DNA of 63,985 bases, the filler included, from Hausera hauseri (lineage: Eukaryota), in assembly GCA_046269625.1 (NCBI GenBank). It is 12 parts of 12 records of this genome, joined end to end, with 100 filler letters (N's around TTAATTAATTAA, not from the genome) between each part and the next. Parts side by side here need not be neighbours in the genome. Positions count along the whole stretch, not along the records: positions 45,457 to 54,854 come from JBJURY010388812.1; 11 more parts are not named here. One strand, 5' to 3'. Both the position numbers and the translations under genes were made by a program. Of the stretch, positions 1 through 63,985 are shown piece after piece. Positions within the stretch are counted from its first letter, which is position 1, and every line of letters starts with the position of its first letter. The notes below the pieces were generated by a model. That model saw only the letters and a program-made list of their open reading frames with translations, was not told the origin of the DNA and made no database searches.

Positions 1-179
1 TCGTCATCGCCACATTCACTGTGTCCACAATCTTCGCAGCAGTCCTCGAACAATTCAGTATCTTCAATTTTATTAGCTGCATCCAATTGAGTACATGTAT
101 ATTGTGTAACAACTTCAAAGTACTCATCATCCTGTTTGCTCATATCATTTATTGGTTTATTGTCCATTACGTAGGTCAT
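1..179 (-). CDS. 5' part of an acidic/Cys-rich hypothetical protein running off the window (MTYVMDNKPINDMSKQDDEYFEVV...EDCCEDCGHSECGDD)
   Basis: Open minus frame from ATG 179/167 to the window edge; sits next to the repeat module in the same position as the pPolB leader in the 32.9-40.1 kb contig. Confidence 0.35.
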   Translation of the reverse strand, partial: MTYVMDNKPINDMSKQDDEYFEVVTQYTCTQLDAANKIEDTELFEDCCEDCGHSECGDD

Positions 180-229
180 GTTCTCTATTTAGCACATGTT
201 TATACACCCAACGTAACACACTTTTGCTT

Positions 230-1621
230 TAATGCATGAAATAAATTAAATACATGGCGGCGCCAAATTCGATTTACGTATAGGTTTTCATATACGAGAA
301 ATCGAATGGAGTGATCAGATTCTTCGAATAATGCATGCTTGACAGAATATTCGAGTTCGAATAGCTAAGTATTCGACTTGTAAGCTCAAATTCGAATATC
401 TAACATCATATTCCAATTCAACATATATGACTTCCTATTCCGCCCCGCTTATAGATTTCTTAATTTCCGCTTTAAAGGGCTTTAAATGCAGATTTTGCCT
501 AATTCGAAATATAGATTTTGTATCTATATAGTACATTTTCATGGAATAATTTTCATGTATAAGCGGTTTGCATATATGAGGAATCGTTTGCTGCTGTTAG
601 ATTTTTCGAATAATTCGATATTCGATATTCGAGCCCAAAATATTCGAATTTCGAATATTTGACTCGAGATTCGAGATCGCAATATTCGATTTCCTATCTG
701 TCCCCGTTAATTATAATATCGAATTTTGCCCCCTTAGGGCCTGAAAACCAATGGGGAGTCTATCCCAGTTGCAATTTAGATCAATATTATTTGATAACTA
801 ATCGATAAATTTAAATTCTAACTGAACATTCATATAGTGCATAGCATTTTCAATCGATCCAACCCGGTCACATGTCATAATCGTCAATATTGGAAATATC
901 GGAAATACGATATTATTGATTTTTGAACACTTGCACACATGCTTTTGCACTGCACAGTACATATCAAGGTGCATCTCGATGTGTTCTATCTACCTGCACC
1001 TGACTACAATGGATTCCATCAATCCTATGCTGCACAATGACAAAAATGGGAAAAGTGAAAAAGTGCCTTGGCAACCGTATCCAAGAGCACACCAGACTCT
1101 AGTATTGCACTAATCGAAAGTACATCAAGTACTGCATCTGCCAGTATATGTGCCATATTGATATTATTGATTTTCATTTTATACCTGAAAGGCCTATGGG
1201 TAGTCTGCCTCAGTTGGCAATTATTCGAAAACCAATCAATATATTTAAATTCTAACTGCATATGGACACAGTCCATCATGTGTGCTTTCGATTTCACCCG
1301 ATGCTAGGTGCCAATCATCAATATTGGGATTATCGGAAATCCGATATTATTGATTTTTGCACACTTGCACATGTGCAGCACACCTGCTCAGTGTACTAAT
1401 CGATGTGCACTGACGTGCACTATGGAGTAGCACTTTGTCCCGATCGATTCTATCAATATTGCACTGTGCAGCGATCGATTAGTGACATGTGGGAAAATGT
1501 GCATAGCAACGGTGCCTAACGGCACCGTCGCCTAGCACAGAGTGTGCACTATTGATTGGAACGTGTAAAATTGATTTATCGATCCCCCCGAGGGTGGGAA
1601 AACTCCCCATTTTTCCCCACT
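230..1621. repeat. ~1.4 kb non-coding repeat module, copy 1; TCGA/GTGCAC-rich with an internal duplication (~780-960 vs ~1230-1380); candidate Polinton terminal repeat
   Basis: Collinear similarity to 36170-37433, e.g. TTCGAATAATGCATGCTTGAC and CCTAACGGCACCGTCGCCTAGCACA in both. Confidence 0.8.
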
Positions 1622-1689
1622 TGACAGTGATAAAGACAAACATGATGATATACGGCGTCGAACATATGACTTCGATTTTTCAATAAATA

Positions 1690-3639
1690 TAGTTGCTTTT
1701 AACATGCCGCAAACCGGTGCAAATGCCTCCAGGTAAAATTCCGAAAGCGGTAAGTGAAATGTTTCAATTATTTTTTACGGATGAGTTATACAAAACATTT
1801 GTTATTGAAACGAACAGATATGCGAGTTAAAAAATTGAATATCTTGGGCAACTGATGCCACGTTCTATGTGGAGGCAAAAAACTGATGTAACAATAACAG
1901 GAATGAAGACTTACATGTGAGTGATTATATAGATGTCAATTACAAATACATGTGATATGAAAGATTATTTTTCAACAAAATGGGACAGTTGCGTTTCTTT
2001 TTTACCGAAATATTTAGCAAAGATAGATTTTTAATGATCCATTGGATGTTAGATGCACAACCTGATGAAACTAATGTTCGCAACTAAACACCTAGAGAAA
2101 AAGTAAAGAATTTTGTGGCATATATGAAGGCTAAATGTACAGAATTGTTTGTCCCGAAGCTAAACATAGCAGTTAATGAAACAACGATAAAATTTAAGGG
2201 TCGAGTGGGATTTCTTATGTATAATCCAAATAAACCAACTAATCAGGGATTGCCTGTTGTATGATTCGGAGACCGGGTATCTTGTCACATTTGAACCATA
2301 TTATAGTCAAGTCACCACCAATGTTCTTCCTAATCCCTCCATGTCCTCACCGGCAAGAATAGTTGTACACCTTGTAAATGAATTTACAAAAGCTGTAAAA
2401 ATATAGGTTATGACGTATTCAATGATAGATATTATACTACCCAGACCTTAGGAAAAGAACTCAAGCAAATTGGTATAGCAACCACTGGAACAGTAATGAA
2501 AAACAGAAAGGGTTTACCCGAAGAGACAAAAAAGAAACTAAAACTTAGAAAACATGTAACTGCTGTTTGGAAAATCAGACAAAGATATGACACTTATTTG
2601 GCAAGATAAAAGATTGGTATATATGTACAGCACTTTCAACAGTTGCTCAACAGTGCAAGTTGAAAGAAAAACAAAATGCAGAACAAGTGAAAATTTAAAA
2701 ACCTGTTGTCATTTGTGATTATATGAAGAACATGGCCTCAGTTGATAAATTTGATTATTACTCTGTTTCGTATAGTTTTGAAGGAAAAACCGTGAAATGG
2801 TGGCGTAAGACCTTTCATTGGTTGCTAGAAGTAGCTATAGTAGTTATAGCTTTCCTTTATTTTATAGTGCAAGTGTTATCCACAAGAAAAAAGAAGACAT
2901 CTAGATTTTAGTTAGGACCTTATTTGCGAGTTGGTAAAAGAACATAAGGCGACAAGAAATTTTGTTCGTCATGGACGACCATTACTTACAGTGGAGGTAG
3001 CCGAAAGTTTGAATAACCGATTACATTGTTTGTATCAAGTGGATGATAACAAAACTAAATTGTTTTTTCCACTAACAGAAAGACAACACGTTTTGTTTGT
3101 ATGGCCTGTTTATCTCAACTTGACTCATGTGTTGGTAAATGTTTCGAGCGTTAACATACATAGGAAAATTACAAAGAATAAAAGTAAACGACGTTTTAAA
3201 ATATTTCCTGATTATTTTTTTAATTGATTTTTAATGGCTACCTTTTGTCATTTGTCATTTTACATTTTTTCCATATTTTTATTTAAAAAAAATTAATTAC
3301 GACCTGGCTATGATGCTTTTAAAAATAAATCCGATTCCAAAGGGTTAAATCAAATGAATTTNNNNNNNNNNGATTTTTTAAAAGTTTTTTCGTAATTTGT
3401 CATTTTTCATTTTTCCGTATTTTAATTTTTTAAAAAAAGAATTCCGACCAAGCTATTGTTTTTAAAAAATAAATCCGGTTGCAAAAGGTTAAATCAAATG
3501 AATTTTATGTTGCAATGTTTTTGTAGTCAAAAGGGGCTTGTAACTAGTTATAAAGTTTTGAACCTAAAAAGTGGCCAAACGACTACTTAAAAGAATTTCT
3601 TTTGTGCTACATTTAGACAATTCGACCGCAAAGGGTTAA
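1690..3639 (+). mobile_element. Degenerate piggyBac transposon (PGBD-type transposase pseudogene) with triplicated 3' end
   Basis: Fragments FQLFFTDEL..FVIETNRYA, IAVNETTIKFKGR, YNPNKP, DRYYTT, TGTVMKNRKGLP, DYMKNMASVDKFD, KWWRKTFHWLLE; ends AAAGGG|TTAA at 3345 and 3636 and a degenerate AAAAGG|TTAA at 3489. Confidence 0.85.
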
Positions 3640-4050
3640 ACATGTCAAAATTAAAATTTATATCTTCCCGCTGGTATTAATTTACAAAACATTTTGACAA
3701 AAAACAAACAAAAATTTATTTCTTTAACGCAATTTTGGAAACTTTGACCAATTATTCTACTTGATAGTCGATTTTTAATAAACCAGTTAAAGATTAAGCC
3801 AAAATTACTCAACTGTTTAATATTAAAATCTATATGGTTAATGTACAAAAAAAATTATTTTGAAAAATATTTTTTTCATACATTGCGTAGACTAATTTTG
3901 AGTTACTTTTTTTCAGACAACATGCTTGAAAAATTAGAGCATTTATTTTATGACAGCGTAATAAGGAAAGTTTTAATAGGTCTTGTTTTGATATTAGAAG
4001 CTGTTTTAAATGTTATTGTTATATTCAGAGTTAAATGTAAGTTACCTTTT

Positions 4051-4150
4051 NNNNNNNNNNNNNNNNNNNNNNNNNNNNNNNNNNNNNNNNNNNNTTAATT
4101 AATTAANNNNNNNNNNNNNNNNNNNNNNNNNNNNNNNNNNNNNNNNNNNN
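4051..4150. other. Artificial contig linker (44N-TTAATTAATTAA-44N). Identical linkers at 8934-9033, 13136-13235, 17398-17497, 22280-22379, 27145-27244, 32764-32863, 40062-40161, 45357-45456, 54855-54954, 59861-59960
   Basis: Eleven identical 100-nt spacers whose core gives stops in all six frames; flanking sequences are unrelated. Confidence 0.98.
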
Positions 4151-4243
4151 AACATTCAAGTCTTAATTCTAAATTTGTCACTTTGTCTTTACACACATCT
4201 GAGTAACGAAACACGATATATTTTACAGATGGTGACCCCGACG
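4151..4243 (+). promoter_or_regulatory. End of 5' LTR (...TTTTACA, 4227) plus tRNA-Trp primer-binding site TGGTGACCCCGACG (4230-4243)
   Basis: 14-nt match to the canonical tRNA-Trp PBS (TGGTGACCCCGACGTGAT), 2 nt after a CA end; splice-donor-like AAG|GTGAG at ~4355. Confidence 0.85.
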
Positions 4244-5149
4244 CTGCTCTTTGTGATAGTAAGGACTTTGTGACGGGATTTAACGCGTGTTCGATACTTT
4301 GCGGCTGGTTCCGAGAGCTTCGCAAAACAGTCGAGAGGCGCCTCTTCAAAATAAGGTGAGCAACCTTAACTTTGCTTGTCTTTTATATGGTAGACGACTG
4401 CTGCCTGCGTCGTTCTTTGTCGATAGCGTTATAGACGTGTGTCGTTATCGTTTTCTGCTTCGTTCGGCTTAATAGCGGGCTAGCTTAAGCTACGGTGAAG
4501 CTAAGCAGGAGAGCTGCTGATGAGACGCGTCAAAACACGAAAACACCGTAAAATGTTTTTAAGACTTGAGTGTTTATGTTCATATGTAACTCGAAGCCCA
4601 TACAATGCACATTTTGGGGTTTTTTGTTTCTGTTTCAAACTTTAATTTCTGTGATTGATAACTAAGCAGTGAATGCAGGAAAAGTAAACAAACTTTTTAA
4701 ACCTGAATGCTATGGAGTCAGAGAGGAGCTGGTTTAGTTAAGAGACATCCAGGTACATAAAAATAGTTTTACTGTTATTCAGAGACAGGAGAGAGATTTA
4801 TATGGACAATAGTTGGGTTTTCAAGAGTACATAAGACTTTGTATTAACTGGAAAACTCACTGCAGAGGCGACCTTGGGAAGTGACATTTCACACAGATGA
4901 AGGAATTGAAGTCAGACACTACAGTCAGACATAATAAGTCTCACTATCACTATTTATGCTCACTATAGATAGTTCATAACGCATAAAGAGGCTGTTTTAA
5001 CCTTCAAATTGATTAGACAACTGTGGACAATTGACAAACTGGAAGACAAACACCAGTCTGAAAAAACAGGTTGTGTGCTGTTGGTAAAAGTGACTGCAGT
5101 TTAACACACAGTACAGAAACTGTTAATCTAATCAAACTAAATAATCAAA

Positions 5150-6556
5150 ATGACAAGAGAAGGATATTTTCAGGGGTGGCAGAAAGCTCCACTGTCTGTT
5201 CAGAGTTTGGATAACCTGCTTCAGAAGCTACGTTGTGCCTGGGTTTCTGCAGCTGGAAAACTACGCTACTCCGGCCTCTCTTGGATTTCTAGAGAGGCAG
5301 AGGAGAACGAGCGGTTGTATAAATATTGTCTCATGGTTTTTGACAAAGTAAAGAGAGTTGTGGGGGAAGGGAATGAGCTTCTGGAAGGGCCTTTGACATC
5401 TCACACAAACCCAGAAGACTCACAGACATCTCCTGACATTTCACTGACAAAACAAGTCTCACAGACTCCGACACAAACAACACCAGGTGACTGTGGAGCA
5501 GCACACACACATCTTCAACAACATGCACAGTGCCGAGGACAACAATGTGACCAGTTTACACATGACGTGTCTACCACGTACCCTAGTAGGGACAGTATGC
5601 AACGGTCCTGGATGATGCCGTTGGTGGTTGAAAAAACTGATCAAGGCGGACATGTTTTTACCTACAGGCCATTTAGTCTGCATGACACACAGTTGCTTAA
5701 AGAAACATTGCCAAACATTCAGAAAGGGGGCAGATTGTGGATTAAAGCCTTTGTGGACAGGTGTTCAGGTGTGGTTCTGTGTCTAGGTGACTTTAGGAGG
5801 GTGTATGCTGCATGTACACCATTTGGTGAACTGACGGAGTTAGAGGCTCGGGCTGGAACAAGCAGGTTGCCTGATGAAATGTTGCTGGACAGGTGTGTGG
5901 ACTCTTTGTGGCCTCGTGTGCGTGAAAAATATCCAGTCGACATGGAGTCAGCTGAGCTGGATCACATTCCGCCAAAGGTTGATGAGAGGGGATCAGCTTA
6001 TCTGACCAGAGTTAGAGAACTCTGGAAGTCCAGAATTGGTGTGGATCCAGTTTTTGATAGAGTGGGTCTGATCATGTTTAAAAGAGCAGTCATTGGATCA
6101 CAGTCAGACAAGGTCAAACAGGAGTTAGATGGGGTGATTGGATTAACTCGTCTTGACTATGAATTATGGAGTGCACACATAATTCATCAGATAGATTGTA
6201 GCATCAAGGAAAAAGTAGCAGATGAACAGGAAATGAGATCTCTGGAGGCACAGTTAGTGAAAGAAAAATTAAAGCACCTCAGAGGAAAACTTGACCAAAT
6301 GGAGCTGTCAGCTAAACAGATGCCTTTATTAACAAACATGTCAGAGTCAGGACCACCAGCAGTCTCACCAGCTCTCATGACTTGTGGACCCCCAATCTAT
6401 CATAATCCGTCCTTTCAACATAATCCATATGGTGGTGGGGGGAGAATAAACTGGAGAGGAAGAATCCGACGGAGACACAGAGACATGTCTGACATTTGTT
6501 TTGTATGTGGCAATCATGGACATTGGTCGAGACAGTGCCCACTAGCAAGTAATTAA
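5150..6556 (+). CDS. gag: Retroviral-type Gag (fish ERV/LTR-element-like), intact 468 aa; no pro/pol follows
   Basis: C-terminal CCHC knuckle CFVCGNHGHWSRQC; capsid-like YRPF..D...L...LP.I.KGG..WI motif; downstream of a PBS. Confidence 0.85.
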   Translation: MTREGYFQGWQKAPLSVQSLDNLLQKLRCAWVSAAGKLRYSGLSWISREAEENERLYKYCLMVFDKVKRVVGEGNELLEGPLTSHTNPEDSQTSPDISLTKQVSQTPTQTTPGDCGAAHTHLQQHAQCRGQQCDQFTHDVSTTYPSRDSMQRSWMMPLVVEKTDQGGHVFTYRPFSLHDTQLLKETLPNIQKGGRLWIKAFVDRCSGVVLCLGDFRRVYAACTPFGELTELEARAGTSRLPDEMLLDRCVDSLWPRVREKYPVDMESAELDHIPPKVDERGSAYLTRVRELWKSRIGVDPVFDRVGLIMFKRAVIGSQSDKVKQELDGVIGLTRLDYELWSAHIIHQIDCSIKEKVADEQEMRSLEAQLVKEKLKHLRGKLDQMELSAKQMPLLTNMSESGPPAVSPALMTCGPPIYHNPSFQHNPYGGGGRINWRGRIRRRHRDMSDICFVCGNHGHWSRQCPLASN

Positions 6557-6649
6557 CCATTTTTGTAGAACATCATCAGATCCACCTCAACACATAATTG
6601 TCTCACGCACAGAGCTCTCTGGGCTCAGAAAACCAACTGTACAAAGCAT

Positions 6650-8000
6650 AAATAACTCAAGGTTTGCTGAAAACGCACATAAAAGCTTATACCAAAGCCC
6701 TAAAATGGTTGTAAAAATTTTGAAAATAGCAGATAATAAAGCATAGACTACTAAAAGGTGATCATTTGTAGCAAAACAGTCAAAACAGCAATAATTTTCA
6801 TTAAAATAGCTAAAATGTAACTGGAAACACTTTAGTTAACATAAGCATGCATAAATAGCATAAGTTTGCTGAATTTAGCAGAATTAAGTTGTAATAGAAA
6901 AAATATATATATATGCTAACTTTAGCTAAACAAAGCTAAAATTTTCCTCGTTTTGCAGCCAATAGCTAAATATTGCAAAAAGCAACTGGAAAAACAGAAA
7001 TGACTAAAAGAAGCACAAAGAAGCACAAAAAGCAGAAATCAGCAGAAGAAAAGTAAAAAGGAGCAGAAAGTTAGCCGAAAAGGCATAAAAATGCATAATA
7101 TAGCTAAATATAAGAAGCTGAAGAAAGCAAAAATTTGCACACACACTGAAAGTAATAAAGGAGAAATTGTTAGTAAATAAATAGTGAGAAATAGAAAATA
7201 TATGACAAGAGCAGTAAGAATGTTGAAACATAGTTGTAAAAGCAGAATATTAGCAGACACAAGCCCATCTATATTCAAATAAAACAAAGATCTACACAGA
7301 AGTTGTAAAAAGCTGAAGGAGTGTCAATTTGCATAAGGTAAAAATAGATCAAAAGTAGTTGAAAAATTGCTTAAAGAAACAGACAAACAAGACAAAAGTT
7401 ATAAAAAGTAGCTGTAAAAAAAAAAAGCTTAATGGATGTGTATTTGCATAAACATACATTAAAAAATACACAAGCAGAAACCCACACAGTCAAAAACATC
7501 TGTTGAACCCATAGAATTCTCCGTCAACTGCTGAAATTTGAAAGTTCATCACCACGGAAACCCAAAAAGACACAAGAAAAATCAGAAATCTTCACAAACT
7601 TAAAAGCTAATTGTACAAAAACTGTTCAAGATATCAAAAAGCTGAAAACATTCTGTAATAGTTGAAAGATTAAAGTTTTGTTTAAAGCTTGAATGGCCTT
7701 TCTAGGCACAAGTATGCTGAAGTAGTTGAAGTTCAAAAAGTAGTGAAATTCTGAAAGTTTTCACAGAATTCCCATTCATTTTCAATGAGAGCTAAATTGC
7801 ACAAAAAGCTGAATATCTCAAAAAGTTTAAAAGGCATCAATACCAAAAGTCATAGCAGGATTCTCCTGACCGAGCTGAACGTTTTGATGTATGAAATTGT
7901 TGAAATTGCACAAAAATTGCGGAAGAAGAAAGCCAGCAAAAAAACGTGCGGAAGAAACACGATCACAATAGTGTGAATGCCGTTAGCTACAGCAAAATAA
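6650..8000. repeat. A-rich teleost-like interspersed repeat
   Basis: Low-complexity A-rich tract ending ...ACAATAGTGTGAATGC; resembles fish repeats (recalled, not searched). Confidence 0.4.
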
Positions 8001-9033
8001 AATATGAGATAATGCCTTAAAGATAGAAAATAGGATTACACGTAGAAACTCCAAATGTCAGAATCATGATACAAGGCGAGTGCAATAGAAACAAATTAAG
8101 TAATTTTTTAGAACCATAATATAAAGCATGCGTGTATAATAATCAAGGTAAATAAAAAGAACATTTACAGTACAGGGTGACAATTAAGAGTTTGATAAAC
8201 TAATACAACAAGAGTGTTATTATGAAGAGAAAATGAGTTAACTCTGCTGTGGCAAAGTAATACAGGTTCTCATGAAACTGTTAAATTACAAGAAAAATTA
8301 TGTTAATGCAAACCCTCCCTGACTGTACATGCATGGCAAGTTGCTACAGACGCAGTCTCACTTTAGGACAGGTTATATCTTAAGCTCAAATAAAATTGAG
8401 GACAGCAACATTTCTTCTCTTTCTCCAAAAGCTAAGATAATAAAAGAGTGACATTGATGTATAGGGACAAAATATTACCATGGTAAACTGTCTGTGCAGA
8501 GCCTACCTTCAGCAGATGCAGAAATAGATATGATAATGTGACATCACACATTCATGGTGACACTACACATATATTGTGACACACACATATATTAACATAA
8601 TGGGTGTTCGGGGTGCCAGGTTATAACAGCTGACACTTTGAGCCACTGCTCCTTGGCGTTTTTGGGGGGGCTAAAGGAGGTTAGCGGTTTGGACGATGTG
8701 TTTGCGAAGCGAGTACAGGGATTTCACCAACAGCCAGAAAAATGCTGTTCCAGTTGTTTTTTCTGAGGAAAAGAACACCACCAAGTGATTTTTGATTGGA
8801 GTTTCAGCAACGCTCGCTGAACTTCCAGAGAACTGCTCCTTACAAACCGCTGCAAGCAAAAGCCAGAGGCTGGACTAAATAACAAAGACTGTCAATGAAC
8901 ACTGATCACATCTCTGAGGCTGAGAGATATGGCNNNNNNNNNNNNNNNNNNNNNNNNNNNNNNNNNNNNNNNNNNNNTTAATTAATTAANNNNNNNNNNN
9001 NNNNNNNNNNNNNNNNNNNNNNNNNNNNNNNNN

Positions 9034-12000
9034 AAACAAATATTAATGGAATCAACAAAAATCAGCAGTATCCCTTCAACAACAACAACCAGTAGGAAAC
9101 GTAAGGCGTCAACAAGTCTGGACAAATACACCAGAACCAGTAGTGAGCTGCAAGAAGGAGAAGAGCAACAGCAGGATCAGCAGGAGAAGCAGCAACAGCA
9201 GCAGCAAGAGGAACAGTTACAACAAGAACCCGACATTACAGTCAAGTACAATCTGAACAGATCGTACTTGGATATAAAAGCGAACATGTCGGCGACAACA
9301 ACAACACAATTGAAACATGTTCCGCAAAATGTGCGCAACCGGTTGGAATCCGAAGTGGAGAACATCAAACAATATCACCAACACTGCAAAGTGCAATATT
9401 ATGCACGTGCAGAATTTGAAAACATCGAATGTGACAGAAAACTATGATACCTGTTACATCGAGCTGTACCTTATGCCAATGATTTTATTGCCGATGTCGG
9501 CGAAAAGCTCGAAGAGAAAATCGCCAACTACACGGAAATGGGTAGTAAATGGCGAATTATACGAATTGTCATCCTCGGCTTTATCATAACAAAATCGAGT
9601 GACATAATATATTTGTCCCGGCGATCATTCATACCGACATCTGCAGCTCTGAAGCAGTCTCTGGCGGTAGTGAATGTAAAAAACACTAACGATGAAGACT
9701 GTTTTCTTTACAGTATTCTGGAGGTATTCAAATATGACAAATTGGACAGACAATTCATCTGGTCCAAAACAGTATCGAAAATATTTTTCCGAATTGGATT
9801 TCGATGAAGGCTGGATGACGATAAAACTGAAAACCATTTCGGCTTTTAAACGGCGTAATCCAACACTGGCAATCAACGTGTTCTGGTACAACACTATCGT
9901 AGAAATACCGGCGGATGAAGAAATTTACAAAAATCCTCATGTGGAAATAATATATCGTAGTCGGAAACCAAATGGTCGTTCAGTAAATTTGTTGCTACTG
10001 GAACGAAAAGAAAAGTACCATTATGTTGCAGTGACAAATCTGGACAGACTACTGAACATTGAGCATGACCATGTTTTCCAAAAACGGATACAGTATAAAT
10101 GGTGTCCTGTATGTCTTCATGGATTCAGGTAGGAAACAACATGTTGGACACGTGACTCTGTGCAGACAAAATTTGTCAGGAACCACAATGTATGTCACGC
10201 CCGTCAAACAGGAACTCAAGTTCACTGATTGGTCAAAAGCAGACAGTCCAGCATATGTAGTATATGCCGATATCGAAACTATCTTACCACGGCACAACAT
10301 ATATGACCAAAAACATGTTCCAATCGCCGTCGATATGTTGGTTGTCCCAATAAAAGGCGCAGGTCAACCCCAATATTATGTTTTCCGCAGATGGAATTGT
10401 GTATGCGATTTCTTGCAGCAGTTGCAAACCATAGTGGAAACTGAAATCTCACCATGGTACAGTAGAAATAGCAATAAACCCTTGATGTGGATAGATGAAG
10501 ATGAACACTTGACGTTTACAGTCACAGATGAATGTTACCTGTGCCACAAAATATTACCGTTTGACGCCCTGGAACGGCTCGTACTGGATCATGATCATTT
10601 TACTGGTTGATATCTCGGAGCAGCATGTAATTCATGCAATTTGGCAAGGCGTGTGTGGTCATTCTTACCGGCGATATTTCGTAACTTCATGGGTTATGAT
10701 TGTCACCATATTTTGAAATGGGCAATAAACGGATTTTTTTACTGGGAACTATCCATAATTCCGACTACGATGGAGGAATACCTGTTACTATTTGCTAGTA
10801 TAAACTGGTTCCAGGTACGCTTCCTTGACTCATTGCAATTTCTCATTGAAGCATTGACAAAGCTGGTAAATGTCTTGCCAGATGTGTCGATAGCACTGAC
10901 GCCGTTTCCGCACATACTGCACGCAGCAAAGGCATATTTCCATATGATTTTGCAACATCATATGAGCGACTCCGGACAGCAGAAAAATTACCGCCGCGAT
11001 GGACAGGTATCGGAGAGGATGAATACCGGAAAGCAAAGAGGTGTTGGACAGAACTCGGCTGTAGAAACATGTTTGATTACATGTCTCAATATTTGAACCG
11101 GACGTGTACTTAGTAGCCGATGTGTTCCAAGCGTTTATATCGAAAGCGTTGACGGAAGATAGGCTGGAGCCACTCAACTTTTATTCCATACCGGGAATGA
11201 GTTGGGCGTCAGCTCTAATGTTACTGGATCGAGACATTGAGCTGCTATAAGACCAGGAAATGTACCGGCTGTTTGATGTTGTTATTCGCCGTGGCATGAC
11301 ATTTGTCAACAAGCATCAGGTCAGTTCTACCGTCAATACCACATCACTGCTGTATATTGATATTAATAACCTATATTGTTGGGCGCTTTCGCAACCCTTG
11401 CCGTACGGTTCATTCGAGTAGGTTTTTGACAGACAAGGTCTGGTCAACCTATCACGAGTAGACATGGCAGGCTCAGTCGGATACCTAATGGAAATCGACC
11501 TCGTGGTACCGAATAAGCTGCATAACATTTTAGATGATTTACCGGTCCACCATTTAACCAATGTCTGCCAGGTTCAAAAGTGAAGAAACGGCTCATGACG
11601 TATGAACCGAAGCTGAAGCACTTGGTCCATTGGCGTCTGCTGCAGTTCTACATGCAGCTCGGTGTTCGCGTCACACAGCTTTATCGTGCAATCTGATTTG
11701 CTCAGACTCCCATATTCAAGGCGTATATATATGGAAATTCGGAGAAACGAGCCGCAGCTTTTACAAAGATCGAAAAGGACTACTACAAGCTGAAAAACTT
11801 CACTGTACGGAAAAACAATGGAGAATCTGAAAAAGGAGGCTCAGTGTACGCCTATGCAATAGCGAAAAGCGGTTGGTCACGTACACGAGTATGGCGCAGT
11901 TTCGGCTGTCAATGCACATTGCCGATGGATTGGTTGCGGTGCTGTTAAACAGAGAAGAAGTCGTTCTGGATCGGCCAAGTTACATAGGACAAGTGGTATT

Positions 12001-12685
12001 GTACCTGAGAAAGGTGCGAATGTATGAGCTACAGTATCGCGATTTGGCACGTTACTAGCAAATGTTTGACGGTTGTGACATTCGTATAATTGCCGGTGAC
12101 ACAGTTTTTTCCTGCGGTTGAAAACGTCAATCGCGAACANNNNNNNNNNGATTTGGCACATTATCGGCAAATGTTTAACGGCTGTGACATTAGTATAATT
12201 GCCGGTGACACCGACATCATTTTGTTGCGGCTGAGAAAAGTCAATCGCCAACAGTTACTGCCGCAAATGCAGTCAGATGCATTACTGGACACGTCCAACT
12301 ATCTACCGGATCATCATTTGTATAGCAGCGCGATCACTAAAAAATCGGCTGCTTCAGGGATGAAAGTGAAGGTCGGGTTCAGTATCGGGAATAGATATTT
12401 CTATAGCCAAAATGTTATAGTCTTTTAACTGACGGTGGACCGAAAATGCGCACCAAAGGAGTTCACTTGTCACAGACGGAAATAAACCACGGTGATTATC
12501 GCCGTATATATGAAGAAGAAGAAGGACAATCAAAGGCTGTTGTGTCACAAACGATCATCCGATCGATTGAGCACCAGCTGTGTACGGTGACCAATACAAA
12601 AGTCGCTTTATTATGCAGTGATGATAAGCGAAAGTGGGTGGGGCGAAATAAAAGTTGGACGTACGGTCATTGGCGTTTGGAATAA
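9034..12685 (+). pseudogene. Degenerate protein-primed PolB (Polinton-type), copy A, near full length
   Basis: Across frames: NVKNTNDEDCFLYSIL, KYHYVAVTNLDRLL, YADIET, DHDHFTG, FLDSLQF, YIDINNLY, AGDT, DDKRKW; many stops and frameshifts. Confidence 0.95.
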
Positions 12686-13235
12686 AACACGCACGCATAA
12701 ATTCAATGCAGACAGATCAAATTACTGTGACAATTCTTTGTTATCTTTTTGTTTTGTATAAATAATGTATATTAATCGTTGTTTTTACCTTTTGTTTTAT
12801 TATCATTTAATTAATCTATTTAACATAATGTGACGAGAAGCAATATGAAAAACAAACAAAATCAATAAAATTTGTTAATCGTCATAAGCTAAAATCAAAA
12901 ACAAAGTAAGTCAAATCAGCGTAAACTCCCCAAGCTCCCATATTGGTGATTTAACGCCTTGCAGATCCTTGTATCCTTTCAACTTCAATGTTAGATAGTC
13001 CTTAGCTTATTCCGGTGGCAAAACTGCTTTTGCTGTTGCTGCTGCGGTTTCTCCACCGCCATGTGAACTGACAATTTTCGCTATATTTCCTTTGAGAAAA
13101 ATCGATGATGTATCTCGGATATCGTTACTCAACGCNNNNNNNNNNNNNNNNNNNNNNNNNNNNNNNNNNNNNNNNNNNNTTAATTAATTAANNNNNNNNN
13201 NNNNNNNNNNNNNNNNNNNNNNNNNNNNNNNNNNN

Positions 13236-16200
13236 TGAAGAACGTGAAGCGACAGAAACGGCTAGCCCGCCAGACTTAGACGTCCTGATGACAACGCAAC
13301 TAATAAACGGCATATGGTCTACAGATTTGGTCAAGCAACTAATTTTGGCACGACCAGACAATTTCGAGACGGCATTACAATTAGCTCAAAACTTAGAAAT
13401 GGCATTAGATAGATATACTAGACAGAATGAATGGTACAACCGAAATAATGATCGTGACAATAGGGATAGAAACAGGAACAATAGAAAATTTAACGAAAAT
13501 AATAAGGACCGAGGCTATGAGAATAGAGCTCAAAACGCCTCCAATTGCAACACACGATATGATAATAGGAACTTTAATGGCAATCGAAATACCTACCAAA
13601 GAGGTTATAATCCGAATAGAAATCAAAATAATGACAGAAGTCACAAGAATCAATATATAGAAATTCAAAGTTTTGGAAATAATGGAAATGATAAGCAGGC
13701 TCAGCTAGCTCAAGAAAAAACGATGGGTCGACCCAAATCGCCAGTAAATGAAGACGGAAGACAAAGGATCGGTCGAGACGGAAATCTAATTTTTTATTCG
13801 TGTGGTAAGGAAGGTCACATAGCTAGATTATGCCCTAACCCACGGAGTGTATCATTTGCGGAAACTAATAAAGCTAGTATGATAAAAGATAAATTGGAAG
13901 GAATCTACTGGAAACGAGATGACATAATCATGATTATCAATATGCAAGACGTACGAAGGTATGTAAGAAATATGGGCGAATCTAATAATACACAAGTAAT
14001 CAACGCTAGGAAGGAGTACGAAGAAAAGTTGCATCAAATGGAAGTTTATCATGCATTAAGAGAATTAAAAATCGAATACGAAAAGGCTATAGCTCCCAGG
14101 AATACTTATATGGCCAGAAAGAAAAACTTAAATCCAGTGAGAAAGCCAACTACGCCTCCGAGCGTAGATTTGAATGCAGATATCGATGTTGCACCTAAAG
14201 ATAAGGACAAGGTAATAGATGAGGTTAAAAGCGAATTCATTGGCCAACTGATACTGAAAATAATGAAAAATAGAGGTAAAAGCCTCTCTCTTAGGAGAAG
14301 GTCGAGAACTCGTTCACGATCACCCATCAAAAAGGATAAAGAAAAAGAGGAAGATTTCACTATCACTTTAAGAGATGAAACAAAGTTAGACACTCCTGTT
14401 AGAATACAAGACGCTCCGGAAATAACGAACATTTCGAACATTGATGAAATAAATGAAATATGTCCGTTATCATCCACTGAGTAGAAGTCAAAAGAGGAAG
14501 AGTCTATTAAATTTGCAAAGATCAGAAAATCTTTGAAAAATGCGAATGAGATAAAAGGAATAAGAGACACTGAACGATTCCGGAAGACTAACTGAGAGCT
14601 TACAAAAACTGCAGCAAATGAGCAAACAGTTGGATATTTCAAGAAAAGAACAACAATTTATAGAAAAGTTATATAAGAAATTTAAAACCGGCATGCAGAA
14701 AGGAAAAGAAGACATACAGCATGAACTGCACAAAACGCCGCAAGACTTGATAAAAACTTAGCAAAATAAATTAGAACTGTGGACAGCGAATGATATCGAT
14801 TTAACGAAAATATGGTGGAATAAAAGTGAACCGTTTCTCGATCAAATTAATCAAACTTAAGGATTGTTAAACACACTAAAGTGTAACCCAAAACTAAAAG
14901 GTGTAAAACGTAATTTAGAAGGATTGCTACACGAGATCAAAGAAGCAATATTCTCTTATCTTCATAATAAGCCCGTATACGAACTGACCGATGCCTACTT
15001 AAGGATATTGAATATAGCCCAAACGGACATTTTCTTTTTAATCAAAATGTGAAGCTTAATAAAGGATAAACCGTGAAGAAACTTAGATTTAATAACACGT
15101 ATTGAAAGAGAAAATGAAATAAGGGCCAAAATTAACGACTTAAGGATCGGTGTAGTCCACTCTAAAAATATAGAAGTACAAAGAATAATACGCGCTTGCC
15201 TTCTTGAACTAGATGAATATAAGGAAGAGTTCAACTACATGAAACAAATCATAGAATTTGTACGAGGACCAGATCATGAACTGAAAGAAGCTTCTGCAGC
15301 AATAGACAAGATAATATACGCGAAACTAACAATATCTAAACAATTGGAGAAGTGGATAGATTTGTTACCTTCCGTAGCCGAAGTGATTAACGAACGACTA
15401 AGGGAGTTCGCCGTGGTTGAGCCTATAATGAAACACCAATTAGAAGAAATGCTACTAGATGTCGGCACGATGGAAGACGAAGTAAAATTGCGGATTAAAT
15501 GCGAATCATTCCGAGAACTTGAATTTATGAACCAGGATCAAAACATGACAACGCTAACAGAAATGTATACTGTGATAGAAGAGAAAGATTTCTACAGAAA
15601 ACGAAACAAGTTAAGTGATCTTTAGCGAAGTTTAGTAAACATCCGTTGGGAAGGAATACAGAACCTAATACGGAAACCGTTAAAGGAAATCTCTGTACAG
15701 GAGATAGAAACATTAGAAGTATGTAATGATCACCGAATTGCTCTCGCACAAACACTGCAATATATACAGAATCCAGTCGAATGGTCACCAGGCTTTGACC
15801 TACATTGTCACTCCGAACTAACGGAAATCAGAAATTATTCACAACTGACGAGCGGCGACGCCAAATTCCTAAGTAGGCTGATGGATGTAATAGACTCACA
15901 CGCCGAAGAGTTAAATCAAACGTACAAATTAATCTCACTATAAACAGAAATGGCAGAAATTGATGAAGTAACAGCGAAAAGACTAACAAATCGAATACGT
16001 CTGATAAACGAAACCCGGTTACGCGCTGAGAAAAGACAACGTGAATTAAACGAATTACTAAGAGAAACAGAAACTTATAAGAACAAGTATTCCCTTACGG
16101 AATCAGAAATGAACGACAAAATGAAATTTGTACAAAGATGGAAGAGAGACAGAATCGCGGAAGTGAATAATTATCAAGAAAAAGCCTTGATACAACCAGA

Positions 16201-17397
16201 AGAAATGTGTCGATTAATAAAGCTGATACAACAAGTTTGCGGAAATAGTGACGGATTTAGGGTATCCATCATGGAAACTATACAGCCGCAATTAAGCGAA
16301 TTACGCGAAAGAGTCCAGGTCGGACATGCGGCACTAATGAACCACGAGTTACCTGACTCAGACAATGAAGCTGAATGGGATGAATATCTCCAAGGTCTAA
16401 CAGAGCAAACTAAAAAAACTCCAATACATATTTATGAATCACCAACTGGTATACAGAAAGCGAAATTCGATGTACAAATGCTACTCGATTCTACACTAGC
16501 TGAAAAGGAACTGAGTAGTATGTTGAAAGTAAACATAAGCAAAGATAAATTTAGGAAATTGATTCTAACCTTGACTAAACTATCCAGCCAAAATATCGCG
16601 TACAGTGCTGTACCTAAACTCTTAATAGGAGAATACGCTAAACTATTGAAAAATAAACCGAAAGCGCAAATTAAAGTGAAAGTATCGTCTGAAGGAATGG
16701 ATAACGAGGAATTTGAATGTACTACCTATACTACCGTTGGGGACATAAAACAACGGATAATAGATAAAAATAGCAGAGAAGGAGTCAATTACAGACTCTA
16801 TTTTAGAGGTAGGATATTAGATAAGCCAGAGTTCTTAATAGATGTAGGAATTATACCACTCGAAGCGAATCGGATGATAGCAATAATCGCGAGCGAACAA
16901 ACCAAAGATGAAGCCATGAGAAAGGCACATACAGAGCATTGTGTTGGAAAAATCATGGGGATTCAAGACGCCGCAATGTACTTTGAATACTTGCAGACGG
17001 GTAAAGACAAACTGCAATATGATAAAAATTTGGTCCCGCTGAGTGAAACCTTACCACCAGTAAAACCAAAACGGCCAGTCGGAAGACCAAGAAAAGTAAA
17101 AGAAGTAGACTATAATGCAGATCTGATTAGGGAACTAAGACAACTATCAGTACCCATTCCAAGTTTAGATAATGAAGAATTAATCGAGTTAATGAAAGAT
17201 TTAATAAGAATAGTCGGACTACAAGGTGACATACTATCCGAGTAAGAAAGACTAATATATAATATAGCACGGACCATGAAAACTTCGCGATTCAAATTAC
17301 CTAAAAGCACCCTCCCTGAGGAAACAGTGATTGACAGAATTATGACAGACAATACGACGGAAGAATTAAGGAAAGTCTTGATATATTTGGCGGTGAG
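13236..17397 (+). pseudogene. Giant Gag-like ORF of an LTR retrotransposon (interrupted), with degenerate zinc knuckle, helical extension, ubiquitin-like domain and AT-hook
   Basis: QLINGI...RPDNFETALQLAQNLE capsid C-terminus; (C>F)YSCGKEGHIARLC at 13792-13833; ORFs 13288-14484, 15239-15625 and 15950-17245 are all on +; no protease/RT motif. Confidence 0.7.
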
Positions 17398-17497
17398 NNN
17401 NNNNNNNNNNNNNNNNNNNNNNNNNNNNNNNNNNNNNNNNNTTAATTAATTAANNNNNNNNNNNNNNNNNNNNNNNNNNNNNNNNNNNNNNNNNNNN

Positions 17498-20400
17498 CAT
17501 TATACAGAAATTTTTACTACGGTGACAAATGCGATATTGCCAACTGCGTGGCACCTATTACTAATAGCACAGCTGCCAAAATCATCTTCAACACAAACAT
17601 CCTGCACCAAATACCACCCAATAACAACACCTCGTTTATAACTCATACCTCAACTGCATCCAGTCACGATGCATCGACACCATCGGATAATTTTTCATCG
17701 TTGCCTTCTGATCTACAACGATACATTTCGTCTTCCTGCACGCGTCTGTTGCAGAAGGGCAAATCATTCGCACCATCTCAATCCACCTTTCATCACATAG
17801 TAACAGCACATCAAAGACCAATACGTCAAAAGGTGCCCCCGCTATGGCCTCGTCGAAGACAGGCAGTGGAGGCTGAGTTTCTCGACCTTGAAAAATCAGG
17901 CATAATCAAAAGATCTAAATCCCCCTGGTCTTCACCATTGCATGTGGTTCAAAAAAGATGGTACCTTTCCCCCATGCGATGATTATCGCCAACTCAACAC
18001 CATAACAACAATAGATGCCTACCCTCTACCATTAATCAACGATATCCTTCACAGGCTCCATTGTTCGACCATCTTTTCCTTAATTGATTTGTACAAAGCA
18101 TACCACCAAATTCCGGTGGTCCCAGCAGACATTCCGAAAACGGCTGTTATTACACCTTTCGGCCTTTTTGAATACTTCATTATGCCTTTTGGACTCCGTA
18201 GCGCTTCTCAGACCTTCCAAACGCATATAGATACAGTCCTATCAGGCTTAGACTTCGCCTATCCCTATATTGGTGATATCATAATTGCATCATCTTCCTC
18301 CATACAACACTGTGAACACTTGAGTCTAATCTTCCAGCGTTTGCACCAAAACAACTTGCAAATCAACTTTTCCAAATTCTTTTTTTTCTCAATACAAGGT
18401 CAATTTCCTAGGACATGTTATTAGCTCCTCCGGACATTCACCTCCGCCAGACCGCATTACACAACTCAAAAACATACAACTACCACGTACATCCACAGAG
18501 ATGCGTTCTTTCCTTGGAACTTTGCATTTTATTCATAAGTACTTTCTACATTGCTCTACTCTAACCGCTCCATTTGCATCACTAAGCTCTGGCAAGAAGA
18601 AACAGCCTATTCAATGGACCGCCAATTTAGTCAATGCCTTCGATTGCCTCAAAGACAATTTAAAAACTGTGGAAATCTTGGCCTATCTAGACTCCCATGC
18701 AGAACTTTTCTTAACCATCGACGCATCCACAACAGCTGCAGGTGCTGTCCTTTATCAAGCCAAAAATGGATTTTATAAACCAATGGAATTCTTTTCTGGA
18801 AAATTCACAGCACAAGAGCAAAGATATTCTACCTTTGACCGCGAGTTGCTTGCAATGGTCTTTGACGTAAAACACTTCAAACATTTGCTAACTGCACGAA
18901 CTTTCACAGTACAAACGGACCATAAACCCTTGCTCCAAATTCTCACCATAAAATCGCCTTTATGTCAGGAGAGGCAAATATCGTATTTGTCACCATTTAA
19001 TTTTCAAATTAAGCATTTAAACGGAGTCGACAATTTAGTAGCTGACTTTTTGTCCCGATCGGTCAGCTCGATTGATTTTACATCAATTAACCCTCAGTCT
19101 AAACTTCAACAAAACCAGCCACCTCCTGACATCCTTAAATCTTTTAAATCGGGCAAAATCACTGACAGTGTGGCTTTTGACACCTCCAAACCTAATAATT
19201 CTAAAGTCATCCTTTCTGAATCGCTTCAAAAAGAAGCATTGAACAACATCCATTCGTGGCACAATCCTGGTGCCAAGGCCACTTTTCGACTCTTACAACG
19301 CTAAGTAGTATGGCCGTCTATGCGCTCTGACGTGCAGGCATGAGTTAGGCAGTGTGTGGCATGCCAAAATTACAAAGTTATTAAGCACTTAAAGCCACCA
19401 CTATATCATTTTCCCTGCACGTCTCGTTTTAAATCTGTTCACATTGACTTTGTAGGCCCACTACCATTAGACAACGGTCATCAGTTCATCCTCACAATGA
19501 TAGACCGTTCCTCGCGATGACCAGAGGCTGTCCCGCTTCGGAGCACCAACACAGAAACAATCGCAGACGTTTTCTTCCGCACTTGGATCAGCAAGTTTGG
19601 ACCAACTCACCACATCATTTCGGACCAAGGCTCACAGTTCGAATCCGACTTGTTTAAAGCTCTTGTCAATCGATTGGGAATTACTCACATTCACACGTCA
19701 CCATATCATACTCAATCGAAAGTCCTTCTTGAACGCTTACACCGAACGATGAAAACGTCTCTCAAAATCCTCGATGAGTCCAATAGCAGTTGGACTACAC
19801 TCTTTCCGTAGCATCTACTTCTACAGGCTGTTCACCTGCAGAAGCATTATTTGGTACATCTATCAGACCATTATTCTAGCTGGCTGAACTGGACAATATT
19901 CCTACAGACCAAACCGTACAAGCGGCCCAGAGACATTTCGTTGCGATTAGCAAAAACTCATTTTGTAGACCATTACACGGAAATAAACCTCACATATCCG
20001 ACGATTTGTATACTGCCAAGTTCGTTTAGCTAACAAATCAGACGCCGTGTGGTTTTCAACCTCAGTATGTTGGCCCTTACAAAGTAATTCGTTTACACTC
20101 TAACAAAATCGTCATTCTCAAGGACGACAAAAAAGTAACAGTTCACATCAACAACGTTAAGCGGGCTTTCTTCATTGACGATACGTCTCCCATCAAAACC
20201 ACTTCTCCATCAAAATTTTTGCACGACGTGCAGCAATCCAACAATTCATCTTCCATCTCTTCCTCAATTCTTTAACCCACTTTCCCCTACGTTTTCTCCC
20301 AAGACTTCTACTTCAATTTTTTCTGACAGTTCAGCCTCTTTTTCCCCATCCGATTTTGCACCTTCAAGCATTTTCACTCATCCTTCATCCCCTGGTTACA

Positions 20401-21110
20401 ATCTGCTTTCTCCTTTTACAAGACCTCCTCCGCCAAACACCACTTCGACTTAACCAATCTCTCCATCTTCTTGCACTCTTTCGTTTTGTCCCTCTTCTCC
20501 GTCTTTTCTCTATCTATCTTTTTCATTCCAAAACTTCCTCATATTCGGCGCTCGCATCCTCCCTCTCCCCTCACACATCGTCTTTTACTCCTTTCATCTC
20601 CGCTTCGCAACTTCCTTCTCTCTCTACTCCTATCCCTATTTCTCGTTCTCTGTCTAACACTACCTCAGTTTAATCTACTTTTACGCTTTCACCTAACACA
20701 ATTTCAATTTCTACGCCTCCTTTCGTCTCTCCTCCTTCATTTTCCACTACACTTCTTTGCAGTCCTTTGTCTTCCAACACTCTCTTCAACACTTTTAACT
20801 GTCTGTCTCCAACGACCTCTCTTCCTCCTTCACCTTCTTCTTCTCTTTATTCCGACTCATCTTCGCACGACACAGCACTCACACCAAAATCCGACAATGC
20901 TTTCCCCAACTTCAAACTCTGTATGCAAACATATCGCATAAAGAAAAAACACGCAGAGTCACATTTAGCAAGTATAGCAGAAAAAAATCACGAAAAGGCA
21001 CCCAACGTCTTTTTTACACTAAGACCAACTGACACATACACTTTTTCGTTTAGCGCTTGTTTCTTTCGTTTGTTTTAAACTTTATAGTTTTCACCTTGCC
21101 ACGGAAGTGA
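17498..21110 (+). mobile_element. pol: Degenerate Ty3/gypsy retrotransposon: gag end, RT, RNase H, integrase, Ser/Pro-rich 3' region
   Basis: SPWSSPLHVV, DYRQLN, IDLYKAYHQI, MPFGL, YIGDII (mutated YxDD), DAS...YSTFDRELLA, TDHKPL, VHIDFVGPLP, SDQGSQFES, YVGPYKV; protease not found. Confidence 0.92.
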
Positions 21111-21210
21111 TGTGGTGCCCACAGCGGCCGGTGTCCTTTGGCCTATTTGGTCGGACTCGGCCCGGCATCCGTCGCCGCCGCGTTGGGTCCATAGTTGGAC
21201 CCGATCTTCC
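21111..21210 (+). repeat. Start of 3' LTR (TGTGGTGCC...)
   Basis: Context TGCCACGG..AGTGA|TGTGGTGCC is shared with 28220-28249, where the polypurine tract is intact. Confidence 0.65.
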
Positions 21211-21376
21211 GCCTCGAAAATTTCTGTGGAACAATTCAGATTCTGGTGACAGACAACGCTCAAGAAATTATGGCTTTATACTATTGCTACGTTTGCGAAA
21301 ATATCTTTGAATTCAAACGGCTAATAAAAGGAAACAATTCGCTTTTAACATCGGATTTACCACGCAATCAATTCTT

Positions 21377-21991
21377 TTGATGGAAGCTGCGACCACTGAC
21401 CGTCTTTCCGCGGAAAATGTTGTGTATCATTGGTTACAAAAGAATCCAAAAATATACGATTTAGCTCAAAGCTTATTGGAGTTAGAATTAGAAAGGCCTT
21501 TAAGACGATTAGAAAAGTACAAGAACTGCGTCAAAGAAAAGAGATATGAATATTATATGGCAGAAATCGAAGACAAAAAGAAGCAAACAAATTTACACGA
21601 TATTAGTGTTTTATGCCTCGAGGAAAGTCCTTATCTACATCACGGAAGCCAAAATAATTTAGTGTTACAAACACAGGTATTTAATTCGTCCACTTCAACA
21701 TCAACTATAGATCAAGTAATACCAGAAGCTGAATCAATTAATGTTGAAATTCATACTCCATCAATGGCACGAAGTCTTAAACAATTGTCGAACTCGAATG
21801 TTATTCCAAGAGAAACGTTTGAGAATGATCCTAAGTTTACTAGTTTAGTATTGTTTGCAACAATTTTAAATTTAAAATCATACAAGTTTTATCATGACGA
21901 AATTGATAAAACTCAATCTTCAGAAAGATTTCAGATGTACAAATATTGTGGTGAATTTGAAAGAGTTATTCATGGATTAAAGTTCCTTTGA
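21377..21991 (+). CDS. Hypothetical 204-aa protein (probably a fragment of a longer disrupted ORF from ~21200)
   Basis: Open frame with protein-like composition; no motif recognised. Confidence 0.3.
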   Translation: MMEAATTDRLSAENVVYHWLQKNPKIYDLAQSLLELELERPLRRLEKYKNCVKEKRYEYYMAEIEDKKKQTNLHDISVLCLEESPYLHHGSQNNLVLQTQVFNSSTSTSTIDQVIPEAESINVEIHTPSMARSLKQLSNSNVIPRETFENDPKFTSLVLFATILNLKSYKFYHDEIDKTQSSERFQMYKYCGEFERVIHGLKFL

Positions 21992-22379
21992 AATTGGTTT
22001 AAAAATCGTCAAGTTACAGCGGAAACTTTACAATATTATATGGCCTGAAACACCATTACGATTCCACCGATTCCCAGTTCTTTCGGGATTTCTTCTCACC
22101 AGTGACTATTTGCTTCTTTATCATTCCGGTATCGAATACCAACCATTAAGCGAAATTCTCCATTTAACTTACCGAACTGGTTCGCAACAATCTCAGCAAT
22201 TGTTGATATTGCAGTAGTAGCAAAATGCCGGTCCTGGTTCATCCCCTGCAGCCAATCGGAAGCATGTTTGATGCGCACANNNNNNNNNNNNNNNNNNNNN
22301 NNNNNNNNNNNNNNNNNNNNNNNTTAATTAATTAANNNNNNNNNNNNNNNNNNNNNNNNNNNNNNNNNNNNNNNNNNNN

Positions 22380-22810
22380 CAATTCATCCTAAAAGTAGAG
22401 AAAAATAATCTAAGTCCTTCTAAAATAATCTAAGATTCCACTATTTTATCCCAAAAAAGTCGTCAAATTTTTTCTAAGTCCCCACATTTCAACCGACAAA
22501 AATATTCTAAGTCCCACAATTCATCCTAAAAGTCGACACATTTTTTCTAAGTCCGGAAACCGAAACCAAAACTGTTGCCACCGTATTTTTATGAAACTTT
22601 TTCATCCAGCAAAAAACACCTCAACTCCACATCCAGCAACAAACAACTCAACATTCAGCAACAAACACCTCAACTCCACATCCAGCAAAAAACAACTCAA
22701 CTCAACATTCAGCAACAAACAACTCAACTCGGCCTGTGACGTCATCACGGCCACGCCCCCTTGTGACGTCATCACGGCCACGCCCCCTTGTGACGTCATC
22801 ACGCGCCAGC
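22380..22810. repeat. Tandem repeat cluster: CTAAGTCC-type units, ~30-nt CAACTCCACATCCAGCAA units, and 3 TGTGACGTCATCACG units
   Basis: Visible directly at 22400-22560, 22605-22730 and 22735-22804. Confidence 0.85.
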
Positions 22811-24779
22811 GCGTGTGCCCTCGGGCGCCTCACATAGGAACCTACTTACTACTGACGTGTTTCCTCTCGCTCCGCAGTTTTTGCCCTGCCCTGCAGTCAT
22901 TTTTGAAGCCAGTTTTTTGTGAGTTGCACCGTTACAATCGCCTTGTTTTTCTCTATCAGCTGATATAACTCTCTTCTCATTAAGATGCCTACATCATTGG
23001 CTAAAGTACTAATTAGTGGAACTTCATGTTAAATCTTGAATTAGAACAACTACAGCTTTATTCGAACGGCGAAAACCTCTCAATTGGAAACCGGAACATG
23101 CCACTTCTTCAAGGGCTCCTACGAAAACTATCTATTATATTTTCAAGAATCAACGTTCTCCAGATGCGGAAAATTCGCCCCAAGCGAATGGTACTACTCA
23201 TTAACAGATAAGTCAATTAACTCCTAATTAAATTGAGTTTTTCTAATATCACGTGACTGTTCAGTAAATCTGGCTATTACTCGTCACCCAGCTAACTATT
23301 GTTTTTGAAATTCTACATGGCAGTCTGTACTTTCCAACTACAGCCTTTACTAAATTTGTGAGTTCCTACTTTAATTATCTGTTTTATAATTAACGCTTTT
23401 CCATTTCCCGCCAAAAACTGCAATTAACAAAAGTGAATTTTTCACCTGAAACTTCTTTTGAATGAATTAAATATGCTTAAGAAGAATTGCCAGATACTGA
23501 TGCAAGCTTATCTTCTCAAATTAATAACTAAATAACTAATTGCTCAATTTTGATGGAACTTGAACCAACTAATGGAGAAAATTAGCCCGCACTCCTCATA
23601 TTAATTTGAACTGGCTGGCTTAATTAACAGCTAAGTGATTAGAGTGTTTAAGAAATCACGTGACTTTGTCTTGTATCTGAATAATGGAACAAATCGTTGG
23701 AATTTCAAGTTCTGAAAGATCTTCAGCTATCCCCCCTCTTGGAACGTTATTCAACTCGACTTCTACATTTGTGCATTTAAAACTTTTATAACCTCTCAAA
23801 TTCTCAACAGAACTTTTCCAGTTTTGAACTACATATCATAAAAAATCGCCTTTTCTTGCCATAAAATTTCCAAGCAGCTGGCTAAATTTCCTCTGGAGTT
23901 TTTCAACAAAATAATAAATCACGTGACTAATAACATTTCTTCACAGGACTCAAAATGGCGTATCTTCGTTAATTTTCTATACCTCCTCTTTGATCTAACC
24001 CACCTTAAATAAGGTAAAATCTTTAATAATTGTTTCTTTTATTTACTGATCTTAATTATAGTCGCCATTTTCTTTCTTATAATGATTCTTCTATGTTATT
24101 GTATTTATTATGGTCACTTTCTGCTATTTGGACTCTATTAGTACTCAGAGTACCAGAGCGCATAGCCAAAAGTTTATTGCAATTCTAGTGTTTTTTTTTA
24201 TCATGTGTCTATTTAGTGCTACTCATGTTAATGTCAATTCTTATAATGATGTCTTTAAAGTATATTTAATATTCCTTATAATTTTAACGTTAAAAAGGAC
24301 TCTGATAGTACTTCAGTACTTGAGCTTTTTAGCTCGTTTTATATCATTAGCTAGCTGTCATATTGCCTTTCACTAATTATTAATTTAGTTTACCTCTACT
24401 TAACGAGGCCAAGCTCCCGTTTTGTTTATCAAGGAATCTTTCCCTTTCTCTCTTCTTATACAGGCACCGCCATTATGCTTCCCCTTTATAAAATTGCAAT
24501 TTCCGACTCTTGGCCTAGCAGCCATTCTGTTTCTCAAGGTGTTTACCCTTAACTTTATTACAGCAACCATCTTGTTAACGGCTAATGTTGTAACTTTTTT
24601 GTAAATATTAAGTTTATTTTTAAGTGTTTTTTATGTGGTTTTGTGCTATCTTAGACTCCCCAACGTACTCTGTACGAGAGCATCATGGCCTGGAAAATTT
24701 TTTCCAATTTTACTATATAGCAACTTGTATTTGAATATTCCTTATGACTATATGTTTCTTTTGGTGGACTGTATTCTTT

Positions 24780-26030
24780 AACACGTGACTAAGAGTTACT
24801 TGGAGTGGATCTGGATGGCGTCATGGTTGTAGGCTTTTCCCTTTTTACGCCTTGATAACTCTCTCTCCCTTTCATTTTTGTGGTAGCCAACCATTCCTTG
24901 TGGGGTGGTTCTGGTTGGCGTTGTCTCTTACCTTTCATAACAAGTTTATTATTTACACTTTTACTTGCCCTTACTTGTTGTGGCCATCCTTTTCTTGGGG
25001 GGTGGTTCTGGATGGCGACGTGGCTGTTGGCATTTTCCATCTTATTATTAGCTGAATAGTGGTGGCCATCCATTTCTTAACTGCTCGTGACTATAGTCTT
25101 TTATTTTGTTATGCTTATATTATTATTCAATTACTGTATTTTTCTTTACTATTTGTCCCCTTGGTATTACAAAGTAGTGGCACTTTTTTTAACCTTTTTT
25201 ATTTACAAGTGCTTGTCCCCCTAGTTGAACTTTCATAATCGTTTAACCTTTTTAAGCAACAAAATCTCCTTTCTCTTGACAATGCTCGGCGCCATACTAT
25301 TTCCAAGGGGGTACACTTTACCTTTTATGCAATTGTTATTGATTCTAAAATGTTTTATTGTATGCAAGTATTATAATTGTCTTCTTTATAAATGTCATTC
25401 CTTATTAGTCATTTAATATTGATAGTATTCACTATGGACGACTTATTCCTTTGAATAGTCTACGATACTATGGACTCCTAAAAATACTTTTGTATTGGAG
25501 CTAATTAGCTAGTACTTTATTATTATTTGCTTATCTTCTATTGTATTTATAGGTTTATTTTTACCTAATTATCTTGTATACTTTAAAACGTGTCTAAGAG
25601 TTACTTGGAGTGGATCTGGATGGCGGCATGGTTGTAGGCTTAACCCTCTTTATACCATAATAACCCTCTCTTTTTAACCTGCATTAATAGTTGTGGCCAA
25701 CCAGTTCTTGTGGGGTGGCTCTGGTTGGCGACGTGGCTGCAGGCTCTAACTTTTTATTACAAGTTTTTAATTGCCTTACTTGTAGTGGCCAGCCTTTTCT
25801 TGTGGGGTGGATCTGGTTGGCGACGTGGTTGTAGGACTTTTCAATCTTATTACTAGCTGAATTGTGTGGCCATCCATTTCTTAACCGCTTGTGACTATAG
25901 TATTTTATATTGTCTTGCTTGTATTACTATTAAATAACTGTATCTTTTTTATATATTTACTATTTATCCTCCTAGTGTATTAAAGTAGTGGCACTCTTTA
26001 ACCTCTTTCCTTTTCAAGTGCTCTAAGACT
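24780..26030. repeat. Diverged direct duplication (~430 nt, offset ~805 nt)
   Basis: CTAAGAGTTACTTGGAGTGGATCTGGATGGCG at ~24789 and ~25594, collinear through AAAGTAGTGGCACT. Confidence 0.85.
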
Positions 26031-26635
26031 TCTCTTAACTAGGGCACATATTATTGCTTTTCATGTAAATTGTTTATCCCTCTTAAACTTACTATTATTA
26101 TTCCTCTTTGTTAATGCACCCATGTTTACCTTCTTATTATCAAGTTTCATCTCGGCGCTGCTGCTTTTTTGTTTATAATTGTGAGTTTTTTTCAAAAAAC
26201 ATACTATTGACCTTATAAACAGCAAAACACATCTAATTTTTCACTTTGTGTTTCACCTCTTTAAATTAGCTTCCTGAGAACGTCCAACAAAATCACACCA
26301 ACGGTCTTATGGCATCTTCCTTTCCCTGAACATCTGTTTCCTCTTAATTTAAAGCGTTTCCCTTTGGAAGCAACTTTTGGCATAATTGAAATTCCTTTTA
26401 CTTACTAAAAATTATGCATTCTCCAACATTATACAACACTTTGCTATTTAATTACATTTCGAGAGTATAACACATGCCCACCATCTTAATTCCTTAGTAT
26501 ACTCTCAATCCCCTTTTTACTTAAGGACTTATATAAAACATCAACTTAATTACATTTCACTTTCTACCCACTGATTTGAGCCACTGATTAGCCACTGATT
26601 TAGCCACTGATTGGCCACTGTTTTGAGGAGACAAA

Positions 26636-27144
26636 TGTAACCAAATATGTCAAGTTTCGTCTCAACTAAGATCTTACTGAGTCCTGCGTGACTCGTTTTG
26701 CCAATGATTTGAGTCCTGCGAGACATAATTCTTTAAAATGTAACCTTTCAGTTCTTCGATGAGTCCTGCGTGACTCTTGAGTCCTGCGAGACATAATTAT
26801 TTAAAATGTAACCTTTCAGTCTCAGATGAGTCCTGCGAGACTCATTTCTGCCTATGGTCAATAACCCTCTTTGTAACTGACCAATATTCTGTATCCTTTG
26901 TAACTCATGTAACCTCTGTCTTTTGGACTGCATTTTTTTTTTTTTTTTTTTTTTATATATATATATCCTGTACATTTGTTAAAACCTTAATAAATGTTGG
27001 GATCCTGGCGCCTGCACGAAATGCTCTAAGCTGAGTTCTGCTCGGCGAGCAGCAGGCGTTGGATTTCGAATTCCAGTTCTCAATTTCCCGACTCTCTTCT
27101 TCCTTTGCCGAGTCTGTCCTAAATTTGACGACTCAAATTTCACA
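26636..27144 (+). repeat. Putative ~510-nt LTR (TG...CA) preceded by purine-rich GAGGAGACAAA
   Basis: Starts TGTAAC and ends TTTCACA at the contig end; internal 68-nt direct repeat, TATA-like run at ~26955, AATAAA at ~26989. Confidence 0.55.
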
Positions 27145-27244
27145 NNNNNNNNNNNNNNNNNNNNNNNNNNNNNNNNNNNNNNNNNNNNTTAATTAATTAA
27201 NNNNNNNNNNNNNNNNNNNNNNNNNNNNNNNNNNNNNNNNNNNN

Positions 27245-28240
27245 ACTGATTCAGTTGCTGACGCCTTCATAAAAATCTGGATCAGTCGCTTTGGTTCCCC
27301 ACGTTACATAATAACGGACCAGGGTCTACAATTTGAGTCTGAGCTTTTCAAATCACTTGTCAAACGCTTGGGGATATCCCATTTTCATACAACACCATAT
27401 CATCCTCAAGCAAACGGTCTTCTTGAAAGGTTCCATCGTACAATGAAAGTCTCTTTAAAAATCTTGGCTGACGCACATCGCAATTGGACGTCCATTCTAC
27501 CTTTTGTTCTGTTAGGTTGGCGCAACACACCCTCTACTACTACCGGTTGCGCTCCAGCCGAAGCACTCTTTGGGACTCCAATTTGGGCTTTATTTGAACT
27601 TTCTGATCTCGACGACAACCCCACAGATGAGAACATTCGCGCAGCACAATCTCATTTCGTCAAGGTCAGCTCAGATTCATTCTGTCGCCTCTTTAACAAC
27701 AACAAATCCTATATTCCTAAGGATTTGTATTCCGCCAAGTTTGTATGGTTAAAGGATCAATTGTCTTCAGGTTTTAGACCTCAATATGTTGGTCCATACA
27801 AAATACTAAATCTTTCATCTCACACAGCTACCGTTTTACGCCAAGACAAGCCTTACAATGCCCACATTTTGAATCTGAAGCCTGCCTTCTTCATTGACGA
27901 CATTCCAGATACCAATTCTGCATCCAGTTCACTCAGCTATCACTTCTACTGACTTTCTAAATGATTTTTCATCACCTCCAATTGAATCGCCTTTTTTGCT
28001 GGACTCATCTTCGCTACCATTTCCGTCACAAATTATCACTCAACAACCCAGCACAAATCTATCGAGTAAGGTACACAAAGTGACATTCAGTACCTACAGC
28101 AGAGAAAAATTCTGTGATGGTACGCAACGCCTAACTCATACTAAAACCGAATAGAAGGTAAACACTTTTCATCCTCATAATCGTTACCATTCCTTTTCAT
28201 CTTTATATAGTTTCTCTTCTGCCACGGGGGGGGGGAGTGA
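27245..28240 (+). mobile_element. Ty3/gypsy integrase C-terminal half plus polypurine tract (G-run 28226-28237); LTR starts at 28241
   Basis: WISRFGSP..ITDQGLQFES, TTPYHPQANGLLERFHRTMK, YVGPYKI; same family as 17498-21110. Confidence 0.92.
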
Positions 28241-29499
28241 TGTGGTGCCGCGACCGTGGGCGCCGACGTAACTCTGTCTTTTGAATCAGACATAGATCTC
28301 AACATCATGGTGTTTTATTGGATGCAATTAGATATTTTGTGTTTAAGGACAGTGTACTTGGGAGCGTGGGTTCGTGTCCGTGGATGGATTCGGTCTCCCT
28401 CATCGACATCATTGATTATAATATTTGTTGTTGTTGTTGTTGAACTTTTATTGTAATGCTTATATGGTTGTATTTGGTATATTTTGTATAACAGTAAATG
28501 GATGTTTTATAGTCTGTTGAAATTTTGTTATAATAACTTTTTAATCAGAAAAGTTTTATTGATATGTTCAATAATTTTTGTACAGTAGTTTTATCCGACT
28601 TAGCTGTTTTATTTTATTAAGTTGTAAAAAATTAGAGGCCAATTGTTTAAGTTTGGTAAAAAAAGAGACACGATAACTACAAAAAATACATAATAGAATT
28701 TTAATCAATTGATAAAAAGGTGTTTTAATAAATCTAGTTCTTCGGTTGTTCTGAATTCTCACTGTTAGAAAATGGTTCGGATAACATGGTTTTCGTTACA
28801 GAAGAAGCGTGGGTATTCATTAGTGGCGTCGGATTTCTGGGTCTGGATAGATCAGATCCGACGCCCACATACGTTGGTTTTTTGTTCAGTTGATCTTTTC
28901 CCTTATATTTTTGAAGCAGAGATAACAAGATTCCAACACTGGTGTCAGAAGTGGGATGAAGAACATATCTTTTCCATCGTGAAGCTCAATAGCTATCGAT
29001 GTATCCCAGACTCGCCTATCCGAAGCTGTGGCCGAGGTTTACATTTATTTCAATTTTATTTAGACAATGAAATTATTAGTGGTGATCGTCATTTACTCAT
29101 GTCACATTTTTTGACCCACTTTTTAGCTTTATTATTTTTTATGTACACAAGTCATGTCTGTGTTCGAGTATTGTGTCGATGGGGGGAATCGGATTCATTC
29201 GTGGCTGTGACCTTTGTGCTCCTCAGTGCGTTGTTCTTGGGCATGTGGTGTCAACACTACCCAGAAGTGTTATTTCACACTATTTTACTTATGATAATTT
29301 GTATTTTACCCTATTTTCTCATAAAAACAATAACACTATAAGTACTTTATACAACTATATAAATTATGGATCATGCATACAAAATATTGATCCTGCATAC
29401 ATTTTGAATACATTTTTCATTCATATTTTATTTGATAAATCAGTACTCAGTTTTCTCAGCTGCAATATAGAATTGAAAGCCGATGCGAAGGAAAAGGAT

Positions 29500-31110
29500 G
29501 TTGAATTTTATTGTTTGCGTTGTTTTGAACTGAAGAAATTTGTAAATTACTGCACATCAACTATAGAATACAAAGAAAAACCTACCAATGTTAAACCAAC
29601 TGAAAAACACTATGTGAGACAGTTATCTGAAGGTATTTTGCGAAACTATTTCAATCTCGATTTATTTGAATATCCTGAAACTGATAACAAAAGTTTGGAA
29701 AAGACTCAAACAATCTCTAGAAAATTAAAAGAAGTTTTTTAAATTTCAAAAGAAACTGATGATACTCAGAAACGAGAGAATATATTAAAGCAGCTTTCAA
29801 ATTTAGGATTGTTTAGTTTGCAATTGTCGGAAATTTATAATGGATCTGGTTACAGCAATTTGATTATGGGACTCATCCATGAGGCAATTTCGTCAGATGT
29901 TAGATATTTATTGAATTCATATTTACCGCATATGCTTTCTATACACGCTATTTCTACTGCTGGTAGCGAAGCGATTAAGAATAAAAAATTAGTACAAATA
30001 GAGTATGGAAGTTTTTCTGTAATTTCAAGCATCGGTAATTGTTTCACTTTAGAGCCAAAATATCGATTGACGGCATTTCACGACCAATTGGGCGGTACAT
30101 ATATTTTCAATGGGTCCATGCGTGTTGTATTTGGATCTGATAATGTATTTGTGGATGACCTTAGCTCGAGAAAATGATCAGGTTCTTGTTGGTTTCCTAG
30201 TGGATTCCAAAGCCACAGGAATAAAAAACGGTTCATTAAGCACCGTTATCCATTTTGACAGTGTCCGTATTCCAAAAGGGAATATGTTGACAGGATGTGA
30301 TGGAGTTGAGTTTGGAAGAAAGTTTACTTATATCAAAGATGTGTCGATTGCGGTTGCCTCAGCGTCCATACTGCGGTCTATGTTGGAAATAACGAACAAT
30401 TTTATTAGCACCAATAACGCTTTTGGAAAGAGTCTACAGAAACTTGAAACCATTCAAAAAGACGTTGTCGATCTGATGTTGGATGCATATGTTACTGAAA
30501 GTGTTGCCTACTTTTCCTCAGGTTTACTCGATAACCTGCCGAATAATGATCTGTTTGTTGAATGCTCATTGGCAAAAATATTTAGTTTGGAGGCATTATG
30601 GCGGTCTTTAAATTGCACTATGAAACTCCAGGGTAATAGAGCATTGTCTTGTGACAATAAGGGTTTTGTTCAAATGTATAAGGATATGAATTTACTCTGC
30701 TTTAATCAACTATCATCATTGCATTTAAAACAAATCGTTACTAAAGAATGTATGACTCATGTATTTTCTGAACTACAACACGATAAATACATTGTCAACT
30801 CATTCAGTTATAATCTCCATCAGCGTGTCGGATACGAGACTAAGGAATTGTACAGGAAACTGTACGACATGATGAAAGTCGTCCAAAAGTTGATCAAACG
30901 ACCAAAGTACGCATATGATGACTTTCTCATTCTCAATTTATACTGCATCCTTGTCGATGTGCACACATTAATCAGTGTATTGAGTCGTGCATCACAGTCC
31001 ATGTCCATTGGATTGCGAAGTGCAAATCATGAAGTCAATTTGATCATTGTGTTTGTCGACCAATGTACGAGTCGTATTAACAAACTTGTCGACGACCTAT
31101 TGAAGAATGT
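29500..31110 (+). pseudogene. ACAD9: Divergent ACAD9/VLCAD-like acyl-CoA dehydrogenase, disrupted (in-frame TAA at 29740, frameshift ~30150)
   Basis: LFEYPE, LKQLSNLGLFSLQLSEIYNGSGYSN, CFTLEP, YIFNGS, FDSVRIPKGNML, AFGKSL, AYVTESVAY, ECSLAKIFSLEA, VLSRASQSMSIGLRSANHE are collinear with ACAD9. Confidence 0.75.
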
Positions 31111-32275
31111 GTTGCACACGATGGTTCTTCGAATTGTAGGTATCATTGATTTGGTTTTCTCATTGCAAACATTCACGAAGGGTGTACTGGATAATAAAAT
31201 GATAATAACGTCAAATAAATATCCAATTTGGTGGAATAATAAAGCCGGATCAAATTTGTTGTTGAAGGCAAGCAGGCTATTTAATCAGTTCATTATTAGT
31301 AAATTCTATCCAAAAACTTTAAATAAAAATAAAATCATGTTACTTAAATGCTGTTGTTGGAATTTTGCTCCGGGTCTTATTAATAAGTTAATCGATTCAA
31401 CGAATCTTGAGGAAGAAGATTCGGCTGTTGACCTTTGTCTGGAATTGATTGTACGGGTTGACAACGTGATGAAATATACGGAACTAACAACGCGCATATT
31501 CCATGCTGTTCGGTTGGATAATTGTTACAGCACACCAAGACAAGCTGCACAATACATGCTCGATAGTGTTAGAGCCGTCTCTCTGGATCTCTATATCGTT
31601 GCTGGACTGTCTACCGGTAGCGAAGTTATTGATACATTTTTTACATTTAATCACTATTCATTACCATTGAATACATATATTATGTTACATTCTGAAACAT
31701 ATTTTTCAACCACCTCTCTTATTGTAACATTGAATTGTAACATTGCCTATATCAATCTGCAACACACATCCGATGACACAGGAATGTATGTTAATGGAAT
31801 AATAATCCTATACTTCTTTTCATTTACTTTTCAGGGTGAACCGAGTTTCAATAATAATACCGCACGTAAAATAATCTGCATAATCTACCATAATTTACAT
31901 GTAGACTTACCAATTTCTGTTACCTTTAAAATCTATTTTGACAACTGCAAAACCACTATTCTCACCTTTCTAACACCGTGCAAATATTTTAATTTCTTGT
32001 CTTGTGTGGATTACGTACCGGTCGACCAAACAGTATTATTAAAGGTTTTGCAACTAAATTCAACAACAAAATCTTCAATCATTGAAATAAAAAAATTCTT
32101 TTCTTATTCTACTGGTTCCACTTTAAAAGATCGGACACTCTGGTTTTATCTCTATTCAAGTACTGATTTTTCGCATATTTTCACGCATTTTGGTAGTTGC
32201 ACTACCATGATTATTAACATAACCTATCGCGACCTCCTCCTACCATCGAGTGGTAATTTTTCAGATCGAGCTTCG

Positions 32276-32763
32276 ATGTCATGCTTGCTAGTTTGGCAGT
32301 GCGGGTTCAACGCTGCCAAAATCCTCCCGGGACACCTCCCGGGTATCATTTCTCAATCCCTATCATTCTTTGTTTTCCATAATAACAAACATATCTATAC
32401 CACATATGCAAAACACACAGAAACCACACATACCATTTATTCTTCTCTTTCATCCCATCTCAATTCCTCTGATTTTTATCTGTCATACCACGGGTTAGTT
32501 TTACATCCGTCCGATTCACTTTCTTTTTTTGCTCACTTCATCATTCACGTCACACTTCATTATCGCGTCCGGGGCGGATCGGACCCCGATCCCTCTTATG
32601 CCGAAAATTCCACTAAGACCAGATCTGGTCGTCGTCCTATTGATCCAACACCATCAGCTCTATCTAACCTCCCTTGCACCGATTTTTTCCTGGACAAAAC
32701 GAACTCGAGCAAAACCTGGCTGCAGTTCCACTTGCAATGGCTAAAAGCCAATCACATTACCGA
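32276..32763 (+). CDS. Ubiquitin-like domain (32363-32578, ends LHYRVRGG) fused to a probable gypsy Gag N-terminus; truncated by the contig end
   Basis: SFFVFHNNKHIYTTY...DFYLSYHGLVL...VTLHYRVRGG fits the beta-grasp pattern; downstream FFLDK..SKTWLQ...WLKANHIT resembles gypsy Gag N-termini. Confidence 0.6.
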
Positions 32764-32863
32764 NNNNNNNNNNNNNNNNNNNNNNNNNNNNNNNNNNNNN
32801 NNNNNNNTTAATTAATTAANNNNNNNNNNNNNNNNNNNNNNNNNNNNNNNNNNNNNNNNNNNN

Positions 32864-35800
32864 TTGGGAAAAGTCCTTATAAATATCATCTGTGTATCTG
32901 ATACATGAAACTATCAGTATCCATATACATCAGCTGCATGGACTCGAACTTGGGGACCATGATGTCATAGTGCAATTTGTACATAAGGATCTTTGACAGG
33001 TCCAGTATTTCCATACCCACATATATGGGCATGTCGAATTGCAAGGATGTTTTCAGCATATGGATGCTGACCAAGTTGTCCGTATATATGATTCTGCTGT
33101 GGAAATTGGGCTTGGCAATGAGCTTCTTTGCCCGCTTCCACTCAGAGACCAGTTCGATGTTGATTCCGTTGCGAATATTTTTCATTGTATTGCCAAAAAC
33201 GCTGTTGACCGCAGCTTCGTATTGAGATCTTTGTATGGCTGCAGCCACATGGACTTGCTGAACTGCAGGGCCCGATGGATCGCAATAACGTGGAGTCAAT
33301 TTCTGACCGCTTGCAGATTTATGTAGTGGATTACATATCTTTCCCGATTTCCAAGATGGCATAGTAACTTTTTTAATCCCTTATTTAGTGGTCTTTTGCT
33401 CTCCGGAAGGAAAGGTTGCTCATGCCTTGTGTGGACAGAGGCCGGATATTGAATATCTACCTCCAGTATGTAGCCCGTATCTCCAGTGGGATGCAGGTAA
33501 AGTATAGGGGTGTTTTCGGGATGCTCAACCCACTTGAAGTTACCATTTGGCAATGGGGCGCTCATTGCCCATCCATACAAGTTGTTGGTATCCAAGTATG
33601 ATATGTGTGAGGATTTCTTGGATGGATCATACTGTGCCATATGCTTGTTGTTAGCCTCATTATACCGGTGGATGGCTTGGCATATTAGGCCTCTAATGCC
33701 TCTCCCAATCATGAGGATCATGTCGTAATTCTTTATAATCTGCAGCCTGACACCTGTATATCTCAGCATAGTTGCGAAACTTATCCCTGGAGGTGTAAAG
33801 AAATGAGCCAGATCCAATGCATAGATCTTTATCGTAACATACCTGAAACTCTCAAAGACATCCGTCAGAAGCAGCACGTCCGTCTTTAGGTATATGTCGC
33901 TGTATTCTCCTAATGTTTGGCATTGGAATGCATGCCAGACATTTTGAACATGCTGCGAATCCATAGCACTGATATCACAATGAAAGAGGATATTGTAAAA
34001 GTCCTTGGCCGGCAATGAGGTCTTAGCAAGTGTTTCCCATGATGTTATAGAATCATAGGGAAACACGTCTTTCCTTTTGACTAGGTCAAAAACCGCTAGG
34101 TCAACCGCTTCTTCTCCTCGAGTTCTTCTGCAAGGAGGTTCTTCACTAAACTGTCAAGTAAAGACGACATGAAACGGAAACTGTCTATAAAGCGAAGCCT
34201 GATTTTCCCAACATTCTTGGTAAAGGTGATGTGTTTTTCCTCACTGTTTGGGATCACATCAATGTTTCCGTCAATGCTGCCCAGTTCCCGCACAACGAAT
34301 CACAGCCAATGAGATTATGGAACACTACAGGCACATATGTGCATGTTTTGCAGCGTAGATTGCAGTTGTTGCATGCCGCGTCCCGATATTTGCCTGTAAA
34401 ATAGCAATAATCTCTGACTTTATAATTATCCTTAGTGAATGATTTGGAGCACAAGTAACATGCTGTTACCTTGCGCCATTCTTGCTTCTTCGACATGCTC
34501 ATTGTATCCTTATGCTGTTGCTGCATATCTCCAATCATATGAGCCATATCTTCAAGTCGCTTCATGAAATGATCTGCTGCGCCTGGACCCCTGAATAGAT
34601 ATGGTTCACTGTCCAGTTCTTTGGCAAACGTGCAATATGATGAGAGTTCATGATATTGATATGCCGTTGTGCTGCTGTGTTGGGGATTAGGACTGCAACT
34701 CTGAACTGGGCGCAGGATCGCTTCAAAGTCGCAATAGATAACTATTGGGACCTTTATCTTCTCGAACTCCTTGAATTCAATGTAGTCCTACTTGGTGACA
34801 TCTGGCCTGATACAATAATTGTTGTTGCAGTACATCTTGTGCTCCTTCAGGTTCTCCACAGCTAACTTGCCATTGAAATGGGACAAGCATCGTTTACATA
34901 TTTCTATTTGTCCATGATGTTTCGCAATTTGTGATCTGAGTAGCCGCTTAAAGTCTGATCCAAACATAATGTTTCTTTTTTCCATCGTCTAGTAGGAGCA
35001 GATCTCTATGATCCTCCAATTCAGCACCGCATATCTTCATGGGACAAAATTTATCATCCTCGTTCAATCCCAAGATATTAATGGACATGTTGACTTTTCC
35101 AAATTTTTTAACTTTATCTATGGATGGAGGGAATTTGATACATTGGAAGTCAGTTGTGCTGCACATCCTTATATAGCCAAACTCGTGAAGCTATATCAAA
35201 ATCATATGAAGCTATATGATTTTGATCCGTTACGAGTTTTGATAGAATGGCATACATTAAACGCATGTGGTTATTATGGACATTGATACATGCTTTTTTA
35301 TTAGCGACCCAATCAGGGAGCTGAATATATGAACTGCTCCGCATGGGAGAGTACTTGTGAATATGCATAATCAATCTCTGGATGGTCGGCAGAGTCCATC
35401 CGCTCTTCTTATTCTGGCTCTCCACGGCTTCACGGATCAGCTTCTAGTGCGCATCCATTCTGCTATATTGGTGTTTTTTAATATGGGTCTATTTTTGGTC
35501 TTAAAGGCCCTATTGTATTCTTCGTCATCAACATTGATGCACGTGGCCTCCAGTTTCATATTCACCTTAAGGGCTTTGGGCTCAGTCATGTTGTCCTGAA
35601 GACTCCCCTCTGTGTCGTCCTCTGTGTATAAGAGGAAATCTTGAAGGGTTGCTTGACCAGTTGCCTATTTGTATCCATGATAGCTCCTCATGGCATTATG
35701 ACAGTTCTGCGGGTTGTGTATTGCACATGTGCAATACACGTATGAACTGCATCTTTGATTTTGTTTAGGCATGGAAGTCATTATTGGCATAGTGGTATTG

Positions 35801-36012
35801 AATATTTGTTTTTTCGACTTGGTGAAGGGAATCAGGTGTTGTTTATGAGCATTATAAAAGTCTTCATATTTGGTCTGGCACACAACCTCATATGTAGGAC
35901 ATATATAATACTCAGCCCTGTTGCATAGATGGCTGAAGTATTTCTGCATAATGTTGTGGCAATTTCTAGGATCGTGGATTTGAGCCAAGCACCATTTGTA
36001 CAGATTGCACAT
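32864..36012 (-). pseudogene. Degenerate protein-primed PolB of a second lineage, with Cys/His-rich N-terminal leader (35665-36012)
   Basis: SGWTL, SSYIQLP, KKHYVWI, YCDFEA, RDYCYFTGKYRDAACNNCNL, FIDSFRFM, YLKTDVLLLTDVF, YLDTNNLYGWAM, NSVFG, YMDTDS. Confidence 0.93.
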
Positions 36013-36169
36013 CTAAAAGTCAAACAATTATTTGAGGAGCACAAATAAAAATCTCACCATAAGTGGATGACATTTTGAAGATAATGGAACATATAGCCAT
36101 ATCGACGCGTACTGCCTCATTTCTGGATTTTTAAATTTTGAATTTTCGAACATTCTAGAACACTTTGTT

Positions 36170-37433
36170 TTAATGTATCAAATAAATTAAATGCACTTGG
36201 GCGCGAAATAGGTCTTCATACTTGGGGAATCGATTAAAGCCATCAGATTATTCGAATAATGCATGCTTGACCGAATATTATCGAATTATTCAGTGTTTTA
36301 TTCATTTCGAGACTGTTCCAAACACTTTGCACATCCTATTTTTGGTTTACAAAGGTTTTCGGACATGCGGAATCCGATGGTACTATTCGAGTATTCGAAT
36401 TCGATCTAAAAATGGACTTTTCTTTTTAAGCCTCGTTTCGAATATTTGACGTCATATTTGGATTCTCCATACACGGTTTTCTATTCCTCTACGCTTTTAG
36501 ATTTTTCGATTCTTGCTTCTATTCGAATAGAAAATCAATTATTCGAAAATTTCGACTTGCATTTGAGTTTTCGAATATCTCGTGTCATAATCGGATACAG
36601 CACATATTAGTTTCTATGTGTGTACGCTTTTACATTTTTCTATTTTCACTTGCTTGTGTGCTAAAATCAATTTTATAGGTTTTAGCTGAAAACCGTTATA
36701 ATTGATTAAAGCACACTTCCACATGTGCGACACATATGAAATGTGCTATATATGCAATAGAACATGGGGAATCGACCGGTGCTCTCAGGTTTCTCAAAAA
36801 ATTTACGGGTGTCAAGATAATCGATACTATTCGGTGAAAATGGATATTTATTCGAGTTGTGCACCGAATTTCAGAAATTTGTGATGGAAGACCCCGATTA
36901 TAATGTGGCACTTCCTGTCTGTTCTCGCTTAAACATTTGTCGAATTGTGACACCTTGGAACCTAAAAACACTAGGGAAGTTTTCACCAGTTGCACATTGG
37001 ATCGATATTATTCGAAATCCCCTCCATCGATTTAAATTCTAATTGCATATTCACATGGTGCACCGTACTTTCAATCGATTTCACCCGTTGCCATGTGCTA
37101 ATCGTCAATATTGGCAATATCGGAATACCGATATTATTGATTTTTTCACACTTTCACATGTGCTGCACATCTGTGCAGCGCATACCAATATGCGCCTTGA
37201 TGTGCACTATCGATTAGCACTTTGTCCCTATCAATTCGACCAATTTTGCAGTGTGCAGCTGTCGATTTGTGAAATGTGCAAAAATGTGCCTTACAACGGT
37301 ACCTAACGGCACCGTCGCCTAGCACACTACCAATCGATAGTGCTCCATGTGCACTATCGATTGACACATGTGCCATATTGATTTTGTAGATTTGCACACC
37401 CGAGGGAGTGGTGCAGACTTCCCATTTTCATCT
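36170..37433. repeat. Repeat module, copy 2, directly upstream of the minus-strand pPolB
   Basis: Collinear with 230-1621. Confidence 0.8.
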
Positions 37434-37439
37434 TTATTA

Positions 37440-38500
37440 TGGAAAAGATAGACGTTAAGAGCTGCAACATGACAAGACTGGATAGCAAACGGCTGCATAC
37501 GGAGGCCAGGAAAAGAGCACACGAGGAATCTGAAGACAGGTGTAAATTGAATGAGGCTGAAAGATTAAAAAAGCTAGAAGCACATGAAAAGGGACTAGGA
37601 AGCGCTTCAACTATATGTGAAGGCAGTAATATTAGAGATGATGACACGGACATGGACTCCACAGTTCATGTTCCATCATCTTTCGATGAATCACGATCTG
37701 TCGAAAAGACTAAGCACAAGAGGTCAGCCAAAAATAAAAGAGCGATCTCAGAAGATGCTGGTGCTTTGAAAAGAATCAACTTGCCTGATCGTGAAGCTAC
37801 GTTTTTTATACATCAGTAGCTAAGGCTTTGGGACACCCTCTTGACGATCTGGCACTGTCTTGGAGCACGATCAAAATAGTTCTTCTGTAGAATTCCCTCT
37901 CCTCCTGCATTTAATGACAAATTACTTCCTGACATTGATGATGCTCAAGAAACTGTGAACCGAGTTGCTGTGATCGTGACTTGTAATGGAGCTGAGAAAC
38001 TGCTGGTTGTTCCTAAAATCGGAAAAAGAACTGGTAGTGAACAAGCTGTTGCTTGTCTAGAAGTCCTAGATGAGTGGAAATTACGCGATGCAGTGCGTAG
38101 AATAGTTTTTGGTACTACAACGTCCAACAATATTATACACGCAGCAGCTTATATTCTTATCGAAAAGGCCTTTGTATTTTCAACAATTTATGCACATTCG
38201 TGACAGAGAGAACTATTTGTATTTTCGAATTGTTAAGGACAAGAGGGATAGAGGAGTCCAGGGACTTCTTGTCAATGGATCCAGAAGCATGGGAAGCTGA
38301 AGAGTCCCATCAAAATCTGTATGAAAGAGTGAAAATTTTGAAAGTGGTAAAGGACAGTGCAGAACGTGGGATCCCTCGCATCGAAAAATACAACCAATGT
38401 CTTACAAAGAATGAAGAGAAAAATCAGTTTCTGCTTTTTTTGTTCAAAATCACTGTCAGAAGTATCTAATTTCCTCTAAGTCTGAATTAGCAACTTAACA
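37440..38500 (+). mobile_element. Internally deleted hATm-like transposase remnant
   Basis: RVAVIV..NGAEKLLVVP...TGSEQA..CLEVLDEW.L...IVFGTTTSN and FLSMDPEAW...LKVVKDSAERGI..IEKYN..LTKNEE. Confidence 0.75.
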
Positions 38501-38639
38501 TTGGACTAATAAACCTCCACCCAATCAAAACAATTTTTCGAAACAATGGAATTTACAGTTACAACTAATATTTGTTTTATGTTGTTTTTTCAACAAATTT
38601 TATTGAACAAAAAAATAACAACGTTTAACAGTAACATCT

Positions 38640-38890
38640 TTAAATAATTATTTCGAAGCATATTCACCATTTACTCCAATTACTGCTTTCCATTTACCTG
38701 GCAGCCGGTCTATTCCACGGTAGAATTTGCTGTTATTAGAGGCAATCCACTCTTTGACGGCAGCCATAAAGTCATTCAAGTTGGCGTAAACTTTGTTCTC
38801 GAGCCACTTTTTCTGCGATCGGTTGATGTGGTAGTCCGTGGGCGCTTCTGTAGAAGAATATGGCGGATGAGAAAGCAGTTTTCAGCCCTT
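38640..38890 (-). mobile_element. mariner transposase C-terminal remnant
   Basis: LSHPPYSSTEAPTDYH...FYRGIDRLPGKWKAVIGVNGEY (HPPYSPDLAPSDY motif). Confidence 0.85.
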
Positions 38891-38944
38891 ATTGGAGATA
38901 GATTTGACGGCTGGAGAAAACTCCGTATTCTTTTGGACATAAAG

Positions 38945-39785
38945 ATTTGTTATTCCTAGATTTTCAGCTTCTTCATCAGTAAGATTTATGGGATCGTATT
39001 CTTAATAAAAGGGATTGTGGATCCATACCTTCGATCATAATTGACATTTGTTAATACGATTGTGATAAAATTCGGTTTAGGTATTCTTCGATTCGATGAC
39101 CATGATTCTATAAGTGGCACCCCATGACATGCAAAAATGTGCATCTACACATAATTCATCTGTGAAGGTCACCGGGGTTATTTGGCGAGATTGAAGGATT
39201 ATAAATATCGATATCCGGTTCCTTTGATACGTCAAAACGTGTTGTGTTATTATTGACTTTTGTAAAAAATATTAGTTGTATGACTAAGAGGTGCCCGTCT
39301 GATTTGGAACATCGGTACGCGTGTATACTGGTAGAAAAAATTCGTTTTTGTTTGTGGAAATAAAACAAATTTCTGTCACAGATAAACTGTCCATGGGAGC
39401 CTTCAGTGAGGCTCTTCGAAAAGCTACATAAAGAGAATTTTACATTATCCGGAGTGCTTCTCGTTTTTTATTTAGTGTTCAGTGCCCATCTGTCTGAAAT
39501 CGGTGGATTATGTCTTCCGTAACGAAAACATAAGTAGCGCTCTTCAATAGAGACGATTTTCCATTAAGATCAGATTTGTTTTGCTTTGAATATGTTTTGT
39601 CAACTAAATGATATCCACCGGGAACGCGTTCCTTTTGACTTATGTTCACAATCCTGATGTCAACAATGGTTCTTTGTAATGGAAAATTTTTTCGCCTTCC
39701 AGATTGATGATTGTTTGGACGGTCCAACGGCATGATCCCCTGAGGAAGGACAGCCGGCCCCGACTAAGTACATAATCTGGGCGAA
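38945..39785 (-). pseudogene. DENND4: DENND4/Crag-like N-terminus (MABP + uDENN), disrupted
   Basis: IVDIRIV..KERVPGGY..VDKT...SDLN; LYVAFRRAS..PMDSLSVTEICFI..KNE; FCMSWGAT...FITIVLT...RYGSTIPFY..NLTDEEAENLG, spread over frames. Confidence 0.65.
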
Positions 39786-39789
39786 AACG

Positions 39790-39847
39790 CTACCCCGGTT
39801 GTGCCTGGCCAAAATGGGCGAGAGGCAGCACCACACATAGGGACCCC
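39790..39847 (+). repeat. Possible gypsy LTR end (...GCACCACA) with degenerate Trp PBS (TAGGGACCCC)
   Basis: GCACCACA is the reverse complement of the LTR start TGTGGTGC seen at 21111 and 28241. Confidence 0.35.
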
Positions 39848-40954
39848 TAAATATTAGTTGAATTGCTTCAAATTTTGTGTTAGTTTAATACATCACATGG
39901 AACAAATTTGGCACTATGGAGAAATGAAAATGAAAACTTTTTATTTTTGGACAACCCAATAGATAATTGTAAGATTATGGTAAGGTTATATACTCATAAA
40001 ATTTGTAATCATTCTCCTAGCAACAGTTCAAGAACAGTATCAACATGCCACAACACAAGCCNNNNNNNNNNNNNNNNNNNNNNNNNNNNNNNNNNNNNNN
40101 NNNNNTTAATTAATTAANNNNNNNNNNNNNNNNNNNNNNNNNNNNNNNNNNNNNNNNNNNNATAAAGGTGCAGGCTAGCCTTTATGGTAGCTGAACCACC
40201 GCACGAACCCACAGGGTAAAAAGTTGCACCTGCGCAACTTCCATAATAAAAATGTTATCAACAACCATAACAACTGAAATGAAATCCCAAGTGTTCCAGT
40301 GGGAAAATGAATACTGCTTTTCAAATTTTCAATGGACGCATTTACTATCGAGCACTAAATAATGATCGCACGGAAACAGTTAACAACTGTTTTGTAAAGA
40401 GCTGGTCTCTATTATAGTAGATCAGTACATAAACAAGTACATAAATGAAATGATGTCATTATCCTCGGCTTGGCCAACGAATAATGCAGAGTTTCATTGT
40501 GCCTTATCATCACTTATGCCAGCCATAAAATACCAAATGTCCCTCGAATTTCTATTCATCAAGTTTGATTTGGTTGCCATTAGCAATAAACGAACATCTG
40601 TCACATTGACAGAAATGCCATCCGCACTTATTGAATTTAAATCCGCTTTACCGTTAAGCTACGGTGAAATCGTTTGAAAGACACTTTTGAAAAGGATCAC
40701 TGTAATCAGGATCATGAAGACATACCAGAATCCTATATTCAACGTCAAAAACCCAGTTGCGTCAAGTCTATAAGTGCAAGGGTTTGAATCGTTGTGTCTC
40801 GGGTACTAAAATGTACTACTGTGGTCCGCAAATTTTAACTGATGAAGAATTAGTGGAAGAGGCAAAGTTCGATAACCATCTTTTATCTAAGGTACACCAT
40901 TGCTCATATTAAATAAATCACACGCATAAATATGAACACAAAAGATAATAAAAT

Positions 40955-41040
40955 CTATACATAATATGTCCTCCCTTGTTCTTCAAAAGCATTTGGACTC
41001 GATTTGGCATTGAATCGATTAACTTTTCACACTCAGCGGC
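40955..41040 (-). mobile_element. Tc1 transposase C-terminal fragment
   Basis: CEKLIDSMPNRVQMLLKNKGGHIMY. Confidence 0.75.
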
Positions 41041-41499
41041 GACTCGTTGATCTCGATGCCAAACTTAAATCAGAGACTGGATAAGTTTTTTGCTTTGTAG
41101 TACAGTCTCTTCCATGGAGGCGGCTCTTTTTACAGTGAAATTCGTTGTCTTGTTAGTCGATTTACCTTCTCCTAAATCATTCACGACAAAAGAAATACAT
41201 GCACTTTGTAAAGCCGACTTTATCGCAAGTGTTCCGTTTATTGATCGTCGAACAAAAATATTTCTATATAAAATGCAGTAGCATGTACCAGGTTGAGTCA
41301 AAAGTTATTCATGTTTTTTAGTTAATTAAAGTTCTTGTTTTACCAGATCATTTAAGCCTAACGTTTATATGAAACATTTGGTATAATTTTAAAGCCCATG
41401 AAAAGGTAAATCTAACCACTTTAAAAATGAAAAATTTAAAACTCTTCAGTTATTTAACATTTTAGAATGGTTGAAGAATAAACGGTAATTTGTTCCTTA

Positions 41500-41745
41500 T
41501 TACGAAATTATGGGAAAAAGGCCCAACAGCAACAGCTGCGTCTTGAAAAATCTGTAACGTATAAGGCAAGGATGTGCTCAATGAAAATACAACTCAGTGG
41601 TGGTTTCGTTGCTTTAATCAGGACGATACCAGTCTTGAAGATCCGGAACGTTCAGATCGATCATCAGTAGTGAACAAAGAGGAGTTTCATACACTAATGG
41701 AGTAGCAGCGCGTTACTAACACCCAGAGCCTGTGAAAGGAGCTCT
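41500..41745 (+). mobile_element. mariner N-terminal (HTH) remnant
   Basis: GKDVLNENTTQWWFRCFNQDDTSLEDPERSDRS. Confidence 0.75.
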
Positions 41746-42357
41746 GTCATTCCAGCTCCTGCCCTTTTCCTTCCGCCGCTATTAACATGTGTCAACACGG
41801 GCAGAGCGGTGGCACACAGCAGAGTCAGATGTTTGGAGGGAGCTGCAGCAGTTGCAGCGCTTTTCTCACAGACTCCAACTGGCTGTCCTCGCTGTTAGCA
41901 TCCTGAACCTGTTAACTTGACCCTCCCCAGGCCCCTGCGTCCCTCCCCTAGGTCCTTAACGCCACTATTTTCCCTGAAACAGCTGCGGAGCGATGTTAAG
42001 TACTGCATGATGTGCTGCTAAATGCTCCCCTCTGAATGTAAGAAATTCTTCACTTGTGAGGCTGAGGAGCTCCAATCATCATTTCCTGTGTTGCACAGAG
42101 GCCAGAGGAACATTTAACAGTTGCTATAGCTGCGCTGGCAGAGAAAAGTGTCAGGGATACAGAGAGAGTCATAAAAAGTGATGCAATAAGCACCAGTGAA
42201 GCTATTATGTGTTTGATTCTGGGCGCAACTGGGCATGTGCAGAGTCGAACACACTATCAGTGATGTTTTTAAGTGCTGAGTTACCATTTCTGACTAAAAG
42301 CAAACACATTCCCATTACATGTAAACAGCTTACAAATATGAAATAATCATGAAACTC

Positions 42358-45127
42358 TTATCCATCATTCATATATTTTATAATAATCAAAATTAATTCA
42401 TTTGCAATTTCATTCTCTTCCTTATCTAAATCTGTCTCATTAGACACGCATTGATATAATTCATTGCCTTCATCAAGGATTTTAGTTAGCTTTTTCTCAT
42501 TTTCTTCAGTGCTTTTTATACCGAGATTTTTCAATTGTTCAATTAATAGGTTAATTCTCTTCTTGAGAGTTATCGATTTGTCTATAACTGAATTCCGAAG
42601 TAACATTTTACATAGTGTTTTTGTTTCTAAGACTTTAAGTAGGTACGATACTATGGCTTGGCTTAATTTAATGCGTATTTCATTAAAAATTTATTTCTTT
42701 TCAGAGTTAATTGGCGGAATTTTCGCATTTTCCAAAAGGATCTTTCTTTGTCACTTAACTTTTGATCTAGAATATCATCGATTTTCTTAAGTTCAATTTT
42801 TATTTCTGATTCATGTTTTACTCAGCCATAATTCCATGTTGGTACGAATTTCTTTTAATTGCTCTTTATGTTCTTGCTTTATTTTCTTTTTCTTTAGCAT
42901 GAGTAGACATAATTTGTCTAAGTATTCGTTCTTTGTGGTCACATCCTTAGTGAGAAGTAAGTCTTGTCCTTCTCTAATGAATTTTTGTATATCAATTTCT
43001 TCATCTTCTTTTATTAACTGAGTTTCTTCCAGTCCAATGGGGATGATTTCACCACTGCTAATTACTATTGGAGATGGTTCGATTCTGTGACTAAGAACTT
43101 TATCAATTACTGCATCGATTTGCTTATTAATCTTTTCTTGTGTGTCAACTTCTAGTAGATATCTAGATTCGGGTACAAAGTCGTTTTCACGTAATCTATA
43201 AATTTCTTTAATCAATTTTTCACCGTCGTTTTCGTTCATTTTACTTATGCAGTCCTTTTCTATGTAAGTATTTATTAACTTGGATAACTCTAGTCCTTTA
43301 GGAATTTTTCCTTTGTTTATTTTTGCCAAATCTTTTTGTATCTGTTCTCTAATCTTTGGTTGCATTTGCTTCAATGTCTCTTTAGCTACATCTTGGTATT
43401 TTTTTCAACCTGAATTGTCGGTTTGGTAACTGGATGTTCCTCTTGTTTTGAGGTGGATGCAATTAATTCTTTTGGTACTTCATGCTTTGGATGAATTTGT
43501 CCATATTCAATATCCCAACCTTTGATGGGGGATTTCGCAATCTCTTGTTTTTTCTTTGGCATTTTGTAACCTGAAAATGTATATTCCATTTTTATTTGCT
43601 TTGGCTTTTCTCTTTCCGAACCCTTGTTTTGTGTACATAGAGCTACATTTGGATATACTGGGAAACATTCAAACATGAATTCATCGACTTCTGAGAGTGG
43701 TTCAGCGAGAAGGAACCTATTTTTAGCGTCTGTTCTTGCTTCTATAATTATCGACTCAGTAATGGCCTTAGCCTGAGCAGGTTCAGCTACGGGTATATTT
43801 TCGTTTATATCATCATATATTCCATGACAGTAAAATTTTGAAAATCTATTGCTTGTGTCTACATTGTATCGTCTAAGAATTCGGCCAACATCTGAATCCA
43901 TTTTTCTAAGAGCGCTAGCTGTAAGGTTTCTTTCATCCGAGGTCAACTCAGAAACTCTTTGCAAGAAATCTTCTGTGGTATCATAAGTTTTAACTTTATG
44001 CATCGCAGCGCTAGACTTTTTCTCTGATGATTTCGGTAGATCTTGTCATGAACTGGCATAATGTCCCATTTTATTACATCAGTAACAGGTTACCATTTTG
44101 CCTGTTTTAGTTATTTCTTGTCGTCTGTCCTTTTGATAAGGAGTTTCTTGAGCAAATCGAACTCTATGCTCAGTCCGAGGAGAGTTATTCTTTTCATATG
44201 GCAATAACTGTTTTTGTTTTATATTTGTTTGTTTCTCAGTAAAGTTCATTGAGTCTGGTTTATCATATCGTCGTCGGTAATCATCTCGATCATAATCTAT
44301 TTCTATTTGATTTCTTCGATCGTTCCGCCGGTTGTTAAATCGATAATCGCTTTCAAAGCGTTCATTTAGTAGATTGTCACTTCTTCGTGATTCATTATCG
44401 AAACTGCGATCTGTATTTCTTGGTCTTTTAAATGGAGAAAATGACTCAATCATTTGAGCGGCTTTTAATGCGTCAACAAAATCGCTAGGGTATTTAGCTT
44501 GCACTTTATATTGTAAGTCAGGATTAAGTCCATTTAGAAATGGTGTAAGTAACAAAATGTCTGTTTAATTCTTTCTCAACAACACTTTTTCTTCTTCTTT
44601 AAGGCTTCTAAGCGTACTGGTTCGACGTATTAAGCCACAATTTGTCTTAGAGCCTAACCGTACTGGGTCGTACTTTCGCCGTACAATTGATATCGATTTT
44701 GAAGTTTAATCAACTGTTGATATGGAGACAATGTGGAATAAAATTGGTCTATAAATGCTGTTTGAACCAGATCCCATTTTTCTTTCTCATCATTTGTGAG
44801 GTCATTATATGCATCGACAACTATGTTTGTTAATGATAAGGGTAATCTTCTGATCATTTCTTTTTCATCACGGCCTATTGCTGCACTTTGAGATTTGTAA
44901 CTTTTGAAAAAGGAGAACAATTTTTCTGGATTTCCGTTGAATTTTTCTACATTTATGTCCAAATGCTGAATGGTATATGCTCGTTTTTCAGTTGCCTGTC
45001 TTTCTGTTGACATTTCGTATGTTTCTAATAAAATTATTCTATTAAGAATATTGTCTTCTAGTTCGGGAAGTAACTCTAAGTTTCTTATCTGATCTTCGAG
45101 TCCAAATTTTTGAAGTTTTGATATCAA
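42358..45127 (-). pseudogene. Gag-like ORF of an LTR retrotransposon with long post-knuckle extension (disrupted)
   Basis: EKFNGNPE..FSFF, W..VQTAFIDQF, Q..GES, FLNGLNPDLQ..V..KYPSDF.DALKAAQ, broken knuckle CY*CNKMGHYASS* at ~44045-44090. Confidence 0.8.
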
Positions 45128-45456
45128 TTATCAAGTAACTCTTAGTTCAATAATTATTCTTCAATCCAAATTATAATTTTGTCTTTAGGAATCCTTTCGA
45201 ATCTTGTTAAATGTCTTGTAATTTCTTTATGTCTTTTATCAAAATTGGTTAACACTTTTTCGTATACGGCTTCATTTATAAAACCAAATGAATATTCTAG
45301 GAAATGAATGAAGTAATATCTCTTAGGATAAAAAATTTCTTTGATGAATTCTAAATNNNNNNNNNNNNNNNNNNNNNNNNNNNNNNNNNNNNNNNNNNNN
45401 TTAATTAATTAANNNNNNNNNNNNNNNNNNNNNNNNNNNNNNNNNNNNNNNNNNNN

Positions 45457-45678
45457 AAACAATCTTTCAAAGATGCTATAACAACACGAGCATTTGAAGC
45501 ATTACCAGAAATGAAACACCATGCATTGGGTGCACTGAAGGAAGGTATTAATGCAATTAGTGAACAACAGCAGAAAGGCACAGGATTGCGACTTAGTCGA
45601 AAACGAAAACTACTACGAAACATAAAAAATTCAACTATAAACAAAAAGAAAAAGTATGCAGGAACTATATTTGCTTAA
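45457..45678 (+). CDS. C-terminus of a basic virion core-like protein
   Basis: Own translation: ...EQQQKGTGLRLSRKRKLLRNIKNSTINKKKKYAGTIFA*; QxGxG motif plus basic tail, stop 2 nt before the MCP ATG. Confidence 0.65.
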   Translation, partial: KQSFKDAITTRAFEALPEMKHHALGALKEGINAISEQQQKGTGLRLSRKRKLLRNIKNSTINKKKKYAGTIFA

Positions 45679-45680
45679 TA

Positions 45681-46934
45681 ATGTATGCAGCTAAAACCGA
45701 ACTATCATTATTTGATCATCAAATTCCTCAGGTAGTTGTTGAAAGCTCAACGTTTGAAGAAATTTATCCAAAAGATTCAATTACTGGATACACTAGTTCA
45801 CAAATCGAATTCAATATTATTGGATCAGATAACGATTATCTGGACTTGAATGATACTTTATTAATAGTTAAAATGAAAACAGTAAAACATGACGGAAGTA
45901 ATATATCAACTGAATCCGATATAACACCGTCTAACTACATTTTACACACGCTCTTCAAAGAAGCAACGTTGACACTAAATAATACAAAAGTTGAGGATAC
46001 GAATGATACGTATATGCAAAAGGCTATCATTGAAACTACTTTAAATTTCGGATCAGACACGAAAAACACTTTTCTACAGTCTATTGGATACTACAAAGAA
46101 GACAGTAAACGTAAGGATTTGATTAAAAAGTCAGCAATTTTCACACTTTGTGGACCGTTAAATCTGGATTTTTTTGACCAGCCAAAATATTTGCTACCTG
46201 GTATTAATGTAACAATTAAACTGACTCGAAATGTTGGTTCGGTTATTTACAAATACACAAAGACAACTACAGAAACGGTAGATATAAATCCGCAGTCATA
46301 TATTATTGAAGCTAAATTACTCGTACGACGTGTACGTGTAGATCAATCAGTAATGATCGGACATCGTCAGGGTTTGAATCATCAAAATGCCATATATCCG
46401 TTTCAAAAAACGAAAATTGTGAACTTTACCATTCCGAAAGATTCCCATGGTGAATATAAAGACAATTTGTTTTCCGATGAACGATTACCGAAATTCGTTT
46501 TGATAGCATTTCAATCATCAAAACAGGCAAGTGGTGATTATGGTTCATTTTGTCATACGTTTTTAAATTTTGGAGTCAAATCAATAAATCTAATGAGAAA
46601 TGTTGATTATCGAGAAATGTATACAATGAATTTTGATGAAACCAATCCTAACTATACTGAAGCCTATGTACAATCCATTATTCGAAATATGGGCCTTATG
46701 AACAATGATCGAAACAATGGAATTACAATGACAGATTTTAAGGATTCTTGTTCATTTTTCACATTTGTTCTGGCACCAGATTTTGAAGTTGATCAGGCAC
46801 AAATACCGAAAACCGGCAATTTGAAGTTGGATGTTCGTTTTCAAAAAGCTTTAACTGAATCAATAACAATGTATGCTTACGGAGTATTTGATACGGAAAT
46901 ACAAATTACGAAGGACGGTGTTATAATTGTATAA
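45681..46934 (+). CDS. Major capsid protein (double jelly-roll, Polinton/adintovirus hexon-type), 417 aa
   Basis: KTELSLF, IEFNI.G..DYLDLNDT, LHTLF, GPLNLDFFDQPKYLLPG, LPKFVLIAF, GNLKLDVRF.KAL; expected size and position. Confidence 0.9.
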   Translation: MYAAKTELSLFDHQIPQVVVESSTFEEIYPKDSITGYTSSQIEFNIIGSDNDYLDLNDTLLIVKMKTVKHDGSNISTESDITPSNYILHTLFKEATLTLNNTKVEDTNDTYMQKAIIETTLNFGSDTKNTFLQSIGYYKEDSKRKDLIKKSAIFTLCGPLNLDFFDQPKYLLPGINVTIKLTRNVGSVIYKYTKTTTETVDINPQSYIIEAKLLVRRVRVDQSVMIGHRQGLNHQNAIYPFQKTKIVNFTIPKDSHGEYKDNLFSDERLPKFVLIAFQSSKQASGDYGSFCHTFLNFGVKSINLMRNVDYREMYTMNFDETNPNYTEAYVQSIIRNMGLMNNDRNNGITMTDFKDSCSFFTFVLAPDFEVDQAQIPKTGNLKLDVRFQKALTESITMYAYGVFDTEIQITKDGVIIV

Positions 46935-46968
46935 ACAAATAAAGATGGTGGTAAAACAGAAATTTTTA

Positions 46969-47350
46969 ATGAAGTAAGTATTAATATTGAAATTACTAAC
47001 AATTTCAAATTAGTACTTTTCAGATTGAAACCGCTTTAAAACGCAAGTTGGGCAGTCATTTCAAAGGTGTCTATCCTCTAGAACGACTTCCGGATTATCT
47101 AAAACCAGGAGGATACGTCATAAATTCACATTCTAGTAATTTGCCTGGTGAACACTGGATCGCCATCTATGTTCGACCTGAATTAATTCGTGCATTTGAT
47201 CCACTCGGTATGTATTATCCTATAAAACTAGTAACCACACTGGAACGAATGGACCAACCTGTGGAATACAATTCAATCATGTATCAGAATCCACTAACAA
47301 CATTATGTGGGAATTACTGCATCAGTTGGCTTGTTAAACAATATTCTTGA
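46969..47350 (+). CDS. Adenain-like cysteine protease, spliced: join(46969..46973,47014..47350)
   Basis: FKGVYP, VINSH...PGEHWIA, AFDPLG, YQ...TTLCGNYC (His-Asp-Gln-Cys); splicing yields MNTFQIETALK. Confidence 0.88.
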
Positions 47351-47393
47351 TTATAAACAATTATTGATTTTAAATATAAAATGTGTCACGGAA

Positions 47394-47870
47394 ATGTCAG
47401 TTTTCTTTATTGACTTCGAAGCATTTCTAGATGAAAACGGTAATTATGCTATAAAGGAATTATGCGTAATGGATGTATGCAATATCTTTTACCCTAAACA
47501 CTGGATATTTCAAGCTGGTTTTCCAATAAATATCCTTTCGGATAAAGTCAGACGAAAAAACAATTTCCTTACACGCTATCGACATGGAATTAGTTGGGAT
47601 GATGGAGAAAATGATTTTCAACCAATAAGCATTGTGTCACATCTTGATACAACATCACTCTACTACGTAAAAGATCAAGTAGATGGTAAGAAAATAAAAA
47701 CTCTTAAAATTTATTTCCCATCACTACGAATTGTCAACTATAATGTTCGGAATAATCTTCTATTGAAAGTACCTGATCATATCACGTGCCCATGGCGTAA
47801 TCATGACAGTACTAATTGTGCTTACAAGAAATGTTTGCAGTTATGCTTACATTATTTATCATGCAAATAA
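47394..47870 (+). CDS. Polinton accessory protein with DEDD/RNase H-like N-terminus, 158 aa
   Basis: FIDFEAF...YAIKELCV, HGISWDDG, C-terminal C..H...CA..KC cluster. Confidence 0.65.
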   Translation: MSVFFIDFEAFLDENGNYAIKELCVMDVCNIFYPKHWIFQAGFPINILSDKVRRKNNFLTRYRHGISWDDGENDFQPISIVSHLDTTSLYYVKDQVDGKKIKTLKIYFPSLRIVNYNVRNNLLLKVPDHITCPWRNHDSTNCAYKKCLQLCLHYLSCK

Positions 47871-47996
47871 ATCATTGGTTGTTACATTGTATGTATAGTA
47901 TATATAATCATATATATTTTATGCATATCATTTTTTTTTAATTTTTAATAATCCTTTGATATTAATGTTTAAATAAATTTTCTATTTTAGAATTCA

Positions 47997-50900
47997 ATGT
48001 CAACGCAATTCAATATCACAAACAAACAAAACATGGATGCATTAGACATGATTCCTTCCAAACGAGCACGAATAGAAAAAAATGTAGAGAGAGATTTAAA
48101 TGGAAATGTAGTTAATCTAATGTTTGATATAACGGATAAACATATGAAAATAGTTAGTGTTCCCGAGAATATTAAAAAACAACTTGAACAGGAAATTGAA
48201 AAAATAGGGACATGTAAAATTCAGTTTGGAGTGAAACTCAGGTTTCAGAAAGAGGAAGACAAAAAGGATGCATGCATATCCAAACGAGCTGTTTCTTATT
48301 CAGAAACATTTCTGCGGGATGGATCCAGTTCTCTGAATGAATCAATAGAAAAATATTCGGAACAGAGTAGTGGATGGCGAGTTGAAAAACTGTTAGAAAT
48401 ATTTTTTATTCTTACAAAGACAAGTGAAATAATATATTTATCCGGAAAGTCGTACATCCCAAGCCCGAGGGCCTTGAGTAAATCAAATTCAACAGTAAAT
48501 GTGAAGAATGATGATAATTGTTGTTTTATTTACAGTATTCTGGCTGTTTTAAAATACAATGTCATTACTGGAAATAGACATCGACCACAAAATTATATAC
48601 AATATTTTAAGGAAATTCAATTTAATGAAGAAAACATGCCTATGAAAATAAATAGTATTCCTCAGTTTGAACGACAAAATTCAAAAATATCGATCAATGT
48701 CTTTAAATACAGGGAATCAATAGATTCAGATGATGATGAGAGAGAAATATTTAAAAACCCAAATATTGATGTTATCTATCGAACGCGAAATCCTACCGGT
48801 ACACCAGTGAATTTATTATTGTTAGAAGATACAGACAAATATCATTATGTGGCAGTCACAAATTTAGATAGATTACTAAACATCAATAAGAGATTTGTTA
48901 GAATTCATCGCAAATGGTGCCATGTATGCTTACATGGATTTAAATCAGACGTGACATACAGAAAACATATTTCCCTATGTAAATCCAATCCGGATGGTAC
49001 TACTATGTACACTCTACCAGAGAATAATGAACTAAAATTTGCTGACTGGAGCAAAACAATATCACCCGCATATGCAGTTTATGCTGACTTCGAATCAGTT
49101 TTAATACCCGATGAAAAATATACTCAAAAGCATATGCCAGCTGCTGCCGGTTTGTTGCTCGTGGGTTTAAATGGGGATATAAGATACTATGATTTTGTTG
49201 GTGACAGTTGCATAGTCCAATTTTTGAAATGTTTGGAATTGTTAGGTAATGAAGTTGTTTTACAGTGGTATAAAGAAAATTCAAATACCCCAATGAAACC
49301 GTTAAATGCGGAACAATGGAATAGTTTCCTGTCATCAAAAAATTGTTATTTATGTCAGAAGACGTGTAACAAACTTGTACAAGACCATGATCATTTTACC
49401 GGGCAATATTTGGGCTCTGCATGTAATAAATGCAATTTGGCAAGAAAAATTCATATAACATTACCAATTGTCTTCCACAATCTCCGAGGTTATGACATGC
49501 ATCATATTCTTAAACATGCTATTAATAAATTCCCAAAGTGGAATATTAAATGTATACCTCAGTCGATGGAAAAATTTCAGGCATTGATCATCTGGACAGA
49601 CTCAATAACTCTGAGATTTATTGATTCTTATCAGTTTATGAATGGTTCTCTTGCCGCTTTAGCCAAGAACCTTAACGATTACCCAATAACCAAGAAACGG
49701 TTTTCTAGCGATATGATTAGAGGAAAGGGAATATTTCCGTATAATTTAGCAACATCCATTAGTGTATTGCAAAATATGACAGAACTTCCACCGAAATGGA
49801 ACGGTGTTTCAGATGAGGAATATACTCATGCTCAACAGATGTGGATTAATACTAACTGTAACAACATGTTAGATTACATGATGGTGTACCTTAGTCTGGA
49901 TGTGCATTTGTTAGCAGATGTGTTTGAAATGTTCAGAAAAAAATCTATCGAAGATGACGAACTTGATGCAGCTAACTTTTATAGTGTACCCGGATTATCA
50001 TGGGCATCAGCTCTAAAATCACTTGAACAACCGATGGAATTATTGCAATGCCCAGAAATGTATCATTTATTTGAATCGGGAATTCGAGGAGGAATGACAT
50101 TTGTTAACAAACATCATGTGAAATCTACTGAAGAAACAAAACTATTGTACATTGATATTAATAATTTATATGGGTGGGCTTTGAGTCAAAAATTACCATT
50201 TCGCAATTTTCAATGGATAACAGATGACAATGAACTACAATTGATATTTAATAATCTACAACAGACAAATACAGATGGAAACATAGGGTATGTTGCAGAA
50301 GTTGATTTAAACATTCCGGAATTTTTACATGATTACTTGGATGATTTACCAGTAGCGCCAGAAAAATCCTGTCCACCAGGTTCAAAAGTTATGAAGTTGA
50401 TGTTAACTCATTTACCGAAAAATCATTATATAGTTCATTGGAGAATTTTGAAATTTTACCAAAAACTTGGAGTTGAAATAGTAAGAATACATAGAGCAAT
50501 TAGATTTGACCAGGATTACATTTTTAAGCAATATATAGATGAAAATACAGAAAAGAGAGCACGATCAACAAACAAGTTTAATAAGGATTTTTATAAGTTG
50601 AAAAATAACTCACTTTATGGGAAAACTGTTGAAAATTTAAAGAAACGGAAAAACGTGCGGATTTGTAATACAGTAAAAAAGCTGGTAACTTATACAAGTA
50701 AAGTTAGCTTTAAGAAGTCTATGAAAATTGCAGATGACTTAATAGCTGTATTGCTGAATAAAGAAAACGTCTGTTTGAACAGACCAATATACGTAGGACA
50801 AGTGGTTTTAGACCTAAGTAAACTCAGAATGTATCAATTACAATACGAAGAACTATCCATGTACCGTTCTGAGTTTAGTTGTGATATTCGAATTGTTGCT

Positions 50901-51380
50901 GGCGACACAGACTCTTTCTTTTTAGAATGTTCCCATGTTGATGTAACAAATCAATTGCTACCAGCAATGTTCCGGGATGGATTATTGGATACATCAAACT
51001 ATGAAAAAACACATCCTCTGTATCCGAAAACTATAATGAATAATATTGGAAAGTTCAAGGATGAAAGTGAGGGTACTAAACAGTTTATGGAGTGGATTTT
51101 CTTACGCCCAAAATGCTATAGTATTCTGACAAATGAAGGTGAAAAAATGAAAGCTAAAGGAGTAAGACTAGACATAACAGATATTACTCATGAAGAATAT
51201 CGACGAGTTTATGAGACAAGTGAACATAGAACTGTAAATCAAAGAAGTATTCGTTCCTTCAATCACCAGTTATACACGGTTGATTCAAAAAAGACAGCTC
51301 TAACATTAATAGATGATAAACGTTGTTGGTTAGAAAAGAATAGGAGTGTAGCGTATGGTCACTATTTAACGATGAACTAG
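47997..51380 (+). CDS. polB: Intact protein-primed family B DNA polymerase, 1127 aa (terminal-protein region, OTU-like protease, exonuclease with EndoVII-like insert, polymerase)
   Basis: NDDNCCFIYS/HYVAV; YADFES, FHNLRGYD, FIDSY, LDVHLLADVF; CYLC..DHDH.TG..CNKCN; YIDINNLYG, KLKNNSLYGK, AGDTDS. Confidence 0.97.
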   Translation: MSTQFNITNKQNMDALDMIPSKRARIEKNVERDLNGNVVNLMFDITDKHMKIVSVPENIKKQLEQEIEKIGTCKIQFGVKLRFQKEEDKKDACISKRAVSYSETFLRDGSSSLNESIEKYSEQSSGWRVEKLLEIFFILTKTSEIIYLSGKSYIPSPRALSKSNSTVNVKNDDNCCFIYSILAVLKYNVITGNRHRPQNYIQYFKEIQFNEENMPMKINSIPQFERQNSKISINVFKYRESIDSDDDEREIFKNPNIDVIYRTRNPTGTPVNLLLLEDTDKYHYVAVTNLDRLLNINKRFVRIHRKWCHVCLHGFKSDVTYRKHISLCKSNPDGTTMYTLPENNELKFADWSKTISPAYAVYADFESVLIPDEKYTQKHMPAAAGLLLVGLNGDIRYYDFVGDSCIVQFLKCLELLGNEVVLQWYKENSNTPMKPLNAEQWNSFLSSKNCYLCQKTCNKLVQDHDHFTGQYLGSACNKCNLARKIHITLPIVFHNLRGYDMHHILKHAINKFPKWNIKCIPQSMEKFQALIIWTDSITLRFIDSYQFMNGSLAALAKNLNDYPITKKRFSSDMIRGKGIFPYNLATSISVLQNMTELPPKWNGVSDEEYTHAQQMWINTNCNNMLDYMMVYLSLDVHLLADVFEMFRKKSIEDDELDAANFYSVPGLSWASALKSLEQPMELLQCPEMYHLFESGIRGGMTFVNKHHVKSTEETKLLYIDINNLYGWALSQKLPFRNFQWITDDNELQLIFNNLQQTNTDGNIGYVAEVDLNIPEFLHDYLDDLPVAPEKSCPPGSKVMKLMLTHLPKNHYIVHWRILKFYQKLGVEIVRIHRAIRFDQDYIFKQYIDENTEKRARSTNKFNKDFYKLKNNSLYGKTVENLKKRKNVRICNTVKKLVTYTSKVSFKKSMKIADDLIAVLLNKENVCLNRPIYVGQVVLDLSKLRMYQLQYEELSMYRSEFSCDIRIVAGDTDSFFLECSHVDVTNQLLPAMFRDGLLDTSNYEKTHPLYPKTIMNNIGKFKDESEGTKQFMEWIFLRPKCYSILTNEGEKMKAKGVRLDITDITHEEYRRVYETSEHRTVNQRSIRSFNHQLYTVDSKKTALTLIDDKRCWLEKNRSVAYGHYLTMN

Positions 51381-51579
51381 TGCTCGGTTGGAATGAATAT
51401 GTTTTGCATTTATTTGTCATTGCTTCAAATACCAGAATTCAGGAACAGTATATGACTATTTGTAAATACTGTGATTCAATATAATAATTTCTTTGTTTGT
51501 TTTCTTTTCCTTCGTAAATTTTATATAAATTTATTACATGCGTTGCCTTGAAACTTAATAATTCTGTTATAATAATCGC

Positions 51580-51995
51580 TGGCGGCACCTTCAAAGGCTG
51601 CGAATTTCTTTATATATATATATACTCAACTCGCAAAGGAAAGAAATTAGCAGTCTACAATTTAGAGGTGGTATTCCTTTATAGGTGCTCAGCTCACAGA
51701 GGAATACCACCACCGGCGGCAACTTCAAAGGAGGCGGTATTCCTTTGTGTTCTCGACTTTTCCTTCGTCGGCAACTTCAAAGGCGGCGGCATTCCCTTTG
51801 TGTTCTCGAAGTCACCTTTCTATCTAAGATTTATAGAATTCTCGAAGTCTGTGTGTTTAGCCCACATAGAAAAGACCGCTACCAGCGGTAACTTCACAGG
51901 CGGCGGCATTCCCTTGGTGTTCTCGAAGTCACCTGTCGGCAACTTCAAAGGCGGCGGCATTCCTTTGTGTTCTCGAAGTCACCTTTCTATCTACT
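51580..51995. repeat. Subterminal tandem repeats (GGCAACTTCAAAGGCGGCGGCATTCCTTTGTGTTCTCGAAGTCACCT, 4 good and ~2 degenerate copies) and putative right terminus
   Basis: Copies at ~51715, 51769, 51885, 51938; 12-bp inverted repeat 51667-51678/51700-51711; end reads AGTAGATAG on the minus strand. Confidence 0.75.
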
Positions 51996-52139
51996 CACGT
52001 CATATGTCGCACATGATACCGACGCAAATCGGTAGAGCTCGACGAGGCGAGAAAAATTTTATAGCGCAGCAAAACTCAAAAATGTTACGGGACGTCGGTA
52101 CAAGCAGAAGAAGCAAAGCAGGAAATGTGTTTCAAGTAA

Positions 52140-54854
52140 CAAGGCACGTGTTACTGGCGAAACAGTGTTCGGTTGAAAATGCCACACAATCACAGCGCTG
52201 CACGGTAAACAGGCCTATATTTGTCCCGGTTGTTCTACAGTTCATGATGATGATCAAATCAATTATGAACAATTCTATAATCAGAACAAGGACCACTTGA
52301 ACCAGTTTATGCGGTTGAAAAAACAGATACTCATGGATGCAACAAAAAGCAACAACAACAACAACAACAACAAGGAAACGTCAAGCATCCACAAGCCTTG
52401 ACGAATATGTGCAAAGCAGTAGCAGTAAGCATCAACAGCAGGAACAGCAGGAGGAGAAGATACCTGTCACATCGAGCTGTGCCCTATTCAGAGGATTTTA
52501 TTGGTGGCGTAGGCGAAAAGCTGGACGAAAAAAACGTCAACTATACGGAAAAAGGCAGGGGATGACGAATAATCAAAATTGTCACTCGGTTTTATTATAA
52601 CAAAGTCGAGTGACATAATTTACCTGTCCGGACGTTCATTCTTACCAACATCTGAGGCTCTGAAACACTCACATGCGATAGTGAATGTGAAAAATACTGA
52701 TGATGAATACTGTTTTCCAAACAGTATTCTAGCAGTATTAAAATATAATGAGGTGTCCAGGCAACATGCAAATTGTCCAAGTCGGTATCGGCAGTATTTT
52801 TCGGAACTGGATTTCGATGAAAGCTGGATGCCGATGAAACTAAAAACAACTGCAAAATTTGAACGGCGTAATCCAACACTGGCAATCAACGTGTTCCGGT
52901 ATAACACAATAATTGAAATACCGGCAGATGAAGAGATACAAAAATCCACATGTGGATATAATCTACCGCAGTCGAAAACTGAATGGACAGCCAATATATT
53001 TGTTGTTGTTGGAGCAGAAAAAGTTCCATTACGCTGCAGTGACAAATCTAGACAGACTGCTGAACATGGCACATGAACAGATCATCAAAAAACGAATGCA
53101 ATGTAAATGGTGTCCTTTATGTTTACACTGATTCAGGTCAGAAACTACATGGGAAAAGCATGTTACGCTGTGTAGACAACATTGCTTAGGAACAACAAAG
53201 TACGTCATGCCCGTCAAAAAAGCTCTACGATTCAGTGACTGATCAAAAACGGACAGTTCGGCATACGTCGTATATGCCTATATCGAAGCAATTCTACCAC
53301 AGCACAACGTGCATGACCAGAAGCATGTTCCAATCGCCTCCGGCATGCTGGTTGTACCTATTAAAGCCGATGGACAACAGAAATACTACGTTTTCCACGG
53401 ATGGAATTGTGTTCGTGATTTCCTACATCAGTGGGAGACTAGTGGAAACGGAAATCGCGTCGTGGTATAAGAATAATAGCACTAAACCCTTGGTCTGGGC
53501 AGACAAATATGAACCGCTGCTTTTCGCTGCCACTGACGAATATTACCTGTGCCACAAAATATTGCCGTTCGGTGCACAAGAACAGCTCGTACCGGATCAT
53601 GATCATTTCACTGGTCGATACTTTGGAGCAGCATGCAATTCATGCAATTTGGCAAGACGGGTGCGGACATTCCTGCCGGTGATATTTCATAACTTCAGGG
53701 GTTACGACTGTCACCATATTCTTAAATGGGCCACTAATGAATTTCCACACTGGAAACTGTCCATAATCCCAACAACGATGGAGAAATACCTGTCTCTGTC
53801 GGCACGCATAAACCAGTTCCAGGTGCGATTCTTGACTCATTACAGTTCCTCAATGAGTCTGTAGCAAAGCTGGTAAATGCCTTGCCGGATGTGCCGCTAA
53901 CACTGACAGTTCCACGCGCATATTGCACGCAGCAAAGGCATATTCCCGTATGACTTTGTGATATCGTTCGAGCGGCTCCAGACGGCAGACGAATTACCAC
54001 TGCAATGGCCCTGTATCACAGAAGTAGAATAGCACAAAGCACAGTCGTTTCGGGCAGAACTCGGCTGCAGAAACCTGTTGAACTACATGCTTCAATATCT
54101 GAAATTGGGCGTGTACTTGTTAGCCGATGTGTTTCAGACATTTAGAGCTAAAGCGTTGGCAGAAGATAGGCTAGAGCCACTCATAATTTACTCAATACCC
54201 GGAATGAGTTGGGCGTCAGCTCTGATATCACTGTATCGGGATATCGAACTATTGCAAGACCCGGGAATGTACCGGCTGTTTGATTTTGGTATTAACGGTG
54301 GCATGACTTGTCAACAAGCATCAGGTCAGTGCTACCGATACCAAATCACTGCTGTATATTGATATTAATAACCTGTACGGCTGGGCGCTTTTGCAGCCCT
54401 TGTCGTACGGTTCATTCGAATGGGTAGTAGACAGACAAGATCTTGACGACATAATGGTTAACATACCACGAGCAGACATGGTAGGCTCTTTCGGATACCT
54501 GATGGATGTCGTTATCGTGGTACCAGATGAGCTGCATTACGTTTTGGACGATTTACTGGTCGCAGCAATTAGCTAATGTCCTCCATGCCCGAAGGTGAAG
54601 AAACTGGTTATGACGCAAGAACCGAAGCTGAATTACGTGGTCCATTGGCATCTGCTACAGTTCTACATGCGGTTGGGTGTACGCGTCACACAGCTGCATC
54701 GTGCAATCCGCTTCAATCAGGCGCTGATATTCAAGGCGTACATTGATGGAAATTCGGCGAAACAAGCCGCAGCTTGCACAAAGTTCGAAAAGGACTATTA
54801 CAAGCTCAAAAACAATTCCCTGTACGGAAAAACAGTGGAAAATCTGAAGAAGCG
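52140..54854 (+). pseudogene. Degenerate pPolB copy B (same family as copy A), with N-terminal leader; truncated by the contig end
   Basis: RKRQASTSLDEY, NVKNTDDEYCF, DHDHFTG, FHNFRGYD, YIDINNLYG, KLKNNSLYGKT; internal deletion at ~52460. Confidence 0.95.
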
Positions 54855-56275
54855 NNNNNNNNNNNNNNNNNNNNNNNNNNNNNNNNNNNNNNNNNNNNTT
54901 AATTAATTAANNNNNNNNNNNNNNNNNNNNNNNNNNNNNNNNNNNNNNNNNNNNTTCTCCCTAAGAGATACTTCTGCATGCTGAGGAGAGTTGAAGAGCA
55001 CGAGAACCTTATCTGTGACATATGAAGCATTTTGTTGGTGACATGAACACGATATTTGGCCAGATTTTTAGCACCTATCTGAAATTGGTGGATTACTATG
55101 CGTTGGATGATAATCCACGTCAAATGCGGTTTGTGGAAGATTTTATCAAAGATTGTGATCATTATCATGAGATTGGTGAATCCGACATTCCAACGTGGTA
55201 GTCTGCGGATCAGATTTGTTTAAAGCTACTTCTCAATATAACTAATTCCGATGGACTCATTCATACTCCTGCTGAATTGGTTAATATGTGTGGTTTGTGT
55301 GGTGGTGGTGGTGGTTATCCGACTTTATCATTATTGGAGACTCGGATTTAGTTTGAAGTGAACTTGTCTGTTTTTGTGTAATTCAAACAATAGAATAAAG
55401 ATATATTCTTCTGGTTAATTTAATTAATAAAAACAACAACAACACAAAAGTGATCATAGGTAAAATCGACTCAGCTCATTGAGGTGAGTACAAATTTTCA
55501 GATGGCCGAAACTAGGTCAGCCTATAATTTTTAGCGATCAAACTCATTGCGCCAATGTGACTACCATCTAAGATGTCTTAGTAGCAACGGTCAAGGTTCG
55601 AGAAATAAAATATGCCTGTAGGTGATGATCAATTACTTGTATATAGTATTAACATTAAATGGATGAATGTTCATAATCAGAATTATATCAATTATATGGC
55701 GACGGAATAAATAAATAAAACTTTAGATTTTAGCAATAACATATCGTGTTATTTTTTACCAACTTGCAAAAGTCTAATCGTGAGGCGCTTGTAATATAAA
55801 ATGAGCTTCGCGTCACGTGCTACGTACCCATTGAATTTCCCTCGCCATTTTGACTTGAGCAATGGGAAATTTTTAGAGCTTAAATTTTTCCCGTCAACTT
55901 TTCCCCATGTTTACATATTCGAACAGCATTGAAAGTGTGTCCATTCGACTCGCCGACATTGATTTGATGTACATCCATCGTATTAGTACGCCATGAATGT
56001 GTGACGCGTTTCTTGTGATGAATTTCCTGTTTTCCTTTTTCGTCTTCTAGCTCCTTTCCTTACATTGCGGACTTACCCGAGCTATAAACTTTTGTTCGCC
56101 TCGCCGAGCTATATCGATTTGATTCGGCCTGACGTCCAACGCTCTTACCACAGGATGGAGGGTCACAAAATTTTTAGTGAAATGTTCGTTATAGCACGAT
56201 AGGTGGAGAAATTATATATAAAACCAATTTGGAAAAAATTTTTGAAAGTAGTAACGAGCTGACACTTCTACTTAC

Positions 56276-59200
56276 TGTGTTTGTTATAATATACAGCTGG
56301 TGCTCTATCGACAGTATGATCGTTTGAAACAGAACAGTCACTGATTGTCATCATTCTCCTTGTCCTCCTTGTCCGTTTTCTTCTACTGCTCCTCATTCAT
56401 AGACACGCCGATAATCACCGTGGTTTATTTCCATCTGGGCCAGATGAACGCCTTTTGCTAGCATTTTCGGTTCACAGTTCGTCAGAAGTCTGTGGCCCTT
56501 TGAGCGCAGAAATATCCATTCTCGATACTGAACCCTGCCTTCGCTTTCATTTTTAGAACAACCAATTTTGTTTGTGATGGTGCTGCTGCACAGTGGATGA
56601 TTCTGCGGGTAATTGGACATGTCCAGTTATCCATCTGACTTCATTTGCTGTAGGAGCTGTTCCTGATTTCTGTTTTCCAGCCGCAGGAAAAAACTATCTG
56701 TAACACCGGCAACTATATTAATCTTGCATGCGTCAAACATTTGCCGGTAACGTGCCAAGTCGCGATACTGTAGCTCGTACATGCGCAACTTGCTGAGGTC
56801 TAATACCACTGGCCTATATAGCTTGGCCGCTCCAGTACGACTTCTTTATTTAATAGTACGACAACCAATCCATCGGCAATGTGCATTGACCTCCGAAATT
56901 GTGCACTGCTGGTGTATGTAACCAGGCGCTTTTCGCTGTTGCACAGGCGCACATTTAGCCGAATTTTCAGATTCTCCACTGTTTTTCAGTACAAAGAATT
57001 GTTTTTCAGCTTGCAGTTGTCATGTTCGAACTTTCTACAAGCTTCGGCTAGTTTCTATAATTTCCCATCAATGCACTTGTTTAATGTGGCCGCTTGATTG
57101 AATCGGATAACGCGGTTAATTTTGCAACGCGTACATTGAGCTGCATGTAAAATTGCAGCAGACGCCAATAAAATATGTAATTCAGCTTGGGTTTATGCAC
57201 CATGAGCATTTTCATCGTCTTTGAGCTCGGTGGACATTGGCTGATTGGTGTGACTGGTAATTCGTCCAGAAAGTCATGCAGCTCATCTGGTACCACGAGA
57301 TCGACTTCCATCAGGTAGCCGATTGAGATATTTTCTGCCGTGTCTGCTCTCGGCAGATTTTCAATTATGTCGTCCATTTCTTGTCTGTCGACTATCAATT
57401 CCAATGAACTGTAGGACAGGGGTTGCGGAAGCACTCAGCTGTACAGGTTATTAATATCAATATACAACATTGACGTTGTATCATCACTGGTTATGCGGTG
57501 TTTGCCATGAATACAAACATCAAACAGTTGGTACATTTTCGAGTCTTGCAACAATTCAATGTCCCTATCTTGTGACAATAGTGCTGACGCCCAACTCGTT
57601 CCCGGTATAGAGTAAAAGTTGAGTGGCCCAGCTTATCTTCTGCCAACGCTTTAGCCCGAAATGTCTAGAACACGTCGGCTAATAATTACACGTCCAGTTT
57701 CAGATACTGGAGCATGTACTCCAACAGGTTTCTGCAGCCAATCTCTGTCCAAAATCCCTGTGCTTTCTGCTATTCCCCTTCTGTTATACCGGACCATTGC
57801 GGCGGCAATTCTTGTGTCATCTGAAATTACTCGTACAATACCGCAAAGTCATACGGGAATATGCCTTTGCTACGTGAAATATGTGTGGGGAACTCAGTTG
57901 AGGTTATCAGCATATCTGGTAAGGCATTTACTAACTTTGCCACTGATTCATTGAGAAATTGCAATGAATCAAGGAATCGTACCCGGAACTTGTTTATACG
58001 AGCAGAGAAGGACAGATACTTCTCCACTGTTGTCGGAATTACTGATAGTTCCCAATGAGGAAATCCATTAATGGCCCATTTTACGATATTATGACTGTCA
58101 TATCCTCTGAAATTATGAAAGATAACCGGCAGGAATGGTCGCACACGCATTGCTAAATTGCATGAATTACATGCTGGTCCCAAGTATCGACCTATAAAAT
58201 GATTATGGTCCGGTACGAGTCGTTCTTCTGCATCAAACTGCAATATTTTCTGGCATAAGTAGCATGTATCGGTGGCAGCGAAAAGCGAGGGTTCATATTC
58301 GTCTGTCCAAATTAATGGCACATTGAAATTGTTGAGATACCACGGTTTGATTTCCGTTTTTACTATTGTTTCCAACTGGTGCAGGGAATCGTGTATACAT
58401 TTCAAACTGTGAAACATGTAATATTGTGGCTGTCCGACAGCTTTTATTGTTAGAAATAACATACCAACGGCAATTAGAACGTATATTTTATCTTATATGT
58501 TGTGCCGTGGTAGGATTGCCTCGATATTGGCATATACCACATATTCCGGACTGTCAGTTTTCGACCAGTCACTGAATCGGAGCTCCTTTTTGATCGGCAT
58601 GATGCACATTGTTGTTCCTGAGCAATGTTATACGCATAGCGTCACATATTTGTCCCATGCTGTTTCTGACCGGAAACCATGCAAATGTAGAGGAAACAAT
58701 TTACATTGTATTTGTTTCTGGTTGAAATGATCATGGACCATGTTCAGTAATCTGTCCAAATTTGTCATTGCCACGTAAAATATTTTTCCTTTCTCTCTAA
58801 CAATAATAAATATATTGGGCGTCCATTTGGGTTCAGACTTCGGCAAATTACATCCATATGTGGGTTCATGTGGTTCTTCATCCGCAGATATTTCTATTAT
58901 TGTATTATACTGGAGCACGTTTATTGACAGTACAGAATTAGGCCGTTCAAATGTCGGAATTGTTTTCAATTTAATCGGCATCCAATCTTCGTCAAATTGC
59001 AATTTGGCGAAATACTGCCGATATTAATTTGGACCATTTGCATTGTCTCTGTTCATTTCGCTGTACTTTAATACTGACAGAATACTGTAAAGGAAACAGT
59101 ATTCATAATTGTTTTGCACATTAACTACCGCACAATACTGCTTCAGAACTCCAGTGTCGGTATGAATGACTGGCCAGACAAGTAAATTATGCCACTCTAC

Positions 59201-59853
59201 TTAAAGCCGAAAGTGACGATTTTTATAATTCGCCATCCACTACCCTTTTCGGCGCAGTTGACAATTTTCTCATTTAGCTTTTCGCCTACCCCTGCGATAA
59301 AGTCTTGTGAATACGGTACTGCTCGATGTGACAGGTACCATTGTTTCCTGTTTCCTTGTAAATTTTCGAATTTCGCAAGTGCGTAATATTGCACTTTATA
59401 GTGTTGCTCTTGATGTTGGAATTTCTTTATTTCAGATTCCAACCAGCGGTGCACTCTGAACGGTACATGCCTCAATTGTGTTGTTGTTTTTGCTGACTTG
59501 TCCACTTTCACGTCAACGTACGATCAGTTCATATCGTACTTGACAGTAATGTCAGATTCATGCTGCGCCTGTTCTTCTTCTTGTTGCTAGGTACAGGTCC
59601 AGATGTATTCGTAAAGACTTGTTGAGGCCTGACGTTTCCTAGTGGTTGTTGCGGAGATGTTGCTTGTTGTTGCATCCATTAGTATTTGTTTTTTCGACTG
59701 GTTTAAGTGGTCCTTGTGCTTGTTGTAAAATTGTTCATCGTTGATTTGTTCATCAACTACTGAACAATCGGAAAATATAGGCCAGTTTACTGTGCACCGT
59801 TGTGACGCCACAGAATTGCTCCATTCTACTATGAAATCACCAACGTCATGCAC
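56276..59853 (-). pseudogene. Degenerate pPolB copy C (same family as A and B), near full length, 3' tip truncated
   Basis: RKRQASTSL, GSGWRI, DHNHFIG, FHNFRGYD, KGIFPY, YIDINNLY, VAGVTDSFF, WIFLRSK. Confidence 0.95.
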
Positions 59854-59960
59854 CGTACCANNNNNNNNNNNNNNNNNNNNNNNNNNNNNNNNNNNNNNNN
59901 NNNNTTAATTAATTAANNNNNNNNNNNNNNNNNNNNNNNNNNNNNNNNNNNNNNNNNNNN

Positions 59961-60720
59961 TTACCAATTGGTCCAGAAAATTATCACTCTTAATAGGAAT
60001 GAACTTTTCTTTTGTCTTTTCTGTTGGGATTTTCCGATGTAAACATTCTTCACATTTTCCAATGACATCTTCTACTTCTTTGATAAACCGGGAACTGTGA
60101 AGTGATGTTAAATATATCGTTTTGTTTTCTTCATAATCAGATGGTATAGATCCTCATGTATCTTCCGGATGAAGTCCTTCCGAATATTTTTTGGAACAAC
60201 TGGTATTCTGTGGTTCAGATCTTTATATACAAGGACTGTCTGTCATTTTCAATTTGTCGATAATATTGAAAATCTCCTTCGAGAGTTGTACCTTCTCCAC
60301 CCTTGAGCCCTCTAATAGACATTTCACTTGTATTTCTGTACATTCTTCTTGTTCGTCTTTTATCCATTGTAAGGTTGACCTGATCAATGATGGATTAATA
60401 TGCTTTACACGTGCCTTTTTTGTTTCGGATCAGCATGTCTTGCTTGACATTAAGCACACATATCCTCATACAGCCACGACTATCCATTTGCGTTTCCATG
60501 TTGTTCGATCTTCCTATTTTCTAGTGTAAAATTAAAACCTGTCATGTTTTCTAGCCACGTATGGAATTGCGGTGTTACTGGCTTGGCAGCGGCCTTCATA
60601 TATACCAACGACTTATGATCCGTTCTAGCCGTGAAGTGCTTACCATACAGATACTGTTTAAAATGCAGCATAAACTTTTTAATGCCCATAATTCCTTTCT
60701 TGTGACGCAGTAACCTTTCT
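59961..60720 (-). mobile_element. Gypsy RNase H / integrase zinc-finger remnant
   Basis: HFKQYLYGKHFTARTDHKSL, HGNANG, IRKIHEDLYH...CEECL. Confidence 0.75.
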
Positions 60721-60859
60721 CAAAAGATAAAAGTGAACATTTACAGAACAGTCAAGTTTCGTCACAATTATAAACGTTTCTATCTTTATATTCTTTTAAC
60801 TTTGCCATATAAAATTCCTTAAAATTAAGAACATAACTTTTATCTACGGTTTTAGATTC

Positions 60860-61485
60860 TCCAATAATTCTTTTCAATGATATCATATGCCTGGAAAGAA
60901 AAGAATTAAGCCAACCATTTGATGCTTTAAAATCACGATTTCCTAAGTGTTTTGCTAATTCTAATGCTTTCTGTTGTAATTAATCACCACTGACAATGAT
61001 ATTTCTTGTTCTCTGGATCTGAAACCATTCATATAGGATGGCATCAACTTGATATTTATTACTTAAATGTGGTTTTCGTTTTTGTTTGGTATTCAAGTTT
61101 AAATTCAAAATGGAGTCTCTGGATTTCATAAGATTATTTACACAACTTAAGGAAAGATTGTATTTTTATGAAAGAAAGCGTTGAGAACAACCTTTATCTT
61201 CATCAAATAATTTTAACAATTTCTGTTTCTCTTCGATGCTTAAATTTTTTCTCTTTCGTTTTGAATTTGTATTCTTCACGTTCATAAAGGACAATTAAAA
61301 ATTGAATATTTAAACAAAAAATTAATTAAATTGTTAATTTATTTTACGTAATTATTGTTTATTTTTCAGAATAAACAGAGTTCGTATTATAAAACGAAAT
61401 TTTCCATGAAATCCATACAGTTTCCAACAATTTTTGATTTAATGTTCATATTAGACTGTGTTAATATTAAACATGGTTCATATTG
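60860..61485 (-). mobile_element. Tigger/pogo 5' part (CENP-B-like HTH) with TIR at 61460-61485
   Basis: KRKNLSIEEKQKLL, VDAILYEWF..QR.RNI.VSG..LQQKALELA..LG..DFKASNGWL; the TIR is the inverse of 63183-63206. Confidence 0.85.
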
Positions 61486-61489
61486 CAGC

Positions 61490-62845
61490 ATCTCGATTTT
61501 GTAAATATCGTACGTTAACTCAACTGACGAAATGCTCCCAGCAGGGTTTCTGGTGTTTAAAGATTCCTGCACGTTGTCTTCATAGGGCAGAATTGCATCT
61601 CCATGGTCTTCATACATGTCTTCCACACAAATCGGATATACCTGTTGTAATTTGATACAGTTTCTAAATCCGTGTCCACTTTTTCCACATATCAAACATT
61701 AGTTGTTTAAAGGACAGTTTCTTCTAATGTGTCCGTATTTTCCACATGAAAACAATCAACCTTAGATAGCACTTTCACTTTCGGCGGTGGTAACTGTTTT
61801 ACGAGGAAGTAGAGCTTACTGGTTTCATGATACGCAGAGTACGTTGGAGCCTGTCTTCTCCTGCCTGCGATCAAACTGGAAGGTGGTTTCTTGTCCTGAG
61901 CAATTTTGTTGTTCATCGACCTTGTTTCAAACCTTTCTTTTTTCGGATACTCTGTTCTACTGATATGTATGATCGGTCTTCCATCATATATCATGGGTTT
62001 CACGTATCTTATCTTTCCGAAATTTCGGTTGGGAGACTTTACCGCATCCCGGAAGGATTTCTTCACTGGAGCCACTTCTATAAACTCTTCTAAGATTTGG
62101 CTATCTTCCAAAATTTTAGCCTCTTCCCTCATCTATTCTACCGTCATTTCTGGTTTGAAAACAAACCGCTCTCTTAGCACTTTTGAGCTGATTTGCTTTC
62201 TTAGCACCTCTTGAACAAAATCTTCTTTGTTCAACTCAAAAATTTTGTCAGTTGCTTGGCGCACTCTGATTTCAAATGTCAGAAACTTTCCTCCTTCTTT
62301 TTGATACATGTTGGCCAATTCAACTACCTCTTCGAGAAGGTTCATCTTCCTCATAAACGTCGTTTTAAACCATATTATGGCCTCTTCGTCCGACGGTTGA
62401 TTTCCCTTTTTGTTTGAAATCCGTTCACAGAACTGTGGCTTGTTCCGTTAACATGAATTTACATAGCTCCAAACGGCCGTCGAAAAAATTTGTTTGCATG
62501 AATCATGTCTTCCAACCATCGTTTTGCCTCATCTGTAAATGACCCGTCAAATTGCCGAAGTGAGGCATCGTCGTATTACTGGAAGTGTTCGTGATAGTCC
62601 GGAGGACTTGAATTACCTTGTCCCATTGTTCTGGTTGAATCTCCAGTAAATAAGACTATCACAAATTAGTTGATAGTACAGTAGCCGCCGCTTAACATAA
62701 TTACATTTGGCCCTACCGATCATGATCACTATAACCGAATGATTCTAATAAATGACGTTCATTAAGCGCTAAGTAAGCAAAAATGGAATGTAATATTCAT
62801 CCTGTTAGCCAGGGACGCGTCCACGCTGTCCACTTGGTCGCCAAA
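61490..62845 (-). mobile_element. Gypsy gag remnant with PBS-like TGGCGACC (62836-62843)
   Basis: CLICGKSGHGFRNC knuckle plus a second frameshifted knuckle; Q.EG.KF.TF..RV capsid-like motif. Confidence 0.65.
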
Positions 62846-63182
62846 CTTGGGTTGGGTTGAAAAATCCCTGCCTCCTAGTATATCCGCTAAAGCGGAAGTT
62901 GACCGTTGTTGAAAATTTTATTATTATCTTAAAATACTTAGTTCGAAACAAATTTACTAAAATTCTCAATTCAAATTAAACTTTTAATATTAAAATTTTA
63001 AATTAAATTTATGGTTGGTAATCTTTTTAAATTTTAAATTTGCTTTTAATTTAAACTCAGAATTTTAGTTGAGTAGCTTGAGTAGCTCCTTGTTGTCACT
63101 CACCTAAAAAGCTTCCTTCGCCCTGTTGACTCATTCCTGGTTAGTCACCTTACGGCCGAACTTGACTTCCAGGTTGGATATA

Positions 63183-63720
63183 CAGTCAACCATGTTTAAT
63201 ATGAACATTAGCGTTCCAATTTTTTCAAATGTTCATATTGAAAAATATTATGAACAGTTATTGACATAACAATATCAACGATTTCACAAAAAATGTATTT
63301 ATTACACCTATTTATTACAATTTTTATTTCTTTGACACATAATAAAGTTTGTGATTTTCAATTTTCTAGATGCTTTTTCTCCTTGAATTTCATCAATCAA
63401 ATACTATATTTTGTTCATCTTATCAGGAATATTAGCTTGAAAGTATTTTTAAGTTCTTTTGCATACTTATAGGTCTCGAATGCTGTTATAACTGTATCTT
63501 CTTCCACCTATTCAACAGAATTATCATTTGTTTTTTCTTTTTCAGAACTTTCATTTTCATTCTTTTCTACTAGAATAAATAAGAGATTATCATTAAACTT
63601 TGGATTAATCTCAAAACATGGAGAATCATCATATTCAGAATTCACTTCTTTAACATACGCATTTTCGAAAAACTTGGTAAAACAATTAGAGATAATCTCT
63701 GATTTTACACTATTCCATAG
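63183..63720 (-). mobile_element. Tigger/pogo 3' part with TIR CAGTCAACCATGTTTAATATGAAC after TA
   Basis: TA|CAGT start at 63181-63186; transposase C-terminal motif WNSVKSEIISNCF. Confidence 0.8.
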
Positions 63721-63985
63721 GCTCGTTTTGTCATCTGATTTAGTATAATGAGTATTGACGAAGCTCATTCCATCGCGAATGTCTCGACTGAAAAATTTAT
63801 ACATTTCCGAATCTTGTAGTAAATCCAATGGTTCTGTCAGTGTTTTTAGAGCACTTGACCAACTCATCCCGGGTAATGAAAGAAAACAGAGTGGCTCTAA
63901 ACTATCTGCTTGAATTGATTTATTTCGAAATGCTTGAAAAATGTCTGCTAACAGGTATACATCAAGGCGCAAGTAATATAACATA
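63721..63985 (-). pseudogene. pPolB fragment (ExoIII to pre-motif A), interrupted by Tigger sequence
   Basis: YLRLDVYLLADIFQAFR..SI...LEP..F.SLPGMSWSSAL...GMSFVN. Confidence 0.9.

Follow-up and report, generated by a model that had tools for sequence, protein, structure and literature searches.

The comparative evidence makes it very likely that a 40-nt interval at the start of an adenain-like protease gene, carried by a Polinton/Maverick element in the Hausera hauseri assembly, is a real spliceosomal intron. The start codon and the first two bases of codon 2 lie on one side of this interval and the remainder of the gene on the other. From the sequences compared here we place the probability at about 0.7 that this is a spliceosomal intron of the ordinary host type, which the ancestor of its clade gained once and which is removed constitutively. 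That the interval is spliced appears highly probable.

The element and its setting

The protease locus lies on contig JBJURY010388812.1 of the Hausera hauseri assembly, at positions 45457-54854 of the window, by which we mean the whole 63,985-nt stretch of DNA that was analysed. The assembly is fragmented (869 Mb), and this 9.4-kb contig is a partial element that starts just upstream of the capsid gene. On the + strand it carries, in order, the capsid gene, the protease gene, a 158-aa ORF and a gene for a protein-primed DNA polymerase B (pPolB); coordinates are given in Table 1. The rve integrase, the packaging ATPase and the element termini are absent from the contig, which holds part of the element. 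The predicted structure of the capsid protein is of moderate confidence (mean pLDDT 62), and among the matches listed for it all are double jelly-roll capsids (best E 6.9e-12). With both pPolB and a double jelly-roll capsid, the element is a Polinton/Maverick (adintovirus). The 158-aa ORF had no meaningful match in Pfam, and it may be exonuclease-like, judging by a motif.

Table 1. Features of the protease locus and neighbouring genes, in window coordinates
Feature	Position	Strand	Basis or remark
Major capsid protein gene, 417 aa, single open frame	45681..46934	+	ORF and ATG register agree with relatives
TATAAACA, likely TATA-like promoter of the protease gene	46930..46937	+	Overlaps capsid stop codon, 39 nt before ATG
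Coding part of exon 1: start codon and two bases of codon 2	46969..46973	+	ATG and GT intact in 70/97 copies
Phase-2 GT-AG intron (very likely), 40 nt	46974..47013	+	Signals, conservation, precise absence in L135, L136 and L144
TACTAAC, possible branch site of the window copy only	46994..47000	+	1/84 scored copies; 0/19 host introns
TTTCAG (Phe-Gln codons), second AG 10 nt past the presumed productive acceptor	47018..47023	+	Kept at a silent site
Exon 2 of the adenain-like cysteine protease, 111 full codons	47014..47350	+	Alignment, profile, fold
Conserved 158-aa ORF, unbroken, with TATAAACA at 47352	47394..47870	+	Start conserved in relatives
pPolB ORF, first ATG 47997	47991..51380	+	PF03175, E 3.8e-35

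Several other features of the window and of related contigs were recorded. The pPolB sequence contains an Endonuclease VII-like (HNH) segment (PF02945, E 3e-5; window 48000-50900 and 53190-53864), its first 270 aa gave no Pfam OTU match when an OTU-like domain was sought, and decayed pPolB copies occur in many further stretches of the window. Between two pPolB genes, at 51600-52000, are imperfect repeats of a GC-rich unit (GGCAACTTCAAAGGCGGCGG...), possibly element-end repeats. At 29300-31200 the window holds an ACAD9-like host gene (best PDB E 2.4e-20) with long open frames, one stop and a frame change, possibly a processed or captured copy. In related elements, the end of an ORF in L131 is chromo-like at E 0.001, which is under the cut-off, and a Pox_A32 match (E 1.2e-5) was found in L233, a contig of the second element family (family B, below). 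Another contig of the same assembly, L228 (C737654), carries dUTPase and TRAF/MATH-domain genes at 54-2335, beside the exonuclease-like ORF and pPolB of a related element.

The assembly is a mixture of organisms, since its seven COX1 matches are seven different sequences (L221-L227: one vertebrate-like, five in the invertebrate code and one flatworm-code fragment). In that last fragment AAA stands opposite Asn in 3/3 cases and ATA mostly opposite Ile, which is how the flatworm code reads, and the host is thus a probable flatworm. Pieces identical to the window copy are also found in public runs under other organism labels, at 46808-47623 (X2), 46949-47122 (X7) and 47450-47732 (X3), and may come from close relatives, mixed samples or recent transfer.

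Identity of the protease

By alignment, profile and predicted fold the encoded protein is classed as an adenain-like cysteine protease (Peptidase C5). The catalytic residues (His 47153, Asp 47198, Gln 47285 and Cys 47306) align to those of adenain, with H47 and D62 invariant and Q91 and C98 nearly invariant across 21 aligned sequences; P0010 and P0015 were excluded from the protease alignment (A1). A profile of the protease matches adenovirus proteinase (E 6.9e-7), and the structure predicted for exon 2 (pLDDT 90) has adenovirus proteinase as its top four fold matches (E 3e-5 to 9e-5). Searched alone, the window protease had no Pfam match (0 families, PF00770 included) and no PDB sequence match; 19/21 aligned members match PF00770 at E up to 0.1. 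Residues 2-15 are predicted to form the first helix (pLDDT 91-96), and this helix requires the spliced start. In the window clade the protease stops just past the helix of the catalytic Cys, at about 113 aa.

Signals at the start of the gene

The original prediction set a 40-nt interval between an ATG with a GTAAGT donor and a TTAG acceptor, with a TACTAAC branch site inside, and every coordinate proved correct: ATG at 46969-46971, AA at 46972-46973, GTAAGT at 46974-46979, TACTAAC at 46994-47000 and TTAG at 47010-47013. Beyond the acceptor exon 2 is open as far as TGA at 47348-47350. The accompanying claim that the protease frame lacks an ATG near its start also held up. Between 46940 and 46997 this frame is interrupted by seven stops, and it has no ATG until 47210, beyond the catalytic His and Asp. 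Retention of the interval in the window copy makes the third codon TAA (46975-46977). A further ATG, at 46945, shares the frame of that at 46969; it was considered as a conserved start and rejected, relatives not having kept it.

The interval is not an assembly error, because contigs of three public runs (X1, X2 and X7) span it with 0 differences. A joint skipping 46974-47013 was found in none of the contigs of seven out of nine public runs, which are not on record as RNA and so are silent on expression. Rfam covariance models gave 0 matches in 45457-54854.

The length of the interval is that of the host minimal-intron class, as the original prediction had suggested checking. Among 19 introns in tubulin, EF1-alpha and EF2 loci the range is 37-87 nt and the median 43 nt, with 16 within 36-46 nt and with donors resembling those of the element; two of the calls (L210 and L213, 53 nt) are perhaps mis-set, and these 'host' introns may not all belong to the host of the element, because the assembly mixes organisms. 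The 'perfect' branch site, which had been offered as evidence, turned out to be incidental. TACTAAC is found in the window copy only, is missing from the closest relatives (L002, L084 and L018) and occurs in none of the host introns. A loose YTRAY branch motif is present in 70/84 copies but is common in AT-rich DNA. Across nine lineage representatives, position -9 is an invariant T that opens a TNAA/TTAAT motif, 5-9 nt before the first AG; as a branch site this distance would suit the second AG (below) better, and 6/15 tubulin introns have a T at this position.

Conservation among copies in the assembly

A search of the assembly with exon 2 gave 5,057 candidates, of which 150 were scored and 90 examined; a search with a distant homolog gave 150 scored loci, mostly of family B, of which 28 were examined. 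After 21 of these 118 loci with less than 70 nt upstream were dropped, 97 copies remained, including that in the window. Most copies are decaying, and copies within one subfamily are not independent. An AG is present at the acceptor in 88/97 copies, and in 84/97 an ATG-AA-GTA donor block with at most one mismatch lies 28-62 nt upstream of it. ATG, GT and AG are all intact in 66/97, the other 31 being without at least one intact signal. At shifted exon-2 anchors, by contrast, 2/7,275 control positions passed the looser test.

Among the 84 copies with a donor block the interval is 29-57 nt long and in 40 its length is not a multiple of three; read unspliced, 52 of them give Met-Lys and then a stop. 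The donors are GTAATT in 49, GTATGT in 15 and GTAAGT in 5, which resembles the host pattern and agrees with a U2-type intron. Family A comprises 10 subfamilies, about 61-81% identical in DNA over the 30 pairs printed, with modal intron lengths of 36-43 nt. Family B, at about 50-55% identity, has an intron of 50-51 nt at the same site. Nine lineage representatives, chosen for intact sites, have pairwise identities of 0.19-0.61 in the intron interior (+7 to +20) and of 0.19-0.44 in the 10 nt before the ATG. A pattern search for the intronless junction gave 16 matches in the assembly against 3 in the control, all 16 of which were read and none of which continues as protease; no processed (intron-free) copy was found in the assembly.

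In one subfamily (L006, L007, L009, L012, L016, L021 and others) the 42-nt intron is stop-free in 12/18 copies. Retention there would add 14 mostly hydrophobic residues to the protease, which may be chance. Because this intron is open, database entries such as P0002 run into it. The expectation that ORF callers mis-start these genes is borne out more widely: the nine best of 20 aligned database homologs and P0014 have wrong-looking starts, seven running into the intron and three being truncated.

Relatives and the origin of the intron

The original prediction proposed looking for a phase-2 intron at the 5' ends of related Polintons. Besides family B, 6/25 metagenome loci (four lineages, 50-55% identity) have a GT-AG interval of 37-43 nt at the identical site. 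Three further loci, L135 and L136 (both M-D-S-L-Q-I) and L144 (M-N-T-I-E-I), have an ATG in the exact spliced register and no interval, and L140 likewise begins M-D-T. L137, L138 and L145 are without upstream DNA, five loci have a longer N-terminus and L154 is of a distant type. Of 20 aligned database proteins, seven, the more distant ones, begin with Met exactly two residues before Thr1. These starts agree with the earlier claim that removing the interval restores an MNTxQI-type N-terminus. Viral contigs gave 17 distant loci, and the four that were read (L113, L114, L120 and L125) encode another protease type and are uninformative.

In a capsid tree built by a quick method from 17 rows, L135 groups with nine intron-bearing rows in a clade (SH-aLRT 100), and all seven rows outside it are without the intron. 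L135 stands beside the intron-bearing L131 (support 87), and both begin ATG-GA. A protease tree (35 rows, with the assembly copies cut to 13 open-frame representatives) needs two changes; monophyly of the intron-bearing rows, meaning one origin without loss, is not rejected on it (AU p 0.35). From these trees a single intron gain in the clade ancestor is likely, and a precise loss in the L135 lineage probable.

The conserved splice ends, the pattern of presence and absence and the stops met in unspliced reading make the dependence of this protease on host splicing, as first proposed, very likely. Doing without splicing would call for a start at TTG 47048, a frameshifted capsid-protease fusion, or a decayed copy with a chance insertion. 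Hexon-Adenain frameshift fusions have been proposed for some adintoviruses (bioRxiv 10.1101/2024.03.25.586562), and three database proteins begin downstream. A start at 47048 would, however, delete most of the first helix, whose codons are conserved, and we rejected it. A fusion was rejected on the seven stops that close the protease frame. Chance insertion sits badly with splice ends conserved in two families and in other samples and with an interval precisely absent in sister elements, and an unspliced gene is on this evidence barely tenable.

The capsid stop and protease ATG overlap or abut in L133, L134, L135 and L140 (TAATG, TGATG, TAA-ATG), whereas the window has a gap of 34 nt. An overlapping stop-start of this kind is the layout of termination-reinitiation.

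Proposed expression of the gene

The motif TATAAACA occurs three times on the + strand of 45457-51500 and not at all on the - strand, against 0.57 expected. The three sites, at 45636, 46930 and 47352, precede the ATGs of the capsid gene, the protease gene and the next gene by 45, 39 and 42 nt respectively; judged from this spacing, each gene probably has its own promoter. The motif also occurs at L130 1538, and the distances to genes are 39-52 nt overall, even where it lies within the coding end of the upstream gene. Among the assembly copies, 52/75 have a TATA[AG]A no more than 55 nt from the ATG, and ATAAACA is found 30-35 nt before the ATG in 8/11 metagenome loci, there overlapping capsid codons. 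The motif could instead be a Forkhead-type site.

A TATA box usually lies about 30 nt from the transcription start. Host Pol II would then transcribe the protease gene from the TATA-like motif at 46930, with the cap near 46960, about 10 nt before the ATG, and such a cap would leave the unconserved ATG at 46945 outside the message. Exon 1 would be about 14 nt long and the first AG (47012-47013) the productive acceptor. Splicing would yield a protease of about 113 aa beginning M-X-T-F-Q-I, where X is the junction codon, with the first helix included, and this product would mature the capsid. The intron, probably gained once in the clade ancestor, would likely be removed constitutively to make the enzyme. 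It would persist because, in an element copied as DNA, it disappears only if it is deleted precisely or if a spliced RNA is copied back.

The window clade appears to tolerate host minimal introns in other genes too. The pPolB N-terminus of L130 (1590-2243) can be fitted, by a greedy procedure, with a chain of five 42-46-nt GT-AG intervals and open exons, implying that the uptake of host-type introns in this clade was not confined to a single gene, and this weakens the idea of a brake specific to the protease. Intron-like intervals are also seen ahead of the pPolB ATG in L228 (3850-4010). In the window (47985-47997) the phase-0 opening of pPolB directly follows a TTTTAG, as it also does in L018, where the first ATG is missing. 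The neighbouring genes had been described as unbroken. This stands for the capsid gene and the 158-aa ORF; pPolB is likewise a single open frame, but its TTTTAG opening makes a spliced leader possible. A shared exon 1 spliced to pPolB was rejected, being out of frame by inspection.

A possible second acceptor

The silent-site constraint on a second AG is unexplained by a plain constitutive intron. This AG closes the Gln codon at 47021-47023, which is CAG in 73/76 family-A copies and in 9/9 informative subfamilies, as against 108/397 for other Gln codons. The third base of the catalytic Gln91 is G in five subfamilies and A in four, and only 4/51 conserved columns have an invariant third base. 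The probability of CAG in nine of nine subfamilies is about 4e-4 if they are independent and about 0.02 over the 51 columns, figures that overstate the case because the subfamilies share ancestry. An AG at +10 is present in 60/64 family-A and 10/20 family-B copies. Splicing from the same donor to it shifts the frame and meets a stop after 4 codons in 52/58 copies; the CAG at 47023, proposed earlier as an acceptor for another upstream exon, is thus probably not the productive cis acceptor, but it is conserved and may be of importance. The second AG may serve as an alternative acceptor, assist the use of the first AG or receive a trans-spliced leader, and it is the strongest pointer to regulation found here.

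If the two acceptors, 10 nt apart, compete, with use of the second AG or retention giving a dead message, the start of the gene would be a control point at which the protease is capped or confined to certain cells. The retention of the second AG at a silent site and the early stop that follows its use fit such a role, and there are precedents in the P-element IVS3 (PMC7776569) and in C. elegans, where splicing in the germline moves to the proximal of two adjacent acceptors (PMC4484395). Against it, family B keeps the second AG in only half of its copies and an AG at +10 is missing from L133, L134 and L141 in the metagenome data; the signal would look identical if the site were a splicing enhancer or helper AG; and the intron of one subfamily reads through without a stop. 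As for the earlier suggestion that splicing might limit or delay the protease relative to the capsid gene, the protease gene seems to carry a TATA-like motif of its own, a relative has five similar introns in pPolB, and one lineage has no intron. On balance we consider competition between the acceptors rather unlikely.

Spliced-leader trans-splicing would make a different use of the same CAG, since a leader ending in AUG would join there in frame to the Ile codon at 47024, and a capsid-protease polycistron could be resolved in this way. In its favour are the phase (0) and the conservation of the CAG, the phase-0 opening of pPolB after TTTTAG, and a COX1 fragment that reads AAA as Asn in the flatworm manner. 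The leaders reported from parasitic flatworms end in ATG without exception, and acceptors often serve both cis and trans splicing (PMC12582326). Trans-splicing would, however, leave unexplained the conserved ATG-AA-GT block, the conserved first AG and the conserved Thr/Ser-Phe-Gln codons that precede the CAG. Moreover, that the host is a flatworm is no more than probable, and the TATA-like motif lies 39 nt before the ATG. We judge this route highly improbable. The two ideas can be combined into a three-way RNA switch at the protease start, in which the first AG gives the enzyme, the second AG or retention a dead message, and a leader an in-frame start at the second AG; such a switch seems distinctly unlikely from the sequences at hand. 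If true, particle maturation would be restricted to cell types whose splicing state permits it (e.g. stem cells).

Our preferred reading remains the ordinary, constitutively removed intron. An old, clade-wide protease intron implies that a virion gene is transcribed by Pol II in the nucleus and spliced by the host, and that selection on it has lasted. To our knowledge Maverick virions have not been seen, and the splice junction would report late-gene expression amid thousands of dead copies. For an element that replicates as DNA, the locus is also a clean example of an intron being gained and probably, in one lineage, precisely lost; the intron is one reason that databases hold wrong N-termini for these proteases. 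Should the second acceptor be used, it would be a first hint of splicing control over Polinton particle maturation.

Comparison with known systems

In the literature covered by our searches we found no report of a spliceosomal intron in a Polinton protease. Animal Polintons/Mavericks (adintoviruses, eupolintoviruses; PMC8097293, PMC8502044) have the same run of pPolB, double jelly-roll capsid and adenain-like protease genes and reach thousands of copies. Intact vertebrate Mavericks are described as having no introns in 134 elements (PMC8097293), the core genes of nematode Polintons are called intronless, with introns only in cargo (bioRxiv 10.1101/2022.07.12.499685), and the portions consulted of PMC8502044 and bioRxiv 10.1101/2023.08.22.554363 mention no spliced core gene; PMC6431247, PMC5718144, PMC8629364 and PMC10899757 provided background only. 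Where these accounts describe intronless core genes, the elements studied here have a clade-wide intron in a core virion gene.

The protease shares with adenovirus proteinase (Peptidase C5, PF00770; 1avp, 1nln) the His-Asp-Cys and Gln catalytic residues and its core fold (TM by query 0.68-0.73), but lacks about 90 residues at the C-terminal end. In adenovirus the late genes as a rule gain a spliced leader ahead of the ORF, and two exons encode pTP (PMC11304566). In the parts of that account consulted, an intron inside the coding sequence of the adenovirus protease is not seen, unlike in the window protease.

Introns have been reported in other Polinton-like elements. The introners of dinoflagellate eupolintoviruses (PMC12166617) are mostly young mobile insertions, and the introns of cryptophyte Polinton-like viruses (PMC12220804) are self-splicing group I introns of 309-376 nt in protists. 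The intron described here differs from both in being old, 37-57 nt long and at one fixed site, with diverged interiors and without an Rfam match; the fixed site and diverged interiors argue against its being an introner. A closer parallel in one respect is the P-element IVS3 (PMC7776569), where a transposon enzyme likewise needs host splicing and the retained intron blocks the active protein. Regulation of IVS3 has been shown by experiment and yields a repressor, whereas regulation in the window element is putative and retention there would give only a two-residue peptide.
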